Shown here piece by piece: positions 1-64,000 of a stretch of 64,000 bases of DNA. Under the pieces are notes generated by a model. That model saw only the letters and a list, made by a program, of their open reading frames with translations. It was not told the origin of the DNA and did no database searches. Positions within the stretch are counted from its first letter, which is position 1. The number at the start of each line of letters is the position of its first letter. The position numbers and the translations under genes are program-made. This stretch comes from Mucilaginibacter sp. (GTDB lineage: Bacteria; Bacteroidota; Bacteroidia; Sphingobacteriales; Sphingobacteriaceae), in NCBI GenBank assembly GCA_965277245.1, contig OZ255719.1:2894076-2958075 (forward strand), read 5' to 3'.

Positions 1-492
1 AATGGCCAGCCCAAAGCCCTGGCAGAGCAGGCCGCCTATTTAAGCAACGGCAACCTTACCGAGGCCATACAGATCTTGCAGCAGGATGCAGATAGCCATC
101 ACCCGTTATTTTTACAATGGCTGCGCTTATGTTATAGCAACAAAGGTTTGGAAGTGATAAAGCTGGTAGACGCCCTGGCTAAGCTTGGCCGCGAAAACCA
201 AAAGAATTTTTTGCGTTACGGGATCAGTTTTTTACGAGAGTGCTGCCTGCTGCAAAGCGGTGCCGAAAAACTGGTCCACCTACCCGATAGCGAGCTGGAA
301 ACTGCTCAAAAAATGTCGGCAGTGATCCCCATCCCGGCGGCCGAAACTGTAAGCGCTGAGCTGGAAAAGGCCCACTATCATGTAGAGCGAAATGCTAATC
401 CTAAAATTTTATTTTTAGATGTATCTTTACAGCTAATTAAAGTGCTTCATTTTAAGATTCTCCCGCAAGGGATTCAATATATAACCAATTAA
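1..492 (+). CDS. holB: DNA polymerase III subunit delta' (C-terminal part; 5' end outside window)
   Basis: Frame 1 is open from base 1. The C-terminal 'AHYHVERNANPKILFLDVSLQL' is typical of Bacteroidota HolB, and the gene lies upstream of the PSP1 gene. Confidence 0.8.
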   Translation, partial: NGQPKALAEQAAYLSNGNLTEAIQILQQDADSHHPLFLQWLRLCYSNKGLEVIKLVDALAKLGRENQKNFLRYGISFLRECCLLQSGAEKLVHLPDSELETAQKMSAVIPIPAAETVSAELEKAHYHVERNANPKILFLDVSLQLIKVLHFKILPQGIQYITN

Positions 493-493
493 T

Positions 494-1918
494 ATGGGAT
501 GTGGAAGTTGCTCTACAGGTGGCGGTTGCGCACCTTCGGGCTGCAAAAGTAATGGCTCATGCCTAACCAACGGGTGTAGCAAATTAGATGTTTACGACTG
601 GCTGTCGCACATGGATATGCCAACCAATTATAAAGTATTTCCGGTAGTTGAGATTAAATTCAAAGGCTCCCGAAAGGATTTCTACCTTAATACTGATAAT
701 ATTTACTTAGAGGCCGGCGAGCTTGTGGTTACCGAGACCGCAACCGGCGGGTTTGATGTTGGCCACGTTTCTGTAACCGGCGAACTGGTGCGCATGCAAA
801 TGGTTAAGCGCCGCGTTAATGAAAGCGACGTTACCAAAAAAGTGTTCCGCAAGGCTACCATACCCGATGTAGATAAATGGAAAGCGGCCAAAGATATGGA
901 GTGGGAAACCATGCATAAGGCGCGCAAGCTGGCTTTAGAGTTGGGCCTGCAAATGAAGATAAGCGACGTTGATTACCAGGGCGATAAAAGCAAGGCTACC
1001 TTTTACTACACCGCCGAAGGCCGCGTAGATTTTCGTGAACTCATCAAACGTATGGCCGAGACTTTCCGCATTAGGATAGAGATGCGGCAAATAGGTATGC
1101 GCCAGGAAGCAAGCCGCCTGGGCGGCATTGGCTCTTGCGGCCGTGAGCTATGCTGCTCTACCTGGCTTACCGATTTTAAAACAGTTTCTACATCGGCAGC
1201 GCGTTACCAAAATCTTTCTTTAAACACCTTAAAACTTGCCGGCCAGTGCGGTAAGCTAAAATGCTGCTTAAACTACGAGCTGGATACTTACATGGATGCG
1301 CTAAAACATATCCCCGATAATGTGCACACCCTGCGTACCGAAAAAGGCGATGCCAGGTTACAAAAAACCGATATCTTTAAAAAACTAATGTGGTTCACCT
1401 ACCCGGGTGGCGAAGATTGGATACCTCTGCACATTAATCGTGTAAAAGAAATTCAGCAGATGAATAAAGACGGCATTAAGCCGGCAGACCTGGGCGAAAT
1501 CATAGCGCATGACGAGAATGCAGCCAAGGTGCTGGATTATGAGAATGTAGTTGGGCAGGATAGCCTTACCCGCCTGGATGATCGTAACCGCAACCGGAAT
1601 AATAACAACCGCAACCGCCCGCAGGGCAACAACCAGCAACCGCGTAATCCTAATCAGCAGGCACGGTCAAATGATCAGCAGGGCCAGCGCCCTCAGCAGC
1701 AGCGTAACCCTAACCAGCAGCAGCCACGTAACCAACAAGCCGGGCCGCAGCAACAGCGCACCGCCGGCAACGGTAATAACCAGCCTGCAGCACCATTTAA
1801 TGCCGCAGAAGGCTCGGGAGAGGGCGGCAATAGCAGGCGTAATAATCGCCGGCACCGGCCAAACAGGGGCAACAACGGGCCAAACCCTAATAGCAACCCG
1901 CCGCCGCAGGCAAATTAA
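494..1918 (+). CDS. ricT: PSP1-domain protein (RicT/YaaT family) with Cys-rich N-terminus and N/Q/R-rich low-complexity tail
   Basis: Motifs 'KATFYYTAEGRVDFRELIK', 'RQIGMRQEASRLGGIGSCGRELCC' and 'LAGQCGKLKCCLNYE'. Confidence 0.9.
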   Translation: MGCGSCSTGGGCAPSGCKSNGSCLTNGCSKLDVYDWLSHMDMPTNYKVFPVVEIKFKGSRKDFYLNTDNIYLEAGELVVTETATGGFDVGHVSVTGELVRMQMVKRRVNESDVTKKVFRKATIPDVDKWKAAKDMEWETMHKARKLALELGLQMKISDVDYQGDKSKATFYYTAEGRVDFRELIKRMAETFRIRIEMRQIGMRQEASRLGGIGSCGRELCCSTWLTDFKTVSTSAARYQNLSLNTLKLAGQCGKLKCCLNYELDTYMDALKHIPDNVHTLRTEKGDARLQKTDIFKKLMWFTYPGGEDWIPLHINRVKEIQQMNKDGIKPADLGEIIAHDENAAKVLDYENVVGQDSLTRLDDRNRNRNNNNRNRPQGNNQQPRNPNQQARSNDQQGQRPQQQRNPNQQQPRNQQAGPQQQRTAGNGNNQPAAPFNAAEGSGEGGNSRRNNRRHRPNRGNNGPNPNSNPPPQAN

Positions 1919-1921
1919 GCT

Positions 1922-2401
1922 ATGAAGATTGCCGCTCATATTCGGTTATTTACCGGTTTGCTGCTATTAATTTCGGTGGGCGGCTGTTATGACCCTTCTA
2001 CGGTGTTTGATCAAAATACCGAGATCGTCAACAGAAACTGGTCTTACGCCAATAAGATAAAGTATGATGTTGAAATTAAAGATACATCTGTACTGTATAA
2101 TTTATACCTGAACCTGCGTGTTACCGGCGATTATAAATATGCCAATATGTTTGTGCTGATAAGCCAAAATATTGCCGGCACAAAACCCGTGGCAATAAGG
2201 TATGAGTTTAAGTTGGCCAACCCCGACGGCGAATGGACCGGGAAAGGCACCGGTAATATCTACAGTTATCAAACGCTTTTTAAACCGCAATATAAATTCC
2301 CGGCGCGGGGTGTTTATCATTTCGAGCTGGAACAAAATATGCGCGACAACCCACTGCATGAAGTAAGCGATGTTGGCATTCGTGTGGCCAAGGTGCAATA
2401 A
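1922..2401 (+). CDS. gldH: gliding motility lipoprotein GldH
   Basis: Lipobox SVGGC, 'YNLYLNLRVTGDYKYANMFV', 'GEWTGKGTG', 'FELEQNMR..PL..VSDVGIRV'; follows PSP1. Confidence 0.9.
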   Translation: MKIAAHIRLFTGLLLLISVGGCYDPSTVFDQNTEIVNRNWSYANKIKYDVEIKDTSVLYNLYLNLRVTGDYKYANMFVLISQNIAGTKPVAIRYEFKLANPDGEWTGKGTGNIYSYQTLFKPQYKFPARGVYHFELEQNMRDNPLHEVSDVGIRVAKVQ

Positions 2402-2433
2402 AACTTAATATGGCCCTTTAAGTACATAAAGTA

Positions 2434-2739
2434 ATGAAACGAGGAACAACTTTATTTTTTACGATAATTGCCCTTGCATTACTAAATTCATGCGGAGAAA
2501 AAAACCCGCAAAACACCTACCAGGGCGCTGTAGATTCTGCTTCTATAGGCTTATACCCCGGTTTAGATACCGTAACCCAGGCACAATTCCCCCGCCCGCA
2601 AATGCCCAATGGTTTAGTATTAGATACCGGGACCGATAACCCCTTTGCCGCAGATACCGCCTATTTACCGCGCCCTGCCACCCCGACAGATAATCGCGAC
2701 CTCCCAAATTATGATATACCGGCATTGCAAAATCCCTAA
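2434..2739 (+). CDS. small hypothetical lipoprotein
   Basis: Signal peptide with lipobox ALLNSC; Pro/Asp/Thr-rich mature part. Confidence 0.65.
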   Translation: MKRGTTLFFTIIALALLNSCGEKNPQNTYQGAVDSASIGLYPGLDTVTQAQFPRPQMPNGLVLDTGTDNPFAADTAYLPRPATPTDNRDLPNYDIPALQNP

Positions 2740-2782
2740 AAACTGTATTTGCTTATCTTGGTTGTAAAAGGTAAACATGGCC

Positions 2783-3025
2783 ATGAAAAAATTTGCAATC
2801 ATAATGCTGTTAGCAAACTACTTGTTAATAGCCGCCTGTAATAGCGCTACAAAACAAAAAAGCGGTAATGGTGCCGATTCCGGAACGGTTGGCAATTCGG
2901 GCGCAGCGGTTAGCGGAGGTAATGGATCGGCGGCGGGCAATTCTAACGCAACTACAGATACCAGCACAACAGGGAAACAGGTTACCAATCCAACGGTCGA
3001 CAGTGGAAAAACGCCAAGAAAGTAG
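2783..3025 (+). CDS. small Gly/Ser/Thr-rich hypothetical lipoprotein
   Basis: MKKFAIIMLLANYLLIAAC lipoprotein signal (alternative start 2777); low-complexity mature part. Confidence 0.65.
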   Translation: MKKFAIIMLLANYLLIAACNSATKQKSGNGADSGTVGNSGAAVSGGNGSAAGNSNATTDTSTTGKQVTNPTVDSGKTPRK

Positions 3026-3128
3026 CATAAGGAGTGACTGACCTGATAAAAATTTGCAATAGCAAATTTGACTAACATTTTTATTAAATTATAAAATAAC
3101 TATATTCGTTTACTAATTTTATTGTCAA

Positions 3129-4499
3129 ATGGATATGGTCATTTTAATTATTGCCGGGATATTTTTCGTGTGCGGGGTTGTACTTTTTATCAGGTCTAAC
3201 GGTAAAAATGCGTTGTCGGATGAGGGTACTGTTGCGCTAAAAAACGAAAATGACAGCCTGAAAATTCAAATAGCAAAAGCCGACGAAAAGGCTTTGTGGA
3301 TCACTGCCGAAAAGGAAAACATTACTACTCATTTTAAAGAAGAACAGTTACGTTTAATACAGGAGCTGGCTACGGAGCGTACCAAACTCTCACAGGCATT
3401 GCAAACCATAGAGCGCGGCCAGGCTTTTTATGAATCGCAGCAGGAAAAATTAGATGAGCAGAAAGCAGAATTAGAAACCACCCGGTTGCATTTTCAGCGT
3501 GAGTTTGAAAACATTGCAGAAAAATTGTTAAAGGAAAAGGCGAAAGAATTTACAGATGTAAACCGCCATAATCTGGATACCCTGCTTAATCCGCTAAAAC
3601 AAAACATTAAGGCTTTTGAAGATAAAGTAGATAAGGTTTACAAGGCCGAATCGGATGAGCGGAATTTACTGCGGGGCGAACTAACCCAGTTAATGGCGTT
3701 AAATAAGTTAATTAGTGAAGAAGCCAATAGTTTAACCAAAGCTTTAAAGGGCGATAATAAAAAGCAGGGCAACTGGGGAGAGTTTATCCTGGAAAAGGTG
3801 CTTGAAAGATCTGGCTTAACAAAAGATCGCGAATACAGGCTGCAAGCTGCACACCAGTCGGCCGATGGTGGCCGTTATCACCCCGATGCCATTATTGATT
3901 TGCCCGACGATAAACATTTGATCATAGATGCCAAAGTTTCGCTAATAGCGTATGAGAAACTGGTAAACTGCGAAACCGAAGAGGATAAAAAGCTGTACGC
4001 CCGTGCGCATGTAGAATCATTACGCAGCCATGTGCACAACCTGTCTGGTAAAAATTATCATGGTCTTAATAAACTGAACTCGCCCGATTTTGTGATGCTG
4101 TTTGTGCCTATAGAATCTTCATTTAGTTTTGCGGTACAGATAGATGCCGATCTGTTTACCGATGCCTGGGATAAGCGGATAGTTATAGTTAGCCCGTCTA
4201 CGCTGCTGGCAACTTTGCGCACCATAGCCAGCATGTGGAAACAAGAAAACCAAAACCGTAATGTGATGGAAATTGCCCGCCTGAGCGGAGAAATGTATGA
4301 TAAGTTTGTAGGTTTTGTGGCAGACCTGGAAGGTATAGGTAAAAGCATCCGCTCCACACAAGATAATTATGATAAAGCGTTTAATAAACTGGTTGATGGC
4401 CGTGGAAATTTAACCACAACTGCCGATAAAATAAAACGGTTAGGAGCAAAGGCAGATAAGCAATTAGATGCAAGACTTTTAAGCGACGATTTGATTTAG
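3129..4499 (+). CDS. rmuC: DNA recombination protein RmuC
   Basis: N-terminal TM segment and coiled coil, then 'QGNWGEFILEKVLERSGL', 'PDAIIDLPDDKHLIIDAKVSL' and 'DFVMLFVPIE'. Confidence 0.95.
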   Translation: MDMVILIIAGIFFVCGVVLFIRSNGKNALSDEGTVALKNENDSLKIQIAKADEKALWITAEKENITTHFKEEQLRLIQELATERTKLSQALQTIERGQAFYESQQEKLDEQKAELETTRLHFQREFENIAEKLLKEKAKEFTDVNRHNLDTLLNPLKQNIKAFEDKVDKVYKAESDERNLLRGELTQLMALNKLISEEANSLTKALKGDNKKQGNWGEFILEKVLERSGLTKDREYRLQAAHQSADGGRYHPDAIIDLPDDKHLIIDAKVSLIAYEKLVNCETEEDKKLYARAHVESLRSHVHNLSGKNYHGLNKLNSPDFVMLFVPIESSFSFAVQIDADLFTDAWDKRIVIVSPSTLLATLRTIASMWKQENQNRNVMEIARLSGEMYDKFVGFVADLEGIGKSIRSTQDNYDKAFNKLVDGRGNLTTTADKIKRLGAKADKQLDARLLSDDLI

Positions 4500-4513
4500 C
4501 GTATGGGTAAACG

Positions 4514-5383
4514 CTATAATATTTTGTTCGTTAAGTTGGTTTCTATTTTAGAATCGGCAATTATGATCATCCCTTTTACATCCAGCTTATATTTGATATT
4601 GGTTAGGGTGTTCATCTCTTTTATGAGATTTTCTTTCACAGAAAACTTAAGCTGACCGGAACCATTGCCACTTCCCGACGCATTAAAATTGGCATTTGCC
4701 GTTGTAGAGAGGTTATAATTGGCAGCCTGTATAAAGGTAAAAAGCGCAAGTCCGTTTGCCATGCCCGTATAGGTATAGGTTGTTTTTATTGTAAATGAAA
4801 GCGACATACCCGATACTGGCATATTCATGGGTACATCCTGCACAAAAGTATCACCTGGTTTTAAAGGTTTTTCCGGAAACTTTATCTGGCTCTGCACGGC
4901 GTTGATCATGGTTGTCAACAGCTTGTTTATAGCGGTATCGCGGCTCAGCTTTCCCTCTACAGAGTCGACTTGTATTTTCCCGAGGTTATTAATGTGGCCG
5001 TATATGCTGTTGTTTACGAAAGTGTTTTGCGGCGTATTTAACGTTTTACCTGCCACAGTCATGGTGGTTTGGAGGTTATTATAAGTTATAACCACCGGGA
5101 AAGAACCAGAAATATCTGCTTCTCCTGTTTTGAAGGTGTAGTCCGCAGTATTATTTATATCCATTACAACCGGCGTTTTAATGCCCTGAGCCTTTAGTTT
5201 TTCTAATTGCTCGGGAGTCCCTTCAAAATTCATGGCCATGTTGGCAATAGATTTTGTAGCGCTGGAGTACGTTCGGTTTGGAATATATTTTACTTTAAAT
5301 ATTATCGCTTTTTGAGCTTCAGCGCTAAACATTATACCTGTTAACATGCCACAAAGTAAAAAGACTTTATAATATTGCTTCAT
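4514..5383 (-). CDS. secreted hypothetical protein (beta-rich; possibly DUF6263-like)
   Basis: 289-aa ORF with Sec signal ending AEA-Q; no catalytic motif recognised. Confidence 0.7.
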   Translation of the reverse strand: MKQYYKVFLLCGMLTGIMFSAEAQKAIIFKVKYIPNRTYSSATKSIANMAMNFEGTPEQLEKLKAQGIKTPVVMDINNTADYTFKTGEADISGSFPVVITYNNLQTTMTVAGKTLNTPQNTFVNNSIYGHINNLGKIQVDSVEGKLSRDTAINKLLTTMINAVQSQIKFPEKPLKPGDTFVQDVPMNMPVSGMSLSFTIKTTYTYTGMANGLALFTFIQAANYNLSTTANANFNASGSGNGSGQLKFSVKENLIKEMNTLTNIKYKLDVKGMIIIADSKIETNLTNKIL

Positions 5384-5398
5384 TCCACAATATATAGT

Positions 5399-6445
5399 TT
5401 ATTTACCAAATGCATTCCAGCCCTGGGCTTTTAATTCGTGTACCTTGCCTGCCTTAGTGATTAAGTTTAACCCCGCGGAAGGCTCTGTTATATAGCCGAT
5501 TATACTAACGTCCACATCGTTCTTTATTTTGTCGTAGTCGGCCTGTTTAATAGTAAAAAGCAGTTCATAATCTTCACCGCCGCTTAGCGCGCAAACCGTG
5601 GGGTCCAAATTAAATTCCCGGGCAGTTTCGTAGGTCATCGGGTCTATCGGTATTTTTTCCTCATACAGATTACACCCCTTGTTACTTTGCTTGCAGATGT
5701 GTAAAAGCTCAGATGCTAAACCGTCCGATACATCTATCATAGCCGTTGGTTTTATGCCCCTCGATCTTAACAGATCAATTACATCCCGGCGGGCCTCCGG
5801 CTTTAGCTGGCGTTCAACAATGTAGTCTTTGCCCTCCAGGTCGGGTTGTATTTGCGGGTTTTCGAGGTATATTAATTTTTCACGCTCTAATAATTGCAAT
5901 CCTGTGTAAGCACCACCTAAGTCGCCGCTTACACATATCAGATCGCCTTCTTCGGCTGTATTTCTGTAGGTAATATCCTTTTCATCAGCATAACCTAAAA
6001 CAGTTACACTTATAACCAGGCCTTGTTTAGAAGCCGTCGTGTCGCCACCTATCAAATCAATTCCGTATTTATCGCAAGCCAGGTAAATACCTTCATACAA
6101 TTCTTCAATAGCTTCTAATGAAAACCTGCTCGACATGCCTATAGATACTGTGATCTGTTCGGGTGTACCGTTCATGGCGTAAATATCGCTTAGATTAACC
6201 TGTACCGCCTTGTAGCCTAAATGTTTAAGGGGCGTGTAAGCCAGATCGAAATGGATACCTTCCAACAGCATATCTGTAGAAACCAGCACTTTTTTATTTA
6301 ATGCATCAATAACCGCCGCGTCATCGCCAATACCTTTTAAACTGCTCTTTTTATTTAGCGGGAAATTTTTGGTCAAATGATCTATCAGGCCAAATTCACC
6401 TAATTCCTGTATGTTAGTTCTTTCGGTATTTTCAAACAAATCCAT
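5399..6445 (-). CDS. thiL: thiamine-phosphate kinase
   Basis: 'LGEFGLIDHL', 'GIGDDAA', 'VSTDMLLEGIHF', 'MIDVSDGL', 'GGEDYELLFT'. Start placed at ATG 6445 (MDLFEN). Confidence 0.95.
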   Translation of the reverse strand: MDLFENTERTNIQELGEFGLIDHLTKNFPLNKKSSLKGIGDDAAVIDALNKKVLVSTDMLLEGIHFDLAYTPLKHLGYKAVQVNLSDIYAMNGTPEQITVSIGMSSRFSLEAIEELYEGIYLACDKYGIDLIGGDTTASKQGLVISVTVLGYADEKDITYRNTAEEGDLICVSGDLGGAYTGLQLLEREKLIYLENPQIQPDLEGKDYIVERQLKPEARRDVIDLLRSRGIKPTAMIDVSDGLASELLHICKQSNKGCNLYEEKIPIDPMTYETAREFNLDPTVCALSGGEDYELLFTIKQADYDKIKNDVDVSIIGYITEPSAGLNLITKAGKVHELKAQGWNAFGK

Positions 6446-6549
6446 ATTAATTTTATGATACCGATTTTTAAAAATGATCATACTGATTAACTTTTGGGTA
6501 TTGATGATCGGTGCAATCAACCCAAAATCAGCGTAATCAAAATCCAGTG

Positions 6550-7542
6550 TTATAAGCCTAATTGTGCCGATATATCCAGCATTCTTTCAATTGGCTTTAC
6601 CGCCTTTTCAATAATATCTGCCGGAACGTATATCTCTGGTAGTTCATTTTTAAGGCACAAGTAAAGCTTTTCTAATGTATTACGTTTCATGTGCGGGCAA
6701 TCGTTACAGGCACAGTTATTATTTGGCGGCGCAGGTATAAACTCCTTACCGGGGTTATCCTTTTGCATCTGGTGTAATATACCTGCCTCCGTTGCTACAA
6801 TAAATTGCCTGCTTGCAGAACTGGTTGCATAATTTAAAATACCTGTAGTAGAACCTATATAATCAGCAAGTTCTAAAATTACCTCTTCACACTCCGGGTG
6901 GGCTAATATTTTGGCTTCGGGATAACGTTCCTTTAGTTTGGTTATCTTTTCCCTCGAGAATATTTCATGCACCATACAGGCACCGTTCCAAAGTACAAGG
7001 TCGCGGCCTGTTTTTTCCGCCACGTACCTGCCTAAATTTCTATCAGGGCCGAATATTATTTTCTGGTGTGTTGGTAAACTGTTTACAATGCCAACCGCAT
7101 TGCTGGATGTGCAAACAATATCGCTCATGGCCTTTAATTCGGCGGTGCAGTTTACGTAGGTAATAACCAGGTGATCGGGGTAATTTTCTTTAAACTTTTT
7201 AAAAAGGTGCGGCGGGCAGCTATCTGCCAAAGAGCATCCGGCCTTAATATCGGGCAATAAAACTTTTTTTGTTGGCGATAAAATCTTGGCAGTTTCGGCC
7301 ATGAAATGTACACCGGCGAAAACAATAATATCGGCATCTGTTTTTGCAGCCTGCTGCGATAAACCAAGGCTATCGCCAATATAATCGGCAATATCCTGTA
7401 TATCTCCATCCTGGTAATAATGGGCAAGTATAACTGCATTCTTCTGCTTTTTTAATTTAACTATTTCGGCAAAAAGATCGAGCACCGGGTCAATGTATTC
7501 GTCGGCAAAACCTTTAATATTTATTTCCTCTAAAGTATCCAT
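6550..7542 (-). CDS. nadA: quinolinate synthase
   Basis: 'ILAHYYQ', 'GDSLGLS', '[10 protein letters not shown]', 'AGCSLAD', 'CMVHE', 'CNDCPHMK'. Confidence 0.97.
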
Positions 7543-7566
7543 TTTTGAACAGATCAATAAAAACAA

Positions 7567-7952
7567 TAATTCTTATTAATATAAATACTATTGTTTATTA
7601 GTGTGTTGGTGGTGTTGACAGATGGCTGCGAAGTTTCTTTGATATATGATTTATCATCATCTTACTAACAATAAAGCTTATTTTTTATTTAGCTAAAGTG
7701 CTCATTTTAAAATCATTTTGTAAAGCACTATTAAACTTTTAAAACCTTTTTGTTAATTAATTATTTAGTTGATAAATGTTAACGGAAGATTAAAAACTCC
7801 TTAAAAATAGCTGATAAAATTCCCGGGCCCGCACTACCATCAGCACTTATCAACCATTTTAAAACTTGTTAGCTATTTACATCTGCAAAATTAACATCTT
7901 TTAATACGCTTATAAACACAAGTATTACTTTTACACACATACTACTTATAAT
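7567..7952. promoter_or_regulatory. AT-rich divergent nadA/nadB intergenic region with DnaA-box-like motifs (candidate oriC)
   Basis: TTTTACACA at 7929-7937 fits TTWTNCACA. Two-mismatch boxes: TTATCATCA, AGTTGATAA, TTATCAACC, TTATAAACA. About 6 kb from the parS pair and mnmG. Confidence 0.45.
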
Positions 7953-9545
7953 ATGACAAAAGCTGTGGATTTCCTGGTTGTTGGATCGGGTATAGCCGGG
8001 TTAAGTTTTGCATTAAAGGCTGCAAATCATGGCAAGGTACTTATTGTTACTAAGGCAAATGAAGATGAATCTAATACAAAGTATGCGCAGGGCGGTGTTG
8101 CAGTGGTTGTGGATAAAAAAGCCGACTCTTTTGTAAAGCATATAGAAGATACCTTAATAGCCGGCGATGGTCTCTGCGATCTGCAGGTTGTTGAGGCTGT
8201 TGTTAGTGAAGGCCCTGCACGCATACGGGAAATAATTGATTACGGTACCAACTTCGATAAAACCAACGAAGGCTATTACGATCTCGCCAAAGAAGGCGGC
8301 CATTCTGAATTTAGGGTACTACATTATAAGGATATTACAGGTTTAGAAATAGAACGGGCATTGTTAGAAGAAATACACAAACATCCTAATATAGAGATCA
8401 TTAGCCATTATTTTGCGGTAGATCTTATAACACAACACCATTTGGGGAAGTTTGTAGGTAAGTCGACCACGGACATTAAATGCTATGGTATTTACGCCTT
8501 GAATACGCTAACCCGAGATGTTGATAAAATATTGGCTAAGGTTACGGTAATGGCATCGGGTGGGGCGGGGCATATTTACTCGATAACCACAAACCCAACT
8601 ATTGCCACAGGCGACGGCGTAGCCATGGTTTATCGTGCCAAAGGAAAGGTGCGAAATATGGAGTTTATACAGTTTCACCCTACAGCTTTGTATAACCCCG
8701 GCGAGTACCCTTCATTCCTGATATCTGAAGCTGTGCGCGGTTTTGGCGGCGTATTAAAACGCCTGGATGGTACAGAGTTTATGCAGGAATATGATTCGCG
8801 TAAATCACTTGCACCACGCGATATAGTTGCTCGTGCGATAGATGCGGAGATAAAAAAATCTGGTGAAGATTATGTTTATCTCGATATCCGCCACCGGAGC
8901 AAAGCAGATATTTTACAGCATTTCCCTAACATCTATGCCAAGTGCCTGGATATTGGGATAGACATGACCAAAGATATGATCCCGGTTTCGCCCGCGTGCC
9001 ATTACATGTGCGGTGGTGTAATGGTAGACCATTGGGGACGGTCGTCTATTAATCGATTATATGCTTGCGGAGAATGTTCTTCTACGGGTTTACATGGCGC
9101 TAACAGGCTGGCATCTAACTCTTTGTTAGAGGCATTGGTATTTGCACACCGTATTTATGAAGACGCAACTATGCAGTTTGAAAGCAATGATATGCCGGAT
9201 AACATACCCGACTGGAATGAAAATGGCGTTCAGCTATCCAATGAAGACATATTAGTTACCCACAACATCCGCGAAATGCAAAAGCTGATGAATGATTATG
9301 TAGGTATCGTACGTTCAGATTTTCGCTTAGACAGGGCTATGAGGCGTTTAGGTTTACTATATGAAGAAACTGAGGCATTTTACAAAAGAACCAAGCTATC
9401 TGTAAAGCTTTGCGAATTGCGCAATTTGATCCAGGTATCGTTCATCGTAGTAAAATCGGCCATGATGCGGAAAGAGAGCAGGGGATTGCACTATACAACC
9501 GATTATCCTGAACATGCTGATGTTGTGGAGGATACGGTGTTTTAA
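7953..9545 (+). CDS. nadB: L-aspartate oxidase
   Basis: FAD motif 'VVGSGIAGL', 'YAQGG', 'EFIQFHPT', 'ISEAVRG', 'HYMCGG', 'GLHGANRLASNSLLE'. Confidence 0.97.
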   Translation: MTKAVDFLVVGSGIAGLSFALKAANHGKVLIVTKANEDESNTKYAQGGVAVVVDKKADSFVKHIEDTLIAGDGLCDLQVVEAVVSEGPARIREIIDYGTNFDKTNEGYYDLAKEGGHSEFRVLHYKDITGLEIERALLEEIHKHPNIEIISHYFAVDLITQHHLGKFVGKSTTDIKCYGIYALNTLTRDVDKILAKVTVMASGGAGHIYSITTNPTIATGDGVAMVYRAKGKVRNMEFIQFHPTALYNPGEYPSFLISEAVRGFGGVLKRLDGTEFMQEYDSRKSLAPRDIVARAIDAEIKKSGEDYVYLDIRHRSKADILQHFPNIYAKCLDIGIDMTKDMIPVSPACHYMCGGVMVDHWGRSSINRLYACGECSSTGLHGANRLASNSLLEALVFAHRIYEDATMQFESNDMPDNIPDWNENGVQLSNEDILVTHNIREMQKLMNDYVGIVRSDFRLDRAMRRLGLLYEETEAFYKRTKLSVKLCELRNLIQVSFIVVKSAMMRKESRGLHYTTDYPEHADVVEDTVF

Positions 9546-9557
9546 CTATAGATATTG

Positions 9558-9761
9558 ATGGATGTGAAGCTTTTACTCTCCGGGTTCTTATTTCTAATAG
9601 TTGGGATTCTGATGTTTATAAATGTAAGAAAGAGAAAACCAGCATCAGATAAAACAAACCGGAAAGGTCAACTCTTACCGCAGTTTATATAGTTTTGGAT
9701 GACTACAGTAACGGCAATTGGAATAGTTTTTATATTAAAAGCATTGTTTGGGAGTTTTTAA
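9558..9761 (+). pseudogene. small two-TM membrane protein interrupted by in-frame TAG (9690-9692)
   Basis: My translation: MDVKLLLSGFLFLIVGILMFINVRKRKPASDKTNRKGQLLPQFI*FWMTTVTAIGIVFILKALFGSF*. Hydrophobic segments lie on both sides of the stop. Confidence 0.5.
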
Positions 9762-9763
9762 AG

Positions 9764-9836
9764 AGCGGAAAACGGGATTCGAACCCGCGGCCTTCAGTTT
9801 GGGAAACTGATGCTCTACCAGCTGAGCTATTTCCGC
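9764..9836 (-). tRNA. tRNA-Gly(CCC)
   Basis: GCGGAAA/TTTCCGC acceptor stem, GCTC/GAGC D-stem, TCAGT-TTCCCAA-ACTGA anticodon arm, GGTTCGAATCC T-arm, discriminator U; CCA not encoded. Confidence 0.97.
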
Positions 9837-9939
9837 TTGTTATGATGCTAAAGTATAAATTAGTTAGGAGTTTCAAGTGTTCTGATTAGACAATTAACTA
9901 TTTTTATACTAATAACCCGAAACCCAAGACAGAATATCA

Positions 9940-10455
9940 ATGCCATTAATCCTCCCCGTAAAAGACAAGAGCCCGTCATGGGGAGCAGATTGCTTTATTG
10001 CAGACAACTGCACCATAGTTGGCGATGTTGTTATGGGCAACAAATGCTCTGTTTGGTTTAACGCGGTGATTCGTGGTGATGTAAACAGTATTAAGATAGG
10101 CAATAACACTAACATCCAGGACGGTGCGGTTATTCACGCTACGTACTTAAAAGCAGCTACTACAATTGGTAATTATGTATCTATTGGTCATAACGCCATT
10201 GTGCATGGCTGTACGCTGCAAGACCACACCCTAATTGGTATGGGCGCCATTGTAATGGATCACGCCATTGTGGAGCCTTATGTGATCATTGGCGCGGGCT
10301 CTGTTGTGTTAGAACATGCAGTGTGCGAAACAGGCTTTTTATATGCTGGTACGCCTGCTAAAAAAATAAAGCCACTTACCGGCGAGCAAATCACTTTATT
10401 AGATAAACTGCCCGATAATTATATCCTGTATTCGAGCTGGTTTATGGAAGGCTAG
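9940..10455 (+). CDS. gamma carbonic anhydrase family (hexapeptide-repeat) protein
   Basis: 'VWFNAVIRGDVNSIKIG..TNIQDG.VIH', 'IGHNAIVHGC'. Confidence 0.93.
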   Translation: MPLILPVKDKSPSWGADCFIADNCTIVGDVVMGNKCSVWFNAVIRGDVNSIKIGNNTNIQDGAVIHATYLKAATTIGNYVSIGHNAIVHGCTLQDHTLIGMGAIVMDHAIVEPYVIIGAGSVVLEHAVCETGFLYAGTPAKKIKPLTGEQITLLDKLPDNYILYSSWFMEG

Positions 10456-12082
10456 TTTCGCGCGGGATATCTACTGCTTCTTCTGTTTCCCAGTTAGCAC
10501 GTAACGTTATTTCCTTTTCGTACAGCCAAATTTTTTCGGGCTGTGTGCCCGTTTTTACCAAGCCGCTGTCCCATACGCCATTGCGGTTATTATCATAAAT
10601 TATACGCACCTGGTACCTGCCGGTCAAATAATCTTTTAAAACAACCGATGTGGTTTTGTTGAAGGTTATTGTGCGTAAAATATTTTTCTGCACATTTAAT
10701 ATCTGTGCTACATAAGCTTTTGAAGTGTCGGGCACATTTAGCTTAATAGTGAGCGTACCATAGTTTTCGGGCTTGTTAATGGCAAATTTACGTATAGAAG
10801 TTTTATTCTTATCACCGTAAATATCTATAAATGCACCTTCGTTCAATACAATCTTATAAGCAGCGCCTTGTCGCCAGCGGTATTTAATGTTTAAAAGTTT
10901 TGCGTTCATAACATCCCTGGTCGCCGCGAAATTCACATTTACCGAGTCTTCAGTAATGCTTATCAGGTCGGGGTTAAAGGACTCGATAGGCTCATTGGCA
11001 AACACCTGTAGGTCGGCTCCGGGCTTTAACAGGTCGCCATTGCCCAGGTTATATTTAAACGTGATAATTCGGGTAAAAGATTCCTTTCGCCCTTTGCGCA
11101 TATAGATGGTGTCTAACGCCTTCTGTTTGTCGAAAAAGGCAACCCGTACAGAATCAAAATCCATGTTTTTTAAATATACCTGTGCAGTATCTTTTGTCGG
11201 GCTTATATCCACATATTTACTTTCGTCAACGCCGGCCGGGTAGGTAATTTTTACAGATGGTTCTATTAGCTGCTTGTTAAATTTAAAAAAGAGTTTGCCA
11301 TCGGGGTCAAAGCGGCGCTCAAGTAATCTAAATTTTTCGGGTGTTTGTTTAAATAGTCGTAACGAAATATTGGAAGTATCTTTAGTTACATGTATAGGGT
11401 TCTTTAAAAAAGCAATTAATTCCTGGTCGTTATCATAGATTTTATTCGGGCTAATCTCTTTTAACGCATAGATCTTGTAATCTCCCTCTGCCAGATTATT
11501 CAGGGTGAAATTGCCTGACGAATCCGTACTTGTAAAAATTAATGGCTTCTTTTTCCCGAATAATGAATCCTGCCTTAACGGGAAAAGCATAACTGTAGCT
11601 TCTTTTTCTTTTGCCTGGGTTTCGGTATTGGTAACATTGCCCGATATGGAAAGCGAGTCAATATGTGTACCTGTCGAAAACACATAGGTAAAATTCTTAA
11701 GCACATTGCCTTCATTTACATCGGCAATTGCTTTACCAAAATTTATAACGTAGGTGGTGTTTTTTTGTAAGCTATCGCGGAAATCGATCACCAGTTTTTT
11801 TTGGCGGATTTTATATTCCGGGCTTTTCTCCATAGCTGGGCTCATGCTTATTTCCGAATATTGATTAGTGAGTTTAAAAAACTCGTCAAACTGCAATTCA
11901 ATTTCTTTCGCTTTGAAATTGCGGGTCATGTTCTCCGGGTTTGCCTTCAAAAGTTTTGGGGGTGTACGATCGCGCGGGCCCCCTTGTGGCTTCTGGATGC
12001 TTGCACAGCTTGCCATTACGAAATTAAGCGCAACTGCCAGTATCAAATATTCAAAAATGAGGCGTTTTGTTTTTAAGGGCAT
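10442..12082 (-). CDS. Ig-like (Big_5-type) domain lipoprotein
   Basis: Lipobox VMASC followed by 'PQGGPRDRTPP', 'YVINFGKAIADVNEGN', 'YDNNRNGVWDSG...QPEK'. Confidence 0.8.
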   Translation of the reverse strand: MPLKTKRLIFEYLILAVALNFVMASCASIQKPQGGPRDRTPPKLLKANPENMTRNFKAKEIELQFDEFFKLTNQYSEISMSPAMEKSPEYKIRQKKLVIDFRDSLQKNTTYVINFGKAIADVNEGNVLKNFTYVFSTGTHIDSLSISGNVTNTETQAKEKEATVMLFPLRQDSLFGKKKPLIFTSTDSSGNFTLNNLAEGDYKIYALKEISPNKIYDNDQELIAFLKNPIHVTKDTSNISLRLFKQTPEKFRLLERRFDPDGKLFFKFNKQLIEPSVKITYPAGVDESKYVDISPTKDTAQVYLKNMDFDSVRVAFFDKQKALDTIYMRKGRKESFTRIITFKYNLGNGDLLKPGADLQVFANEPIESFNPDLISITEDSVNVNFAATRDVMNAKLLNIKYRWRQGAAYKIVLNEGAFIDIYGDKNKTSIRKFAINKPENYGTLTIKLNVPDTSKAYVAQILNVQKNILRTITFNKTTSVVLKDYLTGRYQVRIIYDNNRNGVWDSGLVKTGTQPEKIWLYEKEITLRANWETEEAVDIPRETSLP

Positions 12083-12187
12083 TTTTAAGCGTTATAGAAC
12101 ACTTTCGCTTTTTTTTGAAGTGCTATATTAAAATGTGAAAATAATTAATTTAAAAGGAATGTTTGTAACATGCTTATTATCAGTGTT

Positions 12188-14056
12188 TTATCCTCGTCTC
12201 GACATGTGGACCATCAAAACCGAAATGTCTGAAGGCGAAACACCCGATATTCTGGAAGCCTGACCTAATGTACGTGGTTTTATCTTCATTAATTTTTCGC
12301 GCGCTTCTTTTGATAGCGAGCCGAGTTTATGATAATCAAATTCCGGGTTAATTTCATTGTTCTCCATTTTCTTCATTCGTTCTACAATCTCCAGCTCTTT
12401 TTCAAAATAGCTTTCATATTTAATCTTAATCTCGGCCTGTTCAATGGTGTCTTTGTCGTAAGCGGATAATAATTCTGCAAGAGATCTGTCAATTTGCAGC
12501 AGGTCCTTAAATTCCACTTGCGGCCGGCTTAATAAATTAAACAGCTTTGCGCCCTGAGCAATCGGGCTTGTACCCAATTCTCCCAGTAAGTCATTTACTG
12601 CCGATGGATCTATAGATTTCGTTTTCGTGTAAGAAACAATATCGTCAGAGTTTTTTACCTTATCCTTTACTTTTTGAAGGCGTTCAGCACTGATTAATCC
12701 CAATTCAAATCCGAGCGGGCTAAGCCTGATGTCTGCATTATCCTGGCGCAGTAATAATCTATGCTCGGCACGGGAAGTGAACATACGGTATGGCTCTTCG
12801 GTGCCCTTGGTTACAAGATCGTCTATGAGTACCCCAATATAAGATTCAGACCTTTTTAATATCACAGGCGCTTTACCATGCACATTCTGATGAGCGTTTA
12901 TACCCGCCATTAAACCCTGCGACGCCGCTTCTTCATATCCGGTAGTTCCATTGATCTGCCCCGCAAAGAAGAGGTTTTTAACCAGTTTGGTTTCCAATGT
13001 AAGACCCAGTTGCGTAGGCGGGAAATAATCGTATTCGATGGCATAGCCCGGGCGAAACATTTTTACGTTCTCAAAGCCAGGAATTTTTTTCAAAGCGCGA
13101 TACTGCACATCCTCTGGCAGCGATGTAGAAAAACCATTCACGTAAATTTCCACGGTTTCGAAGCCTTCCGGCTCTACAAAAATCTGATGTCGGTCGCGCT
13201 CGGCAAACCGGTTTATTTTATCTTCTATAGATGGGCAATATCTTGGGCCTAACCCTTTGATCCGGCCGGTAAACATTGGCGACTTTTCAAAGCCTTCCTT
13301 TAAAGTTTCATGAACATCGGGGTTTGTATAAGTTATCCAGCAACAACGTTTAGCCGTTGGTCGTTCTACATCGGTATAGGAAAAACGCCCGGGATCTTCA
13401 TCACCCCATTGCTCTTCCAATTTACTGTAGTCAAGGCTGCGGCCATCAACCCGTGGCGGTGTACCGGTTTTCATTCTACCGGCTTCAAAACCTAATAATT
13501 CGAGACTTTCGGTTAACCCTGTTGCGGCTTTTTCGCCCGTCCTGCCGCCGCCAAAACGTTTTTCGCCAATGTGAATGGTCCCATTCAAAAATGTGCCGTT
13601 AGTAAGCACTATTGCATGTGCTTCGATTTCGACCCCCAATGAAGTTTGTATGCCGCTAACGTTCCCGTCTTTTACAACTAAGCCGTTCACCATGTCTTGC
13701 CAAATATCTACCCTGGGTGTACGCTCTAAAGCCAGGCGCCACTCCTCTGCATAGCGCATGCGATCGTTTTGTGCGCGTGGGCTCCACATGGCCGGGCCTT
13801 TAGAGAGATTAAGCATCCGGAATTGAAGCGTAGTTTTGTCGGCAATAATACCCGAATAACCACCCATCGCATCAATCTCGCGCACTATCTGTCCTTTAGC
13901 TACTCCACCCATGGCGGGATTACAACTCATTTGTGCTATAGTACCCATGTTCATGGTGATCAATAACACAGACGAGCCCATATTTGCGGCGGCCGCTGCG
14001 GCCTCGCAGCCGGCATGCCCCGCACCAACAACTATAACATCGTATTTTTTAAACAT
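12188..14056 (-). CDS. mnmG: tRNA uridine-5-carboxymethylaminomethyl(34) synthesis enzyme MnmG (GidA)
   Basis: '[16 protein letters not shown]', 'MSCNPAMGG', '[11 protein letters not shown]', '[14 protein letters not shown]', 'YRMFTSRAE'. Confidence 0.98.
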
Positions 14057-14064
14057 AACACACA

Positions 14065-14080
14065 TGTTCCACGTGGAACA
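14065..14080. promoter_or_regulatory. parS site (ParB-binding palindrome) 1
   Basis: Perfect 16-bp palindrome TGTTCCACGTGGAACA matching the bacterial parS consensus. Confidence 0.85.
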
Positions 14081-14088
14081 TTACAAAA

Positions 14089-14343
14089 TTAATCTTCATC
14101 TTTTGATGTTCCACGTGGAACACCGAATAATGACAATAGCGCGAAACTTGCCCAAATTGCCTCCAGTACAATAAAGGGATAAAACTTAATTAAAATAGAA
14201 GAAATACAGCACAACACCGCACCTACAAAATTCATTAAAGTGTATAACCTGCTCTGTGCAGGCAACTTTTTATAAAGGTTTAGCAAAAACGCCATTAATA
14301 ATACTATAACACCTGATGATGCTAATACGTCGGAAAGTTTCAT
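14089..14343 (-). CDS. small membrane protein (CBU_0592-like)
   Basis: 84 aa, about 3 TM helices, 'GVIVLLMAFLLN', 'Y.LMNFVGA', 'FYPFIVLEAIW'. Confidence 0.75.
   Translation of the reverse strand: MKLSDVLASSGVIVLLMAFLLNLYKKLPAQSRLYTLMNFVGAVLCCISSILIKFYPFIVLEAIWASFALLSLFGVPRGTSKDED
14107..14122. promoter_or_regulatory. parS site 2 (inside the 3' end of the upstream membrane-protein gene)
   Basis: Second identical TGTTCCACGTGGAACA, starting 42 bp after the first. Confidence 0.85.
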
Positions 14344-16200
14344 TTATTGTTTCTCTGAAAGTTCTAACCACCGTAAGGATTTCTCATCGATAACGGCTGT
14401 AAGTGATTGTATCTGTTTTGCTGTAAAGGCTAATTCATCGTGTACAAGACCATTTGAATTTAACTGATCTGTAAGCCTCGAAATTTCTGATTCATGCTCA
14501 CCGATTTGTTGTTCAATTTCGCTGAGTTCTTTTTGCTCCTTGAACGAGAGCTTAGATTTTGCAGGCCCCGGTTTAGCAATGGGCGCAGCTACCGGTTTCT
14601 TGCCGCCAAACTTTGCTTCTTCTTCTAAATCTGTTCGGTATGACGAATAATTTCCATTATAAATAGTAACGCTCCCGCTTCCATCTAAGATAAATAGCTG
14701 GTCTACCAGTTTGTCTAACAAATACCTGTCGTGCGATACCAACAACAACACCCCCGTATAGTTCATTAAAAATTCTTCAAGCACGTTTAAGGTGTCTATA
14801 TCCAGATCATTAGTCGGCTCATCAAGAATTAGAAAATTAGGGTTCTGCATTAAAATTCGCATCAATTGCAAACGCTTTTTCTCTCCACCGCTTAAGTTGG
14901 TAACAAACCCAAATTGCTTAACAGGCGGAAAAAGGAATTGAGTAAGCAGCTGCGAGGCCGTTATGGTTTTGCCATCGGCCATGGTAATATATTCTGCAAC
15001 ATTCTTTACAATATCAATAACCCGCTCATCTTCCTGAAAGGTAATACCAGTTTGATTAAAATAACCCATTACTGTTGTTTCGCCTTTTGCCACAAGGCCT
15101 TTATCTGGATGTAAGCCCCCGGTTATAATGTTAAGTAATGTGGACTTACCGCTCCCATTTTTTCCAGCTATACCAATACGGTCGCCTTTTTTAAATATGT
15201 AAGAAAAATTGCTAAATACCTCCCTGCCTTCAAAGCTTTTGCCAATGTGTTCAAGTTCGATGATCTTATTTCCCTGGCGCGCTGTTTTTAAGCTTAACTG
15301 TACTTTATCTTTTTGATTGATCTTGGTTTTATCTTCCAGCTCATAAAAGGCATCAATACGTGCTTTAGATTTTGTTCCTCTTGCTTGCGGTTGGCGGCGC
15401 ATCCATTCCAGCTCTTTTTTTAACAACTGCGTGTTTTTTTGAAACTGTGCGGCATCGGTAGCGTCGCGCTCTGCCTTTTTCTCCAAATAGTATTGATAAT
15501 TACCGTGATAAGGAAAAAGTTTGCCGTTATCTATTTCTATTATTTCATTACACACGTTATCTAAAAAGTATCTATCGTGCGTAACCATGATAATGGTCTT
15601 TCCACCGTCTGTAAGCAGTTTCTCTAACCACTCAATGGTGTCAATATCTAAATGGTTAGTAGGCTCGTCAAGTACATAAACATCGGGCTCCTGTATAAGC
15701 ATACCGGCAAGGGCTAAGCGTTTGCGCTGCCCGCCAGATAAAGTACCTATTTTTTGATTTAAATGATGAATATCTAACCTGCCTAAAATTTGTTTGATCT
15801 CGTATTCATAAGACCAGGCATCGGCCATGCTTAACTCCTCGGATATGCGATTGATCTCGGCCTCATTATAAGGATCATTATCTAATAATTCTTCGTATTG
15901 GCGAATTAATTGTTGCTGTATATTATCAGAACTAAAAATAAAATCACTGATCGTGTCGTCCAGGGTAAATTTGGGATCTTGATCTAAATAGCTTATCCTC
16001 AAATCTTTAGCCCTAACAGCCTTACCTTCAACCGGTATAAGCTGGCCTGCTAAAATTCTCAATAAGGTAGACTTGCCGGCACCGTTAATACCAACGAGCG
16101 CCACGCGCCTGCCGCGGTTTATACCGATGGTAACATTTTTAAATAACCATTTGTCGTGAAATGAATGCCCTAAACTTTCTCCTGATAAATATGTACTCAC
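14344..16200 (-). CDS. ABC-F family ATP-binding protein (Uup-like)
   Basis: Two ABC cassettes (GINGAGKST, LSGGQRKR, LDEPTNHLD; GKNGSGKST, LSGGEKKR), no TM segments, C-terminal coiled coil. Confidence 0.93.
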   Translation of the reverse strand: MSTYLSGESLGHSFHDKWLFKNVTIGINRGRRVALVGINGAGKSTLLRILAGQLIPVEGKAVRAKDLRISYLDQDPKFTLDDTISDFIFSSDNIQQQLIRQYEELLDNDPYNEAEINRISEELSMADAWSYEYEIKQILGRLDIHHLNQKIGTLSGGQRKRLALAGMLIQEPDVYVLDEPTNHLDIDTIEWLEKLLTDGGKTIIMVTHDRYFLDNVCNEIIEIDNGKLFPYHGNYQYYLEKKAERDATDAAQFQKNTQLLKKELEWMRRQPQARGTKSKARIDAFYELEDKTKINQKDKVQLSLKTARQGNKIIELEHIGKSFEGREVFSNFSYIFKKGDRIGIAGKNGSGKSTLLNIITGGLHPDKGLVAKGETTVMGYFNQTGITFQEDERVIDIVKNVAEYITMADGKTITASQLLTQFLFPPVKQFGFVTNLSGGEKKRLQLMRILMQNPNFLILDEPTNDLDIDTLNVLEEFLMNYTGVLLLVSHDRYLLDKLVDQLFILDGSGSVTIYNGNYSSYRTDLEEEAKFGGKKPVAAPIAKPGPAKSKLSFKEQKELSEIEQQIGEHESEISRLTDQLNSNGLVHDELAFTAKQIQSLTAVIDEKSLRWLELSEKQ

Positions 16201-16850
16201 GCTAAATTTTGAATATGATCTGATGGATGGATATATAAGCCATTTTCGGGCCTTAAAGATTGATTGTACATGGCTTGCGCCACTAATTGCGCAGGTATGC
16301 TACGATATTTTTTTAATCTACCAACCAATAATGGATTGATAAATGACATAACCAATAACGCAACTTTCTCAAGCGGCCTGCTCTCTTTCCTGTTGCCCGT
16401 TAAGGCTGACGGCTGATAAATATGTAAGCAAGGCAAGTCCTGGTGTATTAAAGCGTACTCTGCATCGCCCTTCATTTTAGTATAAAAATTAGACGAATGC
16501 ATATCTGCTCCTATTGATGAAACAAAATGATACTGCCTAAAATGATTAGCCTTCGTTATTTCAGCCAGTTCTACAGGGTAGTCGAGATCTACTTTGCGGT
16601 AATCGGCAAGATTGGGCGTTCTTTTTTTAGTTGAGCCAAGGCAGCAAAATAAAATGTTCCCTGTAATATTAGCAGCAAACTGATCTAGTTTGTCAAAATC
16701 AATAACAAGCTGCACCATTTTTTTATGCTGAAACGGTAATTCCCGCCGGCATAAAACCAAAACTTCCTGATAGTCATTATTTTGAAGGATAATATTAAGC
16801 AAATAACTTCCAACCAATCCAGATGCGCCTGCTATAACTGCCTTTCTCAT
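16197..16850 (-). CDS. NAD(P)-binding oxidoreductase (TIP30/HTATIP2-like)
   Basis: 'AVIAGASGLVG', 'FCCLGST', 'VDLDYP', 'FYTKMKG'. Confidence 0.85.
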   Translation of the reverse strand: MRKAVIAGASGLVGSYLLNIILQNNDYQEVLVLCRRELPFQHKKMVQLVIDFDKLDQFAANITGNILFCCLGSTKKRTPNLADYRKVDLDYPVELAEITKANHFRQYHFVSSIGADMHSSNFYTKMKGDAEYALIHQDLPCLHIYQPSALTGNRKESRPLEKVALLVMSFINPLLVGRLKKYRSIPAQLVAQAMYNQSLRPENGLYIHPSDHIQNLA

Positions 16851-17047
16851 ACCTGTACAAAAGTAGGCAAAAAACAAGCGTGTTTTAGCGGGCGATACAT
16901 CTTCAAACAAAAAGGGCTAACGTGCGTTTTTTATAAAGTTCATTTCAATTGTAACCAAAGCGCACCTGCGTTATCTGATTGTCTTTTCTAAGGCGTACGC
17001 TGAAACCAATTTATTGAACACAAACAACGTTAAAGGTTTACCGGTAT

Positions 17048-17824
17048 ATGGCAGAACAGGTTTTACCCGCATGGAAAAAATGGCTGATATCAATTGGCGA
17101 CCAGGGAGAATTTTTTTCCAGATTTGTAAGGAATATATTTTCCGGTGGTTTCGAATGGTCAGAATTTGTAAGGCAGTGTTATGAGATAGGCTACCGGTCT
17201 ATTGGGCTGGTAGGGATAACCTCATTTATAATGGGTTTGGTGCTCATTTTACAATTACGCCCTACTATGGTTGCCTTTGGTGCCGAGGCAATGCTGCCGC
17301 ATACGCTATCAGTATCACTAATCCGCGAGATAGGACCGGTAATAACGGGCATTATATGCGCAGGTAAAATAGCCTCCAGTATAGGAGCAGAGCTGGGGAG
17401 TATGAAGGTTACAGAACAGATAGACGCCATGGATGTGTCTGGCGCTAACCCGATACAATACCTGGTTGTTACCCGCATTTTAGCTGCCACGTTAATGATC
17501 CCCCTGCTTGCCATGATTGGCGACGTAATTGGCTTGATAGGTGGCTATTTAGCAGTAAATTTTACAGACAGTATTAGCTTTCACCTGTATTTTAGCAAGT
17601 GTATTGCCGCGCTCGACTTTACAGATTATATGCCTGCCCTTATTAAGACATTCTTTTTTGGCTTTGCTATTGGCTTTGTAGGGTGTTACAAGGGTTATAA
17701 TTCTGATAAGGGAACAGAAAGTGTTGGTGTAGCGGCAAATTCTGCAGTTGTTACCGCTTCTTTATGGATATTTTTTATTGATATGATAGTTGTACAGATA
17801 AGCACTATTTTATTTTACAAATAA
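17048..17824 (+). CDS. mlaE: MlaE-family ABC permease
   Basis: 'LIREIGPVITGIICAGKIASSIGAELGSMKVTEQIDAM'. Confidence 0.93.
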   Translation: MAEQVLPAWKKWLISIGDQGEFFSRFVRNIFSGGFEWSEFVRQCYEIGYRSIGLVGITSFIMGLVLILQLRPTMVAFGAEAMLPHTLSVSLIREIGPVITGIICAGKIASSIGAELGSMKVTEQIDAMDVSGANPIQYLVVTRILAATLMIPLLAMIGDVIGLIGGYLAVNFTDSISFHLYFSKCIAALDFTDYMPALIKTFFFGFAIGFVGCYKGYNSDKGTESVGVAANSAVVTASLWIFFIDMIVVQISTILFYK

Positions 17825-18615
17825 TGGACGAGGTAGTTGATATAGCCGAAAATAAAGCCTTAACCAACAAGGATGATAAAGAGGTGATCATAGAAATAAA
17901 AGGTTTAAAAAAAGCCTTTGGCGACAAAGAGGTGCTTAAAAATATAAACCTTAAGGTTAACCGCGGCGAGAACCTTGTAGTCCTTGGCCGGTCGGGCCAA
18001 GGCAAGTCTGTAACTATCCAGTGTATTGTTGGGATGCTTACGCCCGATGAAGGATCAGTAAAAGTATTTGGAGAGGAAGTGGGTGAGCTGAACGAAAGAG
18101 ACCTTAAGGATCTGCGAACAAAAATCGGGTTTCTTTTTCAGGGGGCTGCCCTTTTTGATTCCATGACGGTAAAAGAAAACCTGGAATTCCCATTAACCCG
18201 GGTTCTTAAATTAACAGACCAGGCAGATATAGATAAACGCGTGGAAACCGTTCTTGATGGCGTAGGATTACCGGAAGCCGGCGGCAAAATGCCATCTGAT
18301 CTATCCGGCGGCATGCGTAAACGGATTGGATTGGCGCGCACATTGGTAGTAAATCCAGAAATTATGCTTTATGACGAACCAACGACCGGACTTGATCCCA
18401 TTACCTCGCGCGAGATAAGCCAGCTTATATTACAGGTTCAAAAAAAATACAAAACAACATCTATTATCATTACACACGATATGGAATGCGCAAAAATAAC
18501 CAGCGATTACGTGGTAGTTATGAACGATGGGGAATACGTAGCGGAAGGTACTTTTGAAGAACTTCAAAAATCAGACAACGAATTAGTAAAATCATTTTTC
18601 ATTGACACATTATGA
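17824..18615 (+). CDS. mlaF: MlaF-family ABC ATPase
   Basis: GRSGQGKS, 'LSGGMRKRIGLAR', 'LYDEPTTGLDP'; between mlaE and mlaD. Confidence 0.9.
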   Translation: MDEVVDIAENKALTNKDDKEVIIEIKGLKKAFGDKEVLKNINLKVNRGENLVVLGRSGQGKSVTIQCIVGMLTPDEGSVKVFGEEVGELNERDLKDLRTKIGFLFQGAALFDSMTVKENLEFPLTRVLKLTDQADIDKRVETVLDGVGLPEAGGKMPSDLSGGMRKRIGLARTLVVNPEIMLYDEPTTGLDPITSREISQLILQVQKKYKTTSIIITHDMECAKITSDYVVVMNDGEYVAEGTFEELQKSDNELVKSFFIDTL

Positions 18616-19424
18616 GAACAACATCCTCACAAAAAATAAAAATAGGCCTGTTTGTTGTAATAGGGCTTATAGTGCTTTTCCTGGGTATTTTTCTTATTGG
18701 CAACCAGAAGAGCATGTTCAGCTCTACATTCACCGTTAACGGCACGTTTAAAAACGTAAGCGGCTTAATGGTTGGTAATAATGTACGGTTTGCCGGTATT
18801 AATGTAGGTGTGGTACAGGGCATTAATATTGTATCAGATAGTACGGTTAAAGTAAACTTAACTCTAAACGAGAGTGTGCGGAAGTTTATAAAAAAGGATT
18901 CGAAAGTTAGCATCGGCAGCGACGGCCTGATGGGCGACAAACTTGTAGTAATAGCTCCCGGTGGCGTTACCAGCCATGAAGAAGTGGCCAACGGCGATCA
19001 GTTGGCGGCAGTTAACCCGGTTGATATTGATAAAATTATAGGGAAGCTAACCAAAGTTGCCGACAATGCCGAACTGATAACATCGAGCTTAGCAGGTGTG
19101 TTTAACGATATGAACCATGGTAAGGGAACATTAGGGCAACTCTTGCATAATGATAAAATTGCCAAAGATCTGGCTGGGACTATAGCATCTGCCAAAACTA
19201 CCATGAGCAATGTAAATACCAGTACGGTAACCCTGCACGAAGATTTAAAGGCGGCCCAGAGCAATTTTTTACTCAAGGGGTTTTTTAACAAGAAAAAGAA
19301 AGCTGCCAAAGCCAGGCAGGATTCGATTAAAAAAGCTCAGGAAAAAGCAGATAAGGAGGCCCAAAAAGCCCAAAAACAAGCAGATAAGGACGCTAAAAAA
19401 GAAGCGAAAGCTAATAGCAATTAA
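18612..19424 (+). CDS. mlaD: MCE/MlaD family protein with Lys/Ala-rich tail
   Basis: N-terminal TM segment, 'VSGLMVGNNVRFAGINVGVV', 'GLMGDKLVVI'. Confidence 0.9.
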   Translation: MRTTSSQKIKIGLFVVIGLIVLFLGIFLIGNQKSMFSSTFTVNGTFKNVSGLMVGNNVRFAGINVGVVQGINIVSDSTVKVNLTLNESVRKFIKKDSKVSIGSDGLMGDKLVVIAPGGVTSHEEVANGDQLAAVNPVDIDKIIGKLTKVADNAELITSSLAGVFNDMNHGKGTLGQLLHNDKIAKDLAGTIASAKTTMSNVNTSTVTLHEDLKAAQSNFLLKGFFNKKKKAAKARQDSIKKAQEKADKEAQKAQKQADKDAKKEAKANSN

Positions 19425-19441
19425 TTATCACCTGGTGATTC

Positions 19442-19506
19442 CGAAAGGTAGAAGGTAAGCCTTCTAAAGAGACTTATAAATGCGGAAGATTCCTAACTAC
19501 CTTTCG
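19442..19506. repeat. inverted repeat / stem-loop between convergent genes
   Basis: CGAAAGGTAG (19442-19451) and CTACCTTTCG (19497-19506) form a perfect 10-bp inverted repeat with an inner AGAAGG-TAAG-CCTTCT hairpin. Confidence 0.6.
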
Positions 19507-19526
19507 AAAACGACAGACTGCTTAAA

Positions 19527-20039
19527 CTATAACGCGCTTGTAATGGCGGGATCTAACGGAGTTGTTTGTGAACGATAGCGGCGGATTAATTTACCACTCT
19601 CATCAATTAAAAATTTCTCGAAATTCCACTTAATGTCGCCTGTAAAATCTGGATTTGGCGCAGTGGTTAAATATTGAAATAACGGATCGATATCTAAACC
19701 CAAAACGCTCACCTTGCCGCTCATTGGAAAGCTTACGTTAAAATTATCGTGGCAAAAGGTTTTTATATCCTGGTTTGTACCCGGCTCCTGGCCGCCAAAG
19801 TTATTAGCCGGAAAACCTACTACAGTTACTTTACCTTTATATTTTTCTGCTAAGGCCTCCAGATCTTTATATTGTTTGGTAAAGCCGCATTTGGAGGCTG
19901 TATTCACGATCAGGATCTTTTTACCGCGATATTTAGACAGGGCCAGTTTACCGCCATCAATGTTCTGTAATTTAAAGTCGAATACCGAAGAAGCAGCTGT
20001 AGTGAACAGCAGTGCAAATACAAGTGCTAATGTTTTCAT
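19527..20039 (-). CDS. glutathione peroxidase family protein (with signal peptide)
   Basis: 'VNTASKCGFT.QY', 'GFPANNFGGQEPG', 'IKWNFEKFL'. Confidence 0.95.
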   Translation of the reverse strand: MKTLALVFALLFTTAASSVFDFKLQNIDGGKLALSKYRGKKILIVNTASKCGFTKQYKDLEALAEKYKGKVTVVGFPANNFGGQEPGTNQDIKTFCHDNFNVSFPMSGKVSVLGLDIDPLFQYLTTAPNPDFTGDIKWNFEKFLIDESGKLIRRYRSQTTPLDPAITSAL

Positions 20040-20082
20040 ATTAAGTGTGTTGTTGTTAATAATTTAAGGCAAATAAAACACT

Positions 20083-20508
20083 TTATTCGGTAATATTATT
20101 CAGGTAAAAGTCTTCTTTTTGAGTCATAAGCTTTTTATCTGCAGGTTTTTTGTCTTTATAGCCGCATAAATGTAACGCGCCGTGTATAAGCACCCGCTGT
20201 AATTCCTGTTGGGCTGTAACGCCAAATTTTTCGGCGTTTTCTTTAATACGCTCAATAGAAATAAAAATATCACCGGTTATTTCTTTTTCTATCTCAGAAT
20301 TGTTAAAGGTGATAATGTCGGTATAGGTGTCATGAGCGAGGTATTGTTGATTGATTTGCAGCAGGTAATCATCAGAACAAAGGATATAATTTAGCTCATT
20401 CAGTTTATAACCTTCGGATATTAAAGTTTCTTTGATCCACTTTTTCAGCTTTAGTTTACTATTAAGTTTAAAACCGATGTCTTCGTTAAAAAAGTTTATT
20501 GCAGGCAT
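20083..20508 (-). CDS. ybeY: rRNA maturation RNase YbeY
   Basis: 'HDTYTDIITF', 'RVLIHGALHLCGYKD'. Confidence 0.95.
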   Translation of the reverse strand: MPAINFFNEDIGFKLNSKLKLKKWIKETLISEGYKLNELNYILCSDDYLLQINQQYLAHDTYTDIITFNNSEIEKEITGDIFISIERIKENAEKFGVTAQQELQRVLIHGALHLCGYKDKKPADKKLMTQKEDFYLNNITE

Positions 20509-20931
20509 TTAGATCTTAAAATGCAGTTCAACTTCATTTCCTATCGTATTAAACGTGCACTGGTCCGAAAGTTGTTTTACGATAAATACGCCGCGGCCGG
20601 TTAGGTTCTCCAGATTCTCTTCTGCAGTTGGGTCGGGCAGGTGGTTGTAATCGAAACCCGGGCCCTCATCTGTTACGGTCCATATCAGGCGCCTTCCCTC
20701 AACCTCTACATTAACAATTACTGTTTTATCTGCATCAAATTTATTGCCATGTGCAATGGCGTTCATTACAACCTCGTTAAGGCAAGTCATCATGTTGGCA
20801 AAAGTATCTTCGCCAACCTGGTAAATGTCGGCAATTTCTTCAATTAAGTTTTCCAGCTCAACAATGCTCTCCGCTTTTGACGGAAGCTGCAACGTATAAA
20901 GCTTAGCGCCCTGTATATTAGCCTCATGCAT
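20509..20931 (-). CDS. HATPase_c (RsbW/anti-sigma-factor-like) ATP-binding protein
   Basis: 'LNEVVMNAIAHGN', 'VTDEGPGFD', 'GRGVFIVKQLSD'. ATG at 20931 follows the upstream stop after 1 nt. Confidence 0.85.
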   Translation of the reverse strand: MHEANIQGAKLYTLQLPSKAESIVELENLIEEIADIYQVGEDTFANMMTCLNEVVMNAIAHGNKFDADKTVIVNVEVEGRRLIWTVTDEGPGFDYNHLPDPTAEENLENLTGRGVFIVKQLSDQCTFNTIGNEVELHFKI

Positions 20932-20932
20932 A

Positions 20933-23900
20933 CTATTTGCCATTAATTTGATCAAAATATTTTTTAACCTTTTGTTTGTAATATAAATTTAGCTCGGGCG
21001 ATACGGTTTTCAGCTGTTCTGTTTGTTTTGTTTTTTGCTGCTGATAATTTTGTAACGCTTTAATGTAACCCGGCGGTATCTCCTTACCCGCCTGGCTTAG
21101 CCGTTGTTTATCCTGCTCACGTTCCTGTTCTGCTTTTTCTGCTTCCAGCAATCGGGTCTGTATTTGCTGTTGCCTTTTAAGCGATTCCTCATTTATACGT
21201 CTGTTTACGAGATCGTTTTCAGTTTGTTCCATTTGTTTGGCAATTTTATCCAGATTGCCTGCGCCGCTGCCATCTTTAGTTGCCTCGCGGTTATATTGTT
21301 CCAGCGATTGTCTTATCATTTGCTGCTGGCGCGCCATTTTTGCCAGTTGTTCGCTTTGCCCTTGCTGCCCTTGGCCGGACTTTCCAGGATTTTGCCCTTG
21401 CTGTTGCATTTGCTCACCCATTTGCTGCATGTTTTTGTTTAACTGCTGCTGCATCTGGCTCATTTGCTGCATACTGCTTTTACTTTTTTTCCCTTTACCG
21501 CCCTTCGCATTTTTCATGGCATTTTGCAACTGATCCAGCACCTCATTCAACATCAGTGCCAAATTGTTCATAGCTGTCATGGCGTATTGTTGGTTTCGCG
21601 TAGCTTCGGGTGTGCGCCTGTCTCCTAAATTATCAATTGCTTGTGTAATATGGTCGTTTATAGCTGCTATTTCTGTATTTACTGTCGACTGTATTTGAGG
21701 CACTTTCTTGCTTAAAGAATATAAACTGTCTTCGGCGGTTTTTAAATTGTCCTTTATGTCTTTTTGCTGCTGCGAAAGCGCAACATAATTCGGGTCCGAC
21801 GCATTGGTTGACCTAAATGTTTGCATTAGTTTCTCTTGCGCGAATGAACTGTTCACCAGGTTTTTAAGCAATTCGCGAAGCTGTCTTGCATCAAGGCTGG
21901 CCTCCTCGCTTTCCTGCTCATCTGCATCTTGTTTCAATTTGCGGCCCATTTGCTGCATAGATTCTGCCGCTTGTTTTTGGGCATCGGCCGCCTTTTTCAT
22001 GTTATTTTTTTGCAACTCTTTAGCGGCCTGGTCCATTTGCTCGTCGGTTTGCTGCTCTTGTTTTTTAGGTTCGCCTATTTGTGGCTGGCCGTTTTGCGCT
22101 GCTGTTTTTTCTAAGTCGCCGAGCGATTTTTTTATGTCCTGAAATTCCCCTTTTATTTTTTCCTGCTGCCGGCCAATGTCTTGTTTATTGGCTTGCTGTT
22201 CTTTGCTTTGGTCGGCAAGCTTCTGCTGCTGATCTGCCAGTTGATTAAGCTGATCTATTTGTTGATTTAACTTTTGTTCAAAGTCGAGTTTCTTATAAAG
22301 CTCCAGCATACGGTCCAGCTCTTTTTTCATCGACTTATTATCGGTCTGCATCTTTTGCAATTCATCACGCGTGCCATCTTTTTGTTCTTGCTGCATCAAC
22401 TCCTGTAGCTTCTCCATCATTTCGCGCGTTTTTGGATCGAGGAGGTTTTGCAGCAGCTTATCCATTTGATTTTGCATTTGGGTTATTTGTTCCGGCTGCC
22501 TTTGATTTTGCTGGCGGTTGTACAAATTCTTCTGGTTATCTTCTTGCAATTGCTTTACCAAGTCATTCAATTCTTTGCGCTTGTTCAGCAGATCTTCAAC
22601 CTGCTTTTTTTCATCGAAAGAGAGGTTGTTCTTGTTTAATAAGTTTTGGCTTAGCTGCCGTGCTTCACGTTCCAGCTGGGCGGCTATCTTCGCGGCCGAT
22701 TCCATTTTTTGTTCAACTTCTTTGGTGCCGGTGTTCAGTTCGGCGGCTATCTGCTGCTGTGTAGGCATCTTCAATTCCTGCCCGGCAGTACGCGCTGTTT
22801 TAGGCCCGTTAACTGCATCATTATCGGCAACTTCAAAATAATAACTAATTTGGTCGCCTGGCTGTGCTTTCAGATCCTTTAAATTCCAATAATGAAAAAA
22901 ATCTGACTGAGTGTGGCTAAGATCGGCCTTAACCGGCTGTGAATAAGAAATCTCTTTACCGGTTTCGGCAGATTTAACTTTATAATGAAACTTCAAAGCG
23001 CTAAAACCATGGTCGTCCTGAATTTTGCCGTTAAAATAAAGGGCTTTTGTACTTACCGAATCTTGTTTCTGTTCAGCGGTAATTACCGGTATCTCATCGG
23101 CAATGATGGTGATATGGTAAGCCGCTGAATCTGTGGTATTGACAACTTTATTTACGGGCTTTAAATTGTAAGAGGCCTGTTTTATAATGCGTGCGCTAAA
23201 ATTAAATTCATTATTTGCTGTTTGCTGCAGCGCATATTTCTGGCCATTCAGCGTAAAAAAAACCTGATTTGCATGTTGTGTGTGCAACGTCCAGTTAACC
23301 ACTGTACCGGCGGGGATGGTGAGATCTCCGGCGTTGCTTATAGTTTCATTTTGCTTATGTAAATATGCAGGATAATTTAATGCCGCATCAAAACGTAATA
23401 AAGAAGGCCTGGCGTTTACAATAAGTATATATTTTTGCGATGAATAACCACCACCGCTTAATTTGAAAACAGTATTTTTCTGCAGGTTGCTAAATTGATA
23501 GCTAAATTTACTAAGCGATTGTTTATCGAGCTTAAAGGTATGATCTTCGGTCTCGATATAAATAGCCGATGGAAATTGGTTGCCCTGAAGTTCGATGTTC
23601 AATTTTAGGTCATCGCCTTGTGCCGCATTCAGGGTGCTATTAACCACAACAAATCTGAAGGGTGCAACCGGCGCAAAATATTCATTATGTTTTATTAACC
23701 TGCGCGTACTTTCTGTTAACACCGCAGGTGCAGCCAGCGCAATAATTATAATAAATGTAAGTGGTGCCGCGATCCATTTAAGGTGCTTTACATTGTCGCG
23801 GATGTTTACCGCTGTAGGGAAACGGACCGGCCTTAAGGTTTCAATTTTTTGATCGATACTTGCTTCAATCAGTTGGCGGTGGAGCGGGCTTGCGTCTGCC

Positions 23901-24259
23901 AGGGTTTTTAATTGCAGGGTATTTAAGAGTTTATCATGGATCTCTGTAAAGTGTTTACCAATAATTTTGGCGGCCTCGTTATGCCCAATGGTGTTACCCA
24001 GCTTAAGCCATGCTAACAGAGGGGGCAGAACAAGCCGGGCAATTATTGCCAGATTAAGAATTATAAACCCGTAAAATATAAGGGAGCGTAAGAATGTAGT
24101 AAAATGGCCCAGATATTCGCCAAGCGTGGCTAAAATGTAGCCCGAAAACAGCACGGCAGCCCAAAAGATCAGGCCGCGAAGCAGCTTGTTGATATAATAT
24201 CTGCGGATAAATACATCTATTTTTTCTATCAATAAATGGTAGTTTCCTTCGGTGTGCAT
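20933..24259 (-). CDS. large DUF4175-like membrane-anchored coiled-coil protein
   Basis: 1108 aa: N-terminal TM helices, Ig-like middle ('YYFEVADNDAVNGPK'), Q/E/K-rich coiled-coil C-terminus. Confidence 0.75.
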   Translation of the reverse strand: MHTEGNYHLLIEKIDVFIRRYYINKLLRGLIFWAAVLFSGYILATLGEYLGHFTTFLRSLIFYGFIILNLAIIARLVLPPLLAWLKLGNTIGHNEAAKIIGKHFTEIHDKLLNTLQLKTLADASPLHRQLIEASIDQKIETLRPVRFPTAVNIRDNVKHLKWIAAPLTFIIIIALAAPAVLTESTRRLIKHNEYFAPVAPFRFVVVNSTLNAAQGDDLKLNIELQGNQFPSAIYIETEDHTFKLDKQSLSKFSYQFSNLQKNTVFKLSGGGYSSQKYILIVNARPSLLRFDAALNYPAYLHKQNETISNAGDLTIPAGTVVNWTLHTQHANQVFFTLNGQKYALQQTANNEFNFSARIIKQASYNLKPVNKVVNTTDSAAYHITIIADEIPVITAEQKQDSVSTKALYFNGKIQDDHGFSALKFHYKVKSAETGKEISYSQPVKADLSHTQSDFFHYWNLKDLKAQPGDQISYYFEVADNDAVNGPKTARTAGQELKMPTQQQIAAELNTGTKEVEQKMESAAKIAAQLEREARQLSQNLLNKNNLSFDEKKQVEDLLNKRKELNDLVKQLQEDNQKNLYNRQQNQRQPEQITQMQNQMDKLLQNLLDPKTREMMEKLQELMQQEQKDGTRDELQKMQTDNKSMKKELDRMLELYKKLDFEQKLNQQIDQLNQLADQQQKLADQSKEQQANKQDIGRQQEKIKGEFQDIKKSLGDLEKTAAQNGQPQIGEPKKQEQQTDEQMDQAAKELQKNNMKKAADAQKQAAESMQQMGRKLKQDADEQESEEASLDARQLRELLKNLVNSSFAQEKLMQTFRSTNASDPNYVALSQQQKDIKDNLKTAEDSLYSLSKKVPQIQSTVNTEIAAINDHITQAIDNLGDRRTPEATRNQQYAMTAMNNLALMLNEVLDQLQNAMKNAKGGKGKKSKSSMQQMSQMQQQLNKNMQQMGEQMQQQGQNPGKSGQGQQGQSEQLAKMARQQQMIRQSLEQYNREATKDGSGAGNLDKIAKQMEQTENDLVNRRINEESLKRQQQIQTRLLEAEKAEQEREQDKQRLSQAGKEIPPGYIKALQNYQQQKTKQTEQLKTVSPELNLYYKQKVKKYFDQINGK

Positions 24260-24378
24260 TAAACAGCGGTGTGAATGCTAAAACGCGTATGGGTATGTGT
24301 GATTGTATTATACCTTAAATCTAATATACAATTAGCTAATTTAGCTGCGAGTAACAATATTAAAACGAATTTATTTAA

Positions 24379-24804
24379 ATGAACCATAAAAGATCATATA
24401 TTCTTGCAGCTGCATTGGTAACCGGACTAACTGCATGTAATACCAAAAGCACAACTACAACAGCTGATACAACTAAACGAATAGCAACAGTAACAAAAAC
24501 AGACAGTACCCATCTTTTAGGTATGTGGCTCGATGAGGAGATCAAGACCGAAAAAGGCGAACAAGTGGCTTATCAAATTGTAACGCAAGGGCCAAAAACC
24601 TTTATCCAGGTGATAACATTTAAAGATAAAAAGCTGAACGTGAATGATAACCCTGAGATTGGGCCATCTGCATTAACTGTAAAAAAGAAGGCAAATAACC
24701 GATATACAGATGATAACGGCGGAATTTATGTAATAGAAAAAGCCGGCGACTTGCTAATTTATGACCAAACGGGGTTTATTGCAAAATGCAAAAAGCTCTT
24801 ATAG
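24379..24804 (+). CDS. hypothetical lipoprotein
   Basis: Lipobox TGLTAC; 141 aa. Confidence 0.7.
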   Translation: MNHKRSYILAAALVTGLTACNTKSTTTTADTTKRIATVTKTDSTHLLGMWLDEEIKTEKGEQVAYQIVTQGPKTFIQVITFKDKKLNVNDNPEIGPSALTVKKKANNRYTDDNGGIYVIEKAGDLLIYDQTGFIAKCKKLL

Positions 24805-26142
24805 CTAATCTAAAGCAACTGCATCGGTGGTTCTGAAACGTTTTTGCGCAATCAGAAGCGATATAAGTAACAGCATGCCTATCACAAAAAAGGCATCCAA
24901 CACTAAAGCCGAATTGCGCATTTCGTGTGTTACCGCTTCCACAAACCCGAAAGTAAAGAGCCCTACCACTATTGATAGTTTTTCGGTAACGTCATAAAAG
25001 CTGAAATAAGATGCGGTGTCGGGAATGTTTGGCGGGATGAACTTCGAATAGGTGGAACGGGATAACGACTGTACGCCACCCATAACAATGCCTACCAAAA
25101 CAGCTGCTATATAAAACTGATTGGCGGTTGTTACAAAATAAACGCCAAGGCAAATAAACGTCCAAAAAGCAACAATACCAGTCAAGACTTTTACGTTGCC
25201 ATACCTTGAAGAAAGCCAGGCCGTGCCTGCGGCCCCTATAATAGCTACCACTTGTATAATCAGAATTATAGCAATCAGGTTTTCGTCGGGGAGCTTTAGC
25301 TCCTTAGCGGCAAAATTTGCCGCCACCAGCATAATGGTTTGTACACCAACTGAATAGAAAAAGAACGCCGGCAAGAACCGCTTAAGTAAAGGCAATTGCT
25401 TCACTTTTGCCCACACCTTGGCAAGCTCTTTAAATCCACCGCTAAATATATTGTATTGATGCGAGCCCGCATTGGGCACGCCCTTAGGTAACAGATAAAA
25501 GGGTATCAATGAGAAACCGATCCACCATACGCCCACTATTAAAAAAGAAATACGGGCAGCATGATCTTCTGTAATTCCTAAAGCATCATGTAATTCTACA
25601 ACAACCAGGCAAACAATTTGCACTACTATACTGCCTGCAAACCCGTAAATAAAGCCCTTTGCACTAACCGAGTCTTGCTTTTCTGTTGAGGCAATTTGCG
25701 GCAGATAAGAATTATAGAACACAAAGCCCCCGCAATAGCCAACAGATGCCAGGCCAAAACAGATCATCCCAAACTCGAAATTATCGAGCGTAAAAAAATA
25801 AAGCCCTGCGCAGGCCAAAGCACCAAGCCAGGTAAATGCCTGCAGATAAAACTTTTTATGGCCCTTATAATCGGCTATGGAAGTTAAAATTGGCAGCATA
25901 ATTACGATCAGCAAATAAGATACTGCGAGTATATAATTAGAAAGCACAGTGTTTACGTATTTGTGCCCGAAGAAAGAAACCGTGTCCCCATGTTTATTTG
26001 CCGTAATACCCACATAATAGGCCGGGAAAATTGTAGATGTGATCACCATGTTATATGCCTGGTTAGCCCAGTCGAACATGGCCCATGCCCATATGGTTTT
26101 CTTGTTGTTCTTAACGTTAAGTACAGTAACTTCTGCAGACAT
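24805..26142 (-). CDS. MFS transporter (UMF1/Atg22-like)
   Basis: 'WAMFDWANQAY', 'FYNSYLP', 'GGVQSLSRS.YS', about 12 TM segments. Confidence 0.9.
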   Translation of the reverse strand: MSAEVTVLNVKNNKKTIWAWAMFDWANQAYNMVITSTIFPAYYVGITANKHGDTVSFFGHKYVNTVLSNYILAVSYLLIVIMLPILTSIADYKGHKKFYLQAFTWLGALACAGLYFFTLDNFEFGMICFGLASVGYCGGFVFYNSYLPQIASTEKQDSVSAKGFIYGFAGSIVVQIVCLVVVELHDALGITEDHAARISFLIVGVWWIGFSLIPFYLLPKGVPNAGSHQYNIFSGGFKELAKVWAKVKQLPLLKRFLPAFFFYSVGVQTIMLVAANFAAKELKLPDENLIAIILIIQVVAIIGAAGTAWLSSRYGNVKVLTGIVAFWTFICLGVYFVTTANQFYIAAVLVGIVMGGVQSLSRSTYSKFIPPNIPDTASYFSFYDVTEKLSIVVGLFTFGFVEAVTHEMRNSALVLDAFFVIGMLLLISLLIAQKRFRTTDAVALD

Positions 26143-26145
26143 ATT

Positions 26146-26955
26146 TTATTTTATCCCGTAATGATCATTCATTAACTTCACGAATACAGAACCGGGCAAT
26201 ACTTTCTTTAATGTAGGCACAATTGTTTGGCCAATTGCGCCAACCAGGTAACTATGTGCCGGGCTGTTCTTGCCTATAATCTTTACAATCTGGGCTGCCA
26301 GTTTATCAGGGCTTGCGCCAATGCTTTCATCTTTTTCCATTGCCGCTACCGCTGCGTTAAACTCGCCTTCCAGCTTGTCGTTTTTTATGCCGAAAGCTAT
26401 TTTCTCACGATTGCCTGTAAAATCTGTTTTAAAATCACCAGGGTTTACAACTACTACCTTAATACCGGTATTTTGCAGCTCCATACGCAGGCTTTCAGAA
26501 TAACCCTCAATGGCAAATTTTGACGCGCTATATAAGCCCTGGTAGGGTAAGCCAAATAAGCCGGCAAGGGAGCCTATATTGATCACAAGGCCACGGCCTT
26601 GCGTTATCATCGTTGGTAAAACCGCGCTGCTTGTACGTACCACACCAAAAAAATTGACCTCGAACTGCTTTTTAGCAACATCAACAGGCATTGCATAAAG
26701 TGGCCCTGTAATGCCGTTGCCGGCATTGTTAATCAAAACGTCAATTTTGCCTTCGGCTTCTATTATCTTACTTATTGCTGTATTGACAGAAACATCATCT
26801 GTAACATCCAGTTCAACAGCTTTAAACGAAACAGATGTCATTTTACCTAAATTACGACCAGAGCCGTAAACCGTGTGGCCTTGCGCAGCCAACGCTGTTG
26901 CCGTGGCGAGCCCTAAGCCCGATGATGCACCTGTTACAAGAATTACTTTTTTCAT
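26146..26955 (-). CDS. short-chain dehydrogenase/reductase
   Basis: 'TGASSGLG', 'NNAG', 'YSASKFAIEG' (YxxxK). Confidence 0.93.
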   Translation of the reverse strand: MKKVILVTGASSGLGLATATALAAQGHTVYGSGRNLGKMTSVSFKAVELDVTDDVSVNTAISKIIEAEGKIDVLINNAGNGITGPLYAMPVDVAKKQFEVNFFGVVRTSSAVLPTMITQGRGLVINIGSLAGLFGLPYQGLYSASKFAIEGYSESLRMELQNTGIKVVVVNPGDFKTDFTGNREKIAFGIKNDKLEGEFNAAVAAMEKDESIGASPDKLAAQIVKIIGKNSPAHSYLVGAIGQTIVPTLKKVLPGSVFVKLMNDHYGIK

Positions 26956-27097
26956 TTTATTGGGTGTCTGATTTTACTGCAAGAAAAATTTGCATCGTAA
27001 AGATGCAAAAATATACGAAAGCAAAAAATCGAGTTCGGTTTTGCAACAAAAACGTTATTCATTGAAAATTCATAAAATACTTTATACATTAGCGTCT

Positions 27098-27172
27098 TGT
27101 TAAGTGCTTCGCATTTAACATTGTGATAAGGTTTAGGTAAAGCCCCCAAGCAGCGAGTGCAAGGGGGCTTTT
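27098..27172 (+). ncRNA. candidate small RNA, copy 1 (5' hairpin + conserved core + terminator)
   Basis: Hairpin TGTTAAGTGC-TTC-GCATTTAACA, core ATTGTGATAAGGTTTAGGT, stem AAAGCCCCC/GGGGGCTTT. Promoter-like TTG-N20-TACATTAG upstream. Confidence 0.55.
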
Positions 27173-27276
27173 ATTGTTAAAGCCGGAAAGTTTAAATCCT
27201 ATCGGGATGTTAGGTTTTTCTCACAAAAAAAACAGTCTAAAAATATATTTTCACAAATTTTTACGTTCATAAATGC

Positions 27277-27358
27277 AGTAGGTGCATCTGCACTTGCTAT
27301 TGTGATAAGGTTTAGGTTGAAGTCCCCAAGCAGCGAGTGTAAGGGGACTTCTTTTTTT
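27277..27358 (+). ncRNA. candidate small RNA, copy 2
   Basis: Hairpin AGTAGGTGCA-TC-TGCACTTGCT, identical core, stem GAAGTCCCC/GGGGACTTC followed by T7. Confidence 0.55.
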
Positions 27359-27444
27359 AACAAGCATATTACCCCATCCTCCTACAGGCCGGCCCGAAAA
27401 GGCAGCCAGGGTACAGATGTCTGAAGCGACAAATATTTTTTACG

Positions 27445-27482
27445 AAAAAGCCGTCTGCCCGATAATTAACGGACAAACGGCT
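27445..27482 (-). terminator. intrinsic terminator of nitroreductase gene
   Basis: Minus strand AGCCGTTTGTCCG-N8-CGGGCAGACGGCT followed by a U-tract. Confidence 0.75.
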
Positions 27483-27505
27483 CTGATATAAAATGCAAGT
27501 CTTTT

Positions 27506-28135
27506 TTAAATGCGGATAAACAGATCTTCTGCAGGTTTGCGAACCTTTGCAAATTTGCTGGTAGCATCATCTTCTGCACGGTAACCTATAGTGGCTATAA
27601 CAGAGGCGGTAACACCCTGTTCTTTTAGGCCCAGTATTTCGTCAAACTCTGCGGCGTTAAATCCTTCCATAGGGCAAATGTCAATTCCGAGTTCAGCAGC
27701 GGCTGCAACAAGAATACCTAAGGCAATATAGGCTTGCTTGTGCGACCATGCTAATTTTTGCTCATCGTTCATGTTGCTTAAAGCTCCTGTTAAATATTGT
27801 TTCATCCCATCCAAACTTTCGGCTGGTATGCCGCGTGTTGCAGCAATGTTGTTTATGTAATCTTGTACATAAGCATTATCAATAACAAGCTCCGCGGCAA
27901 ATACAATCACTTCCGAAGCATCGGTAATTTGCGGCTGGCCGTAAGCAACCGGCTGTAGCTTTGCCCGCGTTTCGGCATCTTCAACAACTATAATTTTATA
28001 ATGCTGCAACCCAAAAGAAGATGGCGCAAGCCTTACTGTATCGAGCAAAAGCTGCAGTTTATCTGCAGGGATTTTTTTTGCAGTATCAAATTTTTTTGTG
28101 GCATATCTCCAGGCCAGTTTTTCTAATAATGACAT
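27506..28135 (-). CDS. nitroreductase family NAD(P)H-dependent oxidoreductase
   Basis: 'WRYATKKFD', 'LAPSSFGLQ', 'DICPMEGF', 'IGYR'. Confidence 0.93.
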   Translation of the reverse strand: MSLLEKLAWRYATKKFDTAKKIPADKLQLLLDTVRLAPSSFGLQHYKIIVVEDAETRAKLQPVAYGQPQITDASEVIVFAAELVIDNAYVQDYINNIAATRGIPAESLDGMKQYLTGALSNMNDEQKLAWSHKQAYIALGILVAAAAELGIDICPMEGFNAAEFDEILGLKEQGVTASVIATIGYRAEDDATSKFAKVRKPAEDLFIRI

Positions 28136-28203
28136 AGTAATCAGTGGTTAATTTAGGCAAAACTAAATGTTTAAACATTTAACCGCGTCACGTTAAGGTA
28201 ATA

Positions 28204-30405
28204 CTATCCTGCACCTTGCGATTCGAGCAATTTTTTTCGCTCCTTGTCAAGCCTCTTTTGTTCTTTTTTTAGCTCTTTCATGCGTTTTTTTTCAGCCTTA
28301 ACGCTATCGGCGTTATCAGATTTTTTTGGTGGGCTAACGGCCGTTGTATCCTTTTTGCCCCCGCCAAATAACCGCTGCAGAAAATTTGGTTTCTTCTCTT
28401 CTTTCTCCACTATAACCGGCGGCACAGGCACCACACCGGTTTGGTCATCATCATCGGCAGGCTGTTTCATAAGGCTGTCTATTGCGGCGGGATTGGTATC
28501 TACAGATGGTGCAGGCCGCAAACTTTGCTTAACACGCACGGTATAAAAGCCGTAAGCACTTGTATCGGGGTCGGTAAGGCCATTCTTCGCCATTAGCCGC
28601 CCAATAAGGTTAAAGTAGCCATGTAAGCCGGGCCGCAGAGAGCCGTCGGATAGGAACGCATATAGTCCCGATTTTGGTTTAGGTACTATACTGGCCAGAT
28701 AAATACTCTGGCCAAGGGTAAGTTCGGATGGGTTCTCTTCAAAATAATAATGTGACGCTTCGCCAATCCCATATACATTGCGGCCCCATTCAATAATATT
28801 GAAATAAACTTCCAGCATCCGGTTTTTACTCATAATGCCGGTGTTATTTATCATCCACACGATAAGGGTTTCTTCTATTTTGCGGGCCAGGGTTTTTTGC
28901 CGGCTGAGGTAAGCATTTTTAACCAGCTGCATTGAAATGGTACTGCCACCGCGTTTAAACTTTTTCTCTTTAAAATCGGTAGCGATAGACTTACGCAGGG
29001 CTTCTTCTACAAAGCCATTGTTGCGATAAAAAGAAGGGTCTTCGGCAGTCATAACCGCATTGCGCAGATTTGGAGAAATATTTTCAAGCGTGGTATAGTT
29101 AGGGTTTGATGGCCCTATAATGCGCGAAGGCATAGGCTTACCGTTTTCGTAAGGCGTGTATACAAACTCGTGATTAAGCCTGTCGAAATCGGTTTTACCG
29201 TATTTAATTACCTTAAAATTTTCTCTATCCAGCCTTGAATCAAATTTCAGATCATCGGGATCTTTAGTATCAAGGTAAAAATTAAGTTTATAATTAAGCT
29301 TACCGGTAACCTGCATCCCATCCAGCGACTCAAACATACCTTTCGGGAAAGAATTCCATACATTTTGCGCATCTATCCATCCTGTACTCATTTTTAACTC
29401 ATAAATCTTATTAGGCCTAACGGTGTACTTAATATAAGGTTTAGCAACAATATCTTTCAGTTTAATGACCGAAGAACTATCTACAGAAATGTAGCTTTCG
29501 CCTACAAAAAGATTGGCATCTATACTTGCCTGGGGTACTATAATGTCATTTGCAGACAGTGCCGGGTGGTTCATCAATAAATTGCGTATAGAAGAGTAGG
29601 CATAAATACGTGTTTCACCACCGCTGGTCTCCACCTTTTTTAGTTTAGTGGTAAGGGTATCGAAATTAAGTTTTAGCTTGAATTTTTTTTCAATGAGCGG
29701 CAATTCAACCTTTTTACCATCGGCATAAAGTTTAACATCGATATTCTTGTCAGACGGGTGCATGATACCTGCAAAATGCCAGATAGATTCGCCGTTGTTT
29801 ACGTTTATGGTAGAAGTGAGTTTCCCGTCATTTATACGGGCAGCGGTCATGGCCAGCTTCACCTGGTTGCTATCATCTGCGAAGGTGATATTAAAGTTTT
29901 TGAGGTTGAGGTTATCCGGAATTTTATAAAGAATATCGTTAACAACATTGTTGGCTAACTCACCCAGATCAACCTTTGATTTAGTGGTTGTTGAATCCCT
30001 TTTCTTTTTAAATAAAAAATCGAAGTTACGTACACCGTTTTTGCTGGTTAGGTTTACAAAACCGTTTTGGAGGCTAACATCAGATAATTTAACATTGCCA
30101 AATATTAGCGGGAGCAATTTTACACTTACCTCAAAAGTATTAATGCGCAATAAACTATCACGTTGAAAAGGTACGATGCTGATGCCCGCGAATGATACGG
30201 TGCTAAAGCCCGTAAAGTGAGCCCCTCCAATCTTTACATCTAAATTATACTCGCGTTTGGCTTTTGCCTTAGCTTTGGCAATCATACTTTGAAGCAGCGT
30301 TTCGCGCTTTGAATAAGCAACTACCCCCCCTACAATCAGCACAATTATTAACGATGCAAAAACAATAAGGGCAATACGGATATACTTTGGGTTAGGGCGA
30401 TGCAT
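28204..30405 (-). CDS. biosynthetic peptidoglycan transglycosylase (GT51) with long N-terminal region
   Basis: 'AEDPSFY.N.G', 'RGGSTISMQLVKN', 'RK..E', 'YFNIIEWG..VYG'; no transpeptidase motifs seen. Confidence 0.88.
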   Translation of the reverse strand: MHRPNPKYIRIALIVFASLIIVLIVGGVVAYSKRETLLQSMIAKAKAKAKREYNLDVKIGGAHFTGFSTVSFAGISIVPFQRDSLLRINTFEVSVKLLPLIFGNVKLSDVSLQNGFVNLTSKNGVRNFDFLFKKKRDSTTTKSKVDLGELANNVVNDILYKIPDNLNLKNFNITFADDSNQVKLAMTAARINDGKLTSTINVNNGESIWHFAGIMHPSDKNIDVKLYADGKKVELPLIEKKFKLKLNFDTLTTKLKKVETSGGETRIYAYSSIRNLLMNHPALSANDIIVPQASIDANLFVGESYISVDSSSVIKLKDIVAKPYIKYTVRPNKIYELKMSTGWIDAQNVWNSFPKGMFESLDGMQVTGKLNYKLNFYLDTKDPDDLKFDSRLDRENFKVIKYGKTDFDRLNHEFVYTPYENGKPMPSRIIGPSNPNYTTLENISPNLRNAVMTAEDPSFYRNNGFVEEALRKSIATDFKEKKFKRGGSTISMQLVKNAYLSRQKTLARKIEETLIVWMINNTGIMSKNRMLEVYFNIIEWGRNVYGIGEASHYYFEENPSELTLGQSIYLASIVPKPKSGLYAFLSDGSLRPGLHGYFNLIGRLMAKNGLTDPDTSAYGFYTVRVKQSLRPAPSVDTNPAAIDSLMKQPADDDDQTGVVPVPPVIVEKEEKKPNFLQRLFGGGKKDTTAVSPPKKSDNADSVKAEKKRMKELKKEQKRLDKERKKLLESQGAG

Positions 30406-30526
30406 CTGAAAAATTTAGCCAAACATAAATAAAATGTTATGCCTGAAAACGGAATTAGGGAATGTTTTATTTCGTTAACAAACTGATGCAGCCGCTGTTT
30501 TTATAAATTTGCCCTTTAATTATTAT

Positions 30527-31606
30527 ATGAACATTACCCGCGAACAAGTATTGCAAGCCCTGGGCAACGTTGAGGAGCCCGATCTTAAAAAAGACCTGGT
30601 TACGCTTAATATGATACAGGATATAAAAATAGATGGCAGCAACCTTAGTTTTTCTGTTATACTTACAACTCCTGCCTGCCCGCTAAAGGCGCTGATAGAA
30701 AACGCATGCCGTAACGCAATTAGTCATTTTATAAGTAAAGATGTTGTGGTGACTATTAATATGACCTCGCAGGTTACCACGCAGCAAAATAATGGTTTGC
30801 CGGGCGTAAAAAACATTATTGCGGTGGCATCTGGTAAAGGCGGCGTTGGCAAATCAACCGTTGCGGTTAATTTGGCATTGGGGCTTGCTCAAAAGGGAGC
30901 GAAGGTTGGCCTGATAGATGCCGATATTTATGGCCCTTCTTTGCCAATTATGTTCGGATTAGAGGGTGCTAAACCCAAAGCAAGCCAGGTAGACGGGAAA
31001 ACAAGGATAGAACCCATAGAAAAATACGGAATTAAATTGCTGTCGATAGGTTTTTTTACAGACCCTAATCAACCCGTGCCATGGCGTGGGCCTATGGTAT
31101 CTACCGCGGTTAAGCAGTTATTTAACGATGCCGACTGGGGAGAACTGGACTACCTTGTTGTAGACCTGCCGCCCGGCACGGGCGATATACACATTACGGT
31201 TACGCAAAGCTTCCCTATTACCGGTGCCGTAATTGTTACTACACCGCAAAATGTAGCCCTGGCAGATGCGCGCAAAGGTGTAGGCATGTTTATGATGAAT
31301 GCCATTAATGTACGTATTTTAGGTGTGGTAGAAAACATGAGCTATTTTACCCCGGCAGAATTGCCCGATAACAGGTATTATATTTTTGGGCAGGGTGGCG
31401 GCCAAAAACTTGCAGATCAAATTAGTGCGCCCTTTTTAGGAGAAATACCGTTATTAAAAAGTGTTAGCGACTCCGGAGATGCCGGTAAGCCTCTGATATT
31501 ACAGCATGACAACCCGGTGGCACATGCTTTTTTAAACATTGCAGAACGCGTAGCGCAGCAGATATCTATTTGCAATGCCGGTATTTCAAATAAAGTAATT
31601 AATTAA
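30527..31606 (+). CDS. apbC: Mrp/NBP35 (ApbC) Fe-S cluster carrier ATPase
   Basis: N-terminal DUF59-like 'LTTPACPLK', 'GKGGVGKST', 'WRGPM', 'VDLPPGTGD'. Confidence 0.93.
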   Translation: MNITREQVLQALGNVEEPDLKKDLVTLNMIQDIKIDGSNLSFSVILTTPACPLKALIENACRNAISHFISKDVVVTINMTSQVTTQQNNGLPGVKNIIAVASGKGGVGKSTVAVNLALGLAQKGAKVGLIDADIYGPSLPIMFGLEGAKPKASQVDGKTRIEPIEKYGIKLLSIGFFTDPNQPVPWRGPMVSTAVKQLFNDADWGELDYLVVDLPPGTGDIHITVTQSFPITGAVIVTTPQNVALADARKGVGMFMMNAINVRILGVVENMSYFTPAELPDNRYYIFGQGGGQKLADQISAPFLGEIPLLKSVSDSGDAGKPLILQHDNPVAHAFLNIAERVAQQISICNAGISNKVIN

Positions 31607-31631
31607 GTACCTTTACTATAATATTAATTAA

Positions 31632-31910
31632 ATGAGTTTATTAGATCAGGTGGAGGCAGCTTTAGACACTATTCGCCCGTATTTGGAGGCAGATGGGGGG
31701 AATGTTTCTGTGGAAGAGATAACCGTAGATAATGTTGTTAAACTTAAACTTTTAGGTTCTTGCGGCTCCTGCCCTATGAGCATCATGACCTTAAAAGCTG
31801 GGATAGAGCAAGCCATTAAGAGAGAAGTACCGCAAATCGTATCTATAGAAGCCGTTAATTTAACCGATATAGACGACCCTAACGCCGTACTCCCCGAAAA
31901 TTTAAGATAG
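31632..31910 (+). CDS. NifU/Nfu C-terminal domain protein
   Basis: 'IRPYLEADGGNV', 'GSCGSCPMS' (CxxC). Confidence 0.92.
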   Translation: MSLLDQVEAALDTIRPYLEADGGNVSVEEITVDNVVKLKLLGSCGSCPMSIMTLKAGIEQAIKREVPQIVSIEAVNLTDIDDPNAVLPENLR

Positions 31911-32026
31911 TGTTAAGTTTTGTTAAATAAACCGCGCATTACAATGCAAGGCGGTATTTTTGCGTTCTCTGTAAAACCAATTTACCCCATAAAAGTTAAA
32001 AAAGTGGCAAAGCCATATTAAAAGAA

Positions 32027-32668
32027 ATGAAGCATTTAGCGGGCCTGTTATTTTTTGCGGTATTTTTTTGCTTTGCTGCCCGCGCGCAAAAGCAGGAAGC
32101 ACCACTTGTGCAATTTTCGGGTCTAATTACCAATGCAGATAGTAATAAGGTGATCGTGCCTTACGTAAACATAGACAATGCATCATCCCATAACCAGTTA
32201 AACATGGCTAACTTTAAAGGTTACTTCTCTTTTGTGGTGCATGAGGGCGATAGCATAAAATTTACCAGCGTTGGTTATGAGCCGCTTACCGTTGTAATAC
32301 CTTCGGGCAATGGTAAAAGCTATACGGCTATGATCCATATGAAGCCGCAAACTATTTATTTACCGCTGGTGCGTGTTTTTCCATGGGCCACAACAGACGA
32401 GTTTCGTAAGGACTTTTTGACGATGAAGGTGGCAGATGACGACCTGGAAAATGCCCGTAAAAATTTAAGCCGAAGCTCTATCATGGCTATGGAGAGCACC
32501 CTGCCGCGCGACGGACAGGAGATACAATCTTTTAACGCCCAGCAAATGCACATGAGCATTGTAAATCAGCATTCGCTTACGCCCAATCCCCTGCTTAACC
32601 CTATTGCCTGGGGCACACTTATTAAGCAAATTGCCGACGGCGATAAAAGCCGGAAAAGCGATAATTAG
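32027..32668 (+). CDS. secreted hypothetical protein (carboxypeptidase-regulatory-like domain)
   Basis: Signal peptide; 'VQFSGLI', 'GYFSFVV..GD.I.FTSVGY', 'NPLLNPIAWG'. Confidence 0.75.
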   Translation: MKHLAGLLFFAVFFCFAARAQKQEAPLVQFSGLITNADSNKVIVPYVNIDNASSHNQLNMANFKGYFSFVVHEGDSIKFTSVGYEPLTVVIPSGNGKSYTAMIHMKPQTIYLPLVRVFPWATTDEFRKDFLTMKVADDDLENARKNLSRSSIMAMESTLPRDGQEIQSFNAQQMHMSIVNQHSLTPNPLLNPIAWGTLIKQIADGDKSRKSDN

Positions 32669-33234
32669 CGGCCTTTCTTAACTGCCGGGAACTTCATTTT
32701 ATAATCTACTTTAACAATCCCTTTAGATATATCGGTAAGGCGTTTTTCTATTAAACGTTTACGGAGCGGGCTTAACTTATCTGTAAAAAGCCGCCCCTCT
32801 ATATGGTCATACTCATGCTGGATAACCCGGGCCGCTAACCCCTTAAAAGTATCTTCATGATGCTCCCAGTTTTCGTCGAAATAGCTAATAGTTATAACGG
32901 GTTTACGCGAAACATCCTCGCGAACGTCGGGAATACTGAGGCAGCCCTCATTAAAAGCCCATTCCTCCCCGGTTTCTTCAATAATTTCGGCATTGATAAA
33001 AGCTTTTCTAAAGTTAGCCAGTTCGGGTTCGTCGTCATCAAATGGCGATGCATCTACAACAAATAAGCGTTTAGACAAACCCACCTGCGGGGCAGCAAGG
33101 CCTACGCCCTTTGCGGCATACATGGTATCGAACATGTTGGCAACAATCTCTTTCAGCTCAACATCGCCTTCTTCAAAGTCGGCAGCCTTACGCCTTAAAA
33201 CCGGATCACCATATGCTACAATAGGAAGTTTCAT
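32665..33234 (-). CDS. def: peptide deformylase
   Basis: 'GVGLAAPQVG', 'EGCLSIP', 'QHEYDHIEG'. Confidence 0.97.
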   Translation of the reverse strand: MKLPIVAYGDPVLRRKAADFEEGDVELKEIVANMFDTMYAAKGVGLAAPQVGLSKRLFVVDASPFDDDEPELANFRKAFINAEIIEETGEEWAFNEGCLSIPDVREDVSRKPVITISYFDENWEHHEDTFKGLAARVIQHEYDHIEGRLFTDKLSPLRKRLIEKRLTDISKGIVKVDYKMKFPAVKKGR

Positions 33235-33342
33235 GGGGCAAAATTAAGAAATTTAGTTAATAGAGGGAAAAAACCACGTACAAGCCGAAGCTGCCAGTAC
33301 ACTTTGTAAAGTACTAATGTGTTATATTGAATAATAAAACAC

Positions 33343-33571
33343 CTGACAAAAAAATAATTATCGAGCGTACGTTAAGCGCAATTAATCAGCTGCCTGAAAA
33401 GAGGCAGAAGAAATTTCTGATTTAGCAGATTTTATTATCAAGCGTCATGAGAAACAACAGATTTCTGACGGAATAAAGCAAATGACAACCGAAAGTAATG
33501 CATTTGATTTTTTTAATAATGAAGAAGACCTCTATTCAGAAACCAACCTGAAAGAAATTTATAATGCCTAA
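33343..33571 (+). pseudogene. frameshifted antitoxin-like gene upstream of PemK/MazF toxin remnant
   Basis: Joined frames read ..IIIERTLSAINQLPEK/AEEISDLADFIIKRHEKQQISDGIKQMTTESNAFDFFNNEEDLYSETNLKEIYNA*. No intact start; the stop overlaps the toxin ATG (ATGCCTAA). Confidence 0.6.
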
Positions 33572-33880
33572 GAGAGACATTGTTCTTATCACGTTCCCAT
33601 TTACAGATTTGAGCGGAGTAAAACTTCGGCCAGCAGTCGTTTCTGATTGATTCACCTCTTGATTTTACGGTTAGCTTTATTACTACGCAATTACAATGGC
33701 AAGAGGCAACCGATGTGCTACTATCACCGAATTTAAATAATGGCTTGAAGAGGATTTCATTAACTAGAGGGTAGTAAGATTGCAACTCTTTACAGAAATT
33801 TAGCTAAAGGACTTCTTGGTGAATATGTATTCAAATGAAATAGCTCTCTTAACATTAATTGGAAGAAGTTATTAGTTTAG
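33564..33880 (+). pseudogene. PemK/MazF-family toxin, multiply frameshifted
   Basis: MPKRDIVLITFPFTDLSGVKLRPAVV/LIDSPLDFTVSFITT..NGLKRISLTRG/SKIATL. 'FPFTD..K.RPAVV' is the PemK signature; shifts at about 33642, 33772 and 33830. Confidence 0.75.
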
Positions 33881-33881
33881 C

Positions 33882-35114
33882 TTAATTGTCTCCGGGTTCA
33901 AAAACCAAGGTCGTCATTTGCTTATCGTCAAATATCTCATTACCTATCTCGAATAAATCGTCAGCGGTTACGGCGTTTATTTTGGCAATCACTTCATTCA
34001 ACGAATCAATATGGTTAAAATCAAGCAAGCTTTTAGCCATAGATATAATAAGGCCTATACGGTTCTCTTCTGCAAGTGCTATTTGCCCGTTAAATTTTTG
34101 TTTTGCCTGATGGAGCTGCAACGTGCCAAGTTTTTTATCGCGCAGTTTTTTAAGCTCTTTATATACCAGCTGCATAGCGCGGTCGGCCTTTTCTGCATCA
34201 GTACCGTAGTAAATTGTAAAAATTCCGGTATCGGTTAAGGGTACGTAGCTCGATTCAATAGTATAAGCAATACCGTATTTCTCTCTGATTTCCATATTTA
34301 ACCGGTTGCTCATGCCCATGCCGCCTAACACATTGTTTAGTAATAACAGCCCGCTTTTGTAGTGATGGTTTGAAGGATAAGCCTGTAAGCCCATTACACA
34401 ATGTGTTTGCGAGATCGCTTTTTGTGAGCGAATATTTTCGGGCAGGCCAATTGCGGGTTTTATACGGTTTTTTGCGGCATTGTTAACCGGGATACTGCCG
34501 AAATATTTACCGGCCAGTTTAACCAGCTTTTTAAAATCATAATCGCCGGCTACGCCAATAATAATTTGTGATGTATTGTAATTAGCAGCTATAAACCTGG
34601 TTGCATCATCGCGCTTAATAGCATTTACTGTATCGGGTGTGCCTAAAATATTGCCGCCTAAAATATGCCCTTTAAACAGCAAGCCTTCAAAATCATCCTG
34701 GATGGCTTCTTCAGGCTGATCGATGTAGGAGGCTATTTCATCCAGTATCACACCGCGCTCTTTTTCAATCTCTTCTTTCGGAAAAGTAGAGTGAAAAACA
34801 ATGTCCTCAAAAAGATCGATGGTGCGCTCCAGGTGCTCTTTTAAGAACGAGGCATGTATACAGGTATATTCTTTGGTAGTATAAGCATTAAGATCTGCGC
34901 CTATTAACTCCAGGCGGTTTAAAATTTGCGAAGTGTTACGCCGCGCTGTTTCCTTAAAAAGTAAATGCTCTATAAAATGTGCTAAACCTTCCTGCTCCGG
35001 ATGTTCATCCCGGGAGCCCGCATTTACCAGAAAACAGCAATGCCCAATTGCCGATTTTACAGGATGGTGAAGCAGGCGTATGCCATTAGGTAAGGTATAA
35101 ACCTGATATTCCAT
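33882..35114 (-). CDS. M16 family zinc peptidase
   Basis: 'GSRDE', 'GLAHFIEHLLFK' (HxxEH), 'NAYTTKEYT'. Confidence 0.93.
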   Translation of the reverse strand: MEYQVYTLPNGIRLLHHPVKSAIGHCCFLVNAGSRDEHPEQEGLAHFIEHLLFKETARRNTSQILNRLELIGADLNAYTTKEYTCIHASFLKEHLERTIDLFEDIVFHSTFPKEEIEKERGVILDEIASYIDQPEEAIQDDFEGLLFKGHILGGNILGTPDTVNAIKRDDATRFIAANYNTSQIIIGVAGDYDFKKLVKLAGKYFGSIPVNNAAKNRIKPAIGLPENIRSQKAISQTHCVMGLQAYPSNHHYKSGLLLLNNVLGGMGMSNRLNMEIREKYGIAYTIESSYVPLTDTGIFTIYYGTDAEKADRAMQLVYKELKKLRDKKLGTLQLHQAKQKFNGQIALAEENRIGLIISMAKSLLDFNHIDSLNEVIAKINAVTADDLFEIGNEIFDDKQMTTLVFEPGDN

Positions 35115-35179
35115 AATTAAAGTGTAAAGATACTGTTATTTGGAAGCATAGCTTTAGTGTTATAAGTAGCTTTGGTAAT

Positions 35180-35725
35180 ATGAAAGTTAAAGTTGCCGAC
35201 CTTGAATTTGAGACCCTTATAAAACACGATGTTATTTATGACCGCATAGCAGCTTTGGGTGAACAAATAAACAGCGGGTACCGCGGTTTAAACCCGATCT
35301 TGTTGGGGGTATTGAACGGCAGTTTTATTTTCGCGGCCGATCTCATGCGGCAGATAGAAACACCCTGCGAGATTACTTTTATGAAACTGGCGTCATACTT
35401 TGGCGGCACGGCAAGCACACGCAATTTAAGGAGCGACATTGAATTAAGCGTAAATATCTCTGGCCGCCACGTAATTGTTGTAGAAGATATCATAGATTCG
35501 GGAAATACGCTTGCCTACCTTGTGGAGCAGTTGAAGTTTTTACACCCGGCATCGTTAAAGGTTTGCACCCTGCTATCTAAACCCGATGCCATTGAGGTTG
35601 ACATTGAGGAGCTGGCTTATGTTGGCTTTGAGATAGAGAATGAGTTTGTAGTTGGCTACGGGCTTGACTATAAAGAGTTGGGGCGGAATTTAAAAGATAT
35701 TTACAGGCTGGTAGGGGAAAACTAA
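35180..35725 (+). CDS. hpt: hypoxanthine phosphoribosyltransferase
   Basis: 'GVLNGSFIF', 'VIVVEDIIDSGNT', 'FVVGYGLDY'. Confidence 0.95.
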   Translation: MKVKVADLEFETLIKHDVIYDRIAALGEQINSGYRGLNPILLGVLNGSFIFAADLMRQIETPCEITFMKLASYFGGTASTRNLRSDIELSVNISGRHVIVVEDIIDSGNTLAYLVEQLKFLHPASLKVCTLLSKPDAIEVDIEELAYVGFEIENEFVVGYGLDYKELGRNLKDIYRLVGEN

Positions 35726-35740
35726 CTATGTTTCTTTAAT

Positions 35741-36186
35741 TTACTTACGTGTATTAAGTGCATCCAAAGCGTTCTGCTGGGTTATAAATGCGCCGTTATT
35801 ACTGCGATAAATAAAAATATGGGAACAGCAGGATAATTACTGCCCCCCGGATAAGAATTGATAGACTGCTTTGTGCTTAACGTTAAAAGCGGTGTTTTTA
35901 AAGGGCACAAATCATTTAAATTAGCATTACAGCAACTGTCGCAGTTGTAAGGCCCGGTTCCTTTTCGGCATTTAACCTTCACAGCATTTATCTCTGTCCC
36001 AAAATCGGTGCCTCTTATAACCAGTGTAGACCGGTGATACCGCTCGTTGCCGCAATGCTTGTTATCGTAGCATCGGCAGTGATGTTAATCGGGGACGCTA
36101 CCGGTGCAGGCGTGCTCTTACTGCCAGAACATCCGTTAACAAGCAATAATCCAACATAATGAGTAATGGATATCTGAATTTTTCAA
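35741..36186 (-). pseudogene. decayed lipoprotein with IPT/TIG domain
   Basis: Joined frames read KIQISITHYVGLLLVNGC-SGSKSTPAPV..ATITSIAATSGITG/TLVIRGTDFGTEINAVKVK. Lipobox plus TIG motif; frameshift at about 36029 and further stops. Confidence 0.55.
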
Positions 36187-36234
36187 TTATATCAATGCTG
36201 TTATAACGCAACGCGGGCTTTATGCCAATTGCGC

Positions 36235-37011
36235 CTAATCAAAATTATCATACATAGCCGTTTTACCGGCCTTGCCTAGTTTTCTGTATAGAGCCTGTTT
36301 TACCGGCGCCAAAAACCCTAAATAATCTTTAAATAAATGAACAGAAACCATGCGGGTACTTTCAAATAAATGTTTCTGGCTTTCATTAATCCTCACATCT
36401 TTATTGGGCTGATGCGGATCTGTTTTAATTATGGCAAAGCCGCCCCACATTTCCCTGTAAGTATCATTATGCCAAAATGAACCGGTTATATAATCAAGTT
36501 CAACATAATTAACTGCAGGGTATTGGGCATAGTTAACAGACTTAATACCTTTGCGGCATTGCGGATTGAAACTATCGTGCATTATTATAGTTAGCGGGTT
36601 TTTATGCGGATAAGATAAAACCTTATTAAGATCGCCGCTAACGCCCTTCTTTGTATGATCTCCGTCTATTAAAATAAATTCTAGCCTTTTACCGCTGTTT
36701 TCAATTTCTTTAAAAATTTCATGGAGCACATCATGCGCCTGGGCAACCCGAAAATCAACGTTGGAAAATTTGTTTTGCAAAAAAGATTTAGGAGCGGCGC
36801 TAATATCAATCGAGTAAACCTTTTCCGATTGTTTGCTGATTACCTGTAAGCTGCCACCTTTATACGTGCCTATTTCAATAGAAACCTGAGGTTTTATAGT
36901 TTCCAGTAAATTAATTAAACAATATTTTTCTGCCCTGGACATTTGCCATTCGAGTTGCGGGTCTGGAATAAATGCAGTGAAGAATGGGGTGCCGATATTT
37001 ACTTTAGTCAT
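36235..37011 (-). CDS. class I SAM-dependent methyltransferase (Methyltransf_24-like)
   Basis: 'IEIGTYKGGS', 'FILIDGDHT..GV..D', 'MHD'. Confidence 0.8.
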   Translation of the reverse strand: MTKVNIGTPFFTAFIPDPQLEWQMSRAEKYCLINLLETIKPQVSIEIGTYKGGSLQVISKQSEKVYSIDISAAPKSFLQNKFSNVDFRVAQAHDVLHEIFKEIENSGKRLEFILIDGDHTKKGVSGDLNKVLSYPHKNPLTIIMHDSFNPQCRKGIKSVNYAQYPAVNYVELDYITGSFWHNDTYREMWGGFAIIKTDPHQPNKDVRINESQKHLFESTRMVSVHLFKDYLGFLAPVKQALYRKLGKAGKTAMYDNFD

Positions 37012-37273
37012 GTTTTTATGTTCTGTAATACCGTAAATAAATCTTTAATTACCGGTAGAATTACCAGCGGAAGTTACTGTTGTAGGCAGGCCCACACCTT
37101 GTATCCATCCTGCTACGGCACATTTATAATAGACAAATGTAAGAACAATACACAAATTAATAACTTACACGGCTATTTAATTACATACGTCTCTAACACG
37201 CATTTTGACTATTCAACCATTTATGGCGGCTTAATTTATGTACCTGTGTTGTTACTTTTGCATACAAGCGTAA

Positions 37274-40200
37274 TTACTCATTAACAACCTCTCCAACCAT
37301 TTCACCCAAAATGTCTACAGCCTGATTAATGCCCGCCACACCATCTATACTAATGCGTAGCGTATTTTTTACTTCTTTCATGTTTACCCGGCGGGGGTGG
37401 TATTGCGCATAGTTAAGCACCTGTTTAAAGGCTTCTGTCTCAAAATATGGCGATTGCTGATTGCTAATGAAGTAACCGCGAAGCACATTCTTTTTTAAAG
37501 AGATCTTTTCGAAACCTATTGCTTTACCGAGCCATTGCAGGCGCACCGTGTTCAAAAGATCGTTAACCTGCACCGGCATCGGGCCGAAACGGTCGTTCAG
37601 CTGCTGCTCGAATGTGGTGAGTTCTGCTTCGTTTTCCAGCTTAGAAATTTCGGTGTAAAGGTTATACCGTTCAGATAAATTGGTTACGTACTCATTAGGG
37701 ATCAATATTTCCAAATCGGTATCTATTTGGGTAAAGGCTACAAAAGGGCGTGGCTTCTCGTCGTTGAAAACCTCTTTAAACTCTTCATCTTTCAATTCCT
37801 GAATGGCTTCGTCCAAGATCTTATGGTACATCTCGAAACCAATTTCGGCAATAAAGCCGCTTTGCTCGGCACCCAGCAGATTACCGCTGCCGCGGATGTC
37901 CAGATCGCGCATAGCAACGTTAAAGCCGCTGCCCAGGTCGCTAAATTCTTCAATGGCGCTTAATCGCTTCCTGGCTTCGGGAGTAAGCGTAGATAGCGGC
38001 GGGCTCAGCAAATAACAATAAGCCTTTTTGTTACTTCGCCCTACGCGCCCTCGCATCTGGTGCAGGTCACTTAAGCCAAACATGTGGGCATGATTAATAA
38101 TAATGGTATTGGCGTTAGGGATATCCAAACCGGCCTCTATAATGGTGGTGGCTACGAGCACATCGTATTCGTGGCCAACAAATTTTAGCATCACATCTTC
38201 CAGGTCGTCGCCTTCAAGCTGCCCGTGGGCAATACCTATCCGTGCCTTTGGCACCAGTTTGCGTATCATGCCGCCCAACTGCGTAAGATCGGCAACGCGG
38301 TTATGGATAAAGAAAATTTGCCCGCCCCGGTCTATCTCCTTCTCAACGGCTTCTTTGATCAACTTGTCATTAAAAACATGCAGTTCGGTAACTACGGGCT
38401 GCCGGTTTGGAGGAGGTGTTGATATGATGGAAAGATCGCGTGCGCCCATTAGCGAGAAATGCAGTGTGCGTGGTATTGGAGTTGCTGTTAAGGTTAGCGT
38501 ATCTACATTTACCCGCATTTGCTTTAGCTTCTCTTTGGTGGTTACGCCAAATTTCTGTTCCTCATCAATGATCATGAGGCCCAGGTCTTTAAACTTAACA
38601 TCTTTACTTACCAGCCTGTGTGTGCCAATGATGATATCCACTTTGCCATCAGCAAGCTTTGCAAGGGTATCTTTAATTTGCTTTGCGGTTTTAAACCGGT
38701 TAATGTAATCTATATTGCAAGGGAACCCTTTTAACCGCTCGGTAAAGGTTTTGTAATGCTGCGCAGCCAGAATAGTGGTTGGCACCAATACTGCAACTTG
38801 TTTGCTATCTGCAACGGCCTTAAAGGCGGCTCTTATGGCAACCTCGGTTTTGCCAAAACCTACATCGCCGCAAATCAAACGGTCCATCGGATGCGGCGAT
38901 TCCATGTCCTTTTTAAAATCGGCGGTTGCTTTTTCCTGGTCGGGCGTATCTTCATAAATAAAAGAAGCCTCAAGCTCAGTTTGCATATAACTATCAGGCA
39001 AAAACGCCGTACCCTTTTGCTTTTTGCGGATGGCATAAAGCTTTATCAGGTCGCGGGCAATGTCTTTAACTTTTTTTTTTGTGGTTTTCTTCAGGCGCTC
39101 CCAGGTATCGGTACCCAGTTTGTTTAGCTTAGGAACACTGCCTTCCTTGCCGCTAAATTTAGAAATGCGGTTAAGCGAGTTGATATTTACATAAAGCAGA
39201 TCGTTATCGGCATAAAGCAGCCTGATCATTTCCTGGGTTTTACCATTTACCTCTACCTTTTCGAGGCCGTTGTATTTGCCTATCCCGTGGTCTATATGGG
39301 TCACATAATCGCCTGGCTTTAGTTCTCTTAATTCTTTTAGTGTAATAGCCTGAGTGCGCTGGTACCCTTTGCGAAGTTTGTATTTATAAAATCTGTCGAA
39401 GATCTGGTGATCAGTATATGCAGCTATTTTTTGCTCACGGTCTACAAAACCTTCGCGTATGGAAATATTAACCGGTGTAAACTTTGCTGTTTTATCCAAG
39501 TCTTCAAAAATTGCATACAAGCGCTCCACCTGTTTGGCAGAATCTGTTAGTATGTAATTCTCAATATGGTCTATCTCATTATTCCGGATATTATGGATGA
39601 GCAGGCTAAAATCTTTATTAAACGATGGTTGCGGGCGAATATCAAAGTTAATGGCGTTGGCACCTTCATAAAAAAATTGTTTACCAAACTCAACAACGGC
39701 AAAGTCGCGCAGCTGGTCGGCAATTAATTTCTCGTCAGTAAAGCTAAACTTGGGGTCTATCCAATCGGGGTTTTGGTTCCTTTCTTCTACCGATAAAGCT
39801 TTCCAAAGCTGCGTTGCCTTTTTATAACCGTCTTGAATAATGTCAATGGTAAACTGTACATCCTTTATCCAAACCTGTGTACCGCGCTCTGCATATTCCA
39901 GTATGGTAATGTTGTTTTCTGTCAGGAATTTCGACTGTACATTGGGTACAATGGTTATGGTTTTAATTTGCTCTACAGAAAGCTGGCTCTCTATTTCAAA
40001 CGTCCTTATCGATTCTATAAAGTCGCTGAAAAATTCTACCCGGTAAGGCAGCTCGTGCGAAAACGAAAAGATATCTACAATGCCGCCGCGAACAGAGAAC
40101 TGACCGGGTTCATACACAAAATCAACGCGCTCAAAATCATATTCTATCAGGAACTCGTTAATAAAATCGATACCTAAATTGGTGCCAACAGCTATTTCGA

Positions 40201-40630
40201 GTGTATTTTTTTCCAGCGAAACACGATCTATTACCTTTTCGGCAATAGCTTCGGGATAGGTAACTATTAATTTGCCGACAGACCTGGTATGGTTAAGGTC
40301 GTTCAATACCTCGGCCCGGGCCAAAACATTGCTGCTATCGGGCTGGGTAAACTCAAATGCCTTACGGTATGATGATGGGAAAAGCAAAACTTCCTGCCCT
40401 ATAAGGTTTTCCAGGTCGGCCTGAAAATAGCTGGCTTCTTCACGGTCGGGCAGTACGAATATCATGTGCTGGTGCTGCAAAAACCACAAAGCTACCGCTA
40501 CCGTTGCATCACTGGATCCAACGAGCCCGCGCAATTGTATCCGGGGGCTTTTCGCAGAATTTAACGCCGTTGCCAGCGCCTGCACCCTGCTATCGCCCTT
40601 GTAGCGCTCTAATATGTCGCGAATATTCAA
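37274..40630 (-). CDS. mfd: transcription-repair coupling factor
   Basis: TTG start; CarD-like 'YVTHIDHGIGKY', 'CGDVGFGKTEVA', 'DEEQKFG', 'TATPIPRT', 'QMRGRVGRS'. Confidence 0.97.
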   Translation of the reverse strand: MNIRDILERYKGDSRVQALATALNSAKSPRIQLRGLVGSSDATVAVALWFLQHQHMIFVLPDREEASYFQADLENLIGQEVLLFPSSYRKAFEFTQPDSSNVLARAEVLNDLNHTRSVGKLIVTYPEAIAEKVIDRVSLEKNTLEIAVGTNLGIDFINEFLIEYDFERVDFVYEPGQFSVRGGIVDIFSFSHELPYRVEFFSDFIESIRTFEIESQLSVEQIKTITIVPNVQSKFLTENNITILEYAERGTQVWIKDVQFTIDIIQDGYKKATQLWKALSVEERNQNPDWIDPKFSFTDEKLIADQLRDFAVVEFGKQFFYEGANAINFDIRPQPSFNKDFSLLIHNIRNNEIDHIENYILTDSAKQVERLYAIFEDLDKTAKFTPVNISIREGFVDREQKIAAYTDHQIFDRFYKYKLRKGYQRTQAITLKELRELKPGDYVTHIDHGIGKYNGLEKVEVNGKTQEMIRLLYADNDLLYVNINSLNRISKFSGKEGSVPKLNKLGTDTWERLKKTTKKKVKDIARDLIKLYAIRKKQKGTAFLPDSYMQTELEASFIYEDTPDQEKATADFKKDMESPHPMDRLICGDVGFGKTEVAIRAAFKAVADSKQVAVLVPTTILAAQHYKTFTERLKGFPCNIDYINRFKTAKQIKDTLAKLADGKVDIIIGTHRLVSKDVKFKDLGLMIIDEEQKFGVTTKEKLKQMRVNVDTLTLTATPIPRTLHFSLMGARDLSIISTPPPNRQPVVTELHVFNDKLIKEAVEKEIDRGGQIFFIHNRVADLTQLGGMIRKLVPKARIGIAHGQLEGDDLEDVMLKFVGHEYDVLVATTIIEAGLDIPNANTIIINHAHMFGLSDLHQMRGRVGRSNKKAYCYLLSPPLSTLTPEARKRLSAIEEFSDLGSGFNVAMRDLDIRGSGNLLGAEQSGFIAEIGFEMYHKILDEAIQELKDEEFKEVFNDEKPRPFVAFTQIDTDLEILIPNEYVTNLSERYNLYTEISKLENEAELTTFEQQLNDRFGPMPVQVNDLLNTVRLQWLGKAIGFEKISLKKNVLRGYFISNQQSPYFETEAFKQVLNYAQYHPRRVNMKEVKNTLRISIDGVAGINQAVDILGEMVGEVVNE

Positions 40631-40738
40631 ACTGTTGCAAATATATGAAAAACCCCTTAAGCCCGAATTTGGGTCCAGGCCAGATGGTTCTACAACATAA
40701 ACTTTTACAAAACGATTTAAAAATTATCATCTTGCAAT

Positions 40739-41860
40739 ATGTACAGGATAAACAAATTACAACCTACAAATAATTTTCGGGTGTTGATGTTGACTGCTTT
40801 GGCCTGCTGTTATTTAGCGAAGGGGTTTTGTCAACCCGGGCAATCAAGCCACACCTCTGGCAATCCTATTTTTCCGGGCTGGTATGCCGATCCGGAGGCA
40901 ACAATTTTCGATCATACCTATTGGATCTATCCCACCTACTCGGGCGATACTTCAAAAATATATCAACCGGTCGGTTTGTCTGCCAGGCAAATTGAGATCC
41001 GTAAAAACACAATTAGCAAGGGCTATCTTAAACAAACATTTTTAGATGCTTTTTCATCTAAAGATCTCATCACCTGGACTAAGCATTCGCGCGTGCTCGA
41101 TATTAAAAACATTGCCTGGGCGGGTTATTCCATCTGGGCGCCATCTATCACTAAAAAAGATGGCAAGTATTATTTGTTTTTCGGCGCAAACGATATTCAG
41201 AACGACAACCAGCCAGGTGGCATTGGCGTGGCGGTATCAGACAAACCCGGAGGGCCTTTTGTTGACTACCTGGGTAAACCGCTTGTCGACAAATTTTATA
41301 ACGGCGCCCAGCCGATAGACCAGTTTATCTTTCATGACACTGACGGGAAATATTACCTCATATACGGCGGCTGGCAGCATTGCAATATTGGGCAGATGAA
41401 ACCCGACTTTACAGGGTTTATTCCTTTTGCAGATGGAAATATATTTAGATCAATCACCCCGGAAAACTATGTTGAAGGCCCGTATATGATCAAACGTAAA
41501 AACAAATACTATTTGATGTGGAGCGAAGGCGGCTGGACAGGACCGGATTATAGCGTTGCCTATGCCATTGGCGATTCGCCATTGGGGCCGTTTAAGCGCA
41601 TAGGTAAAATATTAAAGCAAGATCCGGAAATTGCAACCGGGGCCGGTCATCACTCGGTATTGCACATACCCGGTACTGACGACTGGTATATCGTATACCA
41701 TCGCAGGCCGTTGGGCGTAACAGAAGGTAACCATCGGGAGGTTTGCATTGATAAAATGTATTTTGATAAGGACGGTTACATTTTACCGGTTAAAATATCT
41801 AAAGAAGGTGTGGACAAACGGGTAATTGCGAACCTTAAATACTCTCCGTTTAAAAATTAG
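40739..41860 (+). CDS. glycoside hydrolase family 43
   Basis: 'GWYADPE', 'WAPS', 'QPIDQFIF', 'EGP', 'GAGHHS'; signal peptide; start uncertain. Confidence 0.88.
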   Translation: MYRINKLQPTNNFRVLMLTALACCYLAKGFCQPGQSSHTSGNPIFPGWYADPEATIFDHTYWIYPTYSGDTSKIYQPVGLSARQIEIRKNTISKGYLKQTFLDAFSSKDLITWTKHSRVLDIKNIAWAGYSIWAPSITKKDGKYYLFFGANDIQNDNQPGGIGVAVSDKPGGPFVDYLGKPLVDKFYNGAQPIDQFIFHDTDGKYYLIYGGWQHCNIGQMKPDFTGFIPFADGNIFRSITPENYVEGPYMIKRKNKYYLMWSEGGWTGPDYSVAYAIGDSPLGPFKRIGKILKQDPEIATGAGHHSVLHIPGTDDWYIVYHRRPLGVTEGNHREVCIDKMYFDKDGYILPVKISKEGVDKRVIANLKYSPFKN

Positions 41861-41954
41861 CGGTTAAAACAAACAATCTGCTTGTATCAATCCTTTTAAA
41901 TGGAAGCCGAAATATTCGGCCTTGAATGCAAATACAATAACCAAACTCTTTACA

Positions 41955-42362
41955 ATGAAAAACGCAATATTATCCGGACTGATCATAGGAATTTTAAGCG
42001 GGCTTTGGCTTTTTGTTATGCGCTGGGCCGGTTACGATACCTTTTCAGATAAAACCTCGCCTATTGAATATGTATCTATCCTGATCCCGATATTGGGTTT
42101 ATACTTTGGTGTAAGGAGCTATCGTAAAAATGTGTTAAACGGGCAAATGGGCTTTTTAGAGGGTTTGGTAGAAAGCTTTAAAATATTGATAGTTGGCGGC
42201 GTTGTTGCTGTTTTTGCCGGTATCGTTTATATCAATTACGTTGCTGCCCAAAGCAATTTTCAGGATTTTTCGGGGCGGATCTTCGGGGCGTTATTAATTG
42301 GATTATTGTCGGCCCTGGCGGTATCTTTATTGCTGATGACAAAGCCGGAAAAAGTTGAATAG
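41955..42362 (+). CDS. DUF4199-like membrane protein
   Basis: Four hydrophobic segments; 'YFGVRSYR....GQMGFLEG'. Confidence 0.7.
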   Translation: MKNAILSGLIIGILSGLWLFVMRWAGYDTFSDKTSPIEYVSILIPILGLYFGVRSYRKNVLNGQMGFLEGLVESFKILIVGGVVAVFAGIVYINYVAAQSNFQDFSGRIFGALLIGLLSALAVSLLLMTKPEKVE

Positions 42363-42636
42363 ATTTTTTAAAAATAACCGGGAAATAATTTTCTGGGCAA
42401 TGGCTATCCTGGCTTTGGGCTTAACAGACCCTGGTGCGGATAGCCATTTTATTTTATGCCCGTTTAAGCTGGCGGGTATTACGTGGTGCCCTGGTTGTGG
42501 CATAGGCCATGCTATATCATGGCTGCTGCATGGCAATATCCATAAATCGTTAAAAGCACATTGGTTTGGCATGCCCGCGTTATTTATTATTTTGTATCGT
42601 ATTTGCGATTTGATATATTTGAGAATCACACAATAA
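42355..42636 (+). CDS. DUF2752-like membrane protein
   Basis: 'LCPFK..G.TWCPGCGIGHA' Cys motif. Confidence 0.8.
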   Translation: MNRFFKNNREIIFWAMAILALGLTDPGADSHFILCPFKLAGITWCPGCGIGHAISWLLHGNIHKSLKAHWFGMPALFIILYRICDLIYLRITQ

Positions 42637-42656
42637 TCATTTCAAAGCCTGCTGAT

Positions 42657-43013
42657 ATGGACCCTAACTTTTTTGCCTCACTACCCAATGCCACGTACGA
42701 AGAAATAGCTTTTGTACAACAAACCACTACCGGTTTATCAGATCCGCAGCAGCAAACCTTTATGAATATTTATTACAGCCGCCGTAAAAGCGCGCAAGAT
42801 ATTCTAATTTTTACATTGTTAGGCTTTGTTGGTTTTGCGGGCATTCAGCGCTTTGTGCTGGGGCAAATTGGTATGGGTATTTTGTATTTTTTTACCGGCG
42901 GGCTATGCCTTGTGGGTACTATAGTAGATCTGGTTAATCATAAAAGCCTTGCTAACGAGTATAACCGCAAAATGGCTTATGAAAGTATGGAAATAGCCAG
43001 AATGATGATCTAA
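42657..43013 (+). CDS. TM2 domain protein
   Basis: 'GFVGFAGIQRFVLGQIGMGILYFFTGGLCLVGTIVD'. Confidence 0.85.
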   Translation: MDPNFFASLPNATYEEIAFVQQTTTGLSDPQQQTFMNIYYSRRKSAQDILIFTLLGFVGFAGIQRFVLGQIGMGILYFFTGGLCLVGTIVDLVNHKSLANEYNRKMAYESMEIARMMI

Positions 43014-43046
43014 AAACACTTAATTATCCTCCCGGAAAGTCATTAC

Positions 43047-43574
43047 CTATAACAACGGGAAGTATCGTTTTCTTACCAAATTGTTGTGATGGATATTATG
43101 ACCAACGGTAAACCAGCCTAAGCTGCGGGCAGAGTACACCTCTTTGCCGGGAAGATCTTTAAAATCCAGCATTTCTTCAGTCATCGTTTTGAAAAGGGTA
43201 ATTGTAGCGTTGCGAACTGCGGCATATTCTTCGGCAACATCTGCCATTGTTCGGTTTTGTGCATTAAAGTCCTAAGTATATTCTTTACTCATCGGCACTT
43301 CCAGGAACACATCCATACGGCGCGAATAGCATACAGCCTTGTAGGTATAATACCGTTCTTCATCTACCAGATGGATGAAAACCTGTTTCAGCGACCATTT
43401 ATCTTCGCGGTATTTAAAATTTTGTTTATCGTAGGAGATAGTATTCAGGATAGCTAATGTTTGCTCTTTACAATTTTCCAGTGCTTCTATCAGGTCATCA
43501 CCCGCCGCCAGGTTAAAAAAAGCCGCATACCAGGGCGGGGCATCTGCAAAATGTGGGCGGCCAATTTTTATCAT
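43047..43574 (-). pseudogene. DinB-family protein split by a single in-frame TAG (43272-43274)
   Basis: The two track ORFs share one frame: ..EVPMSKEYT*DFNAQNRTMADVAEEY.. DinB motifs 'KWSLKQVFIHLVDEER' and 'GHNIHH' flank the stop. Confidence 0.75.
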
Positions 43575-43662
43575 ATCACGTTGTTGCTTAATTTCGAAGA
43601 TACAATTTGCCCGGCAATGTTAAAAACTATCGCTTGTGCGTATATTGCCGCTGTTAAAAGCT

Positions 43663-44760
43663 ATGAAAATTTCAGAACTTACCGCCTTTCTCGAAAGCCT
43701 TGCACCGCTTGCTTATCAGGAAGATTTTGACAATTCGGGCCTGATTGTGGGGCATGCCGATCAGGAAATAAACCACGCGCTTATTTCGCTTGATTGTACA
43801 GAAGCAATTGTTGATGAAGCTATTGCAACCGGATGTGACGTTATTATATCGCACCATCCAGTTGTTTTTAAGGGCCTGAAAAAATTTAATGGTAGAACCT
43901 ATGTAGAGCGCGTGGTTGAAAAAGCCATACGCCACCAAATAGCCATCTATGCCATACATACCAATCTGGATAATGTAATGGACGGCGTTAATCACCGTAT
44001 ATGCGACATTCTCGGTTTACAGAATTGCCATATCTTACTGCCTAAACAAAATTTATTAAAAAAGCTGGTTACTTATGTGCCTTATGAGCAGGCAGAACAG
44101 GTGCGCAAAGCGTTGTTTAAAGCAGGCGCAGGGAACATTGGCGATTACAGCGAATGCAGTTTTAATGCAGCGGGTACCGGTACTTTCAAACCCGGCGAAA
44201 ATACCGACCCTTTTGTTGGTGAAATTGGCACACAACACCAAGAACCCGAAGTTAGGGTTGAAACCATTTATCCCGCGCAACTGGAGAGCAAAGTATTAAT
44301 GGCGTTAGTACTGGCCCATCCCTATGAAGAGGTAGCTTATGACCTTTACCAATTAAGTAATCAGTACCAGCAAATAGGCTCGGGTATGGTAGGAGAATTA
44401 GAGCATCCTTTTTTAGAAGATGATTTTCTGCGTCATGTTAAAAATTGTTTAAACGCAAAGGTTATCCGTTATACAGAACTGCGAGACAAGCCCGTTAAAA
44501 AAGTGGCCGTTTGCGGAGGTTCGGGCGGCTTCTTGTTAAAGCAGGCTATTGCTGCCGGGGCCGATGTTTTTATCACGGCCGATTACAAGTACCATGAGTT
44601 TTTTGATGCCGAGAGAAAAATAGTAATTGCCGACGTGGGACATTTTGAAAGTGAGCAGTTTACACAGCATTTATTACTTGAAAAATTAACAGAAAAATTT
44701 GTTAACTTTGCCGTCCGTTTAACAGAAGTAAATACAAACCCCATAAAATATTTTATTTGA
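43663..44760 (+). CDS. Nif3-like dinuclear metal center hexameric protein
   Basis: 'DNSGLIVG', 'ISHHP', 'HTNLD', 'KVAVCGGSG', 'GHFESE'. Confidence 0.93.
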   Translation: MKISELTAFLESLAPLAYQEDFDNSGLIVGHADQEINHALISLDCTEAIVDEAIATGCDVIISHHPVVFKGLKKFNGRTYVERVVEKAIRHQIAIYAIHTNLDNVMDGVNHRICDILGLQNCHILLPKQNLLKKLVTYVPYEQAEQVRKALFKAGAGNIGDYSECSFNAAGTGTFKPGENTDPFVGEIGTQHQEPEVRVETIYPAQLESKVLMALVLAHPYEEVAYDLYQLSNQYQQIGSGMVGELEHPFLEDDFLRHVKNCLNAKVIRYTELRDKPVKKVAVCGGSGGFLLKQAIAAGADVFITADYKYHEFFDAERKIVIADVGHFESEQFTQHLLLEKLTEKFVNFAVRLTEVNTNPIKYFI

Positions 44761-45503
44761 TGGAACAAACCATAGAACAAAAGCTAAAGGCTTTATTCGA
44801 ATTACAAACCATACATACCAAGATAGACAAGATACGCCAGGTTAGGGGCGAATTGCCTATGGAAGTTGCAGATTTGGAAGATGATGTTGCCCAGTTAGAA
44901 ACTCGTATCCAAAAGATCAAAGCAGAGCTTGATGACCTGGAAGATGATATCGTGACCCGCAAAAACCTCATCAAAGATGCACAGGCAAATACTAAAAAAT
45001 ACGAAGCGCAGTTGGGCGAAGTAAAAAATAACCGCGAGTATGATGCAATTTCTAAGGAGATTGAAATACAGGGGTTAGATGTGCAGGTTAGCGAAAAAAA
45101 GATCAGGGAGTTTGAATACGAAATAGGTAACAAAACCCAGATATACGAGAAAGCGGTTGCAGATCTTGAAGCACGCAAGAGCGATCTTGACGCAAAGAAA
45201 GACGAACTTGGCACGATCACGGCCGAAACCCAAAAAGAAGAAAATGAACTTACCGGCCAGGCCGATAAAGCTACAGACGGTATTGAGTCGCGTTTACTTA
45301 TTGCTTATACCCGTTTACGCCAAAATGCAAAGAATGGCTTAGCCGTGGTAACTATACAGCGCGATTCATGTTCGGGTTGTTTTAATCAGATCCCGCCTCA
45401 GCGCCAGTCTGACATACGCCAGCGTAAAAAAATAATTGTTTGCGAACATTGCGGCCGTATTTTGGTTGATGAGCAAACAGCGCTCGAGCCCGAAACAGTT
45501 TAA
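44757..45503 (+). CDS. coiled-coil protein with C4 zinc ribbon (DUF164-like)
   Basis: Long coiled coil, then 'CSGCF...CEHCGRIL'. Confidence 0.9.
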   Translation: MMEQTIEQKLKALFELQTIHTKIDKIRQVRGELPMEVADLEDDVAQLETRIQKIKAELDDLEDDIVTRKNLIKDAQANTKKYEAQLGEVKNNREYDAISKEIEIQGLDVQVSEKKIREFEYEIGNKTQIYEKAVADLEARKSDLDAKKDELGTITAETQKEENELTGQADKATDGIESRLLIAYTRLRQNAKNGLAVVTIQRDSCSGCFNQIPPQRQSDIRQRKKIIVCEHCGRILVDEQTALEPETV

Positions 45504-45524
45504 TACCGTTTAAATATTAAATAC

Positions 45525-45556
45525 AGGCGCCCGTTTAGTTAACGGGCGCCTTTTTT
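45525..45556 (+). terminator. intrinsic terminator
   Basis: AGGCGCCCGTT-TAGTT-AACGGGCGCCT plus T run. Confidence 0.85.
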
Positions 45557-45559
45557 GTT

Positions 45560-47041
45560 ATGATAAAAAAGACTTTACTATCTGTAATCTTACTTTTTGC
45601 TGCAGTATCTGCTTTTGCCAATTTTGATTTCAATACCAATTGCCAGCATGCCTACGAAAACATCTTAAGCCTTAAATTAAAAAAGGCCAGGGTGCTTATA
45701 GATCAGGAAAAAGCCGCTCATCCAACAAATGGTATTACTACACTGCTGGATAACTATTACGATTATTTTTGGTTACTCACTACCGATAACAAAGCAGACT
45801 TCGACAGGCTTAAACAAAATAAAGGCAAACGTTTAACCCTTTTGGAAGATGAAGACCGAAACTCCCCTTATTATAACTTTGCCCTTGCACAGGTAAACCT
45901 GCAATGGGCACTCATACACAGCCGTTTTGGAGAAAATACTACAGCAGGATTTGAGATAAATAAAGCATTTAAGCTGCTACAGGCTAACAGTAAAAAATTT
46001 CCGGCTTTCCTGCCCGATGATATTCCTTTAGGTGTGGTTAATGTTTTACTTGGCGCCCTGCCAGATGGTGCGCTAAAAAGTACCCTTGGATTTTTTGGCG
46101 TTAAAGGAAGTTTAGCAACAGGGATGAGCAGCCTGCAACAATTGGCGGTTAAATTGCCCCGTTCGGGCTATGCTTTTTATTACGATGAACTGGTTTTTTA
46201 CTTAACATACATACAGTCATACGTTATAACCGACCCAAAAGCGTATGAAAAAATGCAGCAGTATACTACCGGTATGGATAACAGCAGCTTACTAAAAACC
46301 TATATAAAAAGTTTTGTAGCTATGCGCACAGGCCACAGCACCGAAACCATAGATTATGTGGAACGCCGGCCGGCCGGCCCGGATTATCAGACCTATCCGT
46401 ATTTGACCTATTTAACCGCGATAGCTAAAATGAACCGCCTGGATAAAAATGCTGACGAATATTTTAAGGCCTTTTTGATAGAAACTAAGGGGGTAAGCTA
46501 TATTAAAGATTCCTATTTGCACCTGGCGTGGTCCGTTCTGTTAAATGGTGATCAGAAAGCATATCAAAATTATATCTCGCTGGTAAAAACCAAGGGTTAT
46601 TTGTTTAATGATAAAGATAATCAGGCCGTTACAGAAGCTGCGAACCCGGTAGCCAATACAGATCTGCTTAAAGCGCGTTTATTATTTGACGGAGGGTTCT
46701 ACGATAAGGCGCTTAAAATTTTAAATGAGAAAAACCCGGCAAATTTTATCACCGTAGCAGAGCGGACAGAATATTATTACCGCTTAGGGCGCATATATGA
46801 TGCCATGGAAAAATACGACGACGCTTTGCGTAACTATCAGTTAGCTATAACGTTTGGCAAAGGGACACCATTTTATTACGCACCCACCGCAGCTGTTAAG
46901 ATCGGGAATATATACGAAATGCAAAAGAACAAGCCCGAAGCAACACACTATTACAATATGGCCATAGCATTTAAAAATCACCAATACGAAAACAGTATTG
47001 AGCAAAAGGCCAAAGAAGGCTTAAAGCGTTTAGGGTATTAA
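45560..47041 (+). CDS. secreted tetratricopeptide-repeat protein
   Basis: Signal peptide; helical repeats such as 'EYYYRLGRIYDAM..YDDALRNY'. Confidence 0.8.
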   Translation: MIKKTLLSVILLFAAVSAFANFDFNTNCQHAYENILSLKLKKARVLIDQEKAAHPTNGITTLLDNYYDYFWLLTTDNKADFDRLKQNKGKRLTLLEDEDRNSPYYNFALAQVNLQWALIHSRFGENTTAGFEINKAFKLLQANSKKFPAFLPDDIPLGVVNVLLGALPDGALKSTLGFFGVKGSLATGMSSLQQLAVKLPRSGYAFYYDELVFYLTYIQSYVITDPKAYEKMQQYTTGMDNSSLLKTYIKSFVAMRTGHSTETIDYVERRPAGPDYQTYPYLTYLTAIAKMNRLDKNADEYFKAFLIETKGVSYIKDSYLHLAWSVLLNGDQKAYQNYISLVKTKGYLFNDKDNQAVTEAANPVANTDLLKARLLFDGGFYDKALKILNEKNPANFITVAERTEYYYRLGRIYDAMEKYDDALRNYQLAITFGKGTPFYYAPTAAVKIGNIYEMQKNKPEATHYYNMAIAFKNHQYENSIEQKAKEGLKRLGY

Positions 47042-47281
47042 ATTATCAGATTCAATTAAGAGTCGGGATAAACGGCAACGAAGCATCTTAAACCTGTAAC
47101 GGTATTGTAGGTATAGGCAGTAGACTTCAAATAAGAGTATCTAATAAATTAATCATATGGGCCCCAAACCTTTATAAGTATAGGGACGGGACGACAAAAT
47201 AAAGGGTATGCATAGATATGATGAATGGAATTTTGGAGTGAGATATTCGAAACTCATTGTTCGATATTTTTATATATCTGA

Positions 47282-49732
47282 TTAATTATTCCCCTTTACC
47301 CGGTTCTTCTCTGCATCTGCACCACTTTCGTGCTGGCGGGCCCTGATCTTATTATTACCAAAATTGTAGGTAAAGGTTAAGCGGCCAATGCGGGTTTCGT
47401 TCTTTTGCTGAATGTTGATGATATTACCCTGTGATACACTGGTAACATTGTTAGTACGAATATTAAATATATCACTTACAGATAGTTTTACATTTATCTT
47501 TTTTTCTGCAAATGAGTGGCTTAACCCCGCATCTATCGCATACTGGGGTTTTACGTGGAAGTATCCGTAAACCAGAGAGGACTGATAATCGCCCATTAAC
47601 TCGGCCTTAAAGTTTTTAGCCAGCGTAAATGTTTGGGTTGCCTTTAACTGGTAAGCTAATTTACCATCATTTATGGTGCCACTGCTTAAATTACCGCTTT
47701 GCTGTCCGTTTGATTTAAAGCCAAGGTAAAAAGCAGTAAGATTAACGTTACCTGTCCACCATTTGGTAATGGTATATGGCGAGTTAAAGTTAAAGTTGTA
47801 AGAATTCTGAACCCTTAAATTTAGCGTGGTCTGAAAAGTTGCCTTCTTTATCGTATCCGTAAGTAGTAGTTGGGTTATTACATCCGTAGTTCGGCTGTAT
47901 CCAAAACTTACGTTAATAGTATGATTGTAAGTATAGTTTAATTCGTACGAATCAGTATACTGTGGCTTAAGGAAGGGGTTACCCTGCGAATAAGTGTATT
48001 GATCCAGAAAGTATACAAATGGGTTGAGGTTATCATAGCCTGGGCGGTCTATCCTGCGGCTGTAATTAAAGCCCAGTTCGTTTTTCTTACTTATGGTTTG
48101 ATTAATAAACAGGCTCGGGAAAAAGTTGAGGTAGCTACGGTCTACAACCTGATCGGTAGTTATCAGATCGCCTTCTGATTTGGTGTATTCTGCACGCAAA
48201 CCTGCCTGTATAGAAGTATTTTTATAATTCCTGCTTAGGTTTATATATCCTGCATCAATTTTTTCGTCGTATACAAAGTGGTTGCTTAACGTGGGGTCAT
48301 TAACATATCCGCCGGCAGAATTACGTTGTGCCGCAAGATCATTGTCTGTTTTTACATCGCTTAGCTTAACACCGGCTTCAAATTTTAAAGTTTTGGTTAA
48401 AGGCAACGTATAATCTGCTTTAGCAGTTTTTATATCAATAACAGACGGGGTTTGGTTAAGTAATATTTGCTGCGCGCCGGCACTACTGCCATTAATGTTA
48501 AAAAAATTAGTGGTGTATTGGGCATTAGATGAGTTTCTGAATTTAGAATAGTCTACATCAACGCTTAGCGCCTGCCCTGCAGTATCTATCTGCCAGCGGT
48601 CATTAAGGTTAAGGGCAAAATTCTTATAAGTTTGGCGGATACCCGAATAAGTAGTTTGGTAGGAGTTAAACGCGCCAGGCTGGATGCCCAAATTTGTTAC
48701 ATTGGTATTTGAATCTAATTCGGGATTATAATAGCCGCTTGCAACAAAACCAAGCGTGTTTTTCTTGCTCATATCCCAATCTGCACCCACACGATAATTG
48801 TTGTTGTGGCTATCGCTGTTCATATCTGTATGCTGATCGAAGTAAGTAGTTGTTCCGCTCGCCGTAACATTTCGCTGTATATCTATTTTATTAACACGCT
48901 TCCTATCGCCGCGGTTCAGGTTTCCAAAAAAATTAAAATCACCTTCTTTGTGATTGAGCGAAAGGCTGGTATTATCACGGAAATAATTACCTCTGGCTAC
49001 AGTTTGTGAAACACTGCCATTTGTGCCGCTCTGCTTGTTTTTCTTCAATTTGATGTTGATAATACCGGAATTACCCGCTGCATCATATTTTGCTGAAGGG
49101 TTGGTAATGATCTCCACAGATTGTATGGTGTTACCGTCGGTAGATCGCAGTAAGATAGCCAACTGTGCAGCCGACAAGTAAGTTAGTTTATCATTTATCA
49201 TTACGGTAACACCCTGCTTGCCTTTAAGGCTAATGTTATCATCTTTATCAATGGTTACGCCCGGTGCACGTTCCAGTATTTCCATTGCCGAATTACCTGC
49301 CGCCAATACACTGTTCTCTACATTCATAACCATACGGTCTATACGGCGTTCTATTAATGGCCGTGCCACACTGATGTTAACGGTTTGCAAAGTTTTGCTT
49401 GCCGGCACCATTTTAATTACCGGGACGTTAATGCTTGCAGCGCCTACGGCCACAGGCTGACTTAAGCCTTTCTGATAGCCGATCATGGTAACTCTTATTA
49501 TATAGTTACCAGGTTTTGCGGTGAATACGTAATTACCTTTCTCATCACTTAGGCTTCCCCTAACCACGGCAGAATCTTTTTGATTAAGGAGGCTAACCGT
49601 AGCATAATCGGCAGGCTTTCCGTTTTCGTTAATTACGGCCCCGCTAATTTTTATAGTGTTTTGTGCGCTTGCAGTTAAGAAGCAAGTGATTAGGATGGTT
49701 AGTGTTAAACAATAGCGGATAGTGAGTTTCAT
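47282..49732 (-). CDS. TonB-dependent / outer-membrane beta-barrel protein
   Basis: Signal peptide, carboxypeptidase-regulatory-like N-domain, plug 'IEIITNPSAKYDAAG..GIINI', C-terminal 'LTFTYNFG'. Confidence 0.88.
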   Translation of the reverse strand: MKLTIRYCLTLTILITCFLTASAQNTIKISGAVINENGKPADYATVSLLNQKDSAVVRGSLSDEKGNYVFTAKPGNYIIRVTMIGYQKGLSQPVAVGAASINVPVIKMVPASKTLQTVNISVARPLIERRIDRMVMNVENSVLAAGNSAMEILERAPGVTIDKDDNISLKGKQGVTVMINDKLTYLSAAQLAILLRSTDGNTIQSVEIITNPSAKYDAAGNSGIINIKLKKNKQSGTNGSVSQTVARGNYFRDNTSLSLNHKEGDFNFFGNLNRGDRKRVNKIDIQRNVTASGTTTYFDQHTDMNSDSHNNNYRVGADWDMSKKNTLGFVASGYYNPELDSNTNVTNLGIQPGAFNSYQTTYSGIRQTYKNFALNLNDRWQIDTAGQALSVDVDYSKFRNSSNAQYTTNFFNINGSSAGAQQILLNQTPSVIDIKTAKADYTLPLTKTLKFEAGVKLSDVKTDNDLAAQRNSAGGYVNDPTLSNHFVYDEKIDAGYINLSRNYKNTSIQAGLRAEYTKSEGDLITTDQVVDRSYLNFFPSLFINQTISKKNELGFNYSRRIDRPGYDNLNPFVYFLDQYTYSQGNPFLKPQYTDSYELNYTYNHTINVSFGYSRTTDVITQLLLTDTIKKATFQTTLNLRVQNSYNFNFNSPYTITKWWTGNVNLTAFYLGFKSNGQQSGNLSSGTINDGKLAYQLKATQTFTLAKNFKAELMGDYQSSLVYGYFHVKPQYAIDAGLSHSFAEKKINVKLSVSDIFNIRTNNVTSVSQGNIINIQQKNETRIGRLTFTYNFGNNKIRARQHESGADAEKNRVKGNN

Positions 49733-49962
49733 AATTGTGTTTATTAGTATCAAAAAATTAGGGCAAAGCAATTCCACAGAACCTATCAAGCCCTTTTTTT
49801 TGAAATACAGAAAACTTTGCTTAAGCTTTACGCTTTTGCTTGCGCCTTAAATTATATTGTTTAGATGTTAAATCCGGTGTAAAGGTTACACTCTGAATTG
49901 ATGTAATAAGGCAAAAGTTGGTGAACGGCGGGTTTTGAGCGGTAAACAGAGAAGTTTTAAAA

Positions 49963-49993
49963 GTAAAAGCCCGGCTAACGGCCGGGCTTTTAC
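49963..49993. terminator. intrinsic terminator downstream of pspC-domain gene
   Basis: GTAAAAGCCCGGC-TAACG-GCCGGGCTTTTAC perfect stem. Confidence 0.8.
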
Positions 49994-50018
49994 ATCATTT
50001 GGATAAGTACAAAGTTGT

Positions 50019-51635
50019 TTATTTCCTTAAAGTTTTGGTTATATCAGCCCTTAACGTGTCTACCCTGCATTCAGCACCATTGGCCGTAATGTTAAACGTG
50101 GTGAAAGGCGCATCGCTCTTATTAACTTCCCTGCAGCCATAAATATTCATATCCGTATAGCGTTCTAAAGACCTATCTATCATAACAACGGAATTAAGGG
50201 GCACCTTCAACACCACTACAATTTCTTCGTCGTGCCAGGAATTATTGCCAAGCCGGTGCAGTTTGTAATCAAACTTAAGAACAGAATCTTGCTGCTTAAA
50301 TATATACTTGGTATTGCGGGCATTCATCAGGGCGGTTTCGTAATTGCGCCCTTTGGCACTGTACCTTTCAAACAGCGTAGGCTGGCTTACATCACTTTTT
50401 TCAACTACCAGGCTTACATTGTTAGGTTCCGTGTCGTTGCTGTCATCGCCGGTAACAATTACATCATTAAATTTGGATTGAATTTCCAGCCTTGCGCTAT
50501 CGTCGTGCGTAAAAAAACGAGTATCGTCTAATACCAGCTTATAAACATTATTTTTAGTTGGCTTGATGTTAACTGTTTGGGTAAAACTCGCATATTCGCG
50601 AAATTCTGCAGTAATTTTTGCACCGTAAAATATCAAGGCGCAAATTGCGCCAAACCATACAATGGCAATGGTTGACCCCAACGATCTGCCGACTGCTTGT
50701 GTGTTGAAAATTAAACGTAATAAAATTAATATCAGCACAAGCAGCGGCAGCAGCGCAACAAAAAACGCCGATACATATACATAAGTGTCATAATGGCTTC
50801 CCAAAACACTCATCGGGAAAATGTGTATAAGTTCATAATGACCGAAGCCTACAACAATTACGAACGCTACTACCAGCCCTAAAGCAACCGCAAAAAACGA
50901 TACAAGGAAGGCTATACCAATCAATTTAATAAACAGTTTAGCGCCAACACCTAACGCCTTGCCCAAAAAAGAAAAAAACTCTCCAACAAAATCGCGGAAA
51001 CGGTAAATAATGGGTTTAGCGTCGTGGTGCACATCGGCTAACCGCTCGCGCACATTAGTTACCTCATTATCAAAGTTTTTCTTAAAGCCTTGCAAATCCA
51101 GCTTTTCGCCCTTCATGGCCATGCGATCTGCACGGGTTAATGCCTTGGGTAACACTATCCAAAGAATGATGTATAAGAACAAGCCTGTGCCCGCAAATAA
51201 TATAGACACAGCAAATATGAGCCTTATCCAAACTGCCTGGGTGTCAAAATAGTTTGCAATGCCCGCGCATACACCGGCTACTAAATGATTGTCCGGATCG
51301 CGAAATAGCCGGCGATTGGTTGTTGAAGTAGGGTATGTATAATGCGACGGCCCGCTATCTGCCAAAGAGTCGCCTTCAAAATCTTCTACGGCACCCATTT
51401 GGTTTATTACATTGGTAACATCCTGATCTATGATTGCCTGCCTGCCTTCCTGCGTTAATATTTCGGTAAATAATTCGGCCACACGATTTTCTATATCGGT
51501 GGTTATCTCCATGCTATCTTCCGAATCAAAAAAGTGGCGTTTTATGCCGGTCATGTATTGCTTTAATATTTCATAAGCATTTTCTTCTATATGAAATACA
51601 GTGCCGTTTATATTTATAATTATCGTTTTATTCAT
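50019..51635 (-). CDS. PspC domain-containing membrane protein
   Basis: 'LFRDPDNHLVAGVCAGIANYF', 'GLFLYIILWIVLP'; N-terminal 'TIIININGTVFHIEENAY'. Confidence 0.88.
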   Translation of the reverse strand: MNKTIIININGTVFHIEENAYEILKQYMTGIKRHFFDSEDSMEITTDIENRVAELFTEILTQEGRQAIIDQDVTNVINQMGAVEDFEGDSLADSGPSHYTYPTSTTNRRLFRDPDNHLVAGVCAGIANYFDTQAVWIRLIFAVSILFAGTGLFLYIILWIVLPKALTRADRMAMKGEKLDLQGFKKNFDNEVTNVRERLADVHHDAKPIIYRFRDFVGEFFSFLGKALGVGAKLFIKLIGIAFLVSFFAVALGLVVAFVIVVGFGHYELIHIFPMSVLGSHYDTYVYVSAFFVALLPLLVLILILLRLIFNTQAVGRSLGSTIAIVWFGAICALIFYGAKITAEFREYASFTQTVNIKPTKNNVYKLVLDDTRFFTHDDSARLEIQSKFNDVIVTGDDSNDTEPNNVSLVVEKSDVSQPTLFERYSAKGRNYETALMNARNTKYIFKQQDSVLKFDYKLHRLGNNSWHDEEIVVVLKVPLNSVVMIDRSLERYTDMNIYGCREVNKSDAPFTTFNITANGAECRVDTLRADITKTLRK

Positions 51636-51655
51636 GATTTCTAATTGTGAGTTGG

Positions 51656-51991
51656 TTATTGTTTTCGCCCGTCTATAGATAGCTGTACGGCGTAGGCAAG
51701 TTCGCTCCAGGTTTTATCCAGTTGTTCCAATACTATCTTACCATCATCAGACAGCAGATAATATTTACGTGGCGGCCCCGAGGTAGACTCCACCCAACTG
51801 TACGATAATAAGCCATTGTTTTTTAAACGGGTTAAAAGCGGATACAATGTACCTTCTACCACAAGTAACTGTGCCTTACGCATTTCTGCAATAATATCAG
51901 AAGCATAGATCTCGCCTCGTGCTATAATAGAAAGTATACAATATTCCAGAATGCCCTTTCGCATCTGAGTTTGGGTGTTTTCAATTATCAT
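51656..51991 (-). CDS. PadR family transcriptional regulator
   Basis: 'QMRKGILEYCIL', 'EGTLYPLLTRL', 'GPPRKYY'. Confidence 0.93.
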   Translation of the reverse strand: MIIENTQTQMRKGILEYCILSIIARGEIYASDIIAEMRKAQLLVVEGTLYPLLTRLKNNGLLSYSWVESTSGPPRKYYLLSDDGKIVLEQLDKTWSELAYAVQLSIDGRKQ

Positions 51992-52176
51992 AATACAAAG
52001 ATATATGTTTTGGAATGTATTATGCAATACATAGTACTAAAATAATAAAAAAATTTCTATCGAGAACGTCAGTTTTTAGTTAGGAAGTAAAATATTTCGT
52101 TAAAGGATGGGTTTATTTCAAAAAATCAACATTACTTTTAGCACATTAACTATTAACTGATTTTATTATTAGCAAA

Positions 52177-55100
52177 ATGAAAAAACTTCTACTAAGTTTT
52201 ACGTGCCTACTATTGCTGTGTATTACACAGACATTTGCACAAAGCCGTACGGTTACAGGTACCGTTACAGCCAAGGAAGATGGTTTGCCAGTCCCCGGGG
52301 CAACCGTTAGAGTAAAAGGTTCGAACACCGGCACCCAAACCAGCCAAAGTGGTACATACTCTATTACAGTTCCAGAAAACGGGGTTTTGGTGTTTTCTTT
52401 TATAGGTTACAACACACTTGAATTGCCTGCTGGTAACGCCATTGTTAATGCAGTTCTTACCAACAACAATCGGGCTCTAAGCGAAGTTGTGGTAACAGCA
52501 TTAGGCATACGGAAAGAAAAGCGGGCCATAGGTTACGCAGAACAATCTGTTAATGCCGACGCCTTAACTGCCGGAAATCAAACAGACCTATTAAATGGTT
52601 TAAATGGCAAAGTGGCCGGAGCACAGATAACTTCCTCATCAGGTACGCCTGGTGCAGCTGTTTACATTCAGCTGCGCGGGCAAAATTCAATCACAGGTAA
52701 CAATCAGCCATTGTTTGTAATTGATGGTGTGCCTATTGATAACTCTAACAATACAACAACTGTTGGTGGGTTTGCAGGAACAACAGCACAGTCAACAAAT
52801 AGGGGTACTGATATCAACCCTGACGACATTGAAAACGTGTCTGTTTTGAAAGGGCCAGCAGCAGCGGCATTATATGGTAACCTGGCTTCAAACGGCGCAA
52901 TAATTATAACCACTAAAAAAGGTAAGGCCGGCAAAGCGCAGGTTGATTTCTCTACCGGTGTTTACGTTAACTCGGTAAACAGGCTACCCAAATTACAGCA
53001 TCAATACATCAGAGGTTTAAATGGCGGCATTTCTAACTCTAACACAAGCAACCGTTACTCATGGGGTGCAAACATCGATACATTATACTGGACGGGCGTA
53101 CCAAATGCATATGATCAGCATGGAGATATTGTTGGGAAGTCAAGTGCACTTGCGAAAGTGAAATTTCAGCCTTATGATAATCTAAATTCGTTTTTCAGAG
53201 ACGGTGTGGCTTTTGATAACTCTGTTGCAGTAAGCGGTGGTAATGATGTGGCTACTTACCGTACGTCTGTAACTAACACTTATCAAAATTCGATTGTTCC
53301 CACTGAGTATTATGAGCGCACATCTATTTCATTTGCGGGGCAGTTGCAGTTATCAAAAAGACTGAAAGCATCAACTAATATTTCTTACACATCAAGTGAT
53401 GGTAACCAGCCGCAAACAGGTAGCAACTTGTCGGGCATTATGCTTGGTTTAACGCGTACGCCAATATCGTTTGACAACTCAAACGGGTTGAAAGACCCGG
53501 CCAATAACCCTGGTTCATATATCCTGCCTAATGGTACAACCAATTTAAGCGGTACTAACCAAAGAGATTACCGCAACAGTTTATCTTATGATAACCCATA
53601 CTGGACTATTAACAACAACCCGTACACGGCTGTTGTAGGCCGCGTAATAGGCAACGTACAATTAGATTATACTATTGGAAAAGGGTTTAGCGCCTTGTAT
53701 CGTCTGGGCGGAGATAATTACCAGGATAACCGCCATCAGTATTATGAAATAGGTTCTGGTGGTGCAACCGGGGGCCAAATACTTGATGACCGTTACACTT
53801 ACAGGAGCCTTAACTCTGATCTGATTTTTAGTTACGATAAAAAATTAGGCAATGATTTTCATTTTAATGGCAAGGTTGGTAACAACGTTTATGGTTATAA
53901 GAATAATGAGTTGTTCACAAATGGCACAGGCTTAGTTGCATCGGGGTTTAACAATGTAGCTAATGCAAGTACGATCACGGCAGCTAACCCTATTGTAACG
54001 TACAGAACAATATCTGCTTACTATGATCTGAGCGTTGATTACAAATCTATCTTATACCTGGAAACCACAGGCCGTAATGATTGGGCTTCTTCATTGCCAA
54101 AGGGCAAAAACTCGTTCTTTTATCCATCTGCTAACTTAAGTTTTGTGTTTACAGAATTAGGCGAGTTGAAAAATAGCAGTGTACTTAGTTTTGGTAAAAT
54201 AAGGGCTTCATATAGCCAGGTTGGTGCTGCACCGGGCCCGTTCCAAACTACTTCGGCGTTTGTTACCGCTGGTGTAACTGATGGGTTTACCACAGGTATC
54301 CAGTATCCTCTTGCGGGTTTAGGAGCTTACAACTTAAGTAGCAATTTAGGCAACCCTAATCTTAAACCAGAGCAAACACGCGAGTTAGAGTTAGGAACCC
54401 AGTTGCAATTTTTTGGCAATCGATTAGGAATTGATGCAACGGTATATTACAGTAAAGGAACCAATCTTATATTCAGCCAACCTATAGCAAGTTCTGCAGG
54501 TAGTTCAAGTGCAACCGTAAACTCTGCATCACTACAAAACAAAGGCTTAGAGTTGCAGCTTACAGGCAGTCCTGTAAAAGGCGCATTTACATGGAACACC
54601 TTTATAAATTTTGCACTGAACAGGAACAAGGTATTAACTTTAGCTAACGGCCAATCGCAATTATTTCTTGGTGGTTTTGGCGGCGGCGAAGCAGGTATAG
54701 CTGCCATAGTAGGCCAGCCAATGGGCGTGATCTTCGGCTATGGCTACACCTATGCTAATAACCAAAAAGTTATTAGTGATGCGCCGGGTAATGGTGTAGG
54801 CCCTTATTATCCTTTAGAAAATACAGGTGTTATTAAAACTATTGGTAATCCCAACCCTAAATTTAAAATGGGTTTTGGTAACACATTTACATACAAAAAA
54901 CTTTCGCTTTATGGCTTGATCGACTGGAAATATAAAGGTGATATGTATAATGGTACAAGGTTCTCTTTAGCGGCATTAGGAACATCAGACCAAACACTTA
55001 ACAGGGGTACAAGCACAGTATTTCAAGGTGTTTTAGGTCACCTTGATGCAAATGGCGCGCTGGTACACTACGGTGCCGACGGTATTACCGAAATAGCAGG

Positions 55101-55446
55101 AGCGGGAGCTGTAAACACCCACTCTGCAGTGTATAGCCAGGCATGGTACCAGGGAGACGGTGGTGGTTTCGGTAATATTGAAGAAGCCGGCGTTGAAGAT
55201 GCATCATATATTAAGCTGCGCGAAATCTCATTATCTTACGATTTTAAAGATCTGTTCTTTAAAAACAGTAAGGCGATAAGAGGACTGTCGATTGGTGCAT
55301 ATGCGCGTAATATCATCATCTGGACACCTTATAAGGGTATTGATCCCGAAACAAGCTTGCTTGGTTCATCTGGGTTTAACGGTATAGATTATTTTAACAA
55401 CCCGGGTGCTAAAACAATTGGCGGAACGTTAAAAGTTAAATTTTAA
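52177..55446 (+). CDS. susC: SusC/RagA TonB-linked outer membrane protein
   Basis: 'EVVVTALGI', 'DINPDDIENVSVLKGPAAAALYG..ASNGAIIITTKKG', C-terminal Phe. Confidence 0.95.
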   Translation: MKKLLLSFTCLLLLCITQTFAQSRTVTGTVTAKEDGLPVPGATVRVKGSNTGTQTSQSGTYSITVPENGVLVFSFIGYNTLELPAGNAIVNAVLTNNNRALSEVVVTALGIRKEKRAIGYAEQSVNADALTAGNQTDLLNGLNGKVAGAQITSSSGTPGAAVYIQLRGQNSITGNNQPLFVIDGVPIDNSNNTTTVGGFAGTTAQSTNRGTDINPDDIENVSVLKGPAAAALYGNLASNGAIIITTKKGKAGKAQVDFSTGVYVNSVNRLPKLQHQYIRGLNGGISNSNTSNRYSWGANIDTLYWTGVPNAYDQHGDIVGKSSALAKVKFQPYDNLNSFFRDGVAFDNSVAVSGGNDVATYRTSVTNTYQNSIVPTEYYERTSISFAGQLQLSKRLKASTNISYTSSDGNQPQTGSNLSGIMLGLTRTPISFDNSNGLKDPANNPGSYILPNGTTNLSGTNQRDYRNSLSYDNPYWTINNNPYTAVVGRVIGNVQLDYTIGKGFSALYRLGGDNYQDNRHQYYEIGSGGATGGQILDDRYTYRSLNSDLIFSYDKKLGNDFHFNGKVGNNVYGYKNNELFTNGTGLVASGFNNVANASTITAANPIVTYRTISAYYDLSVDYKSILYLETTGRNDWASSLPKGKNSFFYPSANLSFVFTELGELKNSSVLSFGKIRASYSQVGAAPGPFQTTSAFVTAGVTDGFTTGIQYPLAGLGAYNLSSNLGNPNLKPEQTRELELGTQLQFFGNRLGIDATVYYSKGTNLIFSQPIASSAGSSSATVNSASLQNKGLELQLTGSPVKGAFTWNTFINFALNRNKVLTLANGQSQLFLGGFGGGEAGIAAIVGQPMGVIFGYGYTYANNQKVISDAPGNGVGPYYPLENTGVIKTIGNPNPKFKMGFGNTFTYKKLSLYGLIDWKYKGDMYNGTRFSLAALGTSDQTLNRGTSTVFQGVLGHLDANGALVHYGADGITEIAGAGAVNTHSAVYSQAWYQGDGGGFGNIEEAGVEDASYIKLREISLSYDFKDLFFKNSKAIRGLSIGAYARNIIIWTPYKGIDPETSLLGSSGFNGIDYFNNPGAKTIGGTLKVKF

Positions 55447-55457
55447 TAAAATAAATC

Positions 55458-56813
55458 ATGAAATTCAATATAAAAAACAAAATTACGGCCAGCCTTGCAT
55501 TGCTTATTGTAATGCTTGGTGCCGACTCTTGTAAAAAAGGGGTGTTTTATGAGGGGATTAATACGAACCCCGCACAACTAACAACGCCGACGCCAACATT
55601 GCTGCTGCCCGGTATCATATCAAGCACCGGGTATGTTTGGGGTGGTGATGCATCGCGTTTCTCATCTCTTTTTATCCAGTATGTTACCGGCGCCGCCAAC
55701 CAGGCAAACGCATTTAGTGCATACGCTGTGGGTACCGGCGACGTTGATGCCATGTGGACAAACTTATACGGCGGTTCTGGCGGCGTAATGACCAATGCTA
55801 ACCAAATGATAAATTTAGCTAATAAAGCAGGCGATGTACATTACGCGGCAATAGGTGAAATTTTGATGGCGAACGCACTGGGCTTAACTACAGATATGTG
55901 GGGAGATGTACCCTATTCTCAGGCATTTCAGGGTGCGGCTAACATTAATCCTGCATATGATTCTCAGCAAGCTATTTACACTACGTTAGATGGTCTCCTG
56001 TCTGACGCTATAACCAAACTTGCAGCCAGCGACGCTGGTGCCCAACCAGGCGCCGATGACCTTATTTATGGAGGTAATTTACAAAATTGGACAGGCGTTG
56101 CATATGCGTTAAAAGCTAAATTTTACTTGCATTTAGGCAAGGTAGATCCATCTAATTATACCAAGGCTATTGCTGCAGCTAAAAGCGCAATTGCTGCAGG
56201 GTTCAGTTCCTCTGCAACAAATTTCGCAGTGCCCTTTTTAGGCGCAAGTACAACTTCACAAAACCCGTGGTATCAATTTAACAGCCAGCGCGGCGATATT
56301 AGTTTCACCGGATATATTTATAATATCATGAAAACCGCCGGCGACCCTCGTGAAACCAGCAAAGTATTTGGGGCGGGCGACGGAAATTTGGGTGATCTTT
56401 ACGGCAGTCCAAATTCGCCCGTGGATCTGCTAACTTACGATGAGCTTTTGTTTATAGAGTCTGAAGCTTATTTTCAAACGGCAGATAAAGTTAATGCAGC
56501 TACTACTTATAACGCAGCTGTAACGGCAAATTTGGCAAGAACGGTAGGGTCTACAACATATGCGGCAACAGTTGCAAAAACGTCGGCCAACATTGTGCTT
56601 AATGATATCATGACGCAGAAGTATATCGCCGATTTTCTTGATCCTGAAAGCTGGACCGATTACCGCAGGACGGGATTGCCGCCTTTGGTTCCAAATCCGC
56701 AGGGTAATGGCGTAATACCACGCTCGCTATTATATCCAATTAGCGAGGTAATTAACAATACCAGTACGCCAAAAAACACAACGTTGGCAAGAAAAGTATA
56801 CTGGGATAAATAA
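55458..56813 (+). CDS. susD: SusD/RagB family lipoprotein
   Basis: Lipobox GADSC, 'TDMWGDVPYSQA', 'IMTQKYIA', 'ESWTDYRRTG'. Confidence 0.93.
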   Translation: MKFNIKNKITASLALLIVMLGADSCKKGVFYEGINTNPAQLTTPTPTLLLPGIISSTGYVWGGDASRFSSLFIQYVTGAANQANAFSAYAVGTGDVDAMWTNLYGGSGGVMTNANQMINLANKAGDVHYAAIGEILMANALGLTTDMWGDVPYSQAFQGAANINPAYDSQQAIYTTLDGLLSDAITKLAASDAGAQPGADDLIYGGNLQNWTGVAYALKAKFYLHLGKVDPSNYTKAIAAAKSAIAAGFSSSATNFAVPFLGASTTSQNPWYQFNSQRGDISFTGYIYNIMKTAGDPRETSKVFGAGDGNLGDLYGSPNSPVDLLTYDELLFIESEAYFQTADKVNAATTYNAAVTANLARTVGSTTYAATVAKTSANIVLNDIMTQKYIADFLDPESWTDYRRTGLPPLVPNPQGNGVIPRSLLYPISEVINNTSTPKNTTLARKVYWDK

Positions 56814-56830
56814 TAGATAAACTGTAGTAT

Positions 56831-56860
56831 AAAGGCCTTTGGAAACCAAAGGCCTTTTTT
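56831..56860 (+). terminator. intrinsic (probably bidirectional) terminator after susD
   Basis: AAAGGCCTTTGG-AAA-CCAAAGGCCTTT plus TTT. Confidence 0.85.
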
Positions 56861-56888
56861 GTACGTTATTATTTGTCTTTATAATATT

Positions 56889-57809
56889 TTAATCCTCCCT
56901 GGCATCTGTAACAATAAATACAAGGGACGCTTTTTGTTCTTCTACAATTAGTTGAGCCGCTTTTCCCAGCAATAGGGTGTTATTGTTAGGTATATGCCCG
57001 GCAGGGAAATCAAAACAGACGGGGTAATCGCATTCTTTAACAACATTCATTACAATTTCCGCAACTGTAAATCCAAAGGGTATGTCATTATCTTTCACAT
57101 CTGTAAAACTGCCAACTATTAAAGCAGCCAGATTTTTTAGTTTGCCTGCGCGTTTTAAACTGTAAAGCATCCTGTCTATCGAGTATAAATATTCGCCAAC
57201 ATCTTCTATAAATAAGATTTTGCCGTCATAATCAAAATCAGATGCCGATCCGGATATCGAAATCAGCATCATTAGGTTACCGCCAATAATTTCTGCGGTA
57301 GCGTTTCCCACCCGGTTTATGCCTTTTGTTTCAAAAGTATAGTTTAGCTTTTCGCCGAATAGTGCTTTTTTAAGGCTTTGTAATGATTGGGCAGACGCAT
57401 CAGGAATATTAACAGGCATTTGCCCGTGTATGGTTTGCAGTTGCAGATTAGACCACACGTGGGCGTGTAAAACGGTTATATCGCTAAAACCGATGATCCA
57501 TTTGGGATTATTCCGCAGGTTACTAATGTCGATATCATCAATGATCCTGATAGTTCCATAACCTCCCCGCGCAGCGAAAATAGCTTTTACTTCGTTATCG
57601 TCAATAAAATGCTGAAAGTCGTTAGCACGCAATGCATCATTGCCGGCAAACTGGTGGAATGCTGCATTGAGCGTTTCGCCTAACACCACCCGCAACCCCC
57701 ATGACTGCAGCAAGGCCACGGCATCGTCCATCGGTTTTTGCGGTCTTTTGGCGGGGCAGGTTATGGCAACCAGATCGCCTTTTTTAAGGTAAGGGGGTAT
57801 TATGCTCAT
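56889..57809 (-). CDS. LD-carboxypeptidase (peptidase S66)
   Basis: 'ARGGYG', 'IGFSDIT', 'GGNL', 'LFIEDVGE', 'AGH'. Confidence 0.93.
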   Translation of the reverse strand: MSIIPPYLKKGDLVAITCPAKRPQKPMDDAVALLQSWGLRVVLGETLNAAFHQFAGNDALRANDFQHFIDDNEVKAIFAARGGYGTIRIIDDIDISNLRNNPKWIIGFSDITVLHAHVWSNLQLQTIHGQMPVNIPDASAQSLQSLKKALFGEKLNYTFETKGINRVGNATAEIIGGNLMMLISISGSASDFDYDGKILFIEDVGEYLYSIDRMLYSLKRAGKLKNLAALIVGSFTDVKDNDIPFGFTVAEIVMNVVKECDYPVCFDFPAGHIPNNNTLLLGKAAQLIVEEQKASLVFIVTDARED

Positions 57810-57818
57810 TTTATAAAT

Positions 57819-57826
57819 TATCTTTG
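57819..57826 (+). promoter_or_regulatory. Bacteroidota sigma-70 -7 element for metG
   Basis: TATCTTTG matches TAnnTTTG, 26 nt upstream of the TTG start. Confidence 0.6.
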
Positions 57827-57852
57827 CAAATTATAACAAAGCGCTGTAAACT

Positions 57853-59922
57853 TTGGAAGATCAAAAATATAAAAGATATACCATCACCGCCGCTTTGCCC
57901 TATGCAAACGGGCCAAAGCATATAGGGCACCTTGCCGGCGCATACATCCCCGCAGATCTTTATGCCCGCTATTTGCGCCTCAAAAAGCGCGATGTAGTTT
58001 TTGTTTGCGGCTCTGATGAGCATGGCACTGCCATTGCCAATCAGGCCATGAAAGAGGGGACTACGCCGCAAGCCATTATAGATAAATACCACGAGCTGAT
58101 CAAATACTGCTTTGAAAAGCTTAATATATCATTTGATATTTATCACCGCACCAGTTCGCAATTGCACCATGAAACCGCACAGGAGTTTTTTACTGACCTC
58201 TACAAAAAAGGCGATTTTATTGAAAAGGTAACTGAACAGTATTTCGACGAAGAAGCTAACACTTTTCTGGCCGACAGGTACATTATAGGCACCTGCCCAA
58301 ACTGCGGCAATGAGCATGCGTATGGCGATCAGTGTGAACGCTGCGGCACATCACTCAGCCCCGAAGAGTTGATTAATCCACATTCTGCCTTAAGCGGGAA
58401 TATACCAATTTTAAAGCCAACCAAGCATTGGTATTTGCCGTTGAACGAGTATGAGGATTGGTTGAAGGAGTGGATACTAAAAGACCATACCGACTGGAAG
58501 ACGAATGTTTATGGCCAATGCAAAAGCTGGATAGATGGCGGCTTACACCCCCGTGCAGTAACCCGCGACCTGGATTGGGGGATAAAGGTACCTGTTGCGG
58601 GCGCCGATGGTAAGGTGCTATATGTTTGGTTTGACGCGCCAATTGGTTACATCTCGGCCACCAAACAATGGGCAATTAACAATAACAAAAACTGGGAACC
58701 CTATTGGAAAGATATGGACACAAAGCTTGTGCACTTTATTGGTAAGGATAATATTGTTTTCCATTGTATCGTATTCCCTGTAATGCTAAAGGCGCAAGGC
58801 GAATTTATTTTGCCTGAAAACGTACCTGCCAACGAGTTTATGAACCTGGAGGGCGACAAAATGTCGACCAGCCGTGGGTGGAGCGTTGAAATGCACGAGT
58901 ATATAGCCGATTTCCCGGGAAAGATAGACGAGCTGCGTTATTACCTTACAGCCATAGCGCCCGAAACAAGCGACAGTGAGTTTACATGGAAAGATTACCA
59001 GGCACGCGTAAATAACGAATTGGTTGCCATATTGGGTAACTTCGTAAACCGGGTGATGGTACTGATGCACAAGTACTTTGACGGACGAATCATAATCCCT
59101 TCGGGTACCTTAAACTTTACCGATGAATTGTTAGATGAAAACATTGGACAACTTTATAATGAATTGGAAACCAGCTTTGAAGCCTATAAATTTCGGCAGG
59201 CGCAGCAAACTGTAATGGAAATTGCGCGCCTGGGTAACCGTTATTTAACCGAACAAGAACCCTGGAAAACATTTAAGACCGATCCCGGAGCAGCGCGAAA
59301 CACCCTTCACAATTGTTTATTAATGATTGGCCATCTCACAACCTGCTTACAACCATTTTTGCCCGCAACTGCAAATAAATTAATTTACATGCTTAATTTA
59401 CCTGCCGGCCCAATAACTTTTGATCAGGAAATTATATTTGCCGACGGGCATCAATTAAATCCTGCATCTTTACTTTTCGAAAAGATAGAAGACGAAGTGA
59501 TTCTGATCCAGATAGAAAAATTACAAGCTAAAGCCAATGCGCTGGCTAATCCCAAAATTGAAGTGGAAGACACAAACGTTATACAACCTTTAAAAGACAA
59601 CATTACCTACGATCAGTTTGCAGCGATGGACATTCGCGTGGGTACAATACTCGCTGCCGAAAAGGTTGCCAAGACTAAAAAGCTGATGAAGTTGACCATT
59701 GACACCGGTATTGATACACGCACGGTGGTTAGCGGCATTGCTGAGCATTTTGAACCCGAAGCCATCATTGGAAAGCAGGTGAGTGTACTGGTAAACCTGG
59801 AGCCGCGCGAGTTAAAAGGAACCCTTTCGCAAGGGATGATCCTGATGGCTGAGAATGCCGAAGGTAAGCTTGACTTTGTTGCGCCCGTAAATACAATGGG
59901 CGAAGGATCGATAATTCGGTAA
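57853..59922 (+). CDS. metG: methionine--tRNA ligase with C-terminal tRNA-binding domain
   Basis: TTG start; 'PYANGPKHIGH', Zn knuckle CPNC..CERC, 'KMSTS', Trbp111-like C-terminus. Confidence 0.98.
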   Translation: MEDQKYKRYTITAALPYANGPKHIGHLAGAYIPADLYARYLRLKKRDVVFVCGSDEHGTAIANQAMKEGTTPQAIIDKYHELIKYCFEKLNISFDIYHRTSSQLHHETAQEFFTDLYKKGDFIEKVTEQYFDEEANTFLADRYIIGTCPNCGNEHAYGDQCERCGTSLSPEELINPHSALSGNIPILKPTKHWYLPLNEYEDWLKEWILKDHTDWKTNVYGQCKSWIDGGLHPRAVTRDLDWGIKVPVAGADGKVLYVWFDAPIGYISATKQWAINNNKNWEPYWKDMDTKLVHFIGKDNIVFHCIVFPVMLKAQGEFILPENVPANEFMNLEGDKMSTSRGWSVEMHEYIADFPGKIDELRYYLTAIAPETSDSEFTWKDYQARVNNELVAILGNFVNRVMVLMHKYFDGRIIIPSGTLNFTDELLDENIGQLYNELETSFEAYKFRQAQQTVMEIARLGNRYLTEQEPWKTFKTDPGAARNTLHNCLLMIGHLTTCLQPFLPATANKLIYMLNLPAGPITFDQEIIFADGHQLNPASLLFEKIEDEVILIQIEKLQAKANALANPKIEVEDTNVIQPLKDNITYDQFAAMDIRVGTILAAEKVAKTKKLMKLTIDTGIDTRTVVSGIAEHFEPEAIIGKQVSVLVNLEPRELKGTLSQGMILMAENAEGKLDFVAPVNTMGEGSIIR

Positions 59923-59943
59923 TGGGCATATTGGCACATTTAC

Positions 59944-59951
59944 TATATTTG
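59944..59951 (+). promoter_or_regulatory. -7 promoter element for tRNA-Arg
   Basis: TATATTTG, 12 nt upstream of the tRNA. Confidence 0.65.
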
Positions 59952-59963
59952 CAAACTTAACAA

Positions 59964-60035
59964 GGTCCCGTAGTTCAACGGATAGAATAGGAGTTTCCTA
60001 AACTCTAGATATGAGTTCGATTCTCGTCGGGACCA
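59964..60035 (+). tRNA. tRNA-Arg(CCT)
   Basis: GGTCCCG/CGGGACC acceptor stem, GGAGT-TTCCTAA-ACTCT anticodon arm, ATGAG-TTCGATT-CTCGT T-arm. Confidence 0.96.
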
Positions 60036-60242
60036 CAAAGCAGGAAGAAATTAATGATTTTTCTTCCTGCTACCTTACTATCTCCGGGAAATTCGATCCT
60101 CGTTTTTCCAGGCTGCTTAAAAAACGTTTCAGAACCTATTCTACATCATAGCGTAAAAAGATAATTATAACATAATAGATATAGTTAAAACAACTACATT
60201 TATGCGTTTAAACATTCATTTAACAATCCTTAAATTAAAATC

Positions 60243-60818
60243 ATGAAAAAAACAGTTATTGTTATGGCTCTTGCCTTATTTAATATTACGGCATTTGCGC
60301 AAACTACATGGACGAACGACAAAATGCACTCCAAACTTGGGTTTACAATTACCCACCTAATGGTATCTGATGTGGATGGCATATTTAAAGATTTCACTTG
60401 CACCATTACCGCAAGTAAGCCAGATTTCAGTGATGCTAAATTTCAACTAACTATAAATACAGCTTCAATAAATACAGATGTTGAATATCGGGATAACGAT
60501 CTGAAGGGAGGCAGCTACTTTGATGTTGCCAAATATCCTACAATGGTATTTACCAGTAGCAGGATATCAACATTCGCTAAAAATCATTACAAATTAAGCG
60601 GCATGCTTACTTTACATGGTGTAACCAAGCCGGTTACTATGGACCTTATATACCGTGGTACAATCACAAACCCGATGAGTAAAAAAGACGACGCAGGTTT
60701 TAAATTGACCGGGGTTATTAAACGATCTGAGTTTAACTTTGCCCCACAAGCAGGTGCCGCTATGCTAAGCGACGAAGTTACCATTACAGGCAACGGCGAG
60801 TTTACCAAAGTTAACTAA
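60243..60818 (+). CDS. YceI family protein
   Basis: 'DKMHSKLGFTITHLMVS', 'SINT....RDNDLK....FDVAKYP', 'LTLHGVTK'. Confidence 0.93.
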   Translation: MKKTVIVMALALFNITAFAQTTWTNDKMHSKLGFTITHLMVSDVDGIFKDFTCTITASKPDFSDAKFQLTINTASINTDVEYRDNDLKGGSYFDVAKYPTMVFTSSRISTFAKNHYKLSGMLTLHGVTKPVTMDLIYRGTITNPMSKKDDAGFKLTGVIKRSEFNFAPQAGAAMLSDEVTITGNGEFTKVN

Positions 60819-60824
60819 AATGCA

Positions 60825-60863
60825 AACAGCCTATAAGCATAAACGCTAAGCTTATAGGCTGTT
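60825..60863. terminator. bidirectional terminator-like hairpin between convergent genes
   Basis: AACAGCCTATAAGC / GCTTATAGGCTGTT 14-bp inverted repeat. Confidence 0.75.
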
Positions 60864-60881
60864 AATTAAATAAATACAGAA

Positions 60882-61577
60882 TTATATATTCCTTACCTTA
60901 ATATTTCGGAAACTAACTTTATGATTATGGTCCTGAAGCGCGATCTTACCTTTTGGGTATTTTGCAAAGTTGGCCCAGGTCTTAAATTTGCTGTTGTTAA
61001 GGAGAGCTTGCCAGTCACTGCTCCCTATTTGTACATTAATTATTTCCTTGCCGTTGAGCCAGAATTTTAGGTGCCCGTCTTTTTTAGAAATTACAGCCGT
61101 GTTCCAATCGCCGGCGGGTTTAACGTTGGTTTCTGAGGGAGCCTTCATATCATAAAGCGAACCTGCAAGATGGGTCGCTTTTTTATTATCCTCGGCAAAT
61201 TTATCGTCGAGGATTTGCATTTCGATTCCCGAAAGATACGTTTGATGCAAGGTGGTATCTTCATGCACACCGAATATGATACCGCTGTTACCCTCCTGAG
61301 ATATTTTCCAGTCTAGCGAAAGTTCAAAATTTTCATATTCCTTATTGGTTACCAGATCGCCTTGGCCCGGTGCCTTTGGATCTAACACTAATTCGCCATT
61401 TACGGCCATCCAGGCATCTGTAGCGGTAGGCTGCAAATAGGTATGCCAGCCGGTGGTATTTGTTCCGTTAAATAAAGAAACCCAGCCTTCCTGCTTCTCT
61501 TTTTTAGTAAGTTGGTTTTGTGCCGAACAAGCGAATGCCATCATAAAGGCACAGGCAAACATAAAAAGTGTTTTCAT
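60882..61577 (-). CDS. DUF1080 (3-keto-disaccharide hydrolase-like) protein
   Basis: 'GWVSLFNG...GW', 'GNSGI', 'EMQILD', 'AGSLYD', 'IALQDH', 'FRNIKV'. Confidence 0.9.
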   Translation of the reverse strand: MKTLFMFACAFMMAFACSAQNQLTKKEKQEGWVSLFNGTNTTGWHTYLQPTATDAWMAVNGELVLDPKAPGQGDLVTNKEYENFELSLDWKISQEGNSGIIFGVHEDTTLHQTYLSGIEMQILDDKFAEDNKKATHLAGSLYDMKAPSETNVKPAGDWNTAVISKKDGHLKFWLNGKEIINVQIGSSDWQALLNNSKFKTWANFAKYPKGKIALQDHNHKVSFRNIKVRNI

Positions 61578-61648
61578 AATTATAGTATATTGAGTTGTAA
61601 GTTATTGAGTTATTTTAATATAACAAAAATGATATAAAATTATTGATT

Positions 61649-61996
61649 ATGGATTTCGAGACTACTCGTGTTATAGAAATTGTGCGCCAAACATTATTGC
61701 CTTTACCCGGTGCAAGAGAGGCGTTATGCTTTGGCATGGTTGCCTTTTATGCACAAAAAAAATTGCTCTGCACCATTAAAGACGATGGTGTAACTATGTA
61801 TATCTATCATCATGACCGCGATGAATTAATTTCTGTAGAACCCGATATTTATTTCACTACAGATCATTACAAAAACTCGCCGTCTGTACTGATCAGGCTG
61901 CCGCTTATAAAAGAAAAAAAACTAAGAGCGTTACTTATGAACGCGTGGCTGTTGCGCGCCAGTAAAACGCATTTAAAACAATTCGGGCTGATATAA
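61649..61996 (+). CDS. MmcQ/YjbR family protein
   Basis: 'LPGA.E..CFG..AF', 'YFTTDHY', 'L...AW..RA'. Confidence 0.75.
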   Translation: MDFETTRVIEIVRQTLLPLPGAREALCFGMVAFYAQKKLLCTIKDDGVTMYIYHHDRDELISVEPDIYFTTDHYKNSPSVLIRLPLIKEKKLRALLMNAWLLRASKTHLKQFGLI

Positions 61997-62026
61997 TTGT
62001 TACATTTACCCTACACAGCCCCTAAA

Positions 62027-62869
62027 ATGAAGATAGCCCACTTAGTACTTGCCCACAACCTACCCGAACAACTATTCCGACTTGCAAATAAACTTTACCA
62101 TCCCGACGCTGACATTTATGTTTATCTGGATGCAAAAGCCGATATTAACGACTATAAAGCAACTGTAAACTTAAAGAATGTGTATTTTTTAAAAAACAGG
62201 ATAAATATCTCCTGGTGCGATTACAGTACGGTTAAAGGTACCCTGTTTGCACTTGAAGAGATCCTTAAAACCGGGATAATTTACAGCCATATAAATTTTT
62301 TAAGCGGCCAGGATTATCCGCTAAAAAACGTTAATGAAATTCATCAGTTTTTGGCCGCCGGGCAGGGAAAATCGTTTATGCTGGCTCATGCTGTACAAAG
62401 TGAATGGACTGATGGTTTAGCACGCACCAAAAACTTTCATTTGGGCGATTATGATATTCCCGGTAAATATCGCTTACAGAGCCTCATTAATAGTCTTGGG
62501 ATAAAACGTAAGGTACCTGGTGGTTTAACGGTTTACGGCGGCTCGCAATGGTTTATGATCACACCAAAAGCAGCCGGTTATGTCATTCAGTTTTTAAAGG
62601 AAAATAAAAAACTGGTAAGGTACTTTCGCCTCACTTTTGCACCTGATGAAATCGTGTTTCCCACCATTCTTATGGCCTCGGTTTTTAAAGATGAAATCAT
62701 TAATAATAACTTCAGATTTATAGAAATGTCGCCCGAGAATTTCAGGCCGATAACATTAGACCTGTCAAAAAAAGAAGCCTTACTTAATTCGGGTATGCTG
62801 TACGCCCGTAAAATGGACCCTAAGCTCAGCTCAACGTTAATGTCGGCTTTAGACGAAACCACCGAATAG
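62027..62869 (+). CDS. core-2/I-branching beta-1,6-N-acetylglucosaminyltransferase-like (GT14)
   Basis: 'IAHLVLAH', 'FLSGQDYP', 'GGSQW', 'APDEIVFPT', 'ARK'. Confidence 0.88.
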   Translation: MKIAHLVLAHNLPEQLFRLANKLYHPDADIYVYLDAKADINDYKATVNLKNVYFLKNRINISWCDYSTVKGTLFALEEILKTGIIYSHINFLSGQDYPLKNVNEIHQFLAAGQGKSFMLAHAVQSEWTDGLARTKNFHLGDYDIPGKYRLQSLINSLGIKRKVPGGLTVYGGSQWFMITPKAAGYVIQFLKENKKLVRYFRLTFAPDEIVFPTILMASVFKDEIINNNFRFIEMSPENFRPITLDLSKKEALLNSGMLYARKMDPKLSSTLMSALDETTE

Positions 62870-62993
62870 TGGTTTTATAGCGTCGCATTTCCATTTTGCC
62901 TCTGCATACAAAAGTTATTACCTGCCTTTTGTAATGCCATAAAATTTATACCTTTATGAATCAGCGCCTTGTGCGCACCTAAATTATTACAGC

Positions 62994-63377
62994 ATGTTTA
63001 AAGATATTGAAGCATTCAGCGGTTTTGCAGTAAGTGATATTGAAAAGGCCAAATTGTTTTACGGCGAAACCTTAGGCTTAACTGTATCGCAGGATAAAGA
63101 TATGGGCGGCTTGTTAACCCTGCACATTTCCGGTGGTTCTAAAATACTGATTTATCCAAAGCCCGATCATAAACCCGCCAATTTTACCATTTTGAATTTC
63201 CCCATTGCCGACATTGAAAAGTCTGTAAAGGAGTTGAAAGCAAAAGGAGTAAAATTTGAAAGCTATAATACGCCTCATTTTAAAACCGACGACGACAACA
63301 TTTTTCGGGGTGGCGGTCCCTTAATTGCCTGGTTTACAGACCCGGCTGGTAATATAATTTCTGTTTTGCAGAAATGA
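62994..63377 (+). CDS. VOC/glyoxalase family protein
   Basis: '[17 protein letters not shown]', '[10 protein letters not shown]'. Confidence 0.9.
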
Positions 63378-63410
63378 TCTAAAGAACCACTCACAATTAA
63401 ACCTAATAGT

Positions 63411-63818
63411 ATGGAAACCCAATTAAACCAAATCGTAAGTAAAAAAGACAGGATCATCTATTGGATCTTTACTTCCATTTTTGTTATTCTCGATTCGTTA
63501 TTACCTGCGTTAACATTTAATAGTCAGATGTCTAAAGACGGCATATCGCATCTGGGCTATCCGGATTATTTCAGAATAGAATTATCTGTCGGGAAAATTA
63601 TAGGCGGCTTATTACTTATTCTGCCAATGGTGCCGCCCCGTTTTAAAGAATGGGCATATGCCGGATTCGGGATATCTATCATCTCTGCGTTTATAAGCAA
63701 CCTGGCGGTTGACGGTAACAAGGGCGGCACGGCCTATTTCGCCATCGTTGGTATGGTGATTCTTGTTATTTCATATGTTTATTATCACAAGGTTTACAGG
63801 CCCTATAAATCCGAATAA
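63411..63818 (+). CDS. DoxX-like membrane protein
   Basis: 'HLGYPDYF', 'RFKEWAYAG'. Confidence 0.85.
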   Translation: METQLNQIVSKKDRIIYWIFTSIFVILDSLLPALTFNSQMSKDGISHLGYPDYFRIELSVGKIIGGLLLILPMVPPRFKEWAYAGFGISIISAFISNLAVDGNKGGTAYFAIVGMVILVISYVYYHKVYRPYKSE

Positions 63819-63820
63819 CC

Positions 63821-64000
63821 ATGACAATAATTTACATCCTATTAGGTATAATAGCCGGAATTGTAGTCCTGGTGCTCCTAATCGCACTTTTTTTAAAAAC
63901 CGATTATAATATTAACCGCACCATAATAATCAATAAGCCGGTGAGCGCAGTTTTTGACTATCTTAAATACCTCAAAAACCAGGACAACTATAGTAAATGG
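63821..64000 (+). CDS. SRPBCC family protein (5' part; runs off window)
   Basis: MTIIYILLGIIAGIVVLVLLIALFLKTDYNINRTIIINKPVSAVFDYLKYLKNQDNYSKW. Confidence 0.75.
   Translation, partial: MTIIYILLGIIAGIVVLVLLIALFLKTDYNINRTIIINKPVSAVFDYLKYLKNQDNYSKW

What the first reader, a model, noticed from the sequence alone, without database searches (positions are those of the whole stretch)
27085..27358. Tandem pair of covarying small-RNA-like units with an invariant single-stranded core
Seen in sequence: two units 179 bp apart in the SDR/nitroreductase intergenic gap share one architecture. (a) A 10-bp 5' hairpin differs completely in sequence between copies (TGTTAAGTGC/GCATTTAACA versus AGTAGGTGCA/TGCACTTGCT). 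(b) An identical 19-nt linker follows, ATTGTGATAAGGTTTAGGT. (c) A 9-bp terminator stem shows compensatory changes (AAAGCCCCC/GGGGGCTTT versus GAAGTCCCC/GGGGACTTC). It is capped in both by an AA/AA internal loop and a GCA-GCGAG-TGY mini-hairpin, then a U-tract. Copy 1 has TTG-N20-TACATTAG just upstream, and the same TAnnTTAG variant precedes tRNA-Gly in this window. No conserved ORF is present. Inference: structure kept while sequence diverges, plus an invariant unpaired core and a conserved apical loop, is the signature of a duplicated trans-acting sRNA family. I do not recognise it as a named family.
Basis: partly seen in the sequence, partly recalled or inferred. Interest (0 to 1): 0.8.

Follow-up and report, generated by a model that had tools for sequence, protein, structure and literature searches.

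The report
Multicopy small RNA with invariant seed
The two units are genuine neighbouring genes of a previously uncatalogued small-RNA family that soil Sphingobacteriaceae carry in about ten or more copies per genome and that their phages also carry; every copy shares the same 15-16-base unpaired sequence, and what that sequence binds is still unknown.

Summary
Both units (27098-27178 and 27277-27358, + strand) have a sequence-variable 5' hairpin, an identical unpaired 19-mer and an extended intrinsic terminator. No Rfam 15 family matches. FopS, the closest analogue, scores 12.6 bits against a cut-off of 56.

The 19-mer occurs in at least 120 genome loci, mostly Mucilaginibacter but also Pedobacter, Daejeonella, Hufsiella and Desertivirga. 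Nearly all share the same architecture. All 20 modelled base pairs show compensatory changes, and 96.6% of cells are paired.

A search anchored on the terminator alone, so unbiased for the core, shows that TGATAAGGTTTAGGT is kept in 96 of 97 distinct copies. The source genome holds roughly 10-15 copies.

Copies sit at conserved syntenic positions. Most have promoter-like boxes of the Bacteroidetes type, and one group has a sigma-54-like box. Twenty-four phage contigs also carry the RNA, often directly after tRNA or tmRNA genes.

Best reading: a multicopy trans-acting regulatory sRNA that acts through an invariant seed, analogous to Bacteroides FopS. Targets were not found, and expression evidence comes only from metatranscriptome contigs. 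This is a new family of a known kind.

The parts
27062..27092 (+). Promoter-like region of unit 1: TTG (27062-27064), 20 nt, then the -7-type box TACATTAG (27085-27092).
   Evidence: Read directly from the sequence. The sigma-70-type scan also flags 27062-27090. Boxes like TAnnTTTG end 23-36 nt before the core in 28 of the 32 related copies that have an exact box. This is a consensus match only; the transcription start was not mapped.
27098..27120 (+). Unit 1 5' hairpin: 10 bp, loop TTC. Its last pair uses the first base of the 19-mer.
   Evidence: MFE fold. Model R1 match 27100-27177, 78.3 bits. Family-wide, 8 of 8 hairpin pairs show compensatory changes.
27120..27138 (+). Unit 1 unpaired core ATTGTGATAAGGTTTAGGT. 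The family-invariant part is GTGATAAGGTTTAGGT at 27123-27138.
   Evidence: Exact repeat. Unpaired in the MFE fold and in the RNAalifold consensus. Invariance shown with terminator-anchored ascertainment.
27139..27178 (+). Unit 1 extended intrinsic terminator: 9-bp stem, AA/AA internal loop, 3-bp cap with GCGAG pentaloop, then TATTGTT.
   Evidence: Covariation in 10 of 12 pairs. The GCRAG loop is specific to this family.
27262..27269 (+). Promoter-like -7 box of unit 2 (TACGTTCA), 8 nt before the hairpin.
   Evidence: Read directly from the sequence. TACGTTTG, TACGTTAG and TACGTTTA sit at the same place in related copies such as L020, L036 and L045. Consensus match only.
27277..27298 (+). Unit 2 5' hairpin (AGTAGGTGCA/TC/TGCACTTGCT, two G-U pairs).
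   Evidence: R1 match 27278-27357, 73.1 bits.
27299..27317 (+). Unit 2 unpaired core, identical to the unit 1 core.
27318..27358 (+). Unit 2 extended intrinsic terminator: GAAGTCCCC/GGGGACTTC stem, AA/AA loop, GCA-GCGAG-TGT cap, then T7.
   Evidence: Positions 27299-27350 are 100% identical to contigs in four metatranscriptomes.

Best explanation
Each unit is an independent gene for a 70-85-nt non-coding RNA of a multicopy family. I estimate roughly 10-15 copies in this genome. The family is found in Sphingobacteriaceae and in their phages.

The RNA has three parts.
1. A 5' hairpin whose sequence is free but whose pairing is kept. Its inferred role is 5'-end protection or processing. It is absent in some lineages.
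2. An always-unpaired 15-16-nt sequence, GUGAUAAGGUUUAGGU.
3. An extended Rho-independent terminator. In most copies its tip is a family-specific GCRAG pentaloop.

Inferred mechanism: the invariant single-stranded segment is a seed. It acts in trans by pairing with C/U/A-rich sequences (...ACCUAAACCUUAUCAC...) in 5' UTRs or translation-initiation regions of mRNAs, and represses them. An RNA-binding protein that recognises the core or the GCRAG loop probably assists.

Paralogues carry different promoters. Most have Bacteroidetes sigma-A -7 boxes. One syntenic paralogue, next to an ECF sigma/anti-sigma operon, has a sigma-54-like -24/-12 box. Different signals would therefore converge on one regulon. 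Phages carry their own copies and so would tap the same regulon.

Shown: the gene family, the structure, the core invariance, the copy number, the synteny and the phage carriage. Inferred: transcript ends, trans-action, base-pairing as the mode of action, and target class.
For: Structure:
- Both helices are supported by compensatory changes in 20 of 20 pairs, with 96.6% of cells paired against 35-59% for slid controls.
- RNAalifold independently finds the same fold with the core unpaired.
- The terminator shows the same on a plain MAFFT alignment: 10 of 12 pairs covary.
- A stable 5' hairpin (MFE <= -6 kcal/mol in the 26 nt upstream) is present in 92 of 116 copies and in none of the 116 same-locus control averages. 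The upstream 20-mers fall into 77 sequence clusters.
- Many G-U pairs indicate that the + strand is the RNA strand.

Core:
- With copies collected through the terminator tip alone, 68 of 97 distinct sequences have the exact 19-mer.
- Another 28 differ only in the first 1-4 nt.

Gene-like behaviour:
- Promoter-like boxes lie at fixed distances.
- Paralogues sit at conserved syntenic positions: ECF sigma/anti-sigma, then the sRNA, then DUF2911; and the sRNA, then a GreA-like gene, then an RRM_1 gene.
- About 10-15 copies are present in the source genome.

The GCRAG loop occurs in none of about 550 other terminator-like hairpins.

Expression:
- Matching contigs occur in soil, plant and litter metatranscriptomes.
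- One 92-nt contig (mean word depth 11.1) runs from an 18-nt 5' hairpin through the terminator and stops in the U tract, directly joined to Illumina adaptor sequence.

Phages:
- 24 viral contigs carry full-architecture copies next to DNA polymerase, exonuclease, portal, major head and protease genes.
- Several lie directly 3' of tRNA or tmRNA genes.

Analogy: FopS sRNAs of Bacteroides have 14 paralogues with a single-stranded seed plus terminator. They repress susC translation and bind the RRM-1 protein RbpB (PMC11697453).
Against: - No target was established.
- Short complementary words are not enriched in 1 Mb of neighbouring sequence.
- Duplex energies at 874 start regions exceed shuffled seeds only through the few perfect or near-perfect sites.
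- The two candidate target genes do not keep the site in more distant orthologues.
- Invariance of 15-16 contiguous bases is more than base-pairing seeds usually need. It would fit a protein-binding site equally well.
- Expression evidence comes from assembled contigs without strand information. Some of them extend beyond the RNA.
- No RNA-seq of the source organism was available.
- Promoters are consensus matches only.
Confidence: 0.6

Rival explanations
1. Protein-binding or protein-titrating RNA. The invariant 15-16-nt segment, the GCRAG loop or both are a recognition site for a protein, for example an RRM-1 protein of the RbpB type, a nuclease or a defence or translation factor. The RNA would work by sequestering or delivering that protein rather than by pairing with mRNAs.
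For: - The contiguous invariance is unusually long.
- The terminator loop is conserved and family-specific.
- One paralogue is syntenic with an RRM_1 gene in at least 9 loci, and an orphan core lies 87 nt upstream of another RRM_1 gene in L083.
- Phage copies are placed within tRNA/tmRNA clusters.
- No mRNA targets were found.
Against: - Each RNA has only one core, whereas titrating RNAs such as CsrB carry many sites.
- The synteny with the RRM gene may be plain vertical inheritance within one genus.
- The RRM gene 5' UTRs show no core-like motif.
- This reading is not exclusive of base-pairing: FopS both binds RbpB and pairs with mRNAs.
Confidence: 0.2
2. Guide RNA for a nucleic-acid-targeting effector. 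The constant 19-21-nt segment would direct a protein to identical DNA or RNA sites, as in RNA-guided transcription control. Alternatively it could mark recombination (att-type) sites used by mobile elements.
For: - Five exact 19-21-nt matches lie outside sRNA genes, in intergenic DNA next to promoter-like boxes or gene starts.
- One paralogue lies next to an ECF sigma operon.
- Bacteroidota are known to use dCas12f, a guide RNA and an ECF sigma factor for RNA-guided transcription (PMC13472631).
- Some phage copies abut tRNA/tmRNA 3' ends or T-arm-like fragments, which are typical att contexts.
Against: - No effector gene (Cas12f, TnpB or IscB type) recurs next to the copies.
- dCas12f guide RNAs are 85-105 nt with the guide at the 3' end, and they sit beside dcas12f. 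Here the constant segment is internal and followed by a terminator.
- The putative guide is the same in all copies and species.
- Orphan sites are rare, about 4% of exact matches.
- The four with a usable downstream ATG (L033, L047, L083 and the near-match L118) are on the sense strand of that gene. That fits RNA targets better than DNA targets.
- The ECF operon has its own GTAACC-N17-CGTC promoter, unlike the sRNA promoter.
Confidence: 0.07
3. Non-functional or DNA-level repeat. The units would be REP/MITE-like palindromic elements, or merely decorated terminators spread by duplication.
For: The element is multicopy and dispersed. The 3' part is a bona fide terminator-like hairpin. Tandem duplicates exist, in the window and in L002.
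Against: - Copies occupy conserved syntenic sites across species.
- They carry promoter-like boxes in one orientation.
- They show strand-specific G-U pairing.
- The unpaired part is kept invariant while the paired parts drift.
- There are no terminal inverted repeats.
- There are only about 10-15 copies per genome.
- The window units point away from both flanking genes, so they do not terminate them.
Confidence: 0.03

Closest known systems
FopS / GibS sRNA family of Bacteroides (Rfam RF04319 BTncRNA_FopS; PMC11697453)
   Same: Same phylum. Both are multicopy, with 14 paralogues in B. thetaiotaomicron and about 10-15 here. Both are about 65-85 nt. [quoted passage not shown] FopS represses envelope (SusC) mRNAs at the start codon and binds the RRM-1 protein RbpB. 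Here one paralogue is syntenic with an RRM_1 gene.
   Different: There is no detectable homology: 12.6 bits against a gathering score of 56. The seed sequence is different. Most copies here have an extra 5' hairpin, so the seed is internal. The terminator loop is a family-specific GCRAG. One paralogue has a sigma-54-like promoter. Phages carry copies. Targets and protein partner are unknown here.
Qrr1-5 sRNAs of Vibrio
   Same: Several paralogues share an identical long single-stranded region and are thought to act additively or redundantly on one regulon. They are sigma-54-dependent, as proposed here for the paralogue next to the ECF operon.
   Different: Unrelated in sequence and structure. 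Qrr sRNAs are Hfq-dependent, and all of them use sigma-54. Here only about a quarter of the sampled copies have the -24/-12-like box, and the two window units do not.
Envelope-stress sRNAs linked to ECF sigma factors (MicA, RybB, MicL of Enterobacteria)
   Same: The genomic and logical association of an sRNA with an ECF sigma/anti-sigma module. The candidate orphan-site genes encode membrane or secreted proteins.
   Different: The sRNA promoter here does not resemble the ECF promoter of the adjacent operon. No OMP target has been shown.
Small stable RNAs and sRNAs encoded in phage tRNA clusters or prophages (for example T4 species 1/2 RNAs, DicF)
   Same: Phage copies sit at the end of tRNA arrays or directly after a tmRNA gene, or have their own promoter-like box.
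   Different: Here the phage RNA is a member of a host core-genome family and has the identical seed.

Membership tests
Rfam families (any of 4227, release 15) | Covariance-model score at or above the family's gathering threshold | tested here: not met
   Only two tRNAs pass in the window. At E<=10 the units give only terminator-type chance matches at 7-25 bits against cut-offs of 37-70.
FopS (RF04319) | Match to the FopS covariance model, which covers the seed R1' plus the terminator | tested here: not met
   12.6 bits, E 6.6, gathering score 56, on the L079 copy. FopS is not listed at all for the window units.
FopS (RF04319) | Multicopy paralogous sRNAs with a single-stranded seed followed by an intrinsic terminator | tested here: met
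   This is a resemblance of design, not evidence of homology.
FopS (RF04319) | Binding by RRM-1 protein RbpB and repression of susC-type mRNAs at the start codon | not testable with these tools
   The only evidence is synteny of one paralogue with an RRM_1 gene.
Trans-acting base-pairing sRNA (generic class) | Own promoter and intrinsic terminator, and no conserved ORF | tested here: met
   Promoter-like boxes at fixed distance. Terminators. The core contains TGA and TAG in two of the three + strand reading frames (read from the sequence). The 5' hairpin varies in length and sequence, which leaves no conserved reading frame upstream. Promoters are consensus matches only.
Trans-acting base-pairing sRNA (generic class) | Discrete small transcript | tested here: inconclusive
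   Contigs are present in metatranscriptomes. One 92-nt contig ends in the U tract, joined directly to adaptor sequence. Other contigs extend beyond the RNA. No strand-specific reads were available.
Trans-acting base-pairing sRNA (generic class) | Conserved unpaired seed | tested here: met
   TGATAAGGTTTAGGT is present in 96 of 97 distinct copies ascertained through the terminator. It is unpaired in the consensus fold.
Trans-acting base-pairing sRNA (generic class) | Conserved complementary sites in target mRNAs | tested here: inconclusive
   There are five orphan perfect sites and one 16-of-19 site at a start codon. There is no enrichment in 874 start regions beyond these sites. Orthologue tests were not significant. 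Whole genomes could not be scanned.
REP / MITE-type repeats | Many dispersed copies without their own promoter, variable presence, terminal inverted repeats or target-site duplications, no syntenic conservation | tested here: not met
   Syntenic groups of 31 and 11 loci. About 10-15 copies per genome. Oriented promoter-like boxes.
dCas12f / omega-RNA-type guide RNAs | Encoded beside the effector gene; a 5' scaffold with a variable 14-20-nt guide at the 3' end | tested here: not met
   No recurrent effector-like neighbour. The constant segment is internal and followed by a terminator. Compare the description in PMC13472631.
Sigma-54-dependent sRNA genes | GG-N10-GC type -24/-12 element at fixed distance from the transcription start | tested here: inconclusive
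   TGGYAY-N5-TTGY ends 33-36 nt before the core in 24 copies. These are 24 of only 44 such motifs in 1.9 Mb. Most have GT rather than GC at -12. This does not apply to the two window units.

The most novel reading that the evidence does not exclude
The RNA is one half of a dedicated, still unknown RNA-protein system of Sphingobacteriaceae. A partner protein would read the family-specific GCRAG terminator loop, and the universal 16-nt segment would be used as a fixed guide or address for identical 19-21-nt sites such as the orphan cores near promoters and gene starts. Phages would carry the RNA to hijack or disarm that system. This is more than an ordinary imperfect-pairing sRNA.
Probability: 0.12. 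Interest if true: 0.85.

Novelty: new member of a known kind. Interest (0 to 1): 0.6.

Why it matters
Very little is known about post-transcriptional control in Bacteroidota outside gut Bacteroides. These bacteria lack Hfq and ProQ and rarely use Shine-Dalgarno sequences.

This family offers a well-defined entry point for abundant soil and plant-associated Sphingobacteriaceae. It has about ten or more copies per genome and one universal 15-16-nt single-stranded sequence. Its paralogues carry different promoter types, so several signals could feed into one regulon. It also has a terminator loop that looks like a protein handle.

Unrelated phages carry the same RNA, often within tRNA or tmRNA clusters. 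That suggests the RNA controls something that matters during infection.

The covariance model and alignment built here would allow the family to be annotated, and they make target and partner searches directly testable.

Tried and rejected
1. Known families. Rfam at gathering and at permissive thresholds gave no family. Full-text searches for the core sequence gave 0 papers, and the other literature searches found nothing on sRNAs in Sphingobacteriaceae.

2. dCas12f guide RNA (PMC13472631). Rejected on architecture and on the lack of a neighbouring effector gene.

3. ECF-dependent promoter for the paralogue next to the ECF operon. Rejected: the operon's own promoter, GTAACC-N17-CGTC, is unlike the sRNA promoter.

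4. Target search.
- Counts of k-mers complementary to the core showed no enrichment.
- RNAduplex on 874 start regions against shuffled seeds gave excess only from perfect or near-perfect sites, two of which are simply antisense to sRNA genes.
- The DUF2911 gene downstream of the sigma-54-type paralogue has a partial site in only 3-4 of about 10 loci.
- In the SRPBCC membrane gene of L047, the site decays from 19 of 19 to about 17 and then about 12 matching bases. It is absent in orthologues at 60-67% identity.
- The 195-aa secreted protein of L118 gave p of about 0.12 once L118 itself was left out.
- No self-targets were found in the phage loci.

5. Pseudoknot between the GCGAG loop and the loop of the 5' hairpin. 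On inspecting the listed sequences, the complementary CUCGC is present in only a few copies. Not general.

6. Pairing with the 16S 3' end. From memory of the sequence only 4-5 bp are possible. This was not tested with tools.

7. GenBank phage and plasmid collections gave no match.

8. The exact nitroreductase protein is not on record, so the source could not be identified that way.

9. RNA-run contigs for the L079 paralogue do not give transcript ends.
Full report
OBSERVATION

The intergenic gap lies between a short-chain dehydrogenase gene (26146-26955, - strand) and a nitroreductase gene (27506-28135, - strand).

Unit 1:
- A 10-bp hairpin at 27098-27120.
- The 19-mer ATTGTGATAAGGTTTAGGT at 27120-27138.
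- A hairpin at 27139-27171 made of a 9-bp stem, an AA/AA internal loop and a GCA-GCGAG-TGC cap, followed by TATTGTT.

Unit 2:
- A different hairpin at 27277-27298.
- The same 19-mer at 27299-27317.
- A stem at 27319-27351 with two compensatory pair changes and the same cap (TGT instead of TGC), followed by T7.

The 19-mer and the cap each occur exactly twice in the 64-kb window even when 3 mismatches are allowed. Chance expectation is 0.01 and 0.04. Both units fold as drawn, with the 19-mer unpaired (z -4.25 and -4.5). The opposite strand folds worse because G-U pairs become A-C mismatches.

Unit 1 is preceded by TTG-N20-TACATTAG.

IS IT A KNOWN FAMILY?

No. Rfam 15 gives only two tRNAs in the window at gathering thresholds. 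With permissive thresholds on the region, and on single units, only low-scoring terminator-type matches appear. The Bacteroides FopS model (RF04319) scores 12.6 bits against a cut-off of 56. A full-text search for the core sequence found no paper.

A LARGE FAMILY

- About 89 are labelled Mucilaginibacter.
- The rest are Pedobacter, Daejeonella, Hufsiella, Desertivirga or unclassified Sphingobacteriales/Bacteroidota bins.
- Two bins carry Methylococcaceae and Janthinobacterium labels. These are most likely mis-binned contigs (my inference).
- Several genomes contribute 2-4 dispersed loci.

Of 122 instances, 117 show the same design: a hairpin of free sequence, the core, an extended terminator and a T tract. 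A few lineages (Desertivirga, Pedobacter sp. SYSU) lack the 5' hairpin and place a TATATTTG-type box 10-11 nt before the core. The minimal unit is therefore core plus terminator.

Laying the contigs of the source organism's own sequencing run on the two units gave 21 pieces. Depth was 81-108 over the core and terminator against 13-18 for the flanks. That corresponds to roughly 10-15 copies in this genome.

STRUCTURE IS SELECTED, SEQUENCE IS NOT

On a plain MAFFT alignment of 28 copies, the terminator has 97% of cells paired. Ten of 12 pairs have changes on both sides, and no shuffle or slid control came near.

The 26 nt upstream of the core fold to a mean of -8.0 kcal/mol. Control 26-mers from the same loci give -1.9. 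Ninety-two of 116 copies reach -6 or lower, and no control average does. The upstream 20-mers fall into 77 clusters at 80% identity.

A covariance model (R1) finds exactly the two units in the window, at 78.3 and 73.1 bits, and 99 matches in 100 sources. On that alignment all 20 pairs show compensatory changes and 96.6% of cells pair, against 35-59% when partners are slid. The alignment is fitted to the model, so these counts lean towards the structure. RNAalifold nevertheless predicts the same two helices independently and leaves the core unpaired.

THE CORE IS INVARIANT UNDER INDEPENDENT ASCERTAINMENT

The genome scan required the 19-mer, so it could not test invariance. I therefore scanned metagenome contigs for the terminator tip alone (CCCAAGCAGCGAGTGYAAGGG). 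Among 97 distinct sequences:
- 68 carry the exact 19-mer.
- 28 differ only within its first 1-4 bases.
- One is an outlier.

The constant element is therefore (G)UGAUAAGGUUUAGGU, 15-16 nt. Across 1.69 Mb of collected loci there are 243 exact 15-mers and none with a single mismatch.

The GCRAG pentaloop at the tip of the terminator belongs to this family. No other terminator-like hairpin in the loci has it, out of about 550.

GENES, NOT REPEATS

Copies sit at conserved positions.
- Thirty-one loci share the order ECF sigma factor, anti-sigma-like membrane protein, sRNA, and in at least 11 of them DUF2911.
- Eleven share sRNA followed by a GreA-like protein. In nine of these an RRM_1 RNA-binding protein gene follows the GreA-like gene.

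Twenty-four copies, mostly of the first group, have TGGYAY-N5-TTGY ending 33-36 nt before the core. Only 44 such motifs exist in 1.9 Mb. The GG-N10-G(T/C) spacing is that of sigma-54 promoters, by established knowledge of the TGGCAC-N5-TTGC consensus. Variants move toward that consensus: TGGCAC in L104 and L112, TTGC in L004, L046, L077 and L081. The adjacent ECF operon has a different, typical ECF promoter, GTAACC-N17-CGTC.

Other copies have exact or near TAnnTTTG boxes, which is the Bacteroidetes sigma-A -7 element. Of the 32 copies with an exact box, 28 have it ending 23-36 nt before the core and 4 have it 5-11 nt before. All promoter assignments are consensus matches.

EXPRESSION

No RNA-seq of the source organism was found. 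Soil, phyllosphere, plant, permafrost and litter metatranscriptome assemblies contain the RNA. Four runs have contigs 100% identical (three runs) or at least 90% identical (one run) to 27299-27350, joined to other 5' hairpins.

One 92-nt contig (mean word depth 11.1) consists of an 18-nt hairpin, the core and the terminator, and ends within the U tract directly joined to Illumina adaptor. That is what a defined RNA 3' end would give. Other contigs run past the RNA on both sides. Contigs carry no strand information. Expression is therefore likely but not proven.

PHAGES CARRY IT

A scan of viral contigs for the 16-mer gave 40 loci. Model R1 recognises 24 of them as full copies at 32-72 bits.

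Their neighbours are phage genes by PHROGs: DNA polymerase and exonuclease (L261), portal (L277), major head protein and HNH endonuclease (L255/L273), and head maturation protease (L250).

Several phage copies have their own TAnnTTTG box (L261, L277, L278, L279). Others lie directly after stable-RNA genes:
- A tmRNA gene in L266, with a 19-nt gap.
- A tRNA in L284, with no gap.
- A tRNA in L252, 22 nt away.
- An array of five tRNAs in L268.
- tRNA-Pro in L269.

None of about 240 host copies follows a tRNA. Sequenced GenBank phages and plasmids have no match.

MECHANISM

The anatomy is that of a trans-acting sRNA: promoter, optional protective 5' hairpin, an accessible constant segment and a terminator. 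It is present as many differently promoted paralogues that share one seed.

The closest experimentally studied analogue is FopS in Bacteroides. FopS has 14 paralogues of about 65-70 nt with a single-stranded seed plus terminator. It represses SusC-type mRNAs at the start codon and is bound by the RRM-1 protein RbpB.

I therefore propose base-pairing of GUGAUAAGGUUUAGGU with ...ACCUAAACCUUAUCAC... in 5' UTRs, possibly aided by a protein that reads the core or the GCRAG loop. Phage copies would tap the same regulon.

My confidence that this is a functional RNA gene family is about 0.9. My confidence that it acts in trans through the seed by base-pairing is about 0.55-0.6.

TARGETS: LEADS ONLY

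Five exact 19-21-nt occurrences lack both hairpins (L033, L047, L078, L083, L108). Read on the opposite strand:
- The complement lies at -32..-14 of a membrane SRPBCC gene (L047).
- It lies 77 nt before a DUF2975 gene (L033).
- It lies at -21..-3 of a 35-codon ORF (L083).
- In four of the five, a -7-like box lies 11-17 nt upstream.

A sixth site with 16 of 19 matches abuts the AUG of a 195-aa signal-peptide protein (L118).

The statistics are weak.
- Complementary k-mers are not enriched.
- At 874 start regions, only the perfect or near-perfect sites exceed shuffled seeds.
- The SRPBCC site decays with divergence and is absent in orthologues at 60-67% identity.
- For the L118 gene, orthologue complementarity is not significant once L118 is excluded: 124 of 1000 shuffles do as well.

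L083 can also be read in sense, as a longer variant sRNA ending at a small terminator just upstream of an RRM_1 gene. Whole genomes could not be scanned with the tools available, so the target question stays open.

RIVALS

- A protein-binding RNA (0.2) is favoured by the unusually long invariance, the loop and the RRM synteny. It is not exclusive of base-pairing.
- A guide or att-type role (0.07) is suggested by the perfect orphan sites and the tRNA/tmRNA contexts in phages. No effector gene recurs, and the architecture differs from dCas12f guide RNAs.
- REP/MITE-like repeats or mere terminators (0.03) are contradicted by the synteny, the oriented promoter-like boxes, the G-U strand bias and the selection on the unpaired part. 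The window units point away from both flanking genes.

VERDICT

This is a new sRNA family, absent from Rfam 15 and from the searched literature, of a known kind. Features of note are a 15-16-nt universal seed, a family-specific terminator loop, mixed promoter types and carriage by phages.

The tandem arrangement in the window is a local duplication. In a related genome (organism H, run X13) the two unit types lie on separate contigs. M. aquaedulcis has another tandem pair whose upstream copy has a decayed core.

Noticed in passing
L250-L289 (viral contigs), e.g. L261:8215-8290(-), L266:6241-6317(+), L284:6940-7018(-): Twenty-four phage contigs carry full copies of the sRNA with the same core. 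They lie next to DNA polymerase, exonuclease, portal, major head and protease genes. Several follow a tmRNA gene, a tRNA gene or a five-tRNA array directly. Three more (L251, L276, L288) follow T-arm-like fragments that are not called as tRNAs.
   Followed up: partly
L033:3616-3634, L047:3523-3541, L078:7926-7944, L083:1833-1851, L108:6978-6996: Exact 19-21-nt copies of the core without hairpin or terminator. On the opposite strand most lie just downstream of a -7-like box and upstream of a gene start. They could be targets, sponges, variant sRNAs or recombination remnants; this was not resolved.
   Followed up: partly
L079:5003-5020(-) and the equivalent place in about 24-28 other loci (L016, L038, L051, L060, L089, L104, L112 and others): A conserved TTGGTAYAGTAATTGTA motif with sigma-54-like GG-N10-GT/GC spacing lies 33-36 nt upstream of the core in the paralogue that follows an ECF sigma/anti-sigma operon. 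Palindromes 60-90 nt further upstream (e.g. GTGTGTTAAAGTAACACAC in L038) could be enhancer-binding-protein sites.
   Followed up: partly
L007, L032, L036, L053, L069, L071, L075, L118 (also L086 in a different context): One paralogue is syntenic with a GreA-like 150-aa gene followed by an RRM_1 RNA-binding protein gene (MNIFVGSLP...KGFGFVEM). This protein class binds the analogous FopS sRNAs in Bacteroides.
   Followed up: partly
L002:4188-4255(-) and L002:3869-3947(-): A second tandem pair, in Mucilaginibacter aquaedulcis. The upstream copy keeps the terminator (AGACCTCC...GGAGGTCT) but has a decayed core, CTTATTTTAAGTTTAGGT (37.4 bits).
   Followed up: no
window 26989-27009: [quoted passage not shown] The scan flags it as terminator-like, but its position fits a 5' UTR hairpin or operator better.
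   Followed up: no
window 27449-27480: The hairpin GCCGTCTGCCCG...CGGACAAACGGC, flanked by A/T runs, lies just after the stop codon of the nitroreductase gene. It is probably that gene's terminator on the - strand and possibly bidirectional.
   Followed up: no
window 59964-60036 and 9763-9836: tRNA-Arg(CCT) is preceded by a perfect TATATTTG box and tRNA-Gly(CCC) by TACTTTAG. These are useful local references for the promoter type of this organism.
   Followed up: yes
L078:7540-7920(-): By eye, a sequence resembling SRP (4.5S) RNA with its own TATCTTTG box lies just downstream of the orphan core on the - strand. It was not checked against Rfam.
   Followed up: no
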